This document shows positions 1-64,000 of a stretch of 64,000 nt of DNA, piece after piece. How positions within the stretch are numbered: the stretch's first letter is position 1; every line of letters begins with the position of its first letter. The DNA comes from Oopsacas minuta (lineage: Eukaryota; Animalia; Porifera). The notes beneath the pieces were generated by a model. It saw nothing but the letters and a program-made list of their open reading frames with translations. It did no database searches and was not told the origin of the DNA. The position numbers and the translations under genes were made by a program. The stretch spans positions 744,001 through 808,000 of the forward strand of contig JAKMXF010000088.1 in the NCBI GenBank assembly GCA_024704765.1, given 5' to 3'.

Positions 1-5
1 TGTAA

Positions 6-3000
6 ATGGCTAGTTTTGAAGAAGCGGGCAGATATCTTCGTAGTGGGACTAAGAATTTGGTAAATGAAGTTGGGAGAGAGGGAAAGAAGCAGGTATGGAT
101 AATTGATGAAAGTGAAAATGAGAATAAAGGATTCTTGTTAGCTACCATACTACAACAGAAAGGAGATAGATTTGAGGTAGAAATGGAAGATAGAACAGTA
201 AGTTGTTTACTTCTAAAATGTAAACAAATTCTTGACTTTATGTGTTATATTAATAGTGAAATAAAGGAGTGTTTGTTGTGTTGTATATCTGTTTGTTCAC
301 CCAGTGATTAGCCTTGTAAAGGGCTAATCTCATTCCTGAGATTCAGTTCCGCATTTTTAGAACTACAAGGCCCTTGGAATTTTCCATATTTTCTCAACAA
401 ACTATAGATCACTATCTTATTAGTAGTTGGAATTCTAAATAGTCAGCTCTCGTTACGCCGAAGACGGATATCTAGAAATTCCCGCTTTTATCGAGGTGTG
501 AAATTATACAAATATGATCCCAGACCGTTAAAGTAACAAATATTCCATTGGTTATATCAAAGTAAATCACGGTCCCTTGAGATATAACAGAAGAATTATG
601 TCATTAAATACCGTATTTAGAGAAGAGATGTATACATCGAAGATACCGAACAAATGAATCCAATTAAATTCGATAAGTCTGAAGATATGGCAGAACTCAC
701 ATACTTGAATGAAGCATCTGTCCTACACAATCTTAAGCAAAGATATCAGTCTAATCTTATCTATGTAAGTTATAGCAGACAGCGGTTCCCAGCAGGCAGT
801 CCATGTGATCTCCAAATTAACACATTTCATTATCCTGTAGACATATTCTGGGCTATTTTGTGTGACTATAAATCCATACAAGGTATTTCCAATATACACC
901 GATAAAGTTGTACAAATGTATAGAGGGAAAAAAAGGTGTGAATTGCCTCCTCATATTTATGGCATTACAGATCAGGCTTATCAACAGGTGTTAAGAAGTA
1001 AGTATTTGTTGTTTGTTTGTTTGTTTGTTATGTATTTTAACTAAATATGAAAGATTGACAAAATGATTTTTTCATATACATTTATGATAAACAAACAACA
1101 AAGTAATTAACTAATAGAATATTTGTAGAGGGTAGTTCTCATTCTTTGACATACAAACTAATCTTCCGTTTGGTGTTATAGCTATTCCTTTGGGTTCATA
1201 TAACATTCCTTTTTGGTGTCTCTTTGTTCCTATCTTGTGTAGGAGATTGCCTTCTGGAGAGAATACCCGAATTGAGTGAGAGTATTGATCGCTAATAACA
1301 AAGTTATTAAGTGAATCTAGACAGAAGAAGACAGGGCATAACACACCCATTCCTTGTCCACAGGTAATGAGGGAGTGTAGCTTGTATCCCTCTAGAGTTA
1401 GCACGTGTATACACGGATTGTTAAATAGGCACAGCACGTACACGCGGTCACGTGACACTTTAACATCAACTGGTTGTGCCATAGACTTATGAGTAATGTT
1501 ACGGAGATGGTTCAGGTCTGTGTCGTGTACGCTGATTCTGTTGTTATCACTATCTGCTATAAATACCTGACCGATGGGATCTGTTGTTAGCTGACAAGGA
1601 TAATTGAATTGTCCGTTGTTTGATCCCATACCTCCTACCTTCCTAACAAGACTCATGTCAGTTAGTGTGAATTGGTTAATAGTGCTATCTCCCCAGCAGC
1701 TGACATACACATTCTCTCCATGTATAGTTATACCCCATGGCCTATTCAGTTGTCTTACACCCAGCTGATTGAGGTACTCTCCTGTATCAGAGAATATCTC
1801 TATTCTGTGATTGGAATAATTAGCTACGAATATTTGGTTAGTAGCTTCATGTATAGCTACACCTCGTAGATTATTCAACTGGCCAGGACCTGAACCTTTC
1901 TTCCCAGTAGCGATAGTAGACGTCTGGAATGTGGAATACTTTGGTACACTCACTGGTTCTTGCACAATATCTCCGAGGCGGGAAATACAAGTTTCTAATT
2001 CACATGTGTCACACTGCCACTTTAATACGCTCTCTACAGGATTGTTGATCCGCAATTCTCGTAATTTGTCCTCCATCTCTTTGGTAATTCTCTCCTGCAT
2101 GAACTGGAGGGGATTTTCCTTCAAATGTCCCTGTAGGTATGCTTGAGCCTCTGTCAGTTGTGTAGTCATTTCTTTTCGAGCGATCTCTGCGGCTTTTTCA
2201 TCTTCTCGCATGTTGTGGACTTGTTTTAGCAGCTGAGCTCTACGGACGTTCAGTAGCCCTATGAGACCATCTATTGTGTAATTAATATGTGTCTCTATGG
2301 GGTCTACGACTTGAGGGGCAATAGTGAAGCGTTCTGCCATTTGATTTGTATAGAAGAATAGTTGAATAGTTGATATAGGAATTGGTTGCTAGGGAAATCT
2401 TAGTTATTTATAGCTGTTTATAATTTGCAGACAAACAAACAACTATTGTAAATTATGTGAGTATATTTTTAGCAAAACAAACACGAGGTTATGCAGGTGT
2501 ATGTCGTTGTGTCTCGTTGCTAGGAAACTGTAAGGAATGTGATAGAAAGTTCATTCTTAGTTATTTTGTATAATGGCAACTTTTTGAAAAACAAAATATC
2601 AAATTTCAAATACTAACTTTGTATATTAATTGAATAATTACTTTCTATAATTAGCTAATATTTGTAATATAATTTGATTATTAATATTACATTTTATAGA
2701 TAAAGAAAACCAGTCAATATTAATAACGTGAGTTGTTGTTATTTGTGTTTTAAAATTGCACTTATAATAACTCTGGGTAATCATATGCCAATTATTTGTA
2801 GAGGAGAATCTGGAGCGGGAAAGACAGAAAATACTAAAAAAGTAATTCAGTACTTCGCTTCTGTAGCCGGAACTGTAACTGGAACTAAACAGAGCGAGGT
2901 TTGTTCACACATTTTGTAAGCATATTGCCACGTGAATGAGGACGATAAGGCGCTTATAATATCCGAGCATATTTGAAAGAGCTTTATGTTACCATGGTAA

Positions 3001-6000
3001 CATTACTCCTGCTTGGTTACTAATGAGTATCATGAAGGAATGTTTGTATGTGTATAGTTTGCAAATTTGGAGGAAAAGGTTATTCAAGCTAATCCAGTGT
3101 TGGAAGCATTCGGGAATGCTAGGACAATACGAAACGATAATTCCTCGAGATTTGTAAGTTGATTTGTTTGTTTGTTTGTTTGTTTGTTGTTGTTGTTGTA
3201 ATTATTAATTGATTTTAGGGGAAGTTTATTAGAATTCACTTCAGCAATACAGGGAAAATAGCTGGAGCAGATATTGAGTATTGTAAGTAGCTAACAAACA
3301 ATCAAACAAATAAACAAATATACAAGCAAACAAGCAAAGAGGATAATTTAAACTTTCCATTTCCCTAGATTTGCTAGAAAAGTCAAGAGTTATACAGCAA
3401 CAACCAGGAGAGAGATCTTATCACATATTCTATCAGTTATTAAAATGTATAGGCAAAACTACGTTAAGTGAGTTGAATTAAATATTAGTTCCAATTGGAA
3501 CCAATAGATTAGCACCTCTTGTAAATGAATTGTGTATTTATTGATGCTTACTAGAACAATTCCTGAAGAGCAGAGATCCGCTAGAATATAGAATATTATC
3601 GAAAGGAATAGAGACAGTAGACTCTATCAATGATAGTAGAGAATTTGAAAGCACACTAGTAAGTAAACAAACAAAACAAACAAACAAACAAACACAAATA
3701 TGCACATATTTCCCTTCGTATAGAGAGCAATGGATACATTGGGATTCACAGAAATTGAGATAAATAGTTTATTCAAATAGTTTCAGCAATTTTAATATTT
3801 GGAAATGTGACTTGTCAACAGAGAAGGAACGAAGAACAAGCTAGCTTTACTCAGGAATCATTTGAGTGTAAGTTCCGCAACTTTACCGACATATTTTCAC
3901 ACCTTTCTTATAATATAAATATTTATATTTAGTGGCAGATAGGGTAGGACACCTGTTGGGTATAAAGTCAGAAGATTTGAAGAAATCTCTTCTTAAACCG
4001 AGGATTAAAGTTGGGAATGAATGGGTGTATCAAGGACGATCATCTGAACAGGTGACGATAAATTCATATATGTATACGTGTACCGTATTTCTTCCCTTAA
4101 GACCCTCAGGGCGGATATTTTCTTTGATTAATTTTTGGGAATTCTCCTTCTAGGTAGAATCTTCTATCAGTGCTCTTTCTATGAATTTATATGATAGGAT
4201 GTTCAAATGGATAGTTGATAGAGTTAACCAAACTTTAGACACAAAGGTATGTAACAAACAAACAAACAAACAAACAAACAAACAAACAAACAAACACGCA
4301 AACAGACAAATACATCTAAACATGTAAATATTCAAAATGATATTTTTAGTGTTCAAAGAATTATTTCATTGGGGTGTTAGATATAGCTGGATTTGAAATA
4401 TTCGCTGTAAGTTCTATAATATAAACATTACAAACAAACAAATGTTTACCTCATGTTGTTGTTGTTGTTGTTTACAGGTGAATAGCTTTGAACAGTTATG
4501 TATAAACTACACAAACGAGAAGCTACAACAATTCTTCAATCATCATATGTTTGTAATGGAACAGGAGGAATACAGAAAAGAAAATATTGAATGGACATTT
4601 ATCGACTTTGGGCTGGATTTACAGTCGTGTATTGACCTGATTGAAAAGGTAAACAAATAAGTAAACAAACATTTTGTTAATTAACCTATTTGTAAATTCT
4701 TTATAGCCAATGGGGTTGCTGGGTCTGTTGGATGAGGAATGTGTATTTCCAAAAGCAACGGACAAGAGCTATGTTGATAAAATTATTTCTGCTCAGGACG
4801 GTAAATCTCAGAATTTCTCTAAATGCAAGTTTGTTGCTGGTGGACAAAGGCCTCATTTTGAGATAGCACATTATGCGGGAATGGTGAGTAAATATAGGTG
4901 TAAACAAACAACAAACAAACAAATACAAATTTCATAAGAGCAATCTCTTAACCAATCAATCTGAATTCCCAAAATTAAATTTTCCAAATAGGCCCTTAGA
5001 ATTTCTATAAATATTCAATTAATATTAAAAATCATAAATGGAGGACAAAGAAACGCTGTTAATCTCCGGGACAGAACTCATCTGTAAATCTGAGGGAATA
5101 TTGGATTCTATTCTACAACAAGTCAAGTCTCAAAACTCGCGTCTTCTCACAGATTTCCTATACATAACATTAGAGTTAGATGTAGAATATATTATAAATA
5201 ATTATCACACCCTCGGGGATGCGATGATACATTCTAATAACAAAACAGTAAAATATTTCAAAGAAATTCTGTTTTCTTTGATAACTTCAAATGATTTTGC
5301 TGTACTCCAAAAACCTGAGCAGATATCGATTGTTCTCAAATACATATCTCTCCCAGGAAGGTTGATTTATAGGAAGCATGACGCCATTCGAAATGTACGC
5401 ATTGGAAAAATTGTAAAACTCGCAGGGCAAATAATTTCTATAAGTGAAACTACAAAATTTGTAGATAGCACTTGCTACAAGTGTTATAGCAAAAAATGCA
5501 AATTGTCTGAAGATCAGATTTTCAGACATTTTGAGGTTGGATTTTCAGAATCCAACATTTTTCGGAGAGAAACATATTGCGAATTTTGTCGCGGAATGTT
5601 GATAGAAGATGTTAGTAAGAGAGTTATGTGTCAAAAGCGGAAATTGAAAGTAAGACTATTCGCACCAGAGACTGAATCTCAAAATGAAAAGGAAATGATT
5701 GACATTGGTGAAAATATTTTCGCGACAGACACTACAAGCAGTGAATCAAGCCAATTGCAACCGAGAAAAAATAGTGAAGTTACAAAGAAAATAAGTAATA
5801 TGAAATCTCAATCTATCCATTTGATAAATATGATTATAAGAGGTAAACAGGAACCGAAATTAGAACTAGGACAATTTTATTATTTCGTAGGGCAGCCTGT
5901 GTATGGACGAGCTGACTATTCCTCACAATTTGTAAACCTCCCCCTCTCAATAGAGGTCAACAATTTGTGGAAAGAGACTATACCCTCTGATAAAGTGAAC

Positions 6001-9000
6001 ACACAAGAATTGCCAGAAGAATTGGTACAATTGAAACAAGCTTGTGAATACAGTGAATGGAGTTTTGTTGCCAGTTTAGTGTATAGTTTCGCCAGTGAGA
6101 TTTGTGACCCTACCATATATGGAAGTGTAAAATTAGCCACATTATTGAGCATTGTCGGAGGCCATTGTGAGCTGAATAACAAGCAAAAAGGGAATATACA
6201 CATATTAGTTATTTCACAGGAGTGTGGTTTGGTTGCTAGGATACTGTCTTATGGGGTAGGAATGTGTCCTAGAGGGGGCATGACAGCTGGGGGAGTTCAA
6301 TCAGAGATAGGAGCTGTGTTCCAGAAAGAGGGAGTAGCTTCTGGAGACTTAATTGGCGGAGCTTTGCCTATAACTAATGAAGGGGTGTGTTTTATACCTC
6401 TGTTTGATTTTCTGAAAAAAGAAGACAAGGAGAAGATCCAGAAGGCCCTTGAGACAGGACTAGTTCCGGTTAAGGTTGCAAAAGGTCTTTCAAATGAGGA
6501 CAAACAAATAGCCACACCCTCCATAGCTCAAATACCACTTACTGCCACTATATGGATTTGTGGAGATAATATTTCAAAGTTAAAAGTCTCTAAATCCATT
6601 CTAAACCAAGGAAATCTCCAGAGATATTATAGCAAAGCATTCACTGATCATTTCACGTTTGCATATCATACAGCTGATGATGACGTCATCGACGAAGTGC
6701 AGAGTGAACTAATGCTGAATCAAGCGATAGGAGCTGACAGTGAAAGATTAATTGAATCGAATGACCTCAAAATATGGCTGGAAATAGCATCTGGAATAGA
6801 AACAGAATTGTCACAGGATTGCATTGAATTGCTGAATACTTTCTATTTAGCCTCAAGACGTGTACGACAGTCAGATATTGATAGCTGTCAAATATCTGTT
6901 GTTTCACTAGATTCGTTGGTTAGTTTATCTGTTGCAAGCGCAAGACTTAATCACAGAGTCAAGGTGTTAAAATGTGATGCAATTTTAGCTATTGTTTTAT
7001 TCGAAGAATCTATGGTTGCAAGGTTCGGGTATTCTGTAATTGGAACAAAGAATAACTTGTTTGGATGGTCGCCAGGGTGTTCAATGAGTGAAATGATAGG
7101 AAAACAGTTTGATGCAAGAATGAGAATGTTATCACACCAAATAGATTCATTCTGTATGGCACATGGCCCGATTCATCGTGAATTTTAATATGTATTGTGT
7201 CATTACGTATATATGAGATTATATTATTATGAAACTATTAATATGGAACTATATATATCCTAGGTTCCATATACAGTTAAAGACTGGCTTGTTAAGAACA
7301 AAGATCCTGTTAATGAGAGTGTAGTTGAGTTGTTCAGGAAATCCAATGAACAACTTATATGCGCTATGTATGAAGATTTTATTGCTGTCAGTGACGTAGT
7401 AGGTGATTGTTGTTAATTATATGGTTAAGATGACTAGGAATGTTGTTTATTTGTTTACATCTAGGTGTGAGTAAACAAAAGAAAGGTTCAAAATTCACTA
7501 CAGTAGCTCAAACTCATAAAGTAGGTTGTCTTTATGTTTGATTAAATATTTTGGGAATATTCAATCGGAGCGGAAACGAGGAAAATATATAATTACACCT
7601 TGTGCCAAAGTAGTGCCTCAAATGATAGATTGTAATTTGAGAATTATTAGCTTGTTTACTTGTTTACTTGTTTACTTGTTTACTATAGTCGTCGCTAGCT
7701 AAACTCCTTGACAATCTCTACAACACACAACCTCATTTCGTGAGATGCATAATCCCTAATGAGATTAAGCGTCCTGGTATCATTGATGCCCAGTTAATCC
7801 TCCACCAGTTAAGCTGTAACGGTGTCCTAGAGGGCATTAGGATTTGTAGAAGAGGCTTTCCTAATAGGATGCCATTCGAAGATTTCAGACACAGGTAAGT
7901 GTTATGTGTCACTCTCCTGTTCACACCTTTAGAGATTAAGACACCACATTTGACGTGTATACTCGTAGTCACGTATAGATGTTGTTTCGTATAGATATGC
8001 TATCTTAACACCACAAGCTATTCCTGATGGATTCATGGATGGTAGGTGTATTTCAGAATTAATAATCACAGCTTTAGAATTGGATAAAAACGAATATAGA
8101 ATTGGAAACAGCAAGGTTTGTTTGTTTGTTTGTTTGTTTATTTATTTGTCTGTTTATTTATTTATTTGTCTGTTTATTTATTTATTTGTCTGTTTATAGG
8201 TATTCTTTAAGGCTGGTGTTATTGGTCGTTTAGAGGATTTGAGAGATCAGAAACTCTCAAAAGTAATTCTATCCTTACAAGCTCGTTGTAGAGGCTGGCT
8301 TATGAGAAAGCATTACCAGAAAATGCAGAGTCAAAAGTATGTTTGTTTGTTTGTTTGTTTGTTTGTAATGTAATTAATGTGTGTTATTAATAGATTGGCA
8401 GTTATCGTATTACAGAAGAACTGTAAAACTCATCTAATACTAAGGAATTGGGCATGGTGGAGATTATTCACTAAAGTTAAACCAATTCTAAAAGTCTCCA
8501 GGACTGAGGAAGATCTTAAGAAGAGAGATGATCAGGTGAGGTGTTAAAATATTCATATTTAATAGATCAGCTGTACGTAACGTGCCTACAGGCTTATAAA
8601 TATCAGCTGATATATTCCTCGACGCGAGCGATTGCTACGACTGTTATAAGCTACAACTAAATACAGTAAATTCTCGTTATATTGGAATACCCGCTTGCAT
8701 CCAAGTCTTGAATTGTACAAATGTGGTCACAAACCGTCAAAGTAACACCTATTCCATTGGTTATACCTAAGTAATTATCGCGGTTCCTTCAGTATAGATA
8801 ACACGGGGGAGTTGGCTGTTATATATTCTATGCTAATGAGACTGACAATTTCTTAACATAACCTTACATACGTGAAATCTCTAAGTAGGAAATAAGTCAA
8901 TCATTTAACCTTAGAATCCGTGCATTAAAATACCTGTGCTATTACATAATGCAATCAGTAACCTTTCTAAAGAATTTATTAAGGTTTCCAACTAACAATA

Positions 9001-12000
9001 ATTGAACTTAGATAAATAGTATAAATTCAAATTTAAGAATTCAATACCACATAAAAGTGGCTCAAAAGTGGCATTTATACGTGGGTAGAATGAATACCAG
9101 ATGTGTTTAGCCAATCAGTTATGGTTCTGAGAACATATATTGGAGAATTTGATCTTGATTGTCCTATATAAGTACAGTGTATTGTTATGTAATAGATTAG
9201 TTAAAGCATAAACATCCTTAAGGAAGTTATGACACTATTGACAAGTGTATGTATATTATCTCGTATGGATCATGGATTGGGGGCCAGTGGTGCTCGGGGG
9301 ATCAGGCAGGGTGGGGTATTCAAATGGGGCCTTTGAAAATAGAATGCCAGAATTATGTACGCATCATCAATGTGGCGCCGAATATTGTTCTCATAATCTG
9401 AGAACAACATTTCCTGAATCCGCCCCTCACAAGGATCATAATATTCCCCAGGGTACATATCACCTATTTTCAATTGTTTATAGATTAGCAATTTAAGAGA
9501 TAGACTCAAGACTCTGGAAGCAGAAATGGGGGAACTACAAGAGAGGAATATCAGCTCTATGGAGAGTAATCAGGATATATTAAATGAAATGAGGAAGGAA
9601 CAGGAGCTAGTTGCAGAACTGGAGGATAGGAATGAGAAATTGGAAATCAAACGAAGAGAAATGCAAGAAGAAATTCTGGTATAAAATAGGCGCCGATTTT
9701 CGCGAGTTAAGGTGTTAAATTTGTAATTATGATAATCTAATTAAGGAATTAGAAAGCCGGTTGGATGAAGAGGAAGACGCTAACGTCATAATATCTACAG
9801 CTAAGAGGAAATTAGATGTAGAGTTAGACAAGTCAAGAATAAGAATAGAAGAGTTGCAGGAAGAAATACATAACGTGAGAATATTATGTTAAACTGTGCC
9901 AACTATGCTAAACTACAGTAGTGATGTTATCCGTAGACAGTGCATAACAAAAACTATAATAGATTAAGAGCTGTAAATCTCAGGGTATGTGAACAAATAA
10001 TTACCGTCGCGTGTGCCCTGAGGTCTCAATTTTGATCTGTGCCGACAGCATTCAATTGAATTGATTTACAGTGCCACCTTAAAGTCTAGGCACTATTCAA
10101 TTATCACCCAATATAGTCTGCACAGGGTTGTCACTTCAGATTTGTTAGTTGTTGATTTGGTTATTTGTATAGTTGGATGAAGAAAAGAGACTGAAAGAAC
10201 AAGATTTCAATCAGCTGGGAGGAGAATTCGAACAGCTGACAGAGCAGTTATCAAAGTTACAGAAAGATAAGAAAAACCAAGAAGATCTATTTAATGTATG
10301 TTTGTGCCCAACTATGGTATGTATTTGCAAATTCCTTATGGATTATTTGGTTGCTAGGATACGAACGCTTCTCTACAGAGCCAAGAAGATAAGAATAATC
10401 AGCTGATTAGGTCAAAACAGAAATTTGAGACTTTGTTATTGGAAGTTCAAGAGCAATTAGCCAATGAGAAATCTTCTAGAAGTGAAATAGAGAAGAGCAA
10501 ACGGAAACTGGAACAAGATATGAGGGTTTGTAAACAAACAAACAAACAAACAAACAAACAAACAAATAAACAAAGAGATAGACAATGTATTATATCTTTT
10601 AGGCACTACAACAAGATTTAGAAAATCTAACTAACGAAATATTAGAATCTAAAGCTCTTCAACAAAAGTAATAACAAAATATATGATTATTGCATATGTA
10701 TATAAAGTTAACACCTATCTTGTAGGAAGGAAAATGAACTCACGAATGTGATTAACAATCATGATGAATCTCAAAATGAAAATTCAAATTTACAGAAGAA
10801 AATTAAGAAACTAGAGGTGTGAAAATGTGTATAATTACAAAAAATCAAAAATTATTTTAAGTATATTTTAGCTAATAATTGAAGAGTTAGAAGAGGATAT
10901 TGAACAAGAAAGAGAGAACTTAAGAAAAGTTTGTTTTTATTGATATTTTCAACTAAAAAGTAAACATTGAAGAACCCTTGACCACTGCCATATACCTCTT
11001 ATGAATATTATCACACCAATAGTGTAAACAAGTTAATAAACAACAATTTGTTTTAGGTAGAAAAGGTAAAATCAGACTTAAACAGAGATCTGGAAGATCT
11101 TGAAGACAAGTTAGAAAGACAAGGTGGTATCACGACAGTACAGGTTAGACACATTGCGACACTTTAAGCCACAATTATAAATGAATTTTTCCGACATTTG
11201 CTAGGATTCAAATTATAATGAATTTCTAATACAAATAATAATTTGAATGCTCTACATAGCAATGTCATAACGACATAGAATAGAAGCCATTCATTACTAT
11301 ATATATCAGCTGATAAGTTGTTTTACTGTGAATGTATGCAGATACCGCGAAATACACGGTAAGTAACAACTTTATAGTTACAATTGGAACTAAGATATAT
11401 TGCAACAGGAATTGGTATACTGGTATATGTATATTTTCGCACCGGTGGTCTCTATGGCACGAGTGAAGCTATTGCTCTATTGTGTATGTATTATTATATT
11501 TATGAAGTTATAACGTTTCTTGCTAGGTTGATCTCAACCGTAAGAGAGAACAAGATTTTAAAACTCTCCAAAAGGAATTAGAAGTTACAAGAGCTGAACA
11601 TAGCAAGGTGTTAGGTGATATGAAGAGGAGTAATGCTACTCAATCACAGAATTATGACCTCAGTATTGAACAGCTCAAGAAAGGAAAAATTAAGTAAGAA
11701 TACAAATATAATAAAATGGGAAAAATTCAAATATTGGGAAATACAAGTTAGTATGTTAACGTTATTTGTTGTTATTTACTTCTCAATAAATGTGAAGAAA
11801 TTTCCCCTTGTGGTCAGCTAGTACCATCACCTGATCTGAGATTCCATCCCAAGCGACACACTTTGCCCAAATAGTATAATCCTCAACTTCTTCTCCAAAT
11901 GAATCTATCTGTCTCCCGAATTTATTAAATACTCTTATTTTTCCGTCTGCAATAAGAATATTGCCATTTTTGTCAAAACAGAAACTCAATGGATTCTGTA

Positions 12001-15000
12001 ATCCTCTGGTATTGCTAATGATCTCTCTTAGGAAGGTGCCAGAATGGTCTATGCATTGGAGAGAACGTTCTTTTGACGAATTTAATAGCAAATATATCTC
12101 TGATTTTGTTACTCTTATGTCTACAAACCGACATTTTGTATATGCTTTATTGATGGGAATATGTTGTACTACTTTAAGATCTGTAATATTCAGGGTCAAA
12201 ATATTGTTCTCCTTTGCATGATTGAGTGAAGGTACGAATAGATGATCTCCGAAAACGTCAAATCTGTAACAATAAACGCTTGCTGACACTGTTAATCTCT
12301 TGTAATTAATATGTGATTTGTGAATCCGCATGATCGTAGATAAGTTACGTCCATAATGTATGAATATGAAATTAGAACTCGTCTTGATGTAGCAATTGCC
12401 TAAAGCAGATTCTAAACCATGGGATGAGACAATATTAAACTTGGAATCTAGTATCAGTATGCCTCGTTTATACTCAGGGTAGTTTGTAGTTTGATTAACG
12501 AGATAGTATTTTTTGTCCTGTTTATCATAGCAGAAATCCAAACAGTCTAACTTTCCTTTTCCTTTTTGAATAAACGAGCTCTTTAATATACTGTCCTTAT
12601 AAGGAGAGGCTCCTTCTTCAATGGTGCATAACTCGTGTATGTGAGGCAGAATGTAATTGAACTTCCATTTGAGTTTAATTGGAGGAATTTTATTAGTTGA
12701 GATTTTCAAAATTCTAATTTCTTCGTTTAGAGTAGCGACATTCTTAGTCAATACTTGATTTACTGAAGACTTCAGTTGTTCTTGGAAAAATTCATTTGCA
12801 TTTTCCACTTCTTCTATCTGTCTTGCGATGTCTCTCTTATCCAATTCTCCTTTAGCTAGAATACCATCTAGATCAGATAGTAACATAGTTTCAGTTTCAT
12901 TTAGAGCTTCATGATAAGTCTTAAAATTATTCTTAATTTCCTGCTTATAATTTTCTATTTTCTGGCGTAACCCTTCAATACCAGTTATAGATGATGAAGG
13001 AGAGGACCAAGAGTTGGTAGATCTGTAGGCCATACCTTTTAAAGCTAGTCCTTAAAATAAGAATTAACAATAACTAGACAGTGTAACCAGGTAATATGAA
13101 CGCGGTTAATACGAAGACGAACGAATATTTACACAAAATCTAGGTCCTATAAGGATTATTCAATTGGTATTACTCCGGATAAATCACCGTAAGTTGGTGT
13201 TCATATTACGAGGTACACTGTAAATAATATGACCCTTGTAACTCTCCCTGACCCGCTCCCCTCATGCTTACCCCCTTACTATTATATGTAGGAATGAGAA
13301 AGAAATAGAATTGCTAAGAGAAGATTTGAGAGAAAGCAAATCTCAAGTAGATCAATTGCAGAAATCTAAACAAACAGCTGATAAGTCATGTCGACACCTT
13401 GAAGACAGATTAGCAGAGACTGTAGCTAAGGTTTGTTAGTTCCAATTGGAACTATATATAATGTTACTGTAAACTATGTGTTTATAGAACAACGAGTTAG
13501 AGAGTTATTTAGAAGAAATAAAGTCAACAAACAATAAAATAACAAATGAGCTAAATGCTGTTAACTCAGATTTGGATTCTGCTGAGTCTCTGCTTAGCCA
13601 ACTTAAGAAAAATAAGAAGAATAATGAAAACCAGCTGGAAGAGGTAAGTGGCATAAATTGTGTCCCATTTCACACCTGTGGAGCCACGGGTTTCAGGAAT
13701 TCTGGCCGGCATTTTCCTGTATATGAGTCTCACGATCGGCACATTGTGTCCTTCATGGTTGCTGAACTGACACTTTAATAGCACCTAGATAAACCCCGGA
13801 TTGGAGCTATGACAATATATATTGTGTTTATAGCTTAGAGTTAATTTTGATGAAGTTAGTCAAGTACGTACAGAACTAGCTAACAGTTTAAGATTAACAG
13901 AACAAGAGCTGGAGCAAATACACGAACAGTTAGATGAGGAGATGGATACTAAGGATGATCTTATTAAGCTACTGAACAGAGAGAAACAGGAGAGTGCTTC
14001 GTGGAAACATAGGTATGAGAATGAAGCGTTAGAGACTATTGGAGATCTGGAAGATCAAAGGTAAATATTGTATTGCGCTCTGTGTCGAGTATGGTATACT
14101 ATAGTGGCCATATATCACGCAGATATTCGTAGGTGGTACACAAACATCAGAATATATTAATTGAATTGATTTACAGTTTTAAACTGTAGATTCGAGGCAC
14201 TAAGATAAACTCAATATACTTAGTGCCTCCAATTTATAGTGTCACTGTCCGCACAGTATGTCATTTTAGATTTGTTTGTTTGTATTATATTATTATATTG
14301 CTCGTTATATTGCTCGTCTATACAGACGTAAGATGATAGGAGAGCTGAATGAGATGGGAGATTTAGTTAATGGTTGGGAAGCTAAAGCAAGCGCCTTAGA
14401 GAAGATAAAATCTAGACTGACTAATGATATAGAGGATATGCATGTACAGATGGAGAAGGTATCTTAACTGATAATTAAAGGGGATGCAGGTTATAAGAAC
14501 ACCCTTGGGGGTAGCAATACATGTTCTTATAACCGGTATAAATATGCAGGAATATATGAGAACCGTTTTCCATAGGATGGTGCTTATGACCTGCATCTAC
14601 TTTATAAGCGTATTGAAAGTGTTACACTGTATTTGTATAAATGCAGATACATATACGTTATGTTCTGGTTATATAGACTCAGAGTATAGCTGCTAATCTG
14701 GAGAAGAAACAGCGTAAGGTAGATGTACAATTTGCTGATTGGAAAATGAGATTTGAGAAGAAGGAAGAAGAGTGTCAAGAAGCTATGAGAGAAGCTAGAC
14801 ACTACAACACAGAGGTAAATACTACTAATACTATAGGATAACCTCCATACACGGGTCTTATGGAAATGGGGAACATCCCCAACACCCGGTTTGTGTAGGT
14901 TACACTGTATTAGAATTACCACTAATAATATTGTCTATAGTTCTTGAAGATACAAACAGAATATGATGAGTATGAATCATACACAGATACACTAAAGAGA

Positions 15001-17220
15001 GAGAATACCTCACTAGGTGAGGAGCTTAAGAGTCTGCAAGAACAAGTATCAGAGAGGGGAATGAATAAATACGAAATGCAGCGTAACAACAAGAGGTTAG
15101 AAACAGAGAGAGCAGAGTTGTTAGAACATATTGAAGAGCTAGAGACTAACCTCACATCTGAACAGGGTAAACAGCTTAAACTACAGCTGGAAGGGACACA
15201 GTTTAGACAGGAAGTAGAGAGAAAACTCCTTGAAAAGGATGAGGAATTTGAAATGCTGAGGTGATGAATTAATCATAAATAACTCCTACTATTAACTTTA
15301 TTCCTCTTTAGAAAGAACCACCAAAAACAATTACTAGCTGTAAAGCATTCATTAGAAGAGGAATCGCGCTCTAAGAATGATCAAGTAAGACTTAAGAAAG
15401 GGAATGAAGCTAAGATATTAGATCTAGAGGATCAGGTGGAGCAACTAAAAAAGTATAACACAGATCTCACTAAACAGCTGAAGAGATCTCATATCCAATA
15501 TAAGGTCTGTTCATTGTATATATTGTAGGTACACCGAAAGTGTAGCAAACTAGTACAGCCTCGTTGCCTGGTTTTGACAGGAGGTGACTGTACTTGTATT
15601 GTTGTAGGAGAGCGCATCATCGTTAGAAGAAGAGAAGAAAATACAAGAGGATATGAAAGTGAATATTCTCAAAAGTGAGAGGAAATGTACTGAACTACAA
15701 TCTGAAATAGATCATTTGAAATCTCAGATAGCACAGGTAAGAATATCTAAAATATAGTCCATGGTGTGTAGCGGATAAAGTGGAGTATCATTAGTTCCAA
15801 TAATAACATATTAACACCTCATTTAGGCAGAGAGAGTAAAACGAGTAGCAGATGCAGATATAAGTGAGATAGCGGCAGAGGTAGATGGACTAAGAACTAC
15901 TATCAACACCTTACAAGGACAGAAACGGAAATTGGAAGAAGAAAAAGCAGATCTGGAAGAGGAGCTAGAAGATCTGGAAAATACGAACAGAGATTCTAAC
16001 GATAAATATCAAAACGCTATGGAGAAGGTAAACAAATAAACAAATAAATACTGGATGTGTAGCTTTATATTTTCACAACTTTTGGGTATTTTAGCTGGCA
16101 AGACAATCTGCTGATAATATACAACTCAAGGAACAAATACAAATATTAGAAAAACAAAAGGTAAAAAATAAATAGTACAAATGATAGCTGTAATTAAGTG
16201 TGAAGTGTGTCCTATAGTCTTATAGTGACAGACAAGTTAGAGAGTTAAATGCTCAGTTAGAAGAGGCGACAGAGTCCAGTGCTAAAATGCAGAAAAGACA
16301 GATAGCGAAACTCGAGGAGAAGGTATTAATAAACACACAAACAAACAAACAAACGAATGAATACACAAACAACTTTCTATTTTAGATAAGAGAAATGGAT
16401 ATTGCAATAGAAACAGAAATAAAAGGCAAAAAAGAGTTTGCAAAGAATATAAAAAAGTTAGTTTCATATACTCACCCCTAGTTACGTAAATGACATAAAA
16501 GAATGTATGTGTGTCTATATTTATACACAATTGATTGGTGGTAGAGTTGAAAGGAAGAACAGAGACATACAAGCACAGCTGGAGGAAGAGATTGCTATAA
16601 ATAGGAGAGTTAGTGAGGAGTTTGCTATTCTTAACAAAAAGTATAAAAGCTCCAAGCATGAATATGATGAAATAGTGAGTGCATTCCTATGACAAATTAT
16701 GTAGTTAGGGTACAGCTTCTCTATGGTGTATTCAAATTTCAACAATCTTTCAGTTTCTGGTAAAGTTAAGAGGAGTCTATTTTTCTTCTAGCAAACAGAG
16801 TTCGAAAGTTTAAAGTTAAAATACAGAAAAACTAAACAGGAAGTAGACGAGCTAGAAGAACAGCTGGCCGCTGAACAGAATGTCCGTAGTAGAGGAACAG
16901 GTACCAGCTGGCAGTCCCCTCTTAAGAGCACCAGAAGTAGCGGATACAACAGGTCTACTGCTGGTTCTGCTGGCGGTTTCCTTAGCTCACACGGGTTAGT
17001 GGATTCTTACAAAATGAGAGACGATAATGTGAGTTGTATAGATAGGAACCTCATTAATACGAAGTTACGAACACCAACAGACAGTCAAAATCTGTTTATC
17101 TTTATTAGTATATTCGTATTTACGAGGTTACGCTGTAGTTACGTAAATGTGTAATAGGAATGCAATGTATATTTATTGTGTTTTTAGTTGTTAGATGATT
17201 CTGATGATGGCCAAGATTAA
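6..17220 (+). CDS. MYH: Myosin II heavy chain, striated-muscle (ST) type; multi-exon (dozens of short exons)
   Basis: Manually spliced exons at GT-AG junctions, e.g. 6-197, 621-764, 841-997, 2700-2727, 2802 onward. They give the SH3-like N-terminus, [27 protein letters not shown]-loop [90 protein letters not shown], the IQ region and [12 protein letters not shown], then a long coiled-coil rod. The last exon 17188-17220 encodes [10 protein letters not shown]. Confidence 0.96.
1111..2340 (-). CDS. Intronless coiled-coil + NHL-repeat (6-bladed beta-propeller) protein, nested antisense in MYH intron 998-2699
   Basis: 409-aa ORF with an N-terminal coiled coil and NHL repeats ([60 protein letters not shown]). 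Confidence 0.9.
   Translation of the reverse strand: MAERFTIAPQVVDPIETHINYTIDGLIGLLNVRRAQLLKQVHNMREDEKAAEIARKEMTTQLTEAQAYLQGHLKENPLQFMQERITKEMEDKLRELRINNPVESVLKWQCDTCELETCISRLGDIVQEPVSVPKYSTFQTSTIATGKKGSGPGQLNNLRGVAIHEATNQIFVANYSNHRIEIFSDTGEYLNQLGVRQLNRPWGITIHGENVYVSCWGDSTINQFTLTDMSLVRKVGGMGSNNGQFNYPCQLTTDPIGQVFIADSDNNRISVHDTDLNHLRNITHKSMAQPVDVKVSRDRVYVLCLFNNPCIHVLTLEGYKLHSLITCGQGMGVLCPVFFCLDSLNNFVISDQYSHSIRVFSPEGNLLHKIGTKRHQKGMLYEPKGIAITPNGRLVCMSKNENYPLQIFY
5038..7188 (+). CDS. MCMDC2: MCM domain-containing protein 2 (meiotic, ATPase-degenerate MCM paralog); intronless, nested on the same strand in MYH intron 4884-7263
   Basis: 716-aa ORF with an MCM Zn-finger (CYKC...CEFC). Segments [33 protein letters not shown] and FYLASRRVR...[25 protein letters not shown] match recalled MCMDC2 sequence. 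No canonical Walker A or B motif. Confidence 0.88.
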   Translation: MEDKETLLISGTELICKSEGILDSILQQVKSQNSRLLTDFLYITLELDVEYIINNYHTLGDAMIHSNNKTVKYFKEILFSLITSNDFAVLQKPEQISIVLKYISLPGRLIYRKHDAIRNVRIGKIVKLAGQIISISETTKFVDSTCYKCYSKKCKLSEDQIFRHFEVGFSESNIFRRETYCEFCRGMLIEDVSKRVMCQKRKLKVRLFAPETESQNEKEMIDIGENIFATDTTSSESSQLQPRKNSEVTKKISNMKSQSIHLINMIIRGKQEPKLELGQFYYFVGQPVYGRADYSSQFVNLPLSIEVNNLWKETIPSDKVNTQELPEELVQLKQACEYSEWSFVASLVYSFASEICDPTIYGSVKLATLLSIVGGHCELNNKQKGNIHILVISQECGLVARILSYGVGMCPRGGMTAGGVQSEIGAVFQKEGVASGDLIGGALPITNEGVCFIPLFDFLKKEDKEKIQKALETGLVPVKVAKGLSNEDKQIATPSIAQIPLTATIWICGDNISKLKVSKSILNQGNLQRYYSKAFTDHFTFAYHTADDDVIDEVQSELMLNQAIGADSERLIESNDLKIWLEIASGIETELSQDCIELLNTFYLASRRVRQSDIDSCQISVVSLDSLVSLSVASARLNHRVKVLKCDAILAIVLFEESMVARFGYSVIGTKNNLFGWSPGCSMSEMIGKQFDARMRMLSHQIDSFCMAHGPIHREF
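8664..8818. mobile_element. pogo/Tc1-like MITE, family A (CAGT..ACTG termini, TA TSD)
   Basis: Imperfect TIRs cagtaaattctcgttata / ataacacgggggagttggctg. The internal sequence is shared with copies at ~441-592, 23753-23919, ~26810-26985, 35920-36056 and 47265-47409. Confidence 0.75.
11783..13033 (-). CDS. Intronless coiled-coil + divergent NHL/beta-propeller protein, nested antisense in MYH intron 11694-13291
   Basis: 416-aa ORF with an N-terminal coiled coil. The C-terminal blades are NHL-like ([37 protein letters not shown]). Confidence 0.8.
   Translation of the reverse strand: MAYRSTNSWSSPSSSITGIEGLRQKIENYKQEIKNNFKTYHEALNETETMLLSDLDGILAKGELDKRDIARQIEEVENANEFFQEQLKSSVNQVLTKNVATLNEEIRILKISTNKIPPIKLKWKFNYILPHIHELCTIEEGASPYKDSILKSSFIQKGKGKLDCLDFCYDKQDKKYYLVNQTTNYPEYKRGILILDSKFNIVSSHGLESALGNCYIKTSSNFIFIHYGRNLSTIMRIHKSHINYKRLTVSASVYCYRFDVFGDHLFVPSLNHAKENNILTLNITDLKVVQHIPINKAYTKCRFVDIRVTKSEIYLLLNSSKERSLQCIDHSGTFLREIISNTRGLQNPLSFCFDKNGNILIADGKIRVFNKFGRQIDSFGEEVEDYTIWAKCVAWDGISDQVMVLADHKGKFLHIY
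13079..13220. mobile_element. pogo/Tc1-like MITE
   Basis: TIR cagtgtaaccaggtaatatgaac / gttcatattacgaggtacactg followed by TA. It lies ~45 bp upstream of the nested NHL gene ATG at 13033. Confidence 0.7.
14480..14602. mobile_element. MITE family B copy (ggttataagaac...cttatgacc)
   Basis: Shared with 20416-20601, ~31140-31235, ~49090-49185 and 58713-58837, with fragments at ~32435, ~34770 and ~53720. Confidence 0.65.
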
Positions 17221-18913
17221 CAAAACAGATTTGTTCTTTATTATTGTTTTTATTCGCTAAAAGAGCGTTTGCTGTTGTTGTTGTTGTTATGTACATATCT
17301 GAATAAATAAGTTTGTATACATTATTAATATTTTGTATGAATACAATTGTTGTTATGTTTGTTTACTTGTGTACATTAAATAAAGTGAGTAAATTATACA
17401 AATAAAAGTAAGGAAAAATATCGAAAATAAAACAGCAATAATAGGTCGGAGATATCACAAACGCTTAGAACTTATATTATACAATAATTAACACGAGTTA
17501 ATAAATAAATTCCATGTCTCCCTTGCTGTTTCTAGGGAAATGAGACCTGAGTTTGTAGTGTATTTTCTGGTGAATTATGAATAAATTTTCATCAGAAAAA
17601 TTCCAAGTAAAGCATTCTGAAGAATGTTTGCATTTATCGCTAGATATCACGCTAACATCATATGACGCATAAATATATTTGAATAGTGAAAGTGCCTCTC
17701 CAACACAATTCTCGGAATAATGAAGTGTAGAGATAGCACTCAGAGGTGATATTATATTCCAATATTCAGCTGTATGATTATTCAACTATTGTACATGGTG
17801 GAGCCGATCTTGAATGATATGCTTTCGTGTCCAATTTTATAACTTTCATTTATTGACGTGGCTACTCAGCCGCAATGCATAGGCGCTTTAGCTACGCGGA
17901 TGAGCGGGCTTGAATATTGTATAAGCCTTTATTCGATATCCTGTTTACTACTCATAGTATGATGAAAGATCAAAGAGAGTATGATACACATAACATTCCA
18001 CAAATTGTGGGGTTGCTAGGATTAGTGAGCATGCTTAGCTGACCAAATAGAGTTAATTTCTATAGAATTCTTAGAACAAAACTGCTGATTGTTTTAATGA
18101 ATTCTGTTGGTATTTGCCTTATGATTTCATGACCTACGAGGAACACATGCAATATGATTTAATTCATGTATTAGTTATTGTCATTAGAATCAGTAGGTAA
18201 AGTGGAATAATTATGGAGTTGATCTACGTAGAATGAATAACAAATATTCTGCTGTACCCGGGTAGCTGGCATTTGTTCTTACTTGCCAACTTCACTTAAT
18301 ATTCAGAGGGGAATTTTTGAAATATTTTTTGTTATATTTCTGGAAGCTTTAATAGGGGAAATAACGTGGAAGCTTTTGCAATATAATCCTACGAAATATG
18401 TAAGAGATTGGCAAATATGAGTATCAAATAGCTTCGAATAAATCGACCAATTCAAGCGTAGTCTATATAATATACCACATAACTTAGCACCATATATGGT
18501 CATCTATTCATCTATTCAATAAATATCAAGGTTGATTTACTCATAACAATCAGTCCTGTACTCTATAGCTATTCATTACCGTGAAGTTATGTCATAGAAT
18601 ATAATTAAGGATAAGCAATAAATGCTGGATACTCTAGTGACGTGGAGATCTATAATCCTTGTGCCAGTATGTTTAAAATGTCCTCTCTAGTTTCCACTAG
18701 TGAACAAGGGTACCCACTGGAGTATTACAGAATATGCCCAAATATGGAAGTGGACTATATACAGTGGAGTTCGCCAATTAGTAAGTCTTACTATTAGAGG
18801 AATTATTCCAATGCAAAATGGACTCCAATCCCACGAAAAACTTATAATAGATTCGATAAGTAATTAGAGGGCTAAATAAACAAATATCTGTTAAGATAAA
18901 CAACTGTTGTCAC

Positions 18914-19020
18914 CAGGCTTGTACCGGGTCATGATATCCTGATCCGGTTCAGACCCGGAAATTTATTGAAAATATCGACCCGGTTGACCCCCGGTTTATT
19001 CGTGACCCGGTCCAAGCCTG
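18914..19020. mobile_element. hAT-type MITE (107 bp)
   Basis: 18-bp TIR caggcttgtaccgggtca / tgacccggtccaagcctg (17/18 match). 8-bp TSD gttgtcac / gttatcac (7/8). Six internal CCGG motifs. Confidence 0.85.
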
Positions 19021-19405
19021 GTTATCACCACCTCGTGAATTATATTATGGCTATTTAAGTAATCAGCTAACAGTACATTATCTATAAAAGTAATATATTA
19101 ATGAGAGTTGTGTATTTGATATTAATATCATCAAATTACATTAATTAACACCTCATGCTGATGTAATGTATAAGTAAATTCTGCAGGAGTAAGATTTACA
19201 ACAATTTCTATCTTTGGACAAAGTTAACCCAAATAATAGTCATAGCTATACAGCTCTGTTTAATGCATTAAGCGAGTGTACCCAATTAATAGAGGGAAAT
19301 CTGATTAACTATTGACATAGCAGAGCATTCGTACGTAATAGAATCAATTCAAGAGAGATGAAATAGCGCTATTAAGATGGTTAAGGAATTTCAATCGGTA
19401 TAAGG

Positions 19406-19495
19406 CAGCAGTTCCCAACCTGTGGTCTATAGACCCCTCGGTGGTACACGGACAACAGTAAGGGGTACAATGGTGCAAAGTGTTGGGAACCGCGG
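19406..19495. mobile_element. hAT-type mini-MITE (CAGCGGTTCCCAAC family)
   Basis: TIR cagcagttcccaac / gttgggaaccgcgg; 8-bp TSD gtataagg / gtataaag. Confidence 0.75.
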
Positions 19496-19960
19496 GTATA
19501 AAGCTTCCAACGGGAAAGGTTTGGATGTACCAATCTCGAGCATGTCGGCAGTTGATTGAGGAAAGTTATCAGAGATGAAGTGAGGAATGTCAGCACATGA
19601 TAACCAAAATAAATACACAGAAATTTCAATCTACAGGCTGATTGAATGGTGTTATGATATAAATAATGATATCTATCATATCAGTGAATCAATTCACAAA
19701 TTTTTATTATTTACGCGGCAAATTCAAAATAGTGCTCCCGTTGCTATGGACATCTAAAAGAATGTATAATAATCACACAATTAACTCTGATATGTTATTT
19801 TCGTATTCACATAAAAATCCAATTCAAATACACATGCATATCGAAAGCATTCAGCTGTTGCTATGCAGTATATAAAGAGGTTCTCTGCAAGCTGTGAGTA
19901 AATCAATCGAAAGTTTGAATATTTCTATTTAATATTTTGAAGAATATAATTACCATTATT

Positions 19961-21600
19961 ATGGATATTAAACATATCAAGTGTGCTGTAGTTGGAGATG
20001 GGTGAGTTCTAAGAAATAAATAGAGTTTTCGCGATTTCACTTTGGAAAAAATTATTGTATTGTTATTATTTTTGTTTACAGAGATGTTGGGAAGACTTGT
20101 TTACTTTACGCCTACACAATGAACAATTTTATTGGAGATTATGTCCCAACGGATATGGAAAACTTTTCAATAACAGTACAGAAAGAAGCTAAAATTGTTA
20201 AACTGGGATTAGTGGATACAGCTGGACAGATTTCCTATGAGAAGTTAAGGAAACATCTGTATAAAGATGTGGACGTATTCCTGGTCTGTTACTCAGTGGT
20301 CAATCCTACGTCTTACTGTAATGTTATAGATAAGGTCAGTACAATTATTATTTATCGTGATAATAAATAAAAGGCAAATAAAACCTCGGGAAACTATTTA
20401 AGAGTTTGGTAAGTACAGTCAATGCCGGTTATAAGATTGTCGGGAACTGGACATAATGTTCTTATAACGGGGAATAAAATATACAGGAATATGTGAGAAC
20501 CGTTTGCTGAAGATAGTTCTTATATCCGGTAAAAATTCAATGGAGTAAGATACAAAGGATTCAGTAAATCGAGTTATGGCTCTTATAACCGACATCTACT
20601 GTATCAGATATTCCAAACCCGCGTAAATATTTCGTCACTTCGAATTACCTAATGACTGAATTCATAAATAGAATATAATCTACCGCATTCCCATTTCTAT
20701 AATGGTTGCTAGGTAAAACACTTATTAAGTGTGTGTAGTTATCAGTACGATTTAGTAAACTCGATATGTAGATTAAAATATGTTAAGTTGACAAATACCA
20801 TATGGCCTTATCGGTACCCTTGATAAGTTTAAGCGGGGATATTCGTGGAAAGAGCCGATGGTCCGCTTAAGAGAGAAGAGAAGATTTTAACATCAATCTG
20901 TCGATTTAATTATGTGCAATCTTACAAGCATACTCTAAGCTATTTTAGTTAGTTTCATGATAGAATAGTTGGCATTTATCAGCTGATTAATCTGCTATGT
21001 AGCCAACATGTTTCCTGAGTGAAAATATATGCCTCTAAGTGATTTGTAGTGTACAAAGGAATTCGTGGTTTGGAGTCAATTGATGCTGCAATTAAATAAT
21101 AAGATATGACAGATAAGTAATTAAATATTGATATGATATGACCATATAAGGGCATAATAAAGCATGCTTTGTGTGTAATACCATTTAATTATATCATCTG
21201 CTTAACAAACTCACAAAATGAAAATTATTATGAATAAGCAGAACTGATAAAACTCGTTTACGTGTCATATCATTTTATTTTTTATTTTTAGTGGCAAGAA
21301 GAATTGAATTCTTACGATAGGAAGATACCTTTAGTAATCGTAGGGACCAAGACAGACCTTAGAGAGGACGAGAAGACACTCGAAATACTCCAAAAACACA
21401 AACAAAGAGCGAAAAGTAGGGAAGATGGTTTCGATCTGAAAAGGGACATAAAGGCTAAGAAATACTTAGAATGCTCTTCCTTAAAGAAAGAGGGAATAAA
21501 GGAAGTATTTGATGAGGTTATAAGGGTTGGATTACAGTTCAGGAAAGAGAAGAATTCCAACAGAAAAAAGAAAAGAACTACAAAATGTACATTTTTGTAA
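19961..21600 (+). CDS. Rho-family small GTPase (Rac/Rho-like, divergent switch regions), 3 exons
   Basis: Exons 19961-20001, 20082-20334 and 21292-21600. Motifs: GDGDVGKT, YVPT, DTAGQ, VGTKTDLR, Rho insert helix, ECSS, a polybasic tail and CAAX CTFL. Confidence 0.92.
20416..20601. mobile_element. pogo/Tc1-like MITE family B in Rho intron 2
   Basis: TIR cagtcaatgccggttataaga / tcttataaccgacatctactg, with TA on both sides. Confidence 0.8.
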
Positions 21601-21974
21601 CTCTAGTTATGCTCGTGTATTTGGTTCTATTCTCAAATATAAACTATTAAACAACTATCTATCTTCTATTGAAAGCAAAGAATGTTTGTAAGTTAGGTAT
21701 TGATTGAAGACCTAGCTAGCGAAACGCGCTAGTTATTAGCACCTATACAGGGGGGGATAGTACAACCCCCCCTCTCCTCAGGGGTACTTCTGTCATATTT
21801 GTATCACACAAATATTGGCTTTTGGGGGTAAAAATAGCACCCATATTACAAATAAATATAATAATAAAGTATGTACAAGAGAGTGGGATTTGATTGGCTA
21901 CGGGTAAATGTGAAAAGTATAAAAGGAAGTGAACGGCTAAAATCTGTTTTTATTTTCAAATTTATTAACTCGTC

Positions 21975-24663
21975 ATGTCACAAATAAGTAATATATATTC
22001 GGAAAATATTTGTGAGTATTCTTTTCAGAACTCAATCGACACACAACAACAACAACAAAATACACACAAACAACATACATATTATGTCATTTTCCCTGAC
22101 AACCAAGTGAGAGAATTATATTTACGGCGACCTAGCAAAATACATGGTAGAAGTATCCTAGAAGAAATTTGTATAACAAATGAGATCAAAGAGATCGATT
22201 CTTTTGGCTTACAATATATTGGAAAGAAAGGGGAATATCTTTGGCTAAATTTAAAAAATAAAATTCATGAAGAAATCGGCAGAAAGCCGAGTAGAAAACG
22301 TTCACAGGACTTCTACAGATTCTATTTTAGAGTCAAATTCTATTTACATCCACAGATGGTATTTACAGCTGGAGCCAAGTAAGACTTTGATAATTAAATA
22401 TGTGTTAACAATTCGAATTCTTAGTCACCAGATGGTAGTATAGACTGGATAATTAATGATTTTTGCAACTATCAAGAATTCCGCGCCTAGATGACTAACG
22501 AATTTGAACGGTCATTGAATTCCTTGTGGCATACCTATAGACTGTGACGTAGTTAAGCTAGTACAGCCCAGCTACCCTTTGACCGTTCTGTTATTTCCTG
22601 GATTTATGGATAAAACTCCAGCAAATATGTATTTATACATTAGTATACTATATCATGGGTGAAGTGAATTGGAATTCACCACAATGAGTAAAAAGCATAT
22701 TTTTAGTCATATTCGTAACTAGAGACTATTTCCAACCTTTGTACCATATTTAACCCCAAAAGGAGCCCAGTTTCCCAGGCATAAATACAGAATTGCTCTA
22801 ATAGTAATATATTAATAAAAAGTATGGTTTCATTGATGGGAAAAACAAGGTATTTGAATATGTAATGTGTAGAGAAATATACTTTGGAGAAGTTAAGACA
22901 AAATATCTAAAAGGAGGATTCAATTTATCTCTCAAGGATCAGATCTCAATTTGTGCACTTATGGCACAAGCAGAACTTGGACCAGTTCACCTATACACAG
23001 GGGAGATAGAGTACAGACAATTTGTACCCTCTAACCTCAAAGAAGGAACTGAGAGTCTGTTTCAAGCTTGTATCAAACACAAACATAAATCTATTAAATA
23101 CCTCAATAGACAGGTAATAGCATAAGTATAATATATGTAAAAGAGAATTTGTACGAATATCTAAGCGACAACTTTGCCATATAATCGACTTTGTTTCTAA
23201 ATAATTGGAATTTTGTTTTTTGGATAATTCAATCAATACGGGTTTGACTATGAATAAAGTACTAGTATTCTTACATACAATAAATAACAATAAATACTGT
23301 CATACAATCAAACCTGTGATGTAACAGACAGAGTATTGTCAGTCAAGAGCTCCCTACAAAATATAATACAGTAAAAACTCAATTTTTTCCTCGAATTTTC
23401 CATATTTTTTCAGTAAAATATGTATTTCCATAATAAAATTACAAACAGTAGAAAGTACGAAACTTTTTGTTCGTTGTAAGCGGTGATTTCAAGGAACGCA
23501 TCTACAAAATAGGAATAATACCCGTATTAATATTATATATCTCCAGGGTTGCATTCAGAAATTACTTTCAGTCCTTAGTGATAATAAAGAGTATGGAATG
23601 CAATGGTATAACAGACTACACATACTAACGGTTGGAGAGAGGGAGGAGAGCAAACAGCTGATACCGGTTGAGATGGGTATAGGACCGGAATATGTATATT
23701 TGTACTCTATTGATGGACAAGAATTGTACAGGTTGGTTGTGGGAATGAAATACAGTAAACTCCCTTAGATAGAAGCTCAAGGGACCGTAATTATTACTTC
23801 GGTATAACCAATGTAATATTTGTTACTTTGAAGGTTTGGGACCATATTTGTACAACTTAACACTTCGATAAAAGCGGGTATTTTGATATATCCGTGTTAG
23901 ATATAACGTGAGTTGACTGTACATACATTATAATTCGCATCTGTAGAAAATATATAATTATCACTGTCCTCGAATGATTCTTGTTTCTGTAATGCAAATT
24001 CCAAGAAAAGTTGCATTGTACTTTGCTTCTAGACAGTTTATCCCAATTATATTATTATTTCACTGTGATTTACTGGGTATGAATCTAACCTTTTATAGTT
24101 TTCACATCGGATTGGTTGAGAACCTACAGCGCACAAATAGAGGCTACTGTGTGGTGCATTTGAGAGCAGATGAAGGGACAGAAAGCGAAACAGGAATGAC
24201 TCTACACGTGGGTGGAGTAACCCCATATATTTCTATAGAAATATTCCGTGGATTAGCAGAGAGAGCTACATTCTATTTGTCTGATCAAGTTATTGACCAG
24301 ATTAAGAATGAATTACCAGTTAAACAGTGTCAATCCTGGACGAAGTCAAAAGCGAAATTCACCGTCTACACATACGATTTATTGCGTAACATGAAAGAGA
24401 GCTATAGCTTGCTTCTAGCAGAGCTCAGCAAGCCACGAGTAAGATTGTTAAGCGGACTACCCACCCATGAAAATGGAACATCTGGTACATTATTGGGTTC
24501 TCAATGCAAACTTTGTTATGACAATTTTGTATCAGTCGTATTCAAAGATTGCGGTCATGCTGTATCCTGTACAGAATGTCTATTCAAACTTAGTAATTGT
24601 CCTGTTTGTAGAAGTGAAGTTAAACTCAGCCACCTGACACCACTTATTACACCAATTAATTAA
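21975..24663 (+). CDS. MYLIP: FERM + C-terminal RING E3 ubiquitin ligase (MYLIP/IDOL-like), ~4 exons
   Basis: FERM: EIDSFGLQYIGKKGEYLWLNLKNKI...FRVKFY. RING: CKLCYDNFVSVVFKDCGHAVSCTECLFKLSNCPVCRS. Exons ~21975-22378, ~22872-23113, ~23548-23731 and 24099-24663. Confidence 0.88.
23753..23919. mobile_element. pogo/Tc1-like MITE family A in MYLIP intron
   Basis: TA-cagtaaactcccttagata ... atataacgtgagttgactg-TA. Confidence 0.8.
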
Positions 24664-24975
24664 CACTAATAAAGATTGAACAACAACATTAAATATGTAA
24701 ACAATAATAAGAACATTTATGTATTATCCTATTTATAGCTGTATACTTCGGCAGGATGAATGGCATTCCTAAGGTGGGTAAGATATCCAGCAGAGAACTG
24801 CCGTAGTTGTAATTAACTCTATAGAAAGTATGCAAAACAAAAAACTACAAAAAGCAAAAAAGTATTAATAAAGCAGGGTTGCAAGATCTGTTTAGCTGTC
24901 TATAGAAGAACAAATTATATTCTCTGTTATAGAAAAAAATAAGAAATATTCTGACATTAATAGTACTCACAGAAA

Positions 24976-27900
24976 TCAACTCTGTTTATGAGATTTCTTG
25001 AACTTCTCATACTCAGTTACCAGACTGTATTTCCGGTATTTTGTCCGTTGATACTTTGTGACCTTCTTCTCTTTTGGGAGGGATTGATAAAATTTCATAA
25101 CCTGTAGGGAGGGGTGGGAATGATTAAGAAGTATTTTTAAATATTAATGTAGAATTCCATAATCAAATTCCAGCTAAAGTGTCTGAGTAATTATCATAAT
25201 TAATAGGTTTACCTTTGTGATCTCACTAAGACATTTGTCTAATGGATCGAGGCAGGCTTCCTAGGTTATATAGTCACGCTATATTTTAGGAATTATCAAA
25301 CCATGAATATCAATTACAGACACTTAACTTACTTACGCTAATAGTCAATGAAGTAACTGTATTTCACGCCTGATATTAAGTGGGGGGTGTGACACCCTGG
25401 GTAGGGCCGTAGGGACTTATCAGATACATCATGGATCGGAGAGGATACGTATGGTATTGCCAATTGTAGGGACCAGATTACTATGTGCAATATTTGTTCG
25501 TCATATTCATATATTCGTGTATTTACTGTAAATGTATACACACATACCTCCTCTGGATTGTGCGCTTGACAATGCAACTGAGAGAACCAGACAATCTCAT
25601 CCATAGTATTCACAAAAGTGTTACCTTGATTAGTCATCGCGCTGCAGAGATCTTTCAGATTTCCAAGAGCAGTAGTTGAAGTGTTAGGAGGGGGATTTGA
25701 TTCCTATTTTAAAGGATAAAATTTATGGAAATTTTGCGCATGAACTTATTTCAAAAATTGGAAAAAACATCAGAATAAATAATATAGTTACAGGTGTCAA
25801 AATAACTCTAAACTAACCATTTGTTGTGTCTGAATACTGACGATATGAGTTGGAGAAGATACTATTTCGGGGATCGATGAGATACTCGTAATAATCTGGG
25901 GAGGATATATCACAGCTGGAGTGATAGCGACAGAATGTGGCAGATATGACAGAGTAGAGAATAATTGGAAATCTGGATGCCTGTAAAGAAATCGAAGATA
26001 GATTTGAAATCGAATTGAATATCGGTGGAATGCTGAAAATAATAAATTTATATAAATCAATACTTAATTATTCAAATTAAATAAATAAACATACATACCT
26101 ATACCTATGCTCCGTTGTCAAGCTAGTCTGATTATTTGTGGGAAAGCAATCTTCTTTTTGCATTGACACTAAAATATCCAAATTCGGGGGATTTGTTCTT
26201 CCCCAAAACTCTGTGTCCATCATAAATGTATCAGCGTTAGTTAGGACTGCTTGTTGACTAAAGGGACACACAGAGGGATTCGTGAACTTAGTATTTATAC
26301 ATAACCATCTATAGGGATATTATATTTATAATTAATTATCATGACTCACTATTTCATACCAATGGAGACATCTCACCGCCATTAATGCGTTAACGGGTAT
26401 TAAATATTATAAACATAAACAAAGTTCTTTTGATCATTCTTATCTAACCACAAATAATAACAACCCACCTCACCTCAGTATTCAAATTCCTAATGAAGAA
26501 TTCCATAGCAAATAATATTAACTAGGAAGTAATATTTATGCTTTTGCTTGCTATATACATAATACATAATACAAATACAAATACAAATATAAATACACAA
26601 TATTAATAGCAATTGTTGTTTGTTTGTTTGTTTGTGTCCGTTGTCAAGGAAAGGATTTACGGTATGCAATTTTACCTATCGTGTTTATCAAGCAAGTAAA
26701 TAGAATTCAATAAAACTTCAGTAAATATATCGAACATGATGAATCCAATTTTCGCACTTTTGGATTAATCATATGTAAATTTATTGTTGTTTTTATGAAT
26801 ATAAAGTAAACAAATCGATATAACCGGTGTAATATATTGTACTTTGACGGTTTGGGACGATCATTCCAAAGTCTTAAATTGGACAAATATGGTCCCAAAA
26901 CGTAACCGTAACATATGTCTCATCCGTTATAATGGAAGTAATTATCGCGGGGTTCCTTGAGTTTCGATATAACGGGGAGTGACTGTAACACTGTCGATAC
27001 GTTATGACAAATTGTTTGTTTAGTTAAGAAATCTATCATAATATCCATGGTGTATTTAATAGAATCTTAGTTAGAATTTGTGTAACTGTAAAGTATTTCT
27101 TACTTCTAATCCTTTGTATTGAGGTAACAGCAATTTGATAGTAATGCAATCAATTCATAGTCCTGTAATGCAATTATATAACTCCAGTCAATCAAGATGA
27201 GCTCGTAGTTATCCTCAGGATCAACAGAACTCATTTTATTCTTACTGTTCCTATTATCAGGAATTGACTTATACCTTGAGCAGATATAGTCCCGTTATGA
27301 CAGCTGTTATAACAAGACTCATACGCTAGCGGATAGCTTAACGTATGCCCTGTGGCAGCAGAGGATAGTAATGAATAGCCGCGTACCGTGGGTCTCCTGG
27401 GTGTCCGAACACCTTTTGGGTATTACCAACTGTAGATTTATGCTAATAATTTTCTCTACGTATTACCAACTGTTTGAGGAGAAACCTCAAGTTACTCTAA
27501 TGTACAACTAATAAACTCACTGTACATCTGTTCCATTCAAGTATTTACAAATATTTAAGAATGACAGTCTGTACCTCCGTGACGTATGTGTTAACTATAA
27601 TATTAGTAATCACATTATTAATGAATAAAAGCTATCAAACAAATACAAACACAGAATTCATTGATAGCGTAGAGTATAAATAGAGGTCTATAGCCATAGC
27701 TAATTATCAAATAAATCGAATACCAATAATCAATGGATGTTATTAATATTACTTCTATCAGTGATATTGAAATACAAGTTGCTGATTTTAATTTCGACAC
27801 TATTAAGCTTAACAGACTGACAGACGGGCATCCAATGGTGCGGATTGGCATTGAAATATTCAAGTTGGAACAGTTTTACACACTCCTAGACTGCGATAAG

Positions 27901-29420
27901 ATAGAAATAGCAAATTTCTTTGCGACAATCGAAGCAACATATTTAGAACAACATTTTCATAATGCAACACATGCTGCAGATGTTATGCAATCTGTGTACT
28001 CGTTACTAGTAAACAGTCCGGTAAACAAACACCTAGAGCCTTTAGACCGGCTCAGTATCGTTATAGCGGCTGCTACACACGACATAGCACACCCAGGGGT
28101 TAATAATACATTCTTAGCAAACAAGAATGATGAATTATTGCAAAAATTCGGCAAAGAATCTACGTTAGAGAAATTTCACTTCTCAATCGCATTGAAAGTA
28201 ATCGAAGAAACGAGAATATTAGAAAATCTGAATCAGTACGATTCGTCAAGAGTTACTGCTCTTATTAAGGAACTAATCTTAGCAACAGATCCAGGGAAAC
28301 ATTCCATTAACACTAATGAATTCCTTAAAATTAAAGAAGACATAAACTTAGAGAACTCCTCCCATATATTGAGGGTTCTGAAGCAAGCTATAATATGTGC
28401 TGATATAAGCGGGCAGGCTCGTAAACTGGAAATAGCTACACAGTGGGGGGAGAGGGTATATGAAGAGTTCTTCCGTCTAGGGGATCTGGAAATGGAACTA
28501 GGACTAGAAGTACAGAAGTTGAATGATAGAAATACAGTAGATGTTAACAAGGGACAAGTTGGATTCATTAATTTCTGTGTGAAGCCTGTCTTCAAGGCTT
28601 GGAATGAAGTTTTCAGAAATGAATTTTCAAGCAAAATATTAGAAAATTTAGATTTTAACTGTCAGCAATATAAAAAGCTTTGCTAGATATTCGTATTATT
28701 AATAAATATATTTATTGAAAACTTTCATATTTAGAGGGGGAGAGGGGGAGGGGGGGTATTTGTCACAAACAGCCCTTACAATAAATCGATTACAGCGGAT
28801 GCCACTTATAAGAGCATATTTGAATACTCACAAGATTGGGAACCGGTGTTAAGCAATGATCGCTGTGTATGATTAATAATAGAGACAGTTATGTTCTCCC
28901 AAATATAATGCAATAATATTTCATTAAATATTAGTATGTTAGTGCTATAATATGGAACTATTATAAGTTATTCTAATTACAAATATGTGAATAATGTCAG
29001 GAATGATAACAAGACTTACCAGAGGAGAGTATAACAAATAATTAACGTTTACATTAAATAATATTGAAATACTATAGACAACTAATTTTTGCCATAAAAG
29101 AAGAAAATACGTTCACAATCCCAGACACATATTCTTTTCTCCTGATTACCATATCTCATTTTACAACTGCTATTAGTACCCAATATGTAACTATAGAATA
29201 TTGATATGATTATTCCAGATCTAGTCATAATACTCCAGCTAATGTTATTGAGAATATATTTGGGAGCTATCGACCATATTGTTCGGCTTTTTCGAATCAC
29301 ATAAACTGGTATATTGAGTGCAGTAACCTTTGGATATTTTGTCGGTAGCATGGCGCTGGGTATTCCAGATATACAAGGATAAACGCATGAGGAATTAGCA
29401 TTAAATACAGTCTTACACAA
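24976..29420 (-). CDS. Unidentified multi-exon gene; 5' part uncertain
   Basis: Phase-consistent minus-strand exons give ...WLCINTKFTNPSVCPFSQQAVL..., HPDFQLFSTLSYLP...QTQQM, ESNPPPNTSTTALGNLKDLCSAMTNQ, EACLDPLDKCLSEITK and VMKFYQSLPKEKK...KQS* (stop at 24976). Candidate upstream exons lie at ~27520-27594 and ~29020-29075. No family recognised. Confidence 0.4.
27733..28686 (+). CDS. Class I cyclic nucleotide phosphodiesterase, catalytic domain only, intronless
   Basis: 317-aa ORF with HNATHAAD, HDIAHPGVNN, LILATD, CADIS, EFFRLGDLE and GQVGFI (invariant Gln). Confidence 0.92.
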   Translation: MDVINITSISDIEIQVADFNFDTIKLNRLTDGHPMVRIGIEIFKLEQFYTLLDCDKIEIANFFATIEATYLEQHFHNATHAADVMQSVYSLLVNSPVNKHLEPLDRLSIVIAAATHDIAHPGVNNTFLANKNDELLQKFGKESTLEKFHFSIALKVIEETRILENLNQYDSSRVTALIKELILATDPGKHSINTNEFLKIKEDINLENSSHILRVLKQAIICADISGQARKLEIATQWGERVYEEFFRLGDLEMELGLEVQKLNDRNTVDVNKGQVGFINFCVKPVFKAWNEVFRNEFSSKILENLDFNCQQYKKLC

Positions 29421-30215
29421 GCAAAGATTATACTTCGTAAAAAGTAATTACTAGTTTCATTAGCAATTTGATTGCTAATGTGTTTCGATGATTAGTAGTA
29501 CATTAGTGCTGTATTATTGGTAATTTTAGTAATTAATACAGCTCTATAGGAAGTCAAATCAAATCAGAGATTATCCTTATAGCGATAAATAAGAAAGGAT
29601 TCGACATTGAAAATGATTTCGAAAAAGTTCGTAGACACAAATTCATGGAAGTTTAATATTGTAAAATTGCAAATAAATAACCAGAATTACTGGACAATGA
29701 TTTCAATAAGGATATCATAGATTAATCATATGAGTATTAATCTAATTATAGTATAGAAGTATAAAGTAACGCCTCTATAGATATATCCGCTAGATACAAG
29801 GACCCCATATGTGTAAATTGATTCATAACATATTCATGATTGTATTACAATGATATACGCACAACTCTTATTAATATTGATAACCTCTAATCAGCTCAAT
29901 AAATACTCAAAGCTTTACAGACGTATGGATAAACTCAATGAGCTCTGTTAATGTGAAATATCTCATAACCATGTAACCACATTCCTTACGTACATACTCG
30001 TAACTACGTATTATACAGAATAGATGTATAAATCGTTTGAATAAGTATTACCTGCACTCTATTAGAGAGTATTCACGTCATATACAGCGATTATTCCATA
30101 TCATGTATGTGAGAAGTAGAACAGTTCTACTTACATACATCTCTTCACTAATTGAGTGATATAACTTGTATAATACTGACGTTATTGTGTGTACAGATTA
30201 GAACTACTGTTAGTT

Positions 30216-30436
30216 GGAAACTTGTTTCAGCTCCACCACCTACAAAACCTGTCACATGAATAACTACACAATATATTTACTAACTAACGGGTGAATAGTA
30301 GTAACAGACCTCCTTTAACACGATTAATTCACACATTTAGAAGTAGAGTCATTAGAATATTTCTATGAATTGGACACTATAATTACGTCATAAATAATGA
30401 GATAGGAATTGACCGCTCGCCTGCATGCTTAGATGG
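30216..30436. repeat. Dispersed ~230-250 bp repeat, copy 1 (inverted relative to the other two)
   Basis: Near-identical to 35045-35289 and 57917-58171 (core gaattaatcgtgttaaaggaggtctgttactactattcacccgttagttagtaaatatattgtg). Confidence 0.9.
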
Positions 30437-31376
30437 AGATGAAACGTACAGAGGAGACACTTATAAATTGCACAATACAGTAATATATCATATGTAGCTA
30501 TACGTGTCTATATTAGTTAGTATTGGGAAGTAAGCTAATGTAACTAATACGCGTAGCTTAGTATTAATTATTATTATTAGCGGGATAATTAGCAAATAAT
30601 ACTGTAATAACACATAGACATTATATAGTTGAGTAAAATTTAATAAATTTGATTATAGGTTAATTAGAGGGAGGGACAAGAGCCATAATGGGATCTAAGT
30701 ATACCAGTCATATCTCCAGATAAGGACTGATTTCTAGGTTAATTATCCAACACCTGATACCCTGTATTATGTTCCACGTGCTGTCAAGGGGCAGGGCTAT
30801 TTAAATGTACACACCCATGAATACATTCTTGAAATTCACTGATTTGATAATTGATATCTCAGAGATAGAGTATGGAAATTGAATTAATTGGTGAGAATAT
30901 ATGCAACAATACTGACATACCAGAATATTCTAACCTTATGTAAGATATTATAGGACCTTTAAACTCTCAGAATTCAGATATTAGGAGACATTACGGTGCA
31001 ATTAAATACAGCACAGACATAGGATATAGTGGTGATAAAATGGGCGTAGCCAATTGTAAGATATGGCATACCAAGAATTCTGTTCTCTCAAGTATCTCTC
31101 AGAATTCCTATACAATTCTATCTATCATATATTTTGATTATTATAACACCCTTACGAGTAGCAAAATATGTTCGGTATGAATTATACAAGAGGATATGAG
31201 GGCCGTTTTCCAGGTAATGGTTCTTATACTCGATACCTATTGTATAGGATATCCAGTACTCATATTTGTAACAATAGGATATACTATCTTGGACTATGGA
31301 TAAAAATCTGGGAAAAATCCTGCAATATTAGTTGTAGGCATTGTATCTATTCGTGTCAGGAATATTTTCATATATA

Positions 31377-31550
31377 ATGAACCATGGATACCCGTATAAA
31401 TAGTATATTAATGAACCATGGATACCCGTATAAATAGTATATTAATGAACCATGGATACCCGTATAAATAGTATATTAATGAACCATGGATACCCGTATA
31501 AATAGTATATTAATGAACCATGGATACCCGTATAAATAGTATATTAATGA
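31377..31550. repeat. Perfect 34-bp tandem repeat x5
   Basis: Unit atgaaccatggatacccgtataaatagtatatta starts at 31377, 31411, 31445, 31479 and 31513. No spacers. Confidence 0.97.
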
Positions 31551-31663
31551 TAAATGGCATTCTAACAATTAAGCAACACAGAATATACAATTAATAATGT
31601 ACATAAAAGGTGATGTATAAAATGTTAATAAACGATCAAATACAATAATTAGTTAAGTGAGAG

Positions 31664-32663
31664 CTAGTTTGGTTTCGGTATTTCTTGTTGTTGGTGTTGT
31701 TGGTGTGCTAATTGAAGTTGTTCCTGAGTTAAAATGCTGTCTATAAACAAAGAAATAAAAGTAAAAGGTGTGAAAATATGAATATAAATAATCCAGTTAC
31801 CATGCAATGTATGTCTTCTTTCTAATGTCTTAGATTTCTTGTCTGAACTGACACCAAATTTCTGTAAATAATTTTGGGTAGCTTTATTGAACTTTGACCT
31901 TGTGCTATTCTGTCTAGTCAGACTATCAGCTGATTCTGTTATTGGGATATTGTTTCTATAAATAATTAACAAACCAATCATATCTCCTAGTCCACCAGTG
32001 ATGTCATATTTACCTTCTTAATGCTGTATCTTGATCAATAATAATTTTCTAAACACAAACAAACACAAGATAAACAACAATATATTAAACAATAAACAAA
32101 TTTACCATCAAGTTAGATACTGTGCTTACTAGCTGTACTCCCACTGTTGTCTAAATAAATACAAATAAATACCATAATGGACACTATGCTACAACATACA
32201 AATTCCTCCTCTGTTCCTTGGTTACCATACAGGTCATTGGTATGCATATCTGAGTCAATGGAGGGGGTAAGGGGACAGTCTATTGAGTACATAGAACAAT
32301 CTGATTCTGTACGAGTAAGATACCAATTAGCTCTAGCGAGTATATCCTGACTAGCTCCTTTCCTTCTATAAGATTAAGAGTAGATTTGATATACAAAGTA
32401 TTAAACACCTTATTGAACACTTGTAAGAACTGCTACTCTGGGGGTGTTCTTATAACCGGCATACAGTGTATCCTATGTGTTGTAATAATATGTAGGGTCA
32501 CCTCGGTTTGGGAGGCTTTCCCTCTGGTGAGCTAATCTTCCTGAGGGAGTGTGTGTAGGAGAGGGCAGGGGTCTTATCCTCATGTCTCATTCTAGATTGT
32601 AGGAAATCAGAAGATGATTTGAGGGTTGATTGTAGATACAAGAACTCATCTCTAAACAACAAC

Positions 32664-32723
<60 letters not shown>

Positions 32724-35700
32724 TATGATATTAAGCAGATAAGGAGAACTAACCGTTGACTTAATTCTGTATTGGAATCTTGTAATGCTGGGTTGTTTCT
32801 CAGCTAAGGTAAACAACAAAATAAATAAACAACAAACAAACAAACAAACAACTGTAAGGAGTATTAAGAACTCACATCGAGGTTGAATATCAATTTCTCT
32901 CTTTCAAGAAGATTAGCATTTATCTTCTGGTCAATCTCAGTAAGCATTTCTAAGGAATACAATTAATAACAAACAAACAAACAAACAAACAAATAAACAA
33001 ACAAATAAACAAACAACTCACCAAAGGAAACATGTTTATGTTTGTGTTTTACTTGGTCTGATTTGACATGGAAACTATGAGTTGCCGACTTTTTAGAAAT
33101 CTTTTTCTCTTTTTCTTTGTTTTGCTCGAAGAATGGAGTTTCTATAACACCTCGAACTAAACAACAAACAAACAACAATAACAATACAAAAATACAGTTA
33201 ACTCCCGGTACATCGAAGGGACCGTGATAATTACTCAGTCAATTACTGCTAGATACTACTATATGATGTGGAACAGATGACTAGTATAGAATTACGTGGC
33301 AGTATATATAACCATGAATTGTAATCAGACCAAATCCATTGGATAGGAACTATAAATAGTTCCTATTACTATTGCATTATATTAGTACGCTAGCAACCGT
33401 TTTGTTCTTAGGAATTCTAATGGCATATTTCAATGCTAAATCTGAAGAAGTTGTTATTGGAAAACATGAATTATTCATACAACCATCTACAGATGATTTC
33501 TCACACCTTCCTATTGATGCAATACTGAAAATATTCACATTCCTAGATGCCAGATCGTTGTGTAGATGTGCAGAGGTACAGAGGAGCTGGTATAGCCTAG
33601 CAACCATGGACAGGGTATGGAATTTGGTCTTGGAGAGAGACCGCAAAGTTTGGAAGACAGTTGGCAACAGGTCATATTCCAAAACCCCAGATGACAACTT
33701 GTCAAAAAAACAAATTTACATGATAACACGTCCTGAATTGGCGCTTAAAAAAGTACCAGTAAGTGTGATAAGTGGCATAATAAAGAGAACAACAAATCTT
33801 ATTCGGACTTTCACACCTAAGTGCATATTATATGGCTCAGGTCTGGAGAGCACTCAAATGGTTAGGAACTGGTTGCTAAGTGCAGAACCTGAATCTCCAT
33901 TTAAGTGTGTTGGTTATACGCAGGGTGTGAATGGGATAGGAGCAGGTGTAACAATTGAACTCATAGGGTATGGTAACATGAATGTTATTACTCTATATAA
34001 TGCTACTTGGGCGGAGAGAAGGGCAATAGTGGCAGGGGAGAGACCTAGAATAAATAGACTACTGGAAGACCCAAATAAAGGGGCTGTTAAGGAGCAAGGG
34101 GATGAGATGAGTTATGAAGACAGTGTCAAGTAAGTTTAAATAAGGTGTAACGGCAACAAATATGAGCTTAGGAATTCTCCGTTTCCAGAAGTTCTCCGTT
34201 TGTTGCGCTTACATTATATTAAATTGTTGCTTAGCAACGAATATTATCCTGGAATGTTCTAGGATAATCCCCCAAATACGAGAACTATGTCATAGCATGA
34301 ATGTAGCAATATTCGCTATAGACAGTAACCTAATAAATGAGCAATACAAGACAGATAGATCAGAGATGAGAGCAATGCTTAACTGTACTCCTAACAGAAC
34401 ACCACTACTAGTGCTTAATATTAGGTCAGGGAATACAGCTCCTGTAGGGATATCATCCTTAGATGTATGTGAGTTGTTAGAGCTGGATAAACTGGACAGA
34501 CCCTGGTTGGTCCATGCTGTGTGTGCTACTGAACTGATTGGGATAGTGCCAGGTGTTAAGTGGTGCATGCAGGAACTAGATATGATTTAATTGGTTGGCG
34601 TATTTAAACTATTTATCCGTTTTTGAGTGTATAATTACAGTGTTACCTCCATAAACGCTGCCTGTGGAAACGGAGTGCAAATATATAGAGGGAATTCTAG
34701 TCCATACAAATAAGATAGCATCTTCTGACGTCCCTGACACACCGTTTGTGGAGGTCATACTTATAAGAACACATAATGCTATTCCCAAGGGTTTTCTTAT
34801 AACCGACACTATACTGGTACTATCCATGGTGCAATAACACAATATAGCCGAGAGCTTTTATCTAATAGCACCATAGCTATGAGACCTATTACTTCGGCTA
34901 TTGTGTCACTTTATTTCAGCTATTAGATTAGGTAATCTAACCGCGAGGTGAAGTGACGATCTGTAGCTGGTACTAATTGCAGTTAGAGGGATAGGATAGA
35001 GCTGTAAAATGGGTTGATATTAAGCTAAGGGCCCTGTTAATGATAAACTTGTTTGAACTACACATTATGTCCATCTAAGCATGCAGGCGAGCGGCCAATT
35101 GCTATCTCATTATTTATGACGTAATTATAGTGTCCAATTCATGGAAATAGTCCAATGACTCTACTTCTAAATGTGTGAATTAATCGTGTTAAAGGAGGTC
35201 TGTTACTACTATTCACCCGTTAGTTAGTAAATATATTGTGTAGTTATTCATGTGACAGGGAAACTTGATTGGAGCTGAAACAAGTTTCCTACTAACTGAG
35301 GCTTATTTACCTTTAGAAATATCAACAGCTGCTTTGATTATGTCACTCTGCCACTTATTAGCCTCTTCACACGTCTCAAACATTAACCTATACATCTCAG
35401 CAGCTGATTTCTCTGTATTAATAATAAATATCGATTTCTTATCGACAGCATTAGGTTTGACTAGCAGATGTTTAAGGTGTATAAATGGTAGGTTCAGATC
35501 CCCGATCTGGGGAACATAGTATCTGCTATCCTTCTCTAGGAGCATGAATATTGAGTCGTTGAATAGGAGGATTGTTGTTTCAAGAGATACAGTGTGTTTA
35601 CCTTGGTTAATATACCTAACAACAACAAATCAGTTATCCTGCATCTACTGTATGATACATATTTTCACACCTATTAACATACCATATAGTCTTGCCATGA

Positions 35701-38700
35701 GTCTTCAACTTTCGGCCATTAAACCTCAGCTTAATATCAAATTTCTTAACTTTACCATTTGCTTTAATAATAGCATTATCATAGCTAGCAGTTATCTTAT
35801 TCAGGAAATCTCTATTCTGTTCTTCTGTTAACTCGTCGTTAATAGACTGTACTATTTCCTTGCCTTCCTCTATACCGTCCTGTAAGCATTCATAGTCCTT
35901 GTGATCTAAAGAGGGTGTATAGTCAACTCCTGTTATATAGAAGCTCAAGGGACCGTGATAATTAATTGGATGTAATGATGAAATCTAGGTTTGGGACCAT
36001 ATTTGTACAATTAAACACTTCGATATATCCGGGTTAGATATAACGTGAGGTGATTGTATTTCTGCAACAGCAACAACAACTACCTTTGTCTGTATATTTG
36101 TATATTCTCTCCATCAATGATATGTATTTAGTTAATCTCTGAGATATCAGTAAGTAGCAGTCAGGCAGTGTCTTTCTTCGACACTCAGGCATTGATTCAC
36201 ACTTCTATATACACATATATTATACAGGAACTAATTATAATATAGTTTCAACTTACTTGTATGAAAATAGAGAATTGTCTAGACTTTAGCATTTCCTACA
36301 TATACAATAGGTGTCAAAATCAGATATGTATACATCTACAAGTCTTACTGACTTTATAGCTAGTTAATGCTAGTGTCTGTTTACGTATAAAATGACCAAA
36401 ACACCTCTTCAGGCAATCCCTGCATTCTCCACAGAAGAAATCTGATATAGTAACGCCTATAGACTCCAGTTTCTGCTCGTCAGAACGGAGATTTAATAGA
36501 CTCATTAGAAACCTTTCTATATACAAACGTGATTTGGTTCTAATAATAGCTGCTTAAGTGATAAATAATGAATATATGAAATTATCTAACCAGATAGTAG
36601 GAGGAGATCTTCAATCTTTGGGAATAAAACTTCTAAATTAGAATCAGATATGTGTAAAGCCTCTCTCATTCCTTTTGCAAATATCTAAACAACAACAAAA
36701 CTATAATAGTAGAGACAGTATACGTATTAATTAATGACACATTTGTAATAGTAGAAGCATTCAGTAATTTGAGCCTGGGTATACTACACCAGTAACATAT
36801 ATATGCCTTAGAGAAGACTATTAGTAAAATCTAGGAGAGATGAGTGAATCAATCGATAAAGGTTCTCCCTTCCTGTTCACTACACGTGAGAATAAGATAG
36901 ATACAATCAATGAATTAGAAGTAGTTGACTTCTCAGCTGCTACATCTCCAACTCCCAGCAACCAACAGGAGAGAAGACGGACCTACGAGATGAAGAGGGC
37001 TGTTACTGAGACCTCTATAGAACGATATGTCGGGAATTACTCGTATATCATAGGACAGAGCAAGTATTATAATAATAAGAAGCATTCTGATGATGTCATT
37101 CTAGGTAAGAATATTATACACATAGATGTATAAGATTTAGAGGTGAATATATTATATAGGGGACGAGATAGGAGAGTTCTTCTCACAGCAGCTAAAGGAT
37201 CCAGATACGGGAACACCTCGGCCCCCCTCAACAGCTGGAGGATCGTACCTCACAGTTTCATCTACTCAGAAATCACACGACTACCTAAAGGCCCAGATGA
37301 CCAGTATAGTGCAACAATTCACGGATGTAAAGAGCCTGACAAGAGACCATTATGATATACTAGGTGTATCAACACCTAGAGATATTACTGAAAATAATGA
37401 GCCTGAATATCTAGCAAGCTCTATACTTAATGCGTTAACACAAATGCAGGCTAAGAAAACTCCTCCTACTCTGAGCTTCCCTACTAATGTAAGGTTCTTT
37501 AATTTGATTGTATACTTTAAGGATGTACCTGATGAACTCGATGCTGATGTAAGACTGCCACAGACTGCCATACCGATACTAGGTGAGTGTAACCTAGCAA
37601 CTGTAAGGTAGATAGGTATTTGTATAAGTTAAGGCCTGTAAGTATACCAAATAGTTCAACCGGTCCGTATGATCTCAAAATTTGTATTGCAGTCTACGGA
37701 AACAGCTGATCTAGTTGTTTAATCATACCCAACAGGTAACACTTTGAAGGAACTGATAATAACCAACAAATCGTGGATAATTACAGATGGATCAAAGCAG
37801 CCTTTCGCTAACATGCTAGGTGATGCATTATCCAAAGCTAACAAAAGGGAGAAGGAGTTGACAGAATCTCTGAGGAAGAGACTACATTTGACAGGATTTA
37901 TCAGTCATAGGAGAGATGATAAAGGAAAGAGAAGAGAAATAGCTTTTGATAACTTAGATCCTCCCTCCGATCTGTCCCCTCTCACAATGAGAGAGCAGAA
38001 ACAAATGGATGAGGTCATTAATCCGTATACAGGTTAGACACCCTCTTACCGAGGTATAGAGCATTCTAACACCATCTTATTGTCTGTAGGTATGTCGATA
38101 TGGCTAGCATTAGCAGAGTTCAAAGACCCGTATCTGAAGGAGAAGGTAATCTGGCATATATCACAGTTACTGAGAATACCAGCTATCATGGTACAACTTG
38201 ATTATTCAGGAAGAGACCTGGGAGTAGGACAGATGTTCATGACTAGCAGTCTGAGAGTAGAGGTAAGTAGGAGGACTGTTATGACTAAATAGAACAGCGG
38301 TTCCCGACCTTTTTCACCGGTGGTCCGTGGACCATCAAGATGTCTATGATTGGGAACCACTGAAATTGAAAAAAGTCAAAATTGTGACATTTTTTGCCTG
38401 CGATTACGTCATAACACCCTGTCTTATACCTTCCCCTTTAGGTGTTATGTCCAATGAGAGACAGCTGCATCAAATCATGGACTGCAAAATTTAACTTACA
38501 AAGCAAACTAGTAACTCTACAAACTATGATATTAAGAATGGCAAACTCATACTTTGAGAATCCAGAGACAGACTTCAAACAATGGAACACAATAACTCCT
38601 TCAATATTTCTACAGTCCCCAAGACTTGTTAATGAACGTCTAAATAACTTTAACTTAGAATTAGAGGAATATAAGCAGCCTGTACACGCTAAGATTATAG

Positions 38701-41700
38701 ATCGTACTATACGATACGCGTTAATATTCGGGAATAGAGAGGTTGTAGAGACGATAGTTAATAATCCTATATTCCAGAAAATAGTAATAAAGAGAAGAGA
38801 TAAGATTGTGGATGATTTGTATCAAAAGGCTGCTCAGGAAGTGTACTTCTTCTCGAGGGTAATTCTGGTTATAGAGGGTCCAAACTTTAAATTCAGTAAC
38901 GATTACAGAGGGGTAAAGAATTTCCTACAAAAGTTTTTTGAGATGATATTCGGAGGGGGATTCATTTGGGAGACACCGTCAGAGAATGTTCCATTGGCGG
39001 CCAGTCGGGATATAGATGATTTTGACGAAGAGGAGATACCACAGCCTGTGAAAGCAGGAGATGAGGAAAGGAAAATCATAAAGAGAGCATCAGAGTATTA
39101 CTTCTCTGAATATGTGTTCGTATGGGCGCTGATATGTCTCAAGTTTGATGTAGCAGAGCTATTCTTAGAATATTCAGGTGTACAGAAACAAGATTTTGAT
39201 CAGGGAGAGGTGTACCAGACTAATAAAGGTTAGTACCTATCATTAAGTAGAGCCAGAGCCGATTACGACTTTCCTGCTATCATAATTGTCAATACAATTA
39301 CTACATATCAATACAGGTATATTTCAAATCGGTAATGCACTAGCTGCCTCCAAGATACTGACAGGTATGTCTAAAATACTTAAAGAAGATACTTCTGTAT
39401 CCAAAGAGGAGCATGAGACTATAAATGAGCATGCTAGCAAGTACGAGAGTATTGCTATAGGATTGCTGAACGAAGCATTAAAGCATGGAGCGAATCTCAA
39501 AGATATATTCGAGCAGAAACTTCCTTTCTGGAATGATATTACTGTCATAGATTTAGCTCAACAGGTAAGTAGTATACGTATGTGTATATATGGACGGTAC
39601 CATGTTGATCCTGTGTTAATATGAGTCTCACGGATTTTGGCATGTTTCTTAAATATATTTATTATAGGCAAGACTTAGTAGCTTCTTCTCAGAACGCAGC
39701 ATAACAAGACACGTTAACAATGAATGGCAGGGATTGAATAATCTATCAATCAAATCGGATAAAGACTTCAATCTCTGGGTAGAGACGGGGAGTAGTTTGA
39801 AAACCTTCTGGAAGCCTGAATCTATTAAATTCCTGCTCGGACGTATTATAACACCCCGTAACACATTCTTTCTACATGTTACCTTCTATATACTATTCCT
39901 ATTCATGCTGACACTGCTAATATGCTTCTACTGGCGTGATGACGCACAGCTGGAGCGTGACGTCATCTTCAGTGTATATATAGTGTATGTGGTGACTAAC
40001 TATGTTGATGAGATATATCAATATAATAGCTTTCTAAGTCAGAAATATAAAAACAAACGAGAGTGTGATAAAGGAAAATGGGATAAGTTCAAAGAGAATG
40101 TCCGAATATTCAAGGCTGCATTTGTCGAGTATCTATCGTCTATTTGGAACCTACTGGATATAATAATAGTCATAGGGTTCATAATATCTGTAGTAACGTA
40201 TTTCATATTTAGAGAGAGTGGGACGACGTTTCAATTCGTACGGATATACTTCGGGTTATTCTCTACACTTTTCTATATCAGATTCTTCCAGTATATTCTA
40301 ATATTCCCTGGAATAGGTCCGTTAGTCTACACATGTCTTCTAGCTTTTAAACGCATGCTCTATTTCCTTGTAATCATTATACTAGTGGCCTTCTGCTTCG
40401 GTATAGCTGTAGTAGCTTTAACGGAGAATTCATATATGACAGATGACGAGAGCATAACCAGAAGATTTGTGGTATTCCTGTTCTATCCCTATTTCCAGTT
40501 ATTTGGGGAGTATTTCTTGGAAGATTTTGATGCAGATAATTTCATACTAATATCATTGCCTAATAATACAAGGATAGATATATTCGGCTCTGAATCAGCT
40601 GCTACGTTCTGGTTAACAACTCAATCTCTAACTTACATTGGAATTATTGTATGGCTACTGATTGCTAACGTATTGCTACTCAATCTTATGATTGCTTACT
40701 TCTCACAAATATACGAAGATGTTTCTAAGAATGCGGATAGTATATATTTGCTTAACTTCCTGGAGATTGTAGAGGAATACAGAGAGAAGTCATTCCTCCC
40801 AGCTCCGTTTAATCTTATAATATACACATTACGAATGGTTAGGTGGTGTCTATCTTTAAGAAAGAGGAAGAGCAAGGCCACTAGTCATCAGGAGGAGAAA
40901 AGAAGGCAGACAGAGATGTTTAAGGGAATGAAGTCTAAACGATTGTTCATTACAAAGGCTGTATCATTCGGATGGCATATTGAGTTGACATTTGCGGATT
41001 ATTATTGGAAGAAAGTAGGAGAGGAGAGATACGCTGCCAAAGCTGATAATGAGAGAGACGAGAAGATGGTTGAGGAGTATTTAGAAGATCAGCGGGCTTG
41101 TGAGGGGATTTTTGTGTAAAGAATTTGTTGTTATTTATTCGTGAATAGATTGTTGTTATATATAATTAGTGTAAACAGTATTTTATTGTTTCAACCTTTG
41201 TAAGAGTATATAAGTAAATATATAAATATGATGTATTAACCCTCACGGAATGTTATTAACCCTCACAGAATGTTATTAACCCTCACGGAATGTTATTCAT
41301 CTTACAAATATTTCTGGAAATAAAGTTCAGTAACTAACTACTAACCTTTTGCATAACTCTTAATGTCAATAAATGATTCTGTTCGGTCCAGATTAATTCT
41401 AAATATAGAATAACACCTGTAGTTTCAGTTCCATATTCACAGACTGTAATTATAAGGTACTTACCATGGATAGCAGATTGTCGGTTAGTTTCTCTCTCAG
41501 ATAAACCTGATGCAACCTACAGCAACAGCCAATCAAATCACTGCGATTATTCATATTATCAAGCCATAATAGTTATTCCACACAATATATAGAAGTGTGA
41601 ATAAGTGTATATAAAGGTGATATGGCTAGAAAAGGTGTTGAATTAGCTCGTAAACTCTACAATGTACATCTAAAGATAGTAGGATGTAGCACTATAGGGA

Positions 41701-44700
41701 CAGGAAGTACTGTTGCGTTAGATATTGAAAAATCTAGATATTTATTCAATTGTGAGGAAAATGTTGAACGATTATTTATAGAAGGAAATATTCCGAATAG
41801 AATCGATGCCTTGAAAGCGGTGTTTGTCACATACCCGAAGTGGGAGAGGTTCGTGTCTGTCCCTAATTATGTGACCTCAACGGATACAGGGGATATGCGG
41901 ACCGTAAAGAGGAACAAATTCAAGTTATACACCGCTAAATCAGAACTAGTGAGAAGGACTTTGAGCATAGTTGGTAATAAATACAAGAAAGAAGCTTGGA
42001 ATATTATAGATGTTAAGTCTAGAGATAGTTCATATAGAGATGATAATATTACTGTTACGCCTGTCGTTATCAGCAGAGAGAAAAGTGGCAGCGAGAGGTG
42101 TGGAAATTATCTCGACACAATAGTGGGATATTATGGTGTCCTCAGGGATTGTCCAGGAGAGATTAGAACCGATAAATTGGAAGAATTAGGGTTACAAAAG
42201 GAATTCAAAGAAGTAAAAGATTTGTTAAAAAGCATTTCTAATTCTATTATGACAGATAAAGGTGTTAGAATATGTAAAAATGATATTCTAACACCTACTA
42301 CTACAGGTGCTAGTTTCCTAATCATAGAATGTCCAGATAAAGAATTTATTCGACCTATTATTTCCAATAAAACATTGCAAACATTCCAACAAACAGCTGA
42401 TCAAAAGGTGTTAAAAGTTGTGATACATATAGTACCACAATTTATCATCAAGAATAGCCTCTATACTGATTGGATGAATAAATTTGACAGAAGTACAGAG
42501 CATATATTTGTACTCACAGACCATAAGGGGAACATACCCGTATATGGGTATAAAATGAGGTGTGTGCTAAATTTAGTATCACCAACATTATACCCGATAA
42601 CTAGACATAGTTTAGCGTTACCTAGGTTACCAGAAATATGTGAAAATATTCATATAGCTGAGGATAATTGCTCGTTCAATTTGACCCCAGGGATTAAGCA
42701 ACCATTCAGCTATCAGGTTGCTAGGTTACCAAAACAGACAAATGTTATGCAGGAATGCTATGAACATATTCAAGATTGTTTCAATTTCTATCAAACAGCT
42801 GTTTATGAGCGGGAAATAGCTCCTGGAGTGGTGATTAATACTTCTGAGAAAAATGAAAATTTGCAAAAGATAACACCAATGCAACATCATCAGAAATTGA
42901 TAAACAACAACAACAAACTGGATTTGACACCTGTTATTGGTGACCCCCTGATCTCCTTCGTGGGTACAGGATCAGCTGGTGCTACTAGCTATCGTAACAC
43001 CTCTTGTATTCTAATTATAGATGCAGCTAAAAATAGCTACATACTAGATTGTGGTGTAGGATCGTATATGCAGATGTGGGACATGTTCAGAGAAAGGACT
43101 AATGAAATTCTGGCTAACTTAAAGTTCATATTTGTATCACATCGACATATCGACCATCACAGCGGAATAGCTAGACTATTGCAGGAGAGAGCTAATCTAG
43201 TAGGACACAATGTACTGGTAATTGGACCAGGGATATTGAAGGATAAATTAATGTATTACTCTAAGAATGTAGAAGATTTGAAGATAGAATTTATGGAACT
43301 GAGGGAACTACAAAAAGGTGTGAATAAGGAATTATCTAAACAGCTGTGCATGAGAGAACTAACGACAATACGAGTAGAGCATTGTTATGACGCACACGGG
43401 GTATCCATGGTACACAAGGAGGGCTGGAAGGTGGTATATTCGGGGGACACACGACCCACGGAGGAGCTAGCTCGAGTGGGTACCAATGCGGACCTGTTAA
43501 TACACGAGGCTACATTTGGGAGAGGACTAGAGGAACATGCAAAGTTCAAGAAACATTCCACAACACCAGAAGCTATACTGATTGGTCAGAAAATGCAAGC
43601 TAAATACACGATCCTAACACATTTCTCTCATCGGTACAACAAATTACCGAAATTCGAGGAAGTATTCGTAACGGGAAATGTACGAGTTGCATTCGATAAT
43701 ATGACATTCCTATTGTCACAACTGTATCTAGGGAAATATGCTCAAGAGACTATCAGAGATTTCATACCCAAATACATTAAGGAGGCTAGTGGTATGTCTG
43801 TTAGAGATATGCAGTGGGATTCATTGGATTCATGGGAGAGATATGATCCTGATGATTAGAATATTTCACACTTTATTAATAGTATTTTTTGTTTGTTTTG
43901 TTTACCTCTTGTGAGACAGTTTCTTGCCACACCTCTGAGTCTAAGGATCTACCCATTCCATCCATTGATAAACAAGAGCCCTAGTAAATAATAATATCAA
44001 CAAATTGTTGTTATTTTAAGATATTTGTTTACAACTTACAATATTTAGGTCTGGTACCAATAGGAACTCTATAGAACTACAAACAACGAATAATAACACA
44101 CACCAACAAACAAACAAACAAACAAATAAACAAACCATGTATCCGTAGGAGGCAGATTAACTATAGAAACAAATATAAACAACAACAAAACAAACAAAGA
44201 ATAACTGACTTGTAGATATTCTCCTCAATTCCATAGCGGGTTTTTCTTGTCTGTCGTTAAATGTTTGTACTCTACGAATAGTTTCATAAGAATTAGAGGG
44301 GGACAAGTCTCCTCTAGGGGTCGATGGGTCCTCTCTACTTGGACACCCAGGTCCTGACAGTGATACCGAATCTGTATCTATCTATATATGTAAACAAATA
44401 AATAAACAAACAAGTAAACAAATAAACAAATATTTAATGTTCTTACAATAGGTTGCTGTTGTAGGTCAGGATGATCTTGAAATTCACTTAGACTATTAGC
44501 TTTACGTAGACAACCAATTGGGGCATTAGGAATGTCAATTTCTGATTTCAGAACACTTATCCTCTTGTCAGTAATTCTACCTTCTAATCTACATAAACAA
44601 TAAATATAACCACAAGTAAACAAACAAACAAACAAACAACAAACTCTATTTCAGCGTCAGTAAACGTAAACACATCAAATTTTCCTTTAGCTGTCCCTAG

Positions 44701-44986
44701 CGACGATTCAGAGTCTGCGGAATTCGGAGCATCATAGTCAGGTCGTGAGGTTGTAAAGTCTAGGAGGGGAGAATTCCTTGAGGGGGACTTAGGGAGTTTC
44801 CGGCGTCCACTGAGTATAGAGTCAGCTGACGCCTTCCTGACATATTTAGGGGGAGATAGGAATGCTACTTCATGAGTACGTTCATTCCTTTGTAGCTATA
44901 AATAGTAACAAATAATATGGTATATCTTATTAATAAAGATATACACATACCTTAGGGCTGTGCGTAGCAACCATATCTAGCGCCAT
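31664..44986 (-). CDS. DH-PH Rho guanine nucleotide exchange factor, Lbc/ARHGEF2-18-28/AKAP13-like; multi-exon host of three nested genes
   Basis: Phase-consistent splicing gives MALDMVATHSPK (44986-44951)...EVWQETVSQE|VASGLSERETNRQSAIHE|LIWTEQNHLLTLRVMQK|IFAKGMREAL...LFPKIEDLL. DH motif LLISQRLTKYISLMERI; PH motif LLEKDSRYYVPQ...LLVKPNAVDKKSIFII...EMYRL. A coiled-coil follows; stop at 31664. Confidence 0.85.
32664..32718. repeat. (AAT)n microsatellite, ~18 units, in a RhoGEF intron
   Basis: Direct reading of the sequence. Confidence 0.95.
33420..34590 (+). CDS. FBXO4: F-box only protein 4-like (F-box + GTPase-like fold), 2 exons, nested antisense in RhoGEF intron 33157-35310
   Basis: First ATG at 33420; exons 33420-34129 and 34263-34590. 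F-box LPIDAILKIFTFLDARSLC. Segments GSGLE, NGIGAGV, ITLYNATWAER, IIPQIRELC, PLLVL and RPWLV match recalled FBXO4. Confidence 0.88.
35045..35289. repeat. Dispersed ~250 bp repeat, copy 2
   Basis: Near-identical to 57917-58171 and to the reverse complement of 30216-30436. Confidence 0.9.
36840..41119 (+). CDS. TRPM: TRPM-family cation channel, multi-exon, nested antisense in RhoGEF intron 36685-41345
   Basis: MHR-like SWIITDG, YVFVWALIC and GNALAASKIL; six TM segments; S4-S5 IRFFQYILIFPGIGP; pore YFQLFGEY; S6 ANVLLLNLMIAYFS; post-TRP LPAPF. The exact start and end exons are less certain. Confidence 0.88.
38295..38362. mobile_element. hAT-type mini-MITE (68 bp) in a TRPM intron
   Basis: TIR cagcggttccc / gggaaccactg; 8-bp TSD aaatagaa / aaattgaa. 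Confidence 0.78.
41234..41297. repeat. 20-bp tandem repeat x3
   Basis: Unit tattaaccctcac(g/a)gaatgt. Confidence 0.9.
41622..43859 (+). CDS. ELAC2: Long-form ribonuclease Z (tRNase ZL, ELAC2-like), intronless, nested antisense in RhoGEF intron 41517-43905
   Basis: 745-aa ORF with RYLFNCEE, FVGTGSA, ILDCG, SHRHIDHH (HxHxDH), EHCYDAHG, YSGDTRP, LLIHEATF, KHST and LTHFSHRY. Confidence 0.9.
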   Translation: MARKGVELARKLYNVHLKIVGCSTIGTGSTVALDIEKSRYLFNCEENVERLFIEGNIPNRIDALKAVFVTYPKWERFVSVPNYVTSTDTGDMRTVKRNKFKLYTAKSELVRRTLSIVGNKYKKEAWNIIDVKSRDSSYRDDNITVTPVVISREKSGSERCGNYLDTIVGYYGVLRDCPGEIRTDKLEELGLQKEFKEVKDLLKSISNSIMTDKGVRICKNDILTPTTTGASFLIIECPDKEFIRPIISNKTLQTFQQTADQKVLKVVIHIVPQFIIKNSLYTDWMNKFDRSTEHIFVLTDHKGNIPVYGYKMRCVLNLVSPTLYPITRHSLALPRLPEICENIHIAEDNCSFNLTPGIKQPFSYQVARLPKQTNVMQECYEHIQDCFNFYQTAVYEREIAPGVVINTSEKNENLQKITPMQHHQKLINNNNKLDLTPVIGDPLISFVGTGSAGATSYRNTSCILIIDAAKNSYILDCGVGSYMQMWDMFRERTNEILANLKFIFVSHRHIDHHSGIARLLQERANLVGHNVLVIGPGILKDKLMYYSKNVEDLKIEFMELRELQKGVNKELSKQLCMRELTTIRVEHCYDAHGVSMVHKEGWKVVYSGDTRPTEELARVGTNADLLIHEATFGRGLEEHAKFKKHSTTPEAILIGQKMQAKYTILTHFSHRYNKLPKFEEVFVTGNVRVAFDNMTFLLSQLYLGKYAQETIRDFIPKYIKEASGMSVRDMQWDSLDSWERYDPDD

Positions 44987-45139
44987 GCTATAGTGCTAAT
45001 CTAACAAACAGCTGTTTGTATATGTATATATAATAGGTTAGGACAGCAAACCCCTTAAACGGATGTGTTAGAATATGTGAGTAAAGTTCGTAGCAAATAA
45101 ACAAACAAAATGCAATTATATCACTACACTAAGAACCAA

Positions 45140-47167
45140 TCAATATTGTTTATAAGAATGTGACATATGCATATGTCTAGGGGGAGGGTAATCCTGTCTA
45201 GAGTAGAGGAGAGGGGCTCCTTGGAACTCTCCTTGTGCCGGAGGGGTAAAGGGGAGGGGCTGTCGTGGGATGAGGTGTTGGGACTGATACCTGGGTAACA
45301 TAGCTCGTAACTCCTCCTATAAATAATAATAATAATATCAGGTGTTACTATTAATCGATTTCATATACATACCATAGAAATCTCGTTGTCAGGGTGCATT
45401 AGAGTAGCATTCTCATTAAGAGCTACTGCATACCCTACATTCTTTCGGTTGCTAGGTTGTCTCGCGGGAGCAGGTGGGATATCTGCTGATATGGACCCCG
45501 AGGGGAACAGAGGGGGAGGGAGAGCGGGGTGACCTAAAATAATTTATAAAAGTTAAGTGTAATTACATTCCTTATGTTAGTATTGGTTACCGGGCTCTGT
45601 AGAAGAATGTATCCCTCCCTAGAAACATCGATAATAAACAGATGTGTGTAAAATAGATTATGCATATAGATATACCTGCATTCCAGAAGGGAACATTGGT
45701 CTCCCAGGTAGAGGAGGAGCTAAATATCAAGAATAAATATATTGTTTGTTAGTTTGTTTGCAGCATATTACCTGGCATAGCTCCTACAGGCATTGGAGGT
45801 ACCATACCAAATTGAGGTGACATCATAGGAAGAGGAACTGCTCCATGGTGGCCAGGTGGCATCATTGGAATGCCTGACATCATAGGAATCATCCCTGGGG
45901 GTGCTGGAACAAATGCTATCCCTGTTTCTTGTTTGTATCTCTTTGGATCATCTCCTATGACAATGGAGCAAATAATTTACATTGCTATGTAGCAACAAAG
46001 GAATGTGTTCTAACATTTACAAATATTTTATTTGTTTGTTTGTTCGTTTGTTTGTATGCAGTAATTTGTATCTTTGAAAGTATAATGCTATTAAATATTT
46101 TCATTTATTATTTGTCGCTATTTTTCGCGGATTTGTTTACTTGTTTGTTTGTTTGTTTGTATTTGTGTTTGAGTATAAACGCGTACCATTGCATTGTGAG
46201 GGAGATGACTGCTCTGAGGTGTCAGAATTGTGTAAACAAGACAACAATAACAAACCTGGACTTAACCAACCTTACAATTACGGTTGTTGATTTCAAGAAT
46301 TGAACTATTGTAAATAATTAAAAGCTATTTTTACAATTAAACTATATTCATCAATAACTTGACAACAACGTACATATGAAGAATGTGTCCTGATAACACC
46401 TATATACGTCACTACATTATTCAGTTCTATTCAATTAATAATAGCTAAGTTGTTTAATATTGATATGTGATTGACAGATGGATAGATTAGAGTGCTAATT
46501 AGAATGCCAATTAACTCACAATTGTCCCTCCTTGAGCAATAAAGCTATAAGCATGGAGTTTCTTTTTCACCCATGGACCCCTATGCGAATTATAACACAT
46601 TCTGTGGCCCCTAGGTTCCCAGGTTATGAAGCGCTGGTATATCTGTATATTAAACAACTTAGTTATGACATAACATATATACATACCAGCTCCCCTGTTC
46701 CTCTCCCTCTCTAGCCTATCCTTCTCAGGAATACCCTCTGTACCGTATATATCCATTTCTAAGTTATTCCTGTGAGGAAATGCATTAGGAATTTCTGTAA
46801 CAGTCTCCTTATGTACTTGAGAGCAATGGATCACTAATCCTATACAACATTTCCATATAAGGAGATATTAGAGTACAGTGTAACCTCAATTAAGATATAC
46901 CCCGTCTGTGGAGATTCATTAATAATTAACACAAAATATACATATACGTAATGAGGGGAATTACCAGGTCCTGTGTATAACTTTTTCTGACAATACTGGC
47001 ATTTGAAATGTTTAGACTTCTGATGGTGTATTAATACCTTCTCTTCTTCAAATTCTCTCTCACAATACCTATTTATGGTAACATGTTATAATACAAAGCT
47101 AATAATTGATTGATTGACAGACTTACCAGCACCATGGCTTCAAAATCTTCTTTCTCTTCCGTCCCAT
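45140..47167 (-). CDS. ZNF207: BUB3-interacting GLEBS zinc finger protein (BuGZ), multi-exon
   Basis: Spliced sequence [61 protein letters not shown], a Pro/Met-rich middle, and GLEBS motif ...EISMEELRAMLPRYQ. Confidence 0.93.
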
Positions 47168-47264
47168 TATACTAGCTAAAAGTTAAACAGCTGTACAATA
47201 GTTAATACCTGTGTTAATTAATAGCAAAATTAATTCCTTATCCACATAACACTTTACTGAAATA

Positions 47265-47409
47265 TAGTGAACTCCTGTTATATCTACGCTCAAAGGACGG
47301 TGATATATAATTGTTACTTTGACAGTTTGGGACTATATTTGTTCACTTTAACACTTCGGTATAAGCGGGTATTTAGATATATCTGTGTCCGATAAACAGG
47401 AGTCGGCTG
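47265..47409. mobile_element. pogo/Tc1-like MITE family A, ~100 bp upstream of the ZNF207 ATG
   Basis: tagtgaactcctgttata ... taaacaggagtcggctg-TA, with family A internal sequence. Confidence 0.7.
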
Positions 47410-47666
47410 TATATTTACTTAAGGAATTATCTTATCGTACCCTGATTAACATCACCATCTGTATACACATATATTACTGTAATTAGATTAGTGATCTAAG
47501 TGTTAATCAGCTGTATAAAGTCATACACGTTATAAATAATATAAACAATATAGTTATATGTTGTTTATTGTTATGCTGTAAATAAAACATGTATATAATG
47601 AAGACAAGAGAGAGGCCGGTATTACCTCATTAAAACCATAGTTACAATAACCAAGCAAAGGAATGC

Positions 47667-50180
47667 TCATATGTTAATACCAGGATTGCAGTACCCGCCT
47701 CTCAATATTCGTATCTCTTGTATGCGTAGAAGAGAGAAGTAATGGAAAGTAGCTGCGATGAGAACAAATATATGGAATATGGTATGTGATTGAAGTAGGA
47801 GGTCACATTTACCAGGGAATATTCTCTCAGGAAAGCGGATAGCGTATATACCCGCACCCACTATGTAGAACATCCCTCCACAGAACATAAGGGCCATACC
47901 CCCTAGGGACATAGCTGGACCGAGCCCCTGTACCCCGATAGCATGCATGGCCGGAATAACTCCAAACGAACCGACACACCCGAATAGTAACGCGCGGAAT
48001 ATCCTGAATTTAGGGCGGTTAAAGAAAGGAGCAATCATTGTCACTATAGCTGTAACTCCTAGTATAACACAAGTAGATATATAACCAATCTGTGCAATTC
48101 TCATACAATAGAATAGATAATAGAACCATGGGATGTACGAGCCTATGATCAGGAATGCTATACCGCAGTAATCTATACGGAGACATAACACGAATACTTT
48201 ATTAGAGTGACACATAAAGGTGTGAAAACATGTAGATAAAAGCAGACAAAGGACAGCACTGATTATAAACACGGTAATTACAGAGGGGTCAGGCCAAGAG
48301 AAGTCTGAATCAAAGGAACGTATGAACATTGTGTATGCGAAATGAGGTACAAATATAAGAAATATGATCATACCCAACAAGTGTGACCATATGTTACCAC
48401 TCTCTGTATGCCAGTAACCGATAGACTTAATGCATTTCTTAAAAGACCTCAGAGGAGGTCTGTAATACTTCCTTATACATTCATTGTCCTTATACCAGTC
48501 TGGTAATTGGGGGTATTTTAGGAGGGGGAAGGAGTGCTTAGGGATCGCCCAAAACGGGAGGGGGCAAGGCTCCTCGTCGGATATGATGCTAGCGGACCGG
48601 GACCTGGGTATCTCTACCTCCTCTGAATTACCTATTGGTTCCGGTATGATGTCAGGATTTGGTATGCTGAATATGAAACTATCTTGAATATCAGAATATG
48701 AAGAATCTGAATAGTAACTCTCTGAATCATTCATATCTGATTCAGAGGACCGAGCTGATACAGAAGTAGCGAAAGAGTAGATGGATAAATCGTCCTTACG
48801 GGGAGTGACAACCTCCTCTAGGGTATCCTCTGTTAGAGGGAGAGGGTATAAATTGGGACAGGATTGACTCAAGATACGAGATCTCCTAAGGACCGGGGTG
48901 TCATCGGGAGAGGTGTTAATCTCACGAAGAGGAGAGATAGGAATATCTAAATCAAACTCTCGTGTAGATAATCCTGTACCAAATCTACTTTTCATCTGAG
49001 TAACTACTTGATCTCTCATCTGGTGGACTCTTGCAGCACCTACTGACATATGTTCCCGAACCTATAAATGGAATATATCAGCATCAAGTACATACAGTGT
49101 ATACAGGTTATAAATATACAGGAATATATGAGAACAGGTTTCCAGAGGATGGTGCTTATAGCCAGCATCTACTCTATATACATATTATTAATAGCAGACC
49201 TACCTGTTTGCTTTTGAGTGTCATCTTATCCTTCTTACTAGACAAACTCTGAGACATTCTCTCCCTCTGATAAGTCAATGATTGTGACATACGTACTCGT
49301 CTCTGAGTAATCTTCTTTTTCCTAAGAGAGAAAGATTGTGATACTCTCTCTCTCCGGTCTGTGAAGCTCTGGGATACTTTAACCTTTTGTAAATTAAAGT
49401 TTTGGGACATTTTCTCCCTCTGTTGTGTCATTTTTTCACGTTTCTGAGTCAAACTTTGTGACATTCTTTCTTTCTTAGTTGCTAGGGACTGAGACATCTT
49501 TTCTCTGTGTAGGTGCATTCTTTCTTTCTTGGTTGCTAGGGACTGAGACATCTTTTCTCTGTGTAGATGCATTCTTTCTTTTTTGGTTGCTAGGGATTGA
49601 GACATCTTTTCTCTGTGTAGATGCAGTCTTTCTTTTTTGGTTGCTAGGGATTGAGACATCTTTTCTTTGTGTAGATGCATTCTTTCCTTGTGTGTGATGA
49701 TTTGTTCATTGATACGAGCTACAACAACTTTACTCTTATGTCTATATATGGGAATACAGTGTAACCTCCACTAACGGGGCTGTGGAAACGGAGTGAAAAT
49801 AATAGAGCGATTTCTTAATGAACTTCCAGATACGGGGTAGCATTATCAGGCCATGTATTGGAGGTTACAATGTAATACAATACAATCAAATATGAATAAT
49901 GTTTGTACCTTGCTATGTCCTTGATATCCCCTGGAGTTAATACGGGTATAAACTCAATAGCCTGTGACATAGGTATATCTATCCAAGCATCACCTAGTCC
50001 TTTAGGTCTACAGTCATCTGAATAGTTGTAACCAGACCCTGTGTCATTTTTCTTATTGTCTAAGGATTGGTCTGAATCAGGGTCACATGAACTATCCTCC
50101 AGGGGCGTCGAGGGGACAGGTTGTACCGTCAAATGAGGAGGGTACTGTTTTACAGCTGTATAGTTAAGTTCATCTTCCAT
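47667..50180 (-). CDS. ADIPOR: Adiponectin-receptor-like PAQR (7TM, Zn-binding) with long repeat-containing N-terminus; 3 exons, ~734 aa
   Basis: Phase-consistent exons 50180-49909, 49741-49204 and 49061-47667. Motifs RPPLRSF...HTESGNIWSHLLG, STCFHTFMCHS, RIDYCGI and PERIFPGKCD...SHTIFHIFV. Confidence 0.9.
49465..49690 (-). repeat. Coding 54-bp (18-aa) tandem repeat, ~4 copies, with degenerate copies continuing to ~49210
   Basis: Protein unit KERMHLHREKMSQSLATK. Confidence 0.95.
49757..49873. mobile_element. MITE family C (cagtgtaacctcca...tggaggttacaatg) in ADIPOR intron 1
   Basis: TIRs flanked by TA. Related sequences at ~34628-34755, ~46878 and ~59410-59492. Confidence 0.7.
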
Positions 50181-50749
50181 TTGTATAATAGCTCTATTAA
50201 AATATTCTATAATCATAATATATGACATATGGTGATTAGAGATGGATTCTATAACATATGGTATCTGTATTAGTTTACTCTATGAGGACATATATATGTT
50301 TCTAGCATTTGTTTACACAAATGAAATAGGTTGGGAACCGCTCTACTGTTGTTCAGTTTCCTATAATAAACAAGTAAATATTCCTTCAAATACATATCCT
50401 CAATCAGTAGAGTTATAGTTATATAGCTCTGTACATACAGTTGTTATGAGCTTACACAAGGATTAGACAATTAATACATGGCTTGACTATATTCTGGTGG
50501 TTAAGTTAGTATTAATTTAGTTCCGTTATGAATAACATATAACCACCTCCTCGCTGTAGGGAGTAGATAACAACAAATGTCCTCTAATTACTCCTCTATG
50601 GGTACAAATAGATCCTCTCTACTTACAAGTATATATATCTATAGTATAAATCAGGACAAGGTATATTCTAATCGAAAAAGTAACAATACGAAATAAATGA
50701 TACTAAACTACAAATTCCTTAGTAACTATATCGTAACTAGGTATAATAT

Positions 50750-51281
50750 CTAGGTGCATACTCCTATAACACCACAAGCTACACGTGCTCCTGCGTGTCC
50801 TGTAGTCTTAGAGTCAGAGTGTCCTCCTCTCCCTAGATCATCAGGATCAGCGTGTACTACTACAGCTCTTCCTATGATATTATGCTTATTGTCTTGCAGA
50901 GATATTACACTATCAACTATGTTCACCTACATAGAAGATATGAATTACAGTGTTCTCCCAGTATAGCTATGAGTCAATAGGACAACTCACCTCTACGTCT
51001 CCTCCCCCTGACATGACGTTACCCAGGTCTCCTACGTGTCTCTCCACATCAGTAGGCCCTCCGTGCTCCTTCCCCTCAGGGTTGAAGTGAGCGCCTGCAC
51101 TCGTACATCCATTGGTGAGGTCACCAAACTCATGAATATGGAATCCATGTTTCCCTGCAGCTAGTCCTGTGATAGTTCCTGTTACTGTAACGGAATCTCC
51201 GTTCTGTTGGAAGTTAATCCTCCCTAATACTTTCTCCCCCACAAGTACACATACTGCCTTAGTGCTATCTGATGTAGCCAT
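50750..51281 (-). CDS. SOD1: Cu/Zn superoxide dismutase, 2 exons, 155 aa
   Basis: Exons 51281-50991 and 50926-50750. Motifs [43 protein letters not shown] and [10 protein letters not shown]; all metal ligands are present. Confidence 0.97.
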
Positions 51282-51458
51282 TTAGCTAATGACCTTATAA
51301 GTTATTAGAATATTATATAACTCGTACAAGTTCTTCAATCAATTTTCAGTAAACATATGTGTTAATTAACGATAGACAACAAATAGAAAATAATATAAAC
51401 AGAGACAAACTATATCCCAGCAAATAAACAGAAAACACCATCGTATAGCATTATAACA

Positions 51459-59379
<7,921 letters not shown>

Positions 59380-59771
59380 TTGTAGCTAATTTGAGACAAA
59401 ACTATAGTACAGTGTAAGCTAATAAATATAGAGAATTCCTAGTAACAATGAACCTACACAAACCGGGTAGCATTTATCGGAGTTTACACTGTACACAGAT
59501 TCTAAACAGCAGAGGTTAGTCAGTAATAAATACTTCATAATATCTACCTATTCCAGATTATTGTGATGAATTATGCACCTGATTAACACTGTAATATGAG
59601 ATTGATACGCAATCAAGCTGCATGATTTATATATCCAATTAGAATAGATTAACCCTCCCTTATAATTATATAAGAGTTCCTATAATTAGAATAAATCTAA
59701 CTACGAACCTATTAGCTATATATGTACTAATCTATAACGATACTACTACAGTCTACTATCAAACATTGTAG

Positions 59772-60098
59772 CTACTTTATGGATAGTAGCTCTACGTCAA
59801 ATATCAGAACAGCATTAGCAGGGATTGTTCCTGGTACTCCAGAAGCACCATACCCGTAATCCGGTGAGATTGTCAGGATAGCTTTCGATCCGACAGACAT
59901 CTGAGGAACTCCCTCGTCCCAGCCTTTTATGACTTGTCCCACACCGATCTTAGTTTCGAATGGCTTCCCTCGGTCTCTGGAGGAATCAAACTTCTTTCCG
60001 TCTTTTAGAGTTCCTGTATAATGCATAACAACAGTCTGTCCTTTCTTGGGATAAGTCTTACCATCTCCTTCCTTAGTTATCTGTACTTCTACTCCCAT
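59772..60098 (-). CDS. FKBP12: FK506-binding protein 12 (peptidyl-prolyl isomerase), intronless, 108 aa
   Basis: MGVEV...[37 protein letters not shown]...VIKGWDEG...YGYG...[14 protein letters not shown]. Confidence 0.98.
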
Positions 60099-60162
60099 TC
60101 TGTTATTGTTAACTATATTACTTGTTAAGATTAAAAGGTTCCCTATACGATACTATTAGGGG

Positions 60163-60260
60163 TTAAACCATGGATGGTAGATTTAGTTAATCTACTCTGG
60201 ATTAGTGGCTATGCCTGCTTGGAGGGGAATTTCTATAACGAATCCATCATCCATGGTTAC
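60163..60260. mobile_element. piggyBac-like MITE upstream of FKBP12
   Basis: ttaa(a)ccatggatgg ... catccatgg-ttac. Confidence 0.7.
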
Positions 60261-60477
60261 ATATCTTATAAGCATTAAGGGAGCAGACTCACAATAAAAA
60301 TGGCAGTATAGAGCATGTTTTGAGTATATCCACTTATATAAGATAGCTACCATTAAGTTTTGGGATACACATATAAATGTATAGGATTACAATTAGATCA
60401 GGATAGCAACCATATATAGACAAAGGAATGTATCATTACAATAAATCGTATGTAAAATCATAAAATAATTGAATTAT

Positions 60478-62490
60478 TCATAATTCAACTTGACTATCAA
60501 GTTGGTCAGATGGAATGTCATCATCTGATTCATATATGTCATCCTGTTTATTATAAATACCTTCCATCCTAATTACGTATATCAATGGCATATACGGAGG
60601 GACACTATCAGGAACACCTCTACTCCCGTAGGCGGTTATAGAAGGACACACAATTATTCGGATCTCCCCCAGCTTCATGTCGGAGATACCCTTGGTCCCG
60701 TGGTCCCATGCGGGTACTACTTCTCCTAGACCGTATCGGAACTTCATGGGACGAGGTTGGGGAGTAGGACGACACATTCCGTGATCAGCTAGTGTCGATG
60801 AGAACAGAGAAAAGGCCTCGTCGAATCGAGCAATGACATTTGAGAGTTTCACCTTTTGGTACTCCATTCCTGGGGGTCCCATCCGTAACACGGATATCGT
60901 ATCCTCGCTAGGGACAGCCCTGAGAGGAGGCCAGTATCCCTCATGGAGGACTAGTTTATTCTGTATGGGAGGGTAGCGGAGATATATGTTAAGGTCATCA
61001 ACTGAGAAGGGGGAATCTACTTTCTCTCTGGAGTATTCTAGGATATCTTGTAGCTGTTTCTGCGTAATTTTATGCTTTTCAGAATTAGTCTCATCTTTCA
61101 CTAATTTATCTACTTCACATAGCAGCTGTTGTGCTTTTTGCTTAACACGTTTCTTAACACATTCTACCCTCTGTTTAATAATATTTAACTTCTCATCTTC
61201 CTCCTGAACCTTTTCAATATTAATAGCTCGCAATCTTTCCGTAATATTTTGAATAATTCTAATCTTATCAGGAGTGTCCTTTGACATTATTTCATCTTTA
61301 TATTTATCCCATGTTATGTCGTCAGGATTATTATCATCGAATATTGTCTTAATTTCGGTTTTAAGTTGATCAAAAAAATATTTGAATAACGGGGCCAAGT
61401 CATTCATAAGATCTCTGAAATCTGGGTAATCAATCTCTTGCCTGGGTCCTGCAAAGAGGAATGCTCCATCGGTTTTGAGACAGTAATTTCTAAGTCTATT
61501 TATTTCGTTTTGATCTTTTGAGATATCTTTAATCTTCTCCAATTTGTTTAGAACTTTAACAAGAGTATTCTCCTTTTTTTGATTCTGATTATTTTGATCC
61601 TGTATTTCTTTTAACCCGAGGTATGTCTTGATGTCTTCAATCTCAGATAGTCTGACCTCAAATCTCATTCTATATGCATACAGCCCTCTCACTACCCTAT
61701 CTACCTCTTTATCGTATTCCACCCTTCGCTCCAGAACAGATCTAAACTCTGTGGAATCAGGAGTTAATATACTATCTATTCTTCTGTGAATCTCTCTTAT
61801 CAATACTTCCTCTTGCTTCCAACGATATCTATTAATTTTGTCTAATAATTGGTTTATTTCGTCAGAAGGCAACTGATGTTTGTAATTATCCAAGGACTTA
61901 TTGAATTCAAATTCTGTCAGCTTGTTAAGTAGTGGAGGAATGTCCTTATTCTTATTTTTATTCTTATTTTTATTGTAGTTGTGTATAATATCATTGAATT
62001 CAGTCTTAATCTCAACAAAATGATCCTCATTCATAGTGGGGGGAGATAGCTCATCATTATCATTAGAAGCAAACTTCATCCAGGTATCTACATAATGTGC
62101 ATACTCCTTCTTCCATTCCAAGTAGTGATATGTGTTGTCAGGTTTGTTATAGTATTGGAATTCATGGGAACGATTTAGGAACTTGTCTCCTTCGCCCATT
62201 CCTTTCATGACAACATCACCGGGTAATTCTGACTGTTCGAGTGTTTTCCTCAGCTCTGTTCTAAGTGTGGGAGACCATTTTTCTCTGAAATAGCACCATG
62301 GAGGCAGGTAATATCCAGCATAGTTAACAGCTACTAGTGTACCTACTCTAATAGGATTATACTTAGGGATATCTCTACTGTTAATCTGTGCATTTGATTC
62401 TATTAATCCGGGTAGCTCGTGTGTAGGTTTAGAACTTGTGGGAGAGATTGGAGATGATATGCTTATGACGTCAGGAGATGTTACTGACAT
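60478..62490 (-). CDS. 670-aa intronless protein with FKBP-type fold elements separated by a ~500-aa helical insertion
   Basis: N-terminal PIRVGTLVAVNYAGYYL resembles the FKBP strand [16 protein letters not shown]-terminal SLFSST..PMKFRYGLGEVVPAWDHG..MKLGEIRIIVCPSITAYGSRGVPDSVPPYMPLIYVIRM covers the rest of the FKBP domain. Confidence 0.8.
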   Translation of the reverse strand: MSVTSPDVISISSPISPTSSKPTHELPGLIESNAQINSRDIPKYNPIRVGTLVAVNYAGYYLPPWCYFREKWSPTLRTELRKTLEQSELPGDVVMKGMGEGDKFLNRSHEFQYYNKPDNTYHYLEWKKEYAHYVDTWMKFASNDNDELSPPTMNEDHFVEIKTEFNDIIHNYNKNKNKNKNKDIPPLLNKLTEFEFNKSLDNYKHQLPSDEINQLLDKINRYRWKQEEVLIREIHRRIDSILTPDSTEFRSVLERRVEYDKEVDRVVRGLYAYRMRFEVRLSEIEDIKTYLGLKEIQDQNNQNQKKENTLVKVLNKLEKIKDISKDQNEINRLRNYCLKTDGAFLFAGPRQEIDYPDFRDLMNDLAPLFKYFFDQLKTEIKTIFDDNNPDDITWDKYKDEIMSKDTPDKIRIIQNITERLRAINIEKVQEEDEKLNIIKQRVECVKKRVKQKAQQLLCEVDKLVKDETNSEKHKITQKQLQDILEYSREKVDSPFSVDDLNIYLRYPPIQNKLVLHEGYWPPLRAVPSEDTISVLRMGPPGMEYQKVKLSNVIARFDEAFSLFSSTLADHGMCRPTPQPRPMKFRYGLGEVVPAWDHGTKGISDMKLGEIRIIVCPSITAYGSRGVPDSVPPYMPLIYVIRMEGIYNKQDDIYESDDDIPSDQLDSQVEL

Positions 62491-62582
62491 TGAATATCTA
62501 ATTACAATGCTACATGGATCATTAACTGTTGGAATAAAGATAGAAAGAGTCCCGCCGCCTGCCTCTTATTTAGTACAGTTAT

Positions 62583-62709
62583 TTAACCATGGATGGCGGA
62601 TTTAGTATATTTGCTTGGATGTTTTTCTAAGCTAAGGCACTTCTCTCTTGGTTGGAGGGGAATTTGTATCAAAAAAGCATAAATAAACGAATCCACTATC
62701 CATGATTAA
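62583..62709. mobile_element. piggyBac-like MITE upstream of the 670-aa gene
   Basis: TTAA-ccatggatgg ... tatccatga-TTAA; same orientation as 60163-60260. Confidence 0.75.
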
Positions 62710-62803
62710 TAACATTTCCATTCTACACTATCAATAACCAGCTATATAAGGTGTCAAATATGTATAATTCATCAGAAATACGAATAATATTGAAATGATA
62801 CCT

Positions 62804-64000
62804 CTAAGCGGTCTTAGCATCTGATTTAATTTTCTCTTCCGTCAATTTCTGTTCGTGTTTTTCGTGTTTATACTTTCTATTAGTTTTCCTGTATTTTAAT
62901 TCCTGTTTCGTTAACTCCTCAAAATGTGTTAGAATATCATCTGATTGACTCTCCTCAATCTTATCAACTTGTATAATATATATAATGCCCTTTAATCCTT
63001 CGTAGAAATTCTCATCTCTGATATACCCACTGAATCCGGATATGTTCTTGAGTATAGGGAAGTAGTGATTTACTTGATCATTACGATCAGTTTCTAAGAA
63101 TAATATATAACTACTGTCTGTATATTGATATAGTGAAACTTCGTTAATACGAATTTCCGGTTGAGACAAACAGAAATTCACACAATTGTAATTCAATTGT
63201 TTTTACTCCGGATAATGAGTACAAATCTAGACGGTCCTTTGGTGTACGTATTAACGAGGTTTTACTATATATTTATATTTTCACACCTTTAACCGGAGTA
63301 ATATCCTTGTCCTTCTTCCTCTCTTCTCTGTATAATCTTTTTCTTTCACTCATCAACCACTTATCTTCTATCCAAATAGTCTCAACATTATCATTACCAG
63401 TGATCTGTTTATATACGTCATCATTAATTGATTTAGCCAGTTGACGAGCTCCAGGGGCTCTACACCAAGGCATACCCCCAGTAAATGCCTCCTCAAAGCC
63501 TCTTATCTCGTCTCTATCCCTCCTCTTGTATACAGGTTTATTAGGATGTAGCTGTAGAGTTAGTTCTCTAGATTTACGATACTCCATATCAACTGATAGA
63601 AGCTGTTCTCTATGAGGATAGTATACATTGATATTTTCACACCTGACACACATAACTACAACTTACTTTGGTACAAAAGCTATCCTGATCTCCTTCTCTC
63701 CTTCCATATCCCATAAGGCTTCTACTAGAGATGCTACAAGGTGGTGATCTCTACGTCCAAACATAATCCTGAAGCCTCGTTCTAACTCCCTCTCTACTCT
63801 CCTATTAATCTCTGCCTCCAATTTATCACCGGGGATATTGTCAGGAGGGGGTGCGTCACGAGCTAGTATATTCTCAACAGAAGTGTAGTATTCATCTCTG
63901 TACTCAGATATATCCTTATCCCATAGAGAAGCATAACGCGTATACTCACTAATAATATCCTTCCTACATTTCTCCTCATAGAACTCTTTCTTACTGTCCC
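62804..64000 (-). CDS. 3' part of a spliced gene (5' end outside the window), probably a highly degenerate FKBP-like protein
   Basis: Exons >64000-63667, 63609-63287 and 63117-62804 join in phase (2, then 1) and merge the separate ORF-track ORFs into one frame. It contains GFRIMFGRRDHHLVASLVEALWDMEGEKEIRIAFVPKE and GIIYIIQVDKIEE. Confidence 0.6.
63130..63268. mobile_element. pogo/Tc1-like MITE in intron 63118-63286
   Basis: 23-bp TIR tatagtgaaacttcgttaatacg / cgtattaacgaggttttactata (21/23). Confidence 0.85.

Follow-up and report, generated by a model that had tools for sequence, protein, structure and literature searches.

A 670-residue glass sponge protein with a putative discontinuous FKBP fold

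Results

The window, by which we mean the whole 64,000-nucleotide stretch of Oopsacas minuta DNA analysed here, contains an intronless gene for a 670-aa protein, followed 379 bp downstream on the same strand by a gene for FKBP12 (Table 1). The sequence-only reading had reported a stop-free ORF beside a canonical FKBP12 gene, and both were found: the frame is open throughout up to its stop codon at 60478-60480, and the neighbour is the contiguous, highly similar protein of ~108 residues expected of an FKBP12 (FKBP1A/1B) orthologue. The 670-aa protein is not of that kind: it shares 30% identity with the neighbouring FKBP12 across 61 aligned columns. On its upstream side lies a derived FKBP, paralogue B, which clearly has short introns and was recognized from FKBP-like motifs by eye only, with no Pfam match.

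Table 1. Position and basis of the features of the 670-aa gene and of its neighbours in the window.
Feature	Position	Strand	Basis and remarks
Whole gene, 670-aa intronless ORF	60478..62490	(-)	ORF list; no internal stops
Residues 1-42, S/P/T-rich N-terminal stretch, poorly conserved	62365..62490	(-)	pLDDT <50; dN/dS 0.24-1.7
Residues 43-62, putative N-terminal FKBP piece	62305..62364	(-)	Translation; profile; conservation; AlphaFold2; structural alignment
Residues 63-496, main insert body, charged, mostly alpha-helical (predicted)	61003..62304	(-)	Composition; model; selection; searches
Residues 497-554, almost invariant 'return' segment into the putative FKBP fold	60829..61002	(-)	Translation; conservation; selection
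Residues 555-646, C-terminal three quarters of FKBP fold	60553..60828	(-)	Translation; Pfam; solved FKBPs; pLDDT; dN/dS
Residues 647-670, acidic tail with conserved Y-E-S-D-D-D motif	60481..60552	(-)	Invariant columns; composition
Canonical FKBP12 gene, 108 aa	59772..60098	(-)	Pfam FKBP_C E = 4.8e-37
Paralogue B, derived FKBP, upstream	62804..64000	(-)	At least 3 ORF pieces; runs off window end

A search of other sponge genomes had been proposed, and orthologues with the same gene order were found in other assemblies. There are seven full-length orthologues (42-52% identity) plus an eighth copy, which lies on a contig of 2x coverage and is broken by frameshifts only. The conserved order is derived FKBP A, derived FKBP B, the 670-aa gene, FKBP12 and then an SRCR array; it is shared by six further loci (L001-L006) and by the frameshifted eighth copy. 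Paralogue B occupies the same position in L001-L006, paralogue A lies two genes upstream of the 670-aa gene in L001-L005, and the adjacency of FKBP12 recurs in six other assemblies. Oopsacas minuta and its relative Vazella pourtalesii are both hexactinellids. The 670-aa gene has a single frame open in all orthologues and dN/dS <1 in every region, the first 40 residues excepted.

The C-terminal part of the protein is FKBP-like, as the sequence-only reading had claimed. This part was located in residues 555-646, which correspond to strands C, D and E together with the helix and a flap of normal length. Pfam FKBP_C (PF00254) matched residues 580-642 with E = 3e-9 and a score of 37.5 bits against a curated cut-off of 21.1, which places the protein in PF00254. 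The match covers profile positions 33-93 of 94, and since it starts at position 33, the first third of the FKBP domain is missing locally. Sequences of FKBPs with solved structures also match there, and among the best of them FKBP52 FK1 and FKBP13 stand level with FKBP12, which the sequence-only reading had named as the parent. The dN/dS of the C-terminal FKBP part is 0.01-0.08, and the predicted model has a pLDDT of 85-92 over residues 581-650. The flap, measured from Y621 to Y638, spans 17 residues, equal to Y82-F99 of FKBP12.

Most of the proline-binding pocket appears to be kept by alignment (Y57 = Y26, V591 = V55, V592 = I56, Y621 = Y82), and the position of F99 is taken by Y638. The earlier assignments of Y26, V55, Y82 and the F99 to Y change thus stand. 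That of W59 as a kept residue stands in part, since its equivalent (W595 in Oopsacas) is W in four orthologues but L in three, the Vazella group. A replacement of F46 by M had also been claimed; M does occur, but the position is I or L in other orthologues. The proposed change of D37 to S is uncertain. MAFFT aligned KFDSS of FKBP12 to residues 555-559 (RFDEA) and not to residues 562-566 (LFSST), so D37 may be kept as D557. The equivalents of F36 and D37 are either F556/D557 or F563/S564, in a region (553-577) where the model has a pLDDT <50.

Near the N terminus, residues 43-62 translate to the FKBP strand motif that the sequence-only reading had quoted. They correspond to FKBP12 positions ~12-31, that is, a loop and strand B, with Y57 at the place of the pocket tyrosine Y26. 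These residues are almost invariant across orthologues and have a dN/dS of 0.07-0.35. When hmmsearch was run with the FKBP12 profile, N-terminal strands A and B were found in 5/5 copies of paralogue A, and no N-terminal match was reported in the 670-aa protein. Because of the latter result we adopted an ungapped strand scan, in which a position-specific score from 100 FKBP12 sequences was compared with shuffle controls. The best match to FKBP12 positions 20-31 in the whole protein was residues 50-61. The same residues ranked first in 6/7 orthologues, and second by 0.1 bit in the seventh. The orthologue mean of the score had z = 5.7, with P = 0.001 by column shuffle and P = 0.006-0.017 by single-sequence shuffle. 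When the N-terminal 310 residues were aligned with FKBP12 by hhalign, the result was not significant alone (E = 0.022, probability 2%).

Between the two FKBP-like parts lie residues 63-554, for which a charged and probably helical composition had been predicted. This prediction was borne out: the 492 residues are 34.8% charged, and 59% of them are helix and 6% strand in the AlphaFold2 model. The insert is coding. Its dN/dS is 0.21-0.41 with dS of 0.7-1.7, as expected of purifying selection, and many of its columns are invariant. No Pfam family matched the insert. Its profile found no relative among the sequences of solved structures (best E = 0.054, coiled-coil noise), and in a structure search with the model it matched solely generic long-helix proteins at Z 6-8. 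Self-BLAST detected no internal repeats. A profile of residues 1-555 searched against 1.84 billion (1.84e9) representative proteins found only the family of the 670-aa protein, and the literature searched on FKBP in sponges, on FKBP domain insertion and on the Oopsacas genome contained no description of this family. Both results agree with the earlier suggestion of an undescribed class.

The last part of this region, residues 497-554, leads back into the FKBP part and contains two aromatic-Pro-Pro motifs, R-Y-P-P-I and W-P-P-L-R. Its block conservation is 0.67-0.84 with many invariant columns, and its dN/dS is 0.12-0.31.

Paralogue A has a comparable layout on a smaller scale. Its FKBP strands A and B are clear and are followed, at the equivalent hairpin, by an insert of ~40-75 residues and then by a derived C-terminal part like that of the 670-aa protein; the middle of paralogue A matches Pfam FKBP_C. 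Searched as short pieces, the N termini of paralogue A and, from the 670-aa protein, the N-terminal motif and residues 497-579 gave no Pfam match, probably because the filters of HMMER discard hits of this weakness. Both proteins have a derived Y-A-G-Y strand motif and an F-C/S-S-T...H-G motif. By hhalign, the C part of paralogue A paired with residues 553-626 of the 670-aa protein (E = 2e-6), and as a second match its strand B paired with the N-terminal motif (E = 0.0012). We define the hexactinellid tandem derived-FKBP family as paralogue A, paralogue B and the 670-aa gene, and the last belongs to it by its position in the array, the shared motifs and an insert after strand B.

Structure prediction had been proposed as a check on which N-terminal strand completes the sheet. 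From the single sequence, AlphaFold2 gave no usable model (pLDDT 34). We therefore report the one model obtained from alignment A6, in which only seven orthologues span both ends and 8 sequences cover the N terminus. The other rows of A6 cover either the N terminus only (P0128, 1-86) or residue 553/555 onward, and generic FKBPs cover only 555-646. Alignments A4 and A5, in which MAFFT had stretched short rows across both ends, were set aside because such rows would have imposed the coupling under test. The A6 model has a mean pLDDT of 63 and a pTM of 0.38. Residues 52-61 were modelled as a strand with a pLDDT of ~90. Residues 497-528 and 553-577 had a pLDDT <50 despite near invariance.

The model was then compared with solved FKBPs. 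Residues 43..646 superposed on residues 12..107 of FKBP12 chains over 88-89 residues, with an rmsd of 1.9-2.3 Å and Z ~11 (VIA-align). Across FKBP12, FKBP13 and FKBP51 the values were Z 10.8-11.9, 80-99 residues and 1.8-3.4 Å, and a second structural comparison gave similar ones; by this superposition the predicted model has the FKBP fold, in which a curved antiparallel sheet wraps a short helix. As a control we used chain 6m4v_B, the C-fragment (34-108) of an engineered split FKBP, which aligned only with model residues 62..646, over 72 residues. The N-terminal piece therefore adds ~16-17 superposed residues, and the superposition on full FKBP12 requires model residues 43-61. No counterpart of FKBP12 strand A (residues 2-8) was recovered. 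SlyD without its insert aligns with its residue 1 at model residue 45, so FKBPs without strand A exist.

Discussion

We read the 670-aa ORF as one protein, confined on present sampling to glass sponges, with a discontinuous FKBP fold, and give this reading a probability of roughly 0.65. The strand-B match, paralogue A and the AlphaFold2 model together support in silico the discontinuous domain that the sequence-only reading had claimed, the evidence for the fold itself being that one predicted model. In such a protein, strand B, a loop and the pocket tyrosine would come from residues 43-62, and strands C to E, the helix and the flap of normal length from residues 555-646. The helical insert of ~490 residues would have grown from the hairpin that joins strands B and C (FKBP12 positions ~31-34), at the rim of the proline-binding pocket. 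The hairpin insertion probably predates at least the divergence of paralogue A and the 670-aa gene, paralogue B having been compared by eye only, and it would have expanded furthest in the 670-aa gene.

It is also conceivable, though we think it unlikely, that the N-terminal motif shares its ancestry with strand B yet has ceased to pack against the C-terminal part. The motif may then be what remains of an N-terminal FKBP unit that degenerated once two tandem paralogues had fused, with the C-terminal part completed by a local hairpin at 531-548 or working as a partial fold. We considered such a two-unit fusion because of FKBP-like matches within the insert at residues 138 and 273. The matches of the N-terminal half come in the right order: residue 50, residues 138-143 (K-F-A-S-N at 138, P = 0.022) and residues 273-284, a strand-E-like motif with alternating hydrophobic residues (P = 0.0028). 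The two inside the insert hint at a more complicated history. Moreover, hhalign weakly extends residues 37-120 against FKBP12 positions 5-90, and the hairpin 531-548 is predicted (pLDDT 54-64) within the almost invariant residues 497-554. Yet in the AlphaFold2 model residues 52-61 are docked against the C-terminal part with the high pLDDT given above, and hhalign of the N-terminal half with FKBP12 or paralogue A gave no confident pairing beyond strand B. The region that would be 'strand C' (70-90) is not conserved among orthologues, and the invariant M, R, V, R and E of 273-284 fall mostly off FKBP core positions. Paralogue A, too, is a single FKBP with an insert at the same hairpin.

We regard as very improbable a protein in two parts, a long N-terminal region followed by a complete local FKBP that takes its strands A and B from ~506-548. 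A few solved bacterial FKBPs do align by sequence back to residue 541-551, weak strand-A-like scores occur at residues 531 and 541 (z ~3), and a hairpin is predicted at 531-548. However, the Pfam match lacks the first third of the profile, and the best local strand-B score (z = 2.5) is below that of the N-terminal motif (z = 5.7). The local strand at 506-520, which the sequence-only reading had named as the alternative, scored poorly in the strand profile and falls within the stretch of pLDDT <50, and the C-terminal part alone does not account for the 88-89 residues aligned to FKBP12. That the ORF has an unspliced intron as its middle part, or is not expressed, is scarcely credible: the collections searched contained no transcript of the 670-aa gene and the neighbouring paralogue B has short introns, but a frame of ~2 kb is open in seven assemblies, the eighth copy is broken only by frameshifts on its 2x-coverage contig, and the insert evolves under the constraint described above. 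Among the family, only paralogue A has a transcript in those collections, in Vazella. A Logan contig with the Vazella orthologue was rejected as a transcript, the contig being genomic.

The discontinuous fold that we favour resembles SlyD, SlpA and archaeal FKBP17-26, in which the FKBP fold is likewise interrupted by a second module beside the prolyl-isomerase pocket; that module binds clients and hands them to the active site (PMC11013033). The model also resembles SlyD-type FKBPs in having no counterpart of the first strand of FKBP12. The SlyD-type insert is a beta-rich domain of ~65 residues located in the flap between A-Y-G and L-x-F (PMC11013033). Unlike SlyD, the 670-aa protein has neither a flap insertion nor a beta-rich domain of that size; its insert lies between residues 62 and 555, in the strand B/C hairpin, and is helical by prediction and, at ~490 residues, ~seven times larger. 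An engineered FKBP12 cut near 33/34 (PDB 6M4V) reassembles from its halves into a form described as structurally indistinguishable from the intact protein (bioRxiv 10.1101/2020.03.16.994277), and the putative natural break lies within a few residues of that cut. The engineered protein, unlike the 670-aa protein, is man-made, consists of two chains and needs rapamycin and FRB, whereas the pieces here are joined by a conserved polypeptide.

Structural matches to the model include 2lkn (Z 6.8) and 2f2d (Z 8.5), of AIP/FKBP38 type. AIP/XAP2 and FKBP38-type proteins have FKBP folds with an altered pocket that serve mainly for protein binding, and AIP has an extra insert of tens of residues near the flap. 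Unlike these proteins, which carry TPR domains, the 670-aa protein has none by Pfam. Like FKBP25 and yeast Fpr3/Fpr4, it appears in a domain scan as a long N-terminal region followed by a C-terminal FKBP match. The FKBP domain of FKBP25 and Fpr3/Fpr4 is complete and contiguous, whereas the counterpart of the first third of the Pfam profile is found ~490 residues upstream in the 670-aa protein, in which Pfam detected none of the N-terminal domain families of the FKBP25 or Fpr3/Fpr4 type.

Because most pocket positions are kept and constraint is extreme, we infer that the FKBP part may still bind prolyl peptides. By analogy with the chaperone domain inserted in the flap of SlyD, the helical insert may be a client-binding or scaffolding module beside the pocket. 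A more speculative idea, to which we give small odds, is that the split is functional and not incidental, the N-terminal strand and the C-terminal part forming a natural 'split-FKBP' switch. The two pieces could then complement each other in the same chain, or else chains could swap strands and so build dimers or polymers in which the helical insert acts as a spacer. The invariant motifs R-Y-P-P-I and W-P-P-L-R might gate such a switch by occupying the proline pocket as built-in pseudo-substrates. If so, the protein and paralogues A and B would be glass-sponge-specific FKBP-based assembly or regulatory modules.

Few small folds have been studied as well as that of the FKBPs, and protein engineers use it widely in split proteins, chemical dimerisers and grafted chaperone domains. 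If a natural FKBP carries in its strand B/C hairpin an insert ~four times as large as itself, this would be domain insertion at an extreme, and would mean that this hairpin accepts very large payloads in nature. The series from FKBP12 through paralogue A (~40-75 residues) to the 670-aa gene (~490) would offer a rare stepwise view of the growth of an architecture, all within one conserved gene array. The analysis also draws attention to a protein family of the hexactinellids that is restricted to one lineage and strongly constrained.

Two short motifs lie outside the FKBP-like parts and the insert. The poorly conserved residues 1-42 contain an L-P-x-W-L-like motif, which is present in the in-frame N-terminal extension of every orthologue. 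In the acidic tail (D+E = 37.5%), residues Y653, E654, S655, D656 and D657 are invariant among orthologues.

An FKBP domain probably interrupted after strand B

The 670-residue FKBP-family protein (the long protein, to which residue numbers refer) carries only part of an FKBP domain in any one place. Pfam FKBP_C matched residues 580-642 only, which correspond to profile positions 33-93 of 94 (E = 3e-9, 37.5 bits against a cut-off of 21.1), and solved FKBPs aligned to the same stretch. The first third of the domain is therefore absent beside the rest, as the sequence-only reading had seen. That reading placed the missing strand at residues ~46-62. We slid segments of a profile made from 100 FKBP12 sequences along the long protein, and the strand-B segment (FKBP12 positions 20-31) had its top match at residues 50-61, in good agreement with this placement. 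Six of seven orthologues gave these residues the top rank, and in the seventh they came a close second. The score averaged over the orthologues reached z = 5.7, and an equally high maximum occurred in 0.1% of column shuffles and 0.6-1.7% of single-sequence shuffles. A local strand at about 506-520, offered earlier as the alternative for completing the C-terminal part, had a low profile score, and the top local 12-mer (residue 529) gave z = 2.5 compared with 5.7 at residues 50-61, so this candidate is not supported.

In the alignment used for the AlphaFold2 model, FKBP12 rows were cut to residues 36-108 and covered positions 555-648 only, and rows of paralogue A, a derived FKBP gene of the same tandem family, began at position 555. 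The rows spanning both ends were those of the seven true orthologues only, so that the answer was not built in. Two previous alignments were set aside because MAFFT had spread short rows over both ends. The model had a mean pLDDT of 63. Residues 52-61 formed a strand, with block 51-60 at about 90, and residues 581-650 were predicted at 85-92. Residues 1-42, 497-528 and 553-577 fell below 50, and a hairpin at 531-548 reached 54-64.

The fold was read out by structural alignment of the model. FKBP12 chains superposed with their residues 12..107 on model residues 43..646 (88-89 residues, rmsd 1.9-2.3 Å, Z about 11), and FKBP13 gave Z 11.8-11.9. The control was 6m4v_B, the 75 residues on the C-terminal side of an engineered FKBP split; it aligned to model residues 62..646 only, over 72 residues. 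The N-terminal piece thus adds about 16-17 superposed residues, which fits a replacement of FKBP12 residues 12-31. The first strand of FKBP12 (residues 2-8) had no counterpart in the superposition; the alignment of SlyD without its insert started with SlyD residue 1 on model residue 45, and FKBP folds starting with this strand therefore exist. As to which strand completes the sheet, the prediction favours 52-61 over the poorly predicted 497-528. We estimate a probability of about 65-70% that the long protein forms one discontinuous FKBP fold, in which a loop with strand B (residues 43-62) and the C-terminal part (555-646) are separated by an insert at 63-554.

The main rival is a fusion of two paralogues, with a degenerate second FKBP unit as the N-terminal half of the long protein; it was considered because strand B, residues 138-143 and residues 273-284 follow one another in the right order. 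Residues 273-284 inside the insert (consensus R-M-R-F-D-V-R-x-x-E-I) show the alternating hydrophobic pattern typical of a strand, but the model makes them helical. They are more strand-E-like than the true C-terminal strand E (column-shuffle P = 0.0028), yet their invariant residues lie mostly off the FKBP core positions. Residues 138-143 weakly resemble K-F-D-S-S (P = 0.022). The orthologues show no conservation where strand C of such a unit should lie, and hhalign against FKBP12 and against paralogue A gave no confident pairing beyond strand B. We consider such a fusion unlikely.

The insert and the C-terminal tail

In the discontinuous fold, the insert had been expected to be charged and probably helical, and this description holds: 34.8% of its residues are charged and 59% are helical in the model, with several predicted helices of 30-60 residues. 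The insert belongs to no Pfam family, has no internal repeats and matched no sequence of a solved structure (best E = 0.054). Its structural matches were generic long-helix proteins only (Z 6-8, a range flagged as uninformative by the tool), and a search with a residue 1-555 profile recovered the long-gene family alone among 1.84 billion representative proteins. Conservation was uneven, higher at 100-160 and 220-300, low at 300-480 and very high at 497-554. Segment 497-554, nearly invariant but predicted with low confidence, returns the chain to the FKBP fold and contains two aromatic-Pro-Pro motifs. An N-K dipeptide repeat (N-K-N-K-N-K-N-K-N-K) occurs at residues 171-180 of the window copy only; the corresponding place in the orthologues is variable and unrelated in sequence. 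The acidic tail has an invariant Y-E-S-D-D-D, which resembles a phosphorylation site of the casein-kinase-2 type or an acidic sorting signal.

For the closer pairs of orthologues, dN/dS was 0.21-0.41 for the insert (71-496), 0.12-0.31 for residues 497-554, 0.07-0.35 for the N-terminal motif and 0.01-0.08 for the C-terminal FKBP part; the first 40 residues, at 0.24-1.7, were close to neutral. These ratios indicate that the middle of the ORF is translated sequence and not an intron. The very low ratio of the C-terminal FKBP part says that this domain matters, and no more. No long-gene transcript was found in the collections searched, and promising contigs turned out to be genomic. Among paralogue A and the long gene, only paralogue A had a transcript, which is complete in the Vazella pourtalesii EukProt set and matches paralogue A on contigs of the P0002 group.

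Paralogues and origin of the insertion

Paralogue A has 310-368 residues; the Oopsacas minuta copy (P0131, KAI6658619.1) bears no annotation beyond hypothetical protein LOD99_15417. FKBP12 strands A and B align with the N terminus of paralogue A, and the FKBP12 profile detected both in all five copies. Strand B is followed by a partly low-complexity insert of about 40-75 residues, the flap holds a second, acidic insert of about 110 residues, and the middle part matches Pfam FKBP_C positions 34-75 (E = 1.3e-4). Paralogue A shares with the long protein two derived motifs that have no counterpart in FKBP12: strand B contains Y-A-G-Y, and strand C begins with F-C/S-S-T...H-G. In hhalign, the C part of paralogue A paired with long-protein residues 553-626 (E = 2e-6), and a second, separate match joined its strand B to the N-terminal motif (E = 0.0012). 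Judged by sequence, paralogue A appears to link canonical FKBP12 and the extreme form of the long protein. In the simplest reading, an insert in the B/C hairpin would already have been present in the common ancestor of the two and would have grown to about 490 residues in the long gene.

Paralogue B, a second derived gene, consists of two or three ORF pieces. The gaps between them, probably short introns, measure about 10-190 bp, and about 70-80 bp in the window. By eye, its first ORF starts with G-Y-L-I...W, after which a long helical stretch precedes the F-x-I-x-F-G strand, and further FKBP-like motifs are F-R-I-M-F-G...H-L-V-A-S-L-V-E-A-L-W...I-R-I-A-F-V-P and, later, G-I-I-Y-I-I-Q-V, with a very large insert at the presumed flap site. 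None of the pieces matched Pfam, and this likeness is unconfirmed by database search. A P-W-C motif follows strand B of the long protein (residues 63-66, L-P-P-W-C-Y-F-R-E) and recurs in paralogues A (E-P-W-C-D-A-P-G) and B (P-W-C-R-V/A-P-G), in both cases within the flap insert; it was the third, non-significant hhalign match.

Pocket residues and possible role of the insert

The B/C hairpin of FKBP12 lies on the rim of the pocket, beside F36 and D37. The alignment of the long protein retains Y26, V55 and Y82, and has V for I56; Y replaces F99, and M, I or L replaces F46. The pocket assignments made from sequence agree with this alignment for Y26, V55, Y82, F46 and F99. W59, taken as kept, is present in four orthologues, and the other three have L. 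The assignment of F36 and D37 is ambiguous: in the MAFFT alignment K-F-D-S-S falls on residues 555-559 (R-F-D-E-A), which keeps both, whereas pairing with 562-566 gives the D37 to S change proposed earlier, and the model is unreliable there.

SlyD-type FKBPs carry a domain of about 65 residues in the neighbouring flap that binds unfolded clients and feeds the active site, and grafting such domains into FKBP12 greatly raises protein-folding activity (PMC11013033). Compared with these proteins, the insert of the long protein differs in site, fold and size. By analogy, the helical insert might be a module that binds clients or acts as a scaffold next to a proline-binding pocket that still functions, a proposal that we regard as tentative. 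When FKBP is artificially split near residue 33/34, the fragments come together again in a native-like fold (bioRxiv 10.1101/2020.03.16.994277), so the B/C insertion site is structurally permissive. The long protein also differs from FKBPs that carry a separate N-terminal domain. Domain inserts are normally smaller than their hosts (PMC13114784), and an insert about four times as large as its host is unusual in scale. Literature searches found no description of this architecture, in line with the suggestion of a possibly undescribed class.

Gene order and orthologues

A search of 5.8 billion proteins returned six full-length relatives with 42-50% identity, alignable end to end with the long protein. 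Public databases already list the long protein as an unnamed prediction. On all their contigs (L001-L006, loci from other assemblies) the order is paralogue A, paralogue B, long gene, FKBP12, SRCR array and Cu/Zn superoxide dismutase; the region is thus a stable syntenic block. In L004, an extra minus-strand Sod_Cu-like ORF lies between the long gene and FKBP12. Oopsacas minuta and Vazella pourtalesii are both lyssacinosid hexactinellids. An eighth, more divergent copy (L007, ERZ25072730) is split by frameshifts into five ORFs on a contig at 2x coverage. It comes from the same sample as L002, and its frameshifts are probably sequencing errors in a second, rare sponge or haplotype.

Positions of the FKBP-family genes, neighbouring genes and segments of the long protein
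Feature	Location	Strand	Remarks
Long gene	window 60478-62490	-	uninterrupted 670-codon ORF
Residues 171-180, N-K repeat	window about 61951-61980	-	
Residues 273-284	window about 61639-61674	-	inside insert
Residues 647-670, acidic tail	window 60481-60552	-	
FKBP12 gene	window 59772-60098	-	canonical, 108 residues; Pfam FKBP_C E = 4.8e-37; downstream of long gene
SRCR-domain gene array	window 56763-59379	-	multi-exon; after FKBP12, then Cu/Zn superoxide dismutase
Paralogue B	window 62804-64000	-	directly upstream of long gene
Paralogue B	L001 8626-9889		equivalents in L002-L006
Paralogue A	L001 7425-8456		beyond window end in Oopsacas minuta
Paralogue A	L002 7106-8092		
Paralogue A	L003 7000-8106		
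Paralogue A	L004 5698-6678		
Paralogue A	L005 7162-8133		

The mean intergenic distance in the Oopsacas genome is about 2 kb genome-wide (PMC10280926). Co-regulation or co-transcription of the four FKBP-family genes is possible. These genes (window 59772-64000 and L001-L006) are co-oriented with very short gaps, and the gap between the long gene and FKBP12 is 379 bp in the window compared with about 106-108 bp in L001 and L003.
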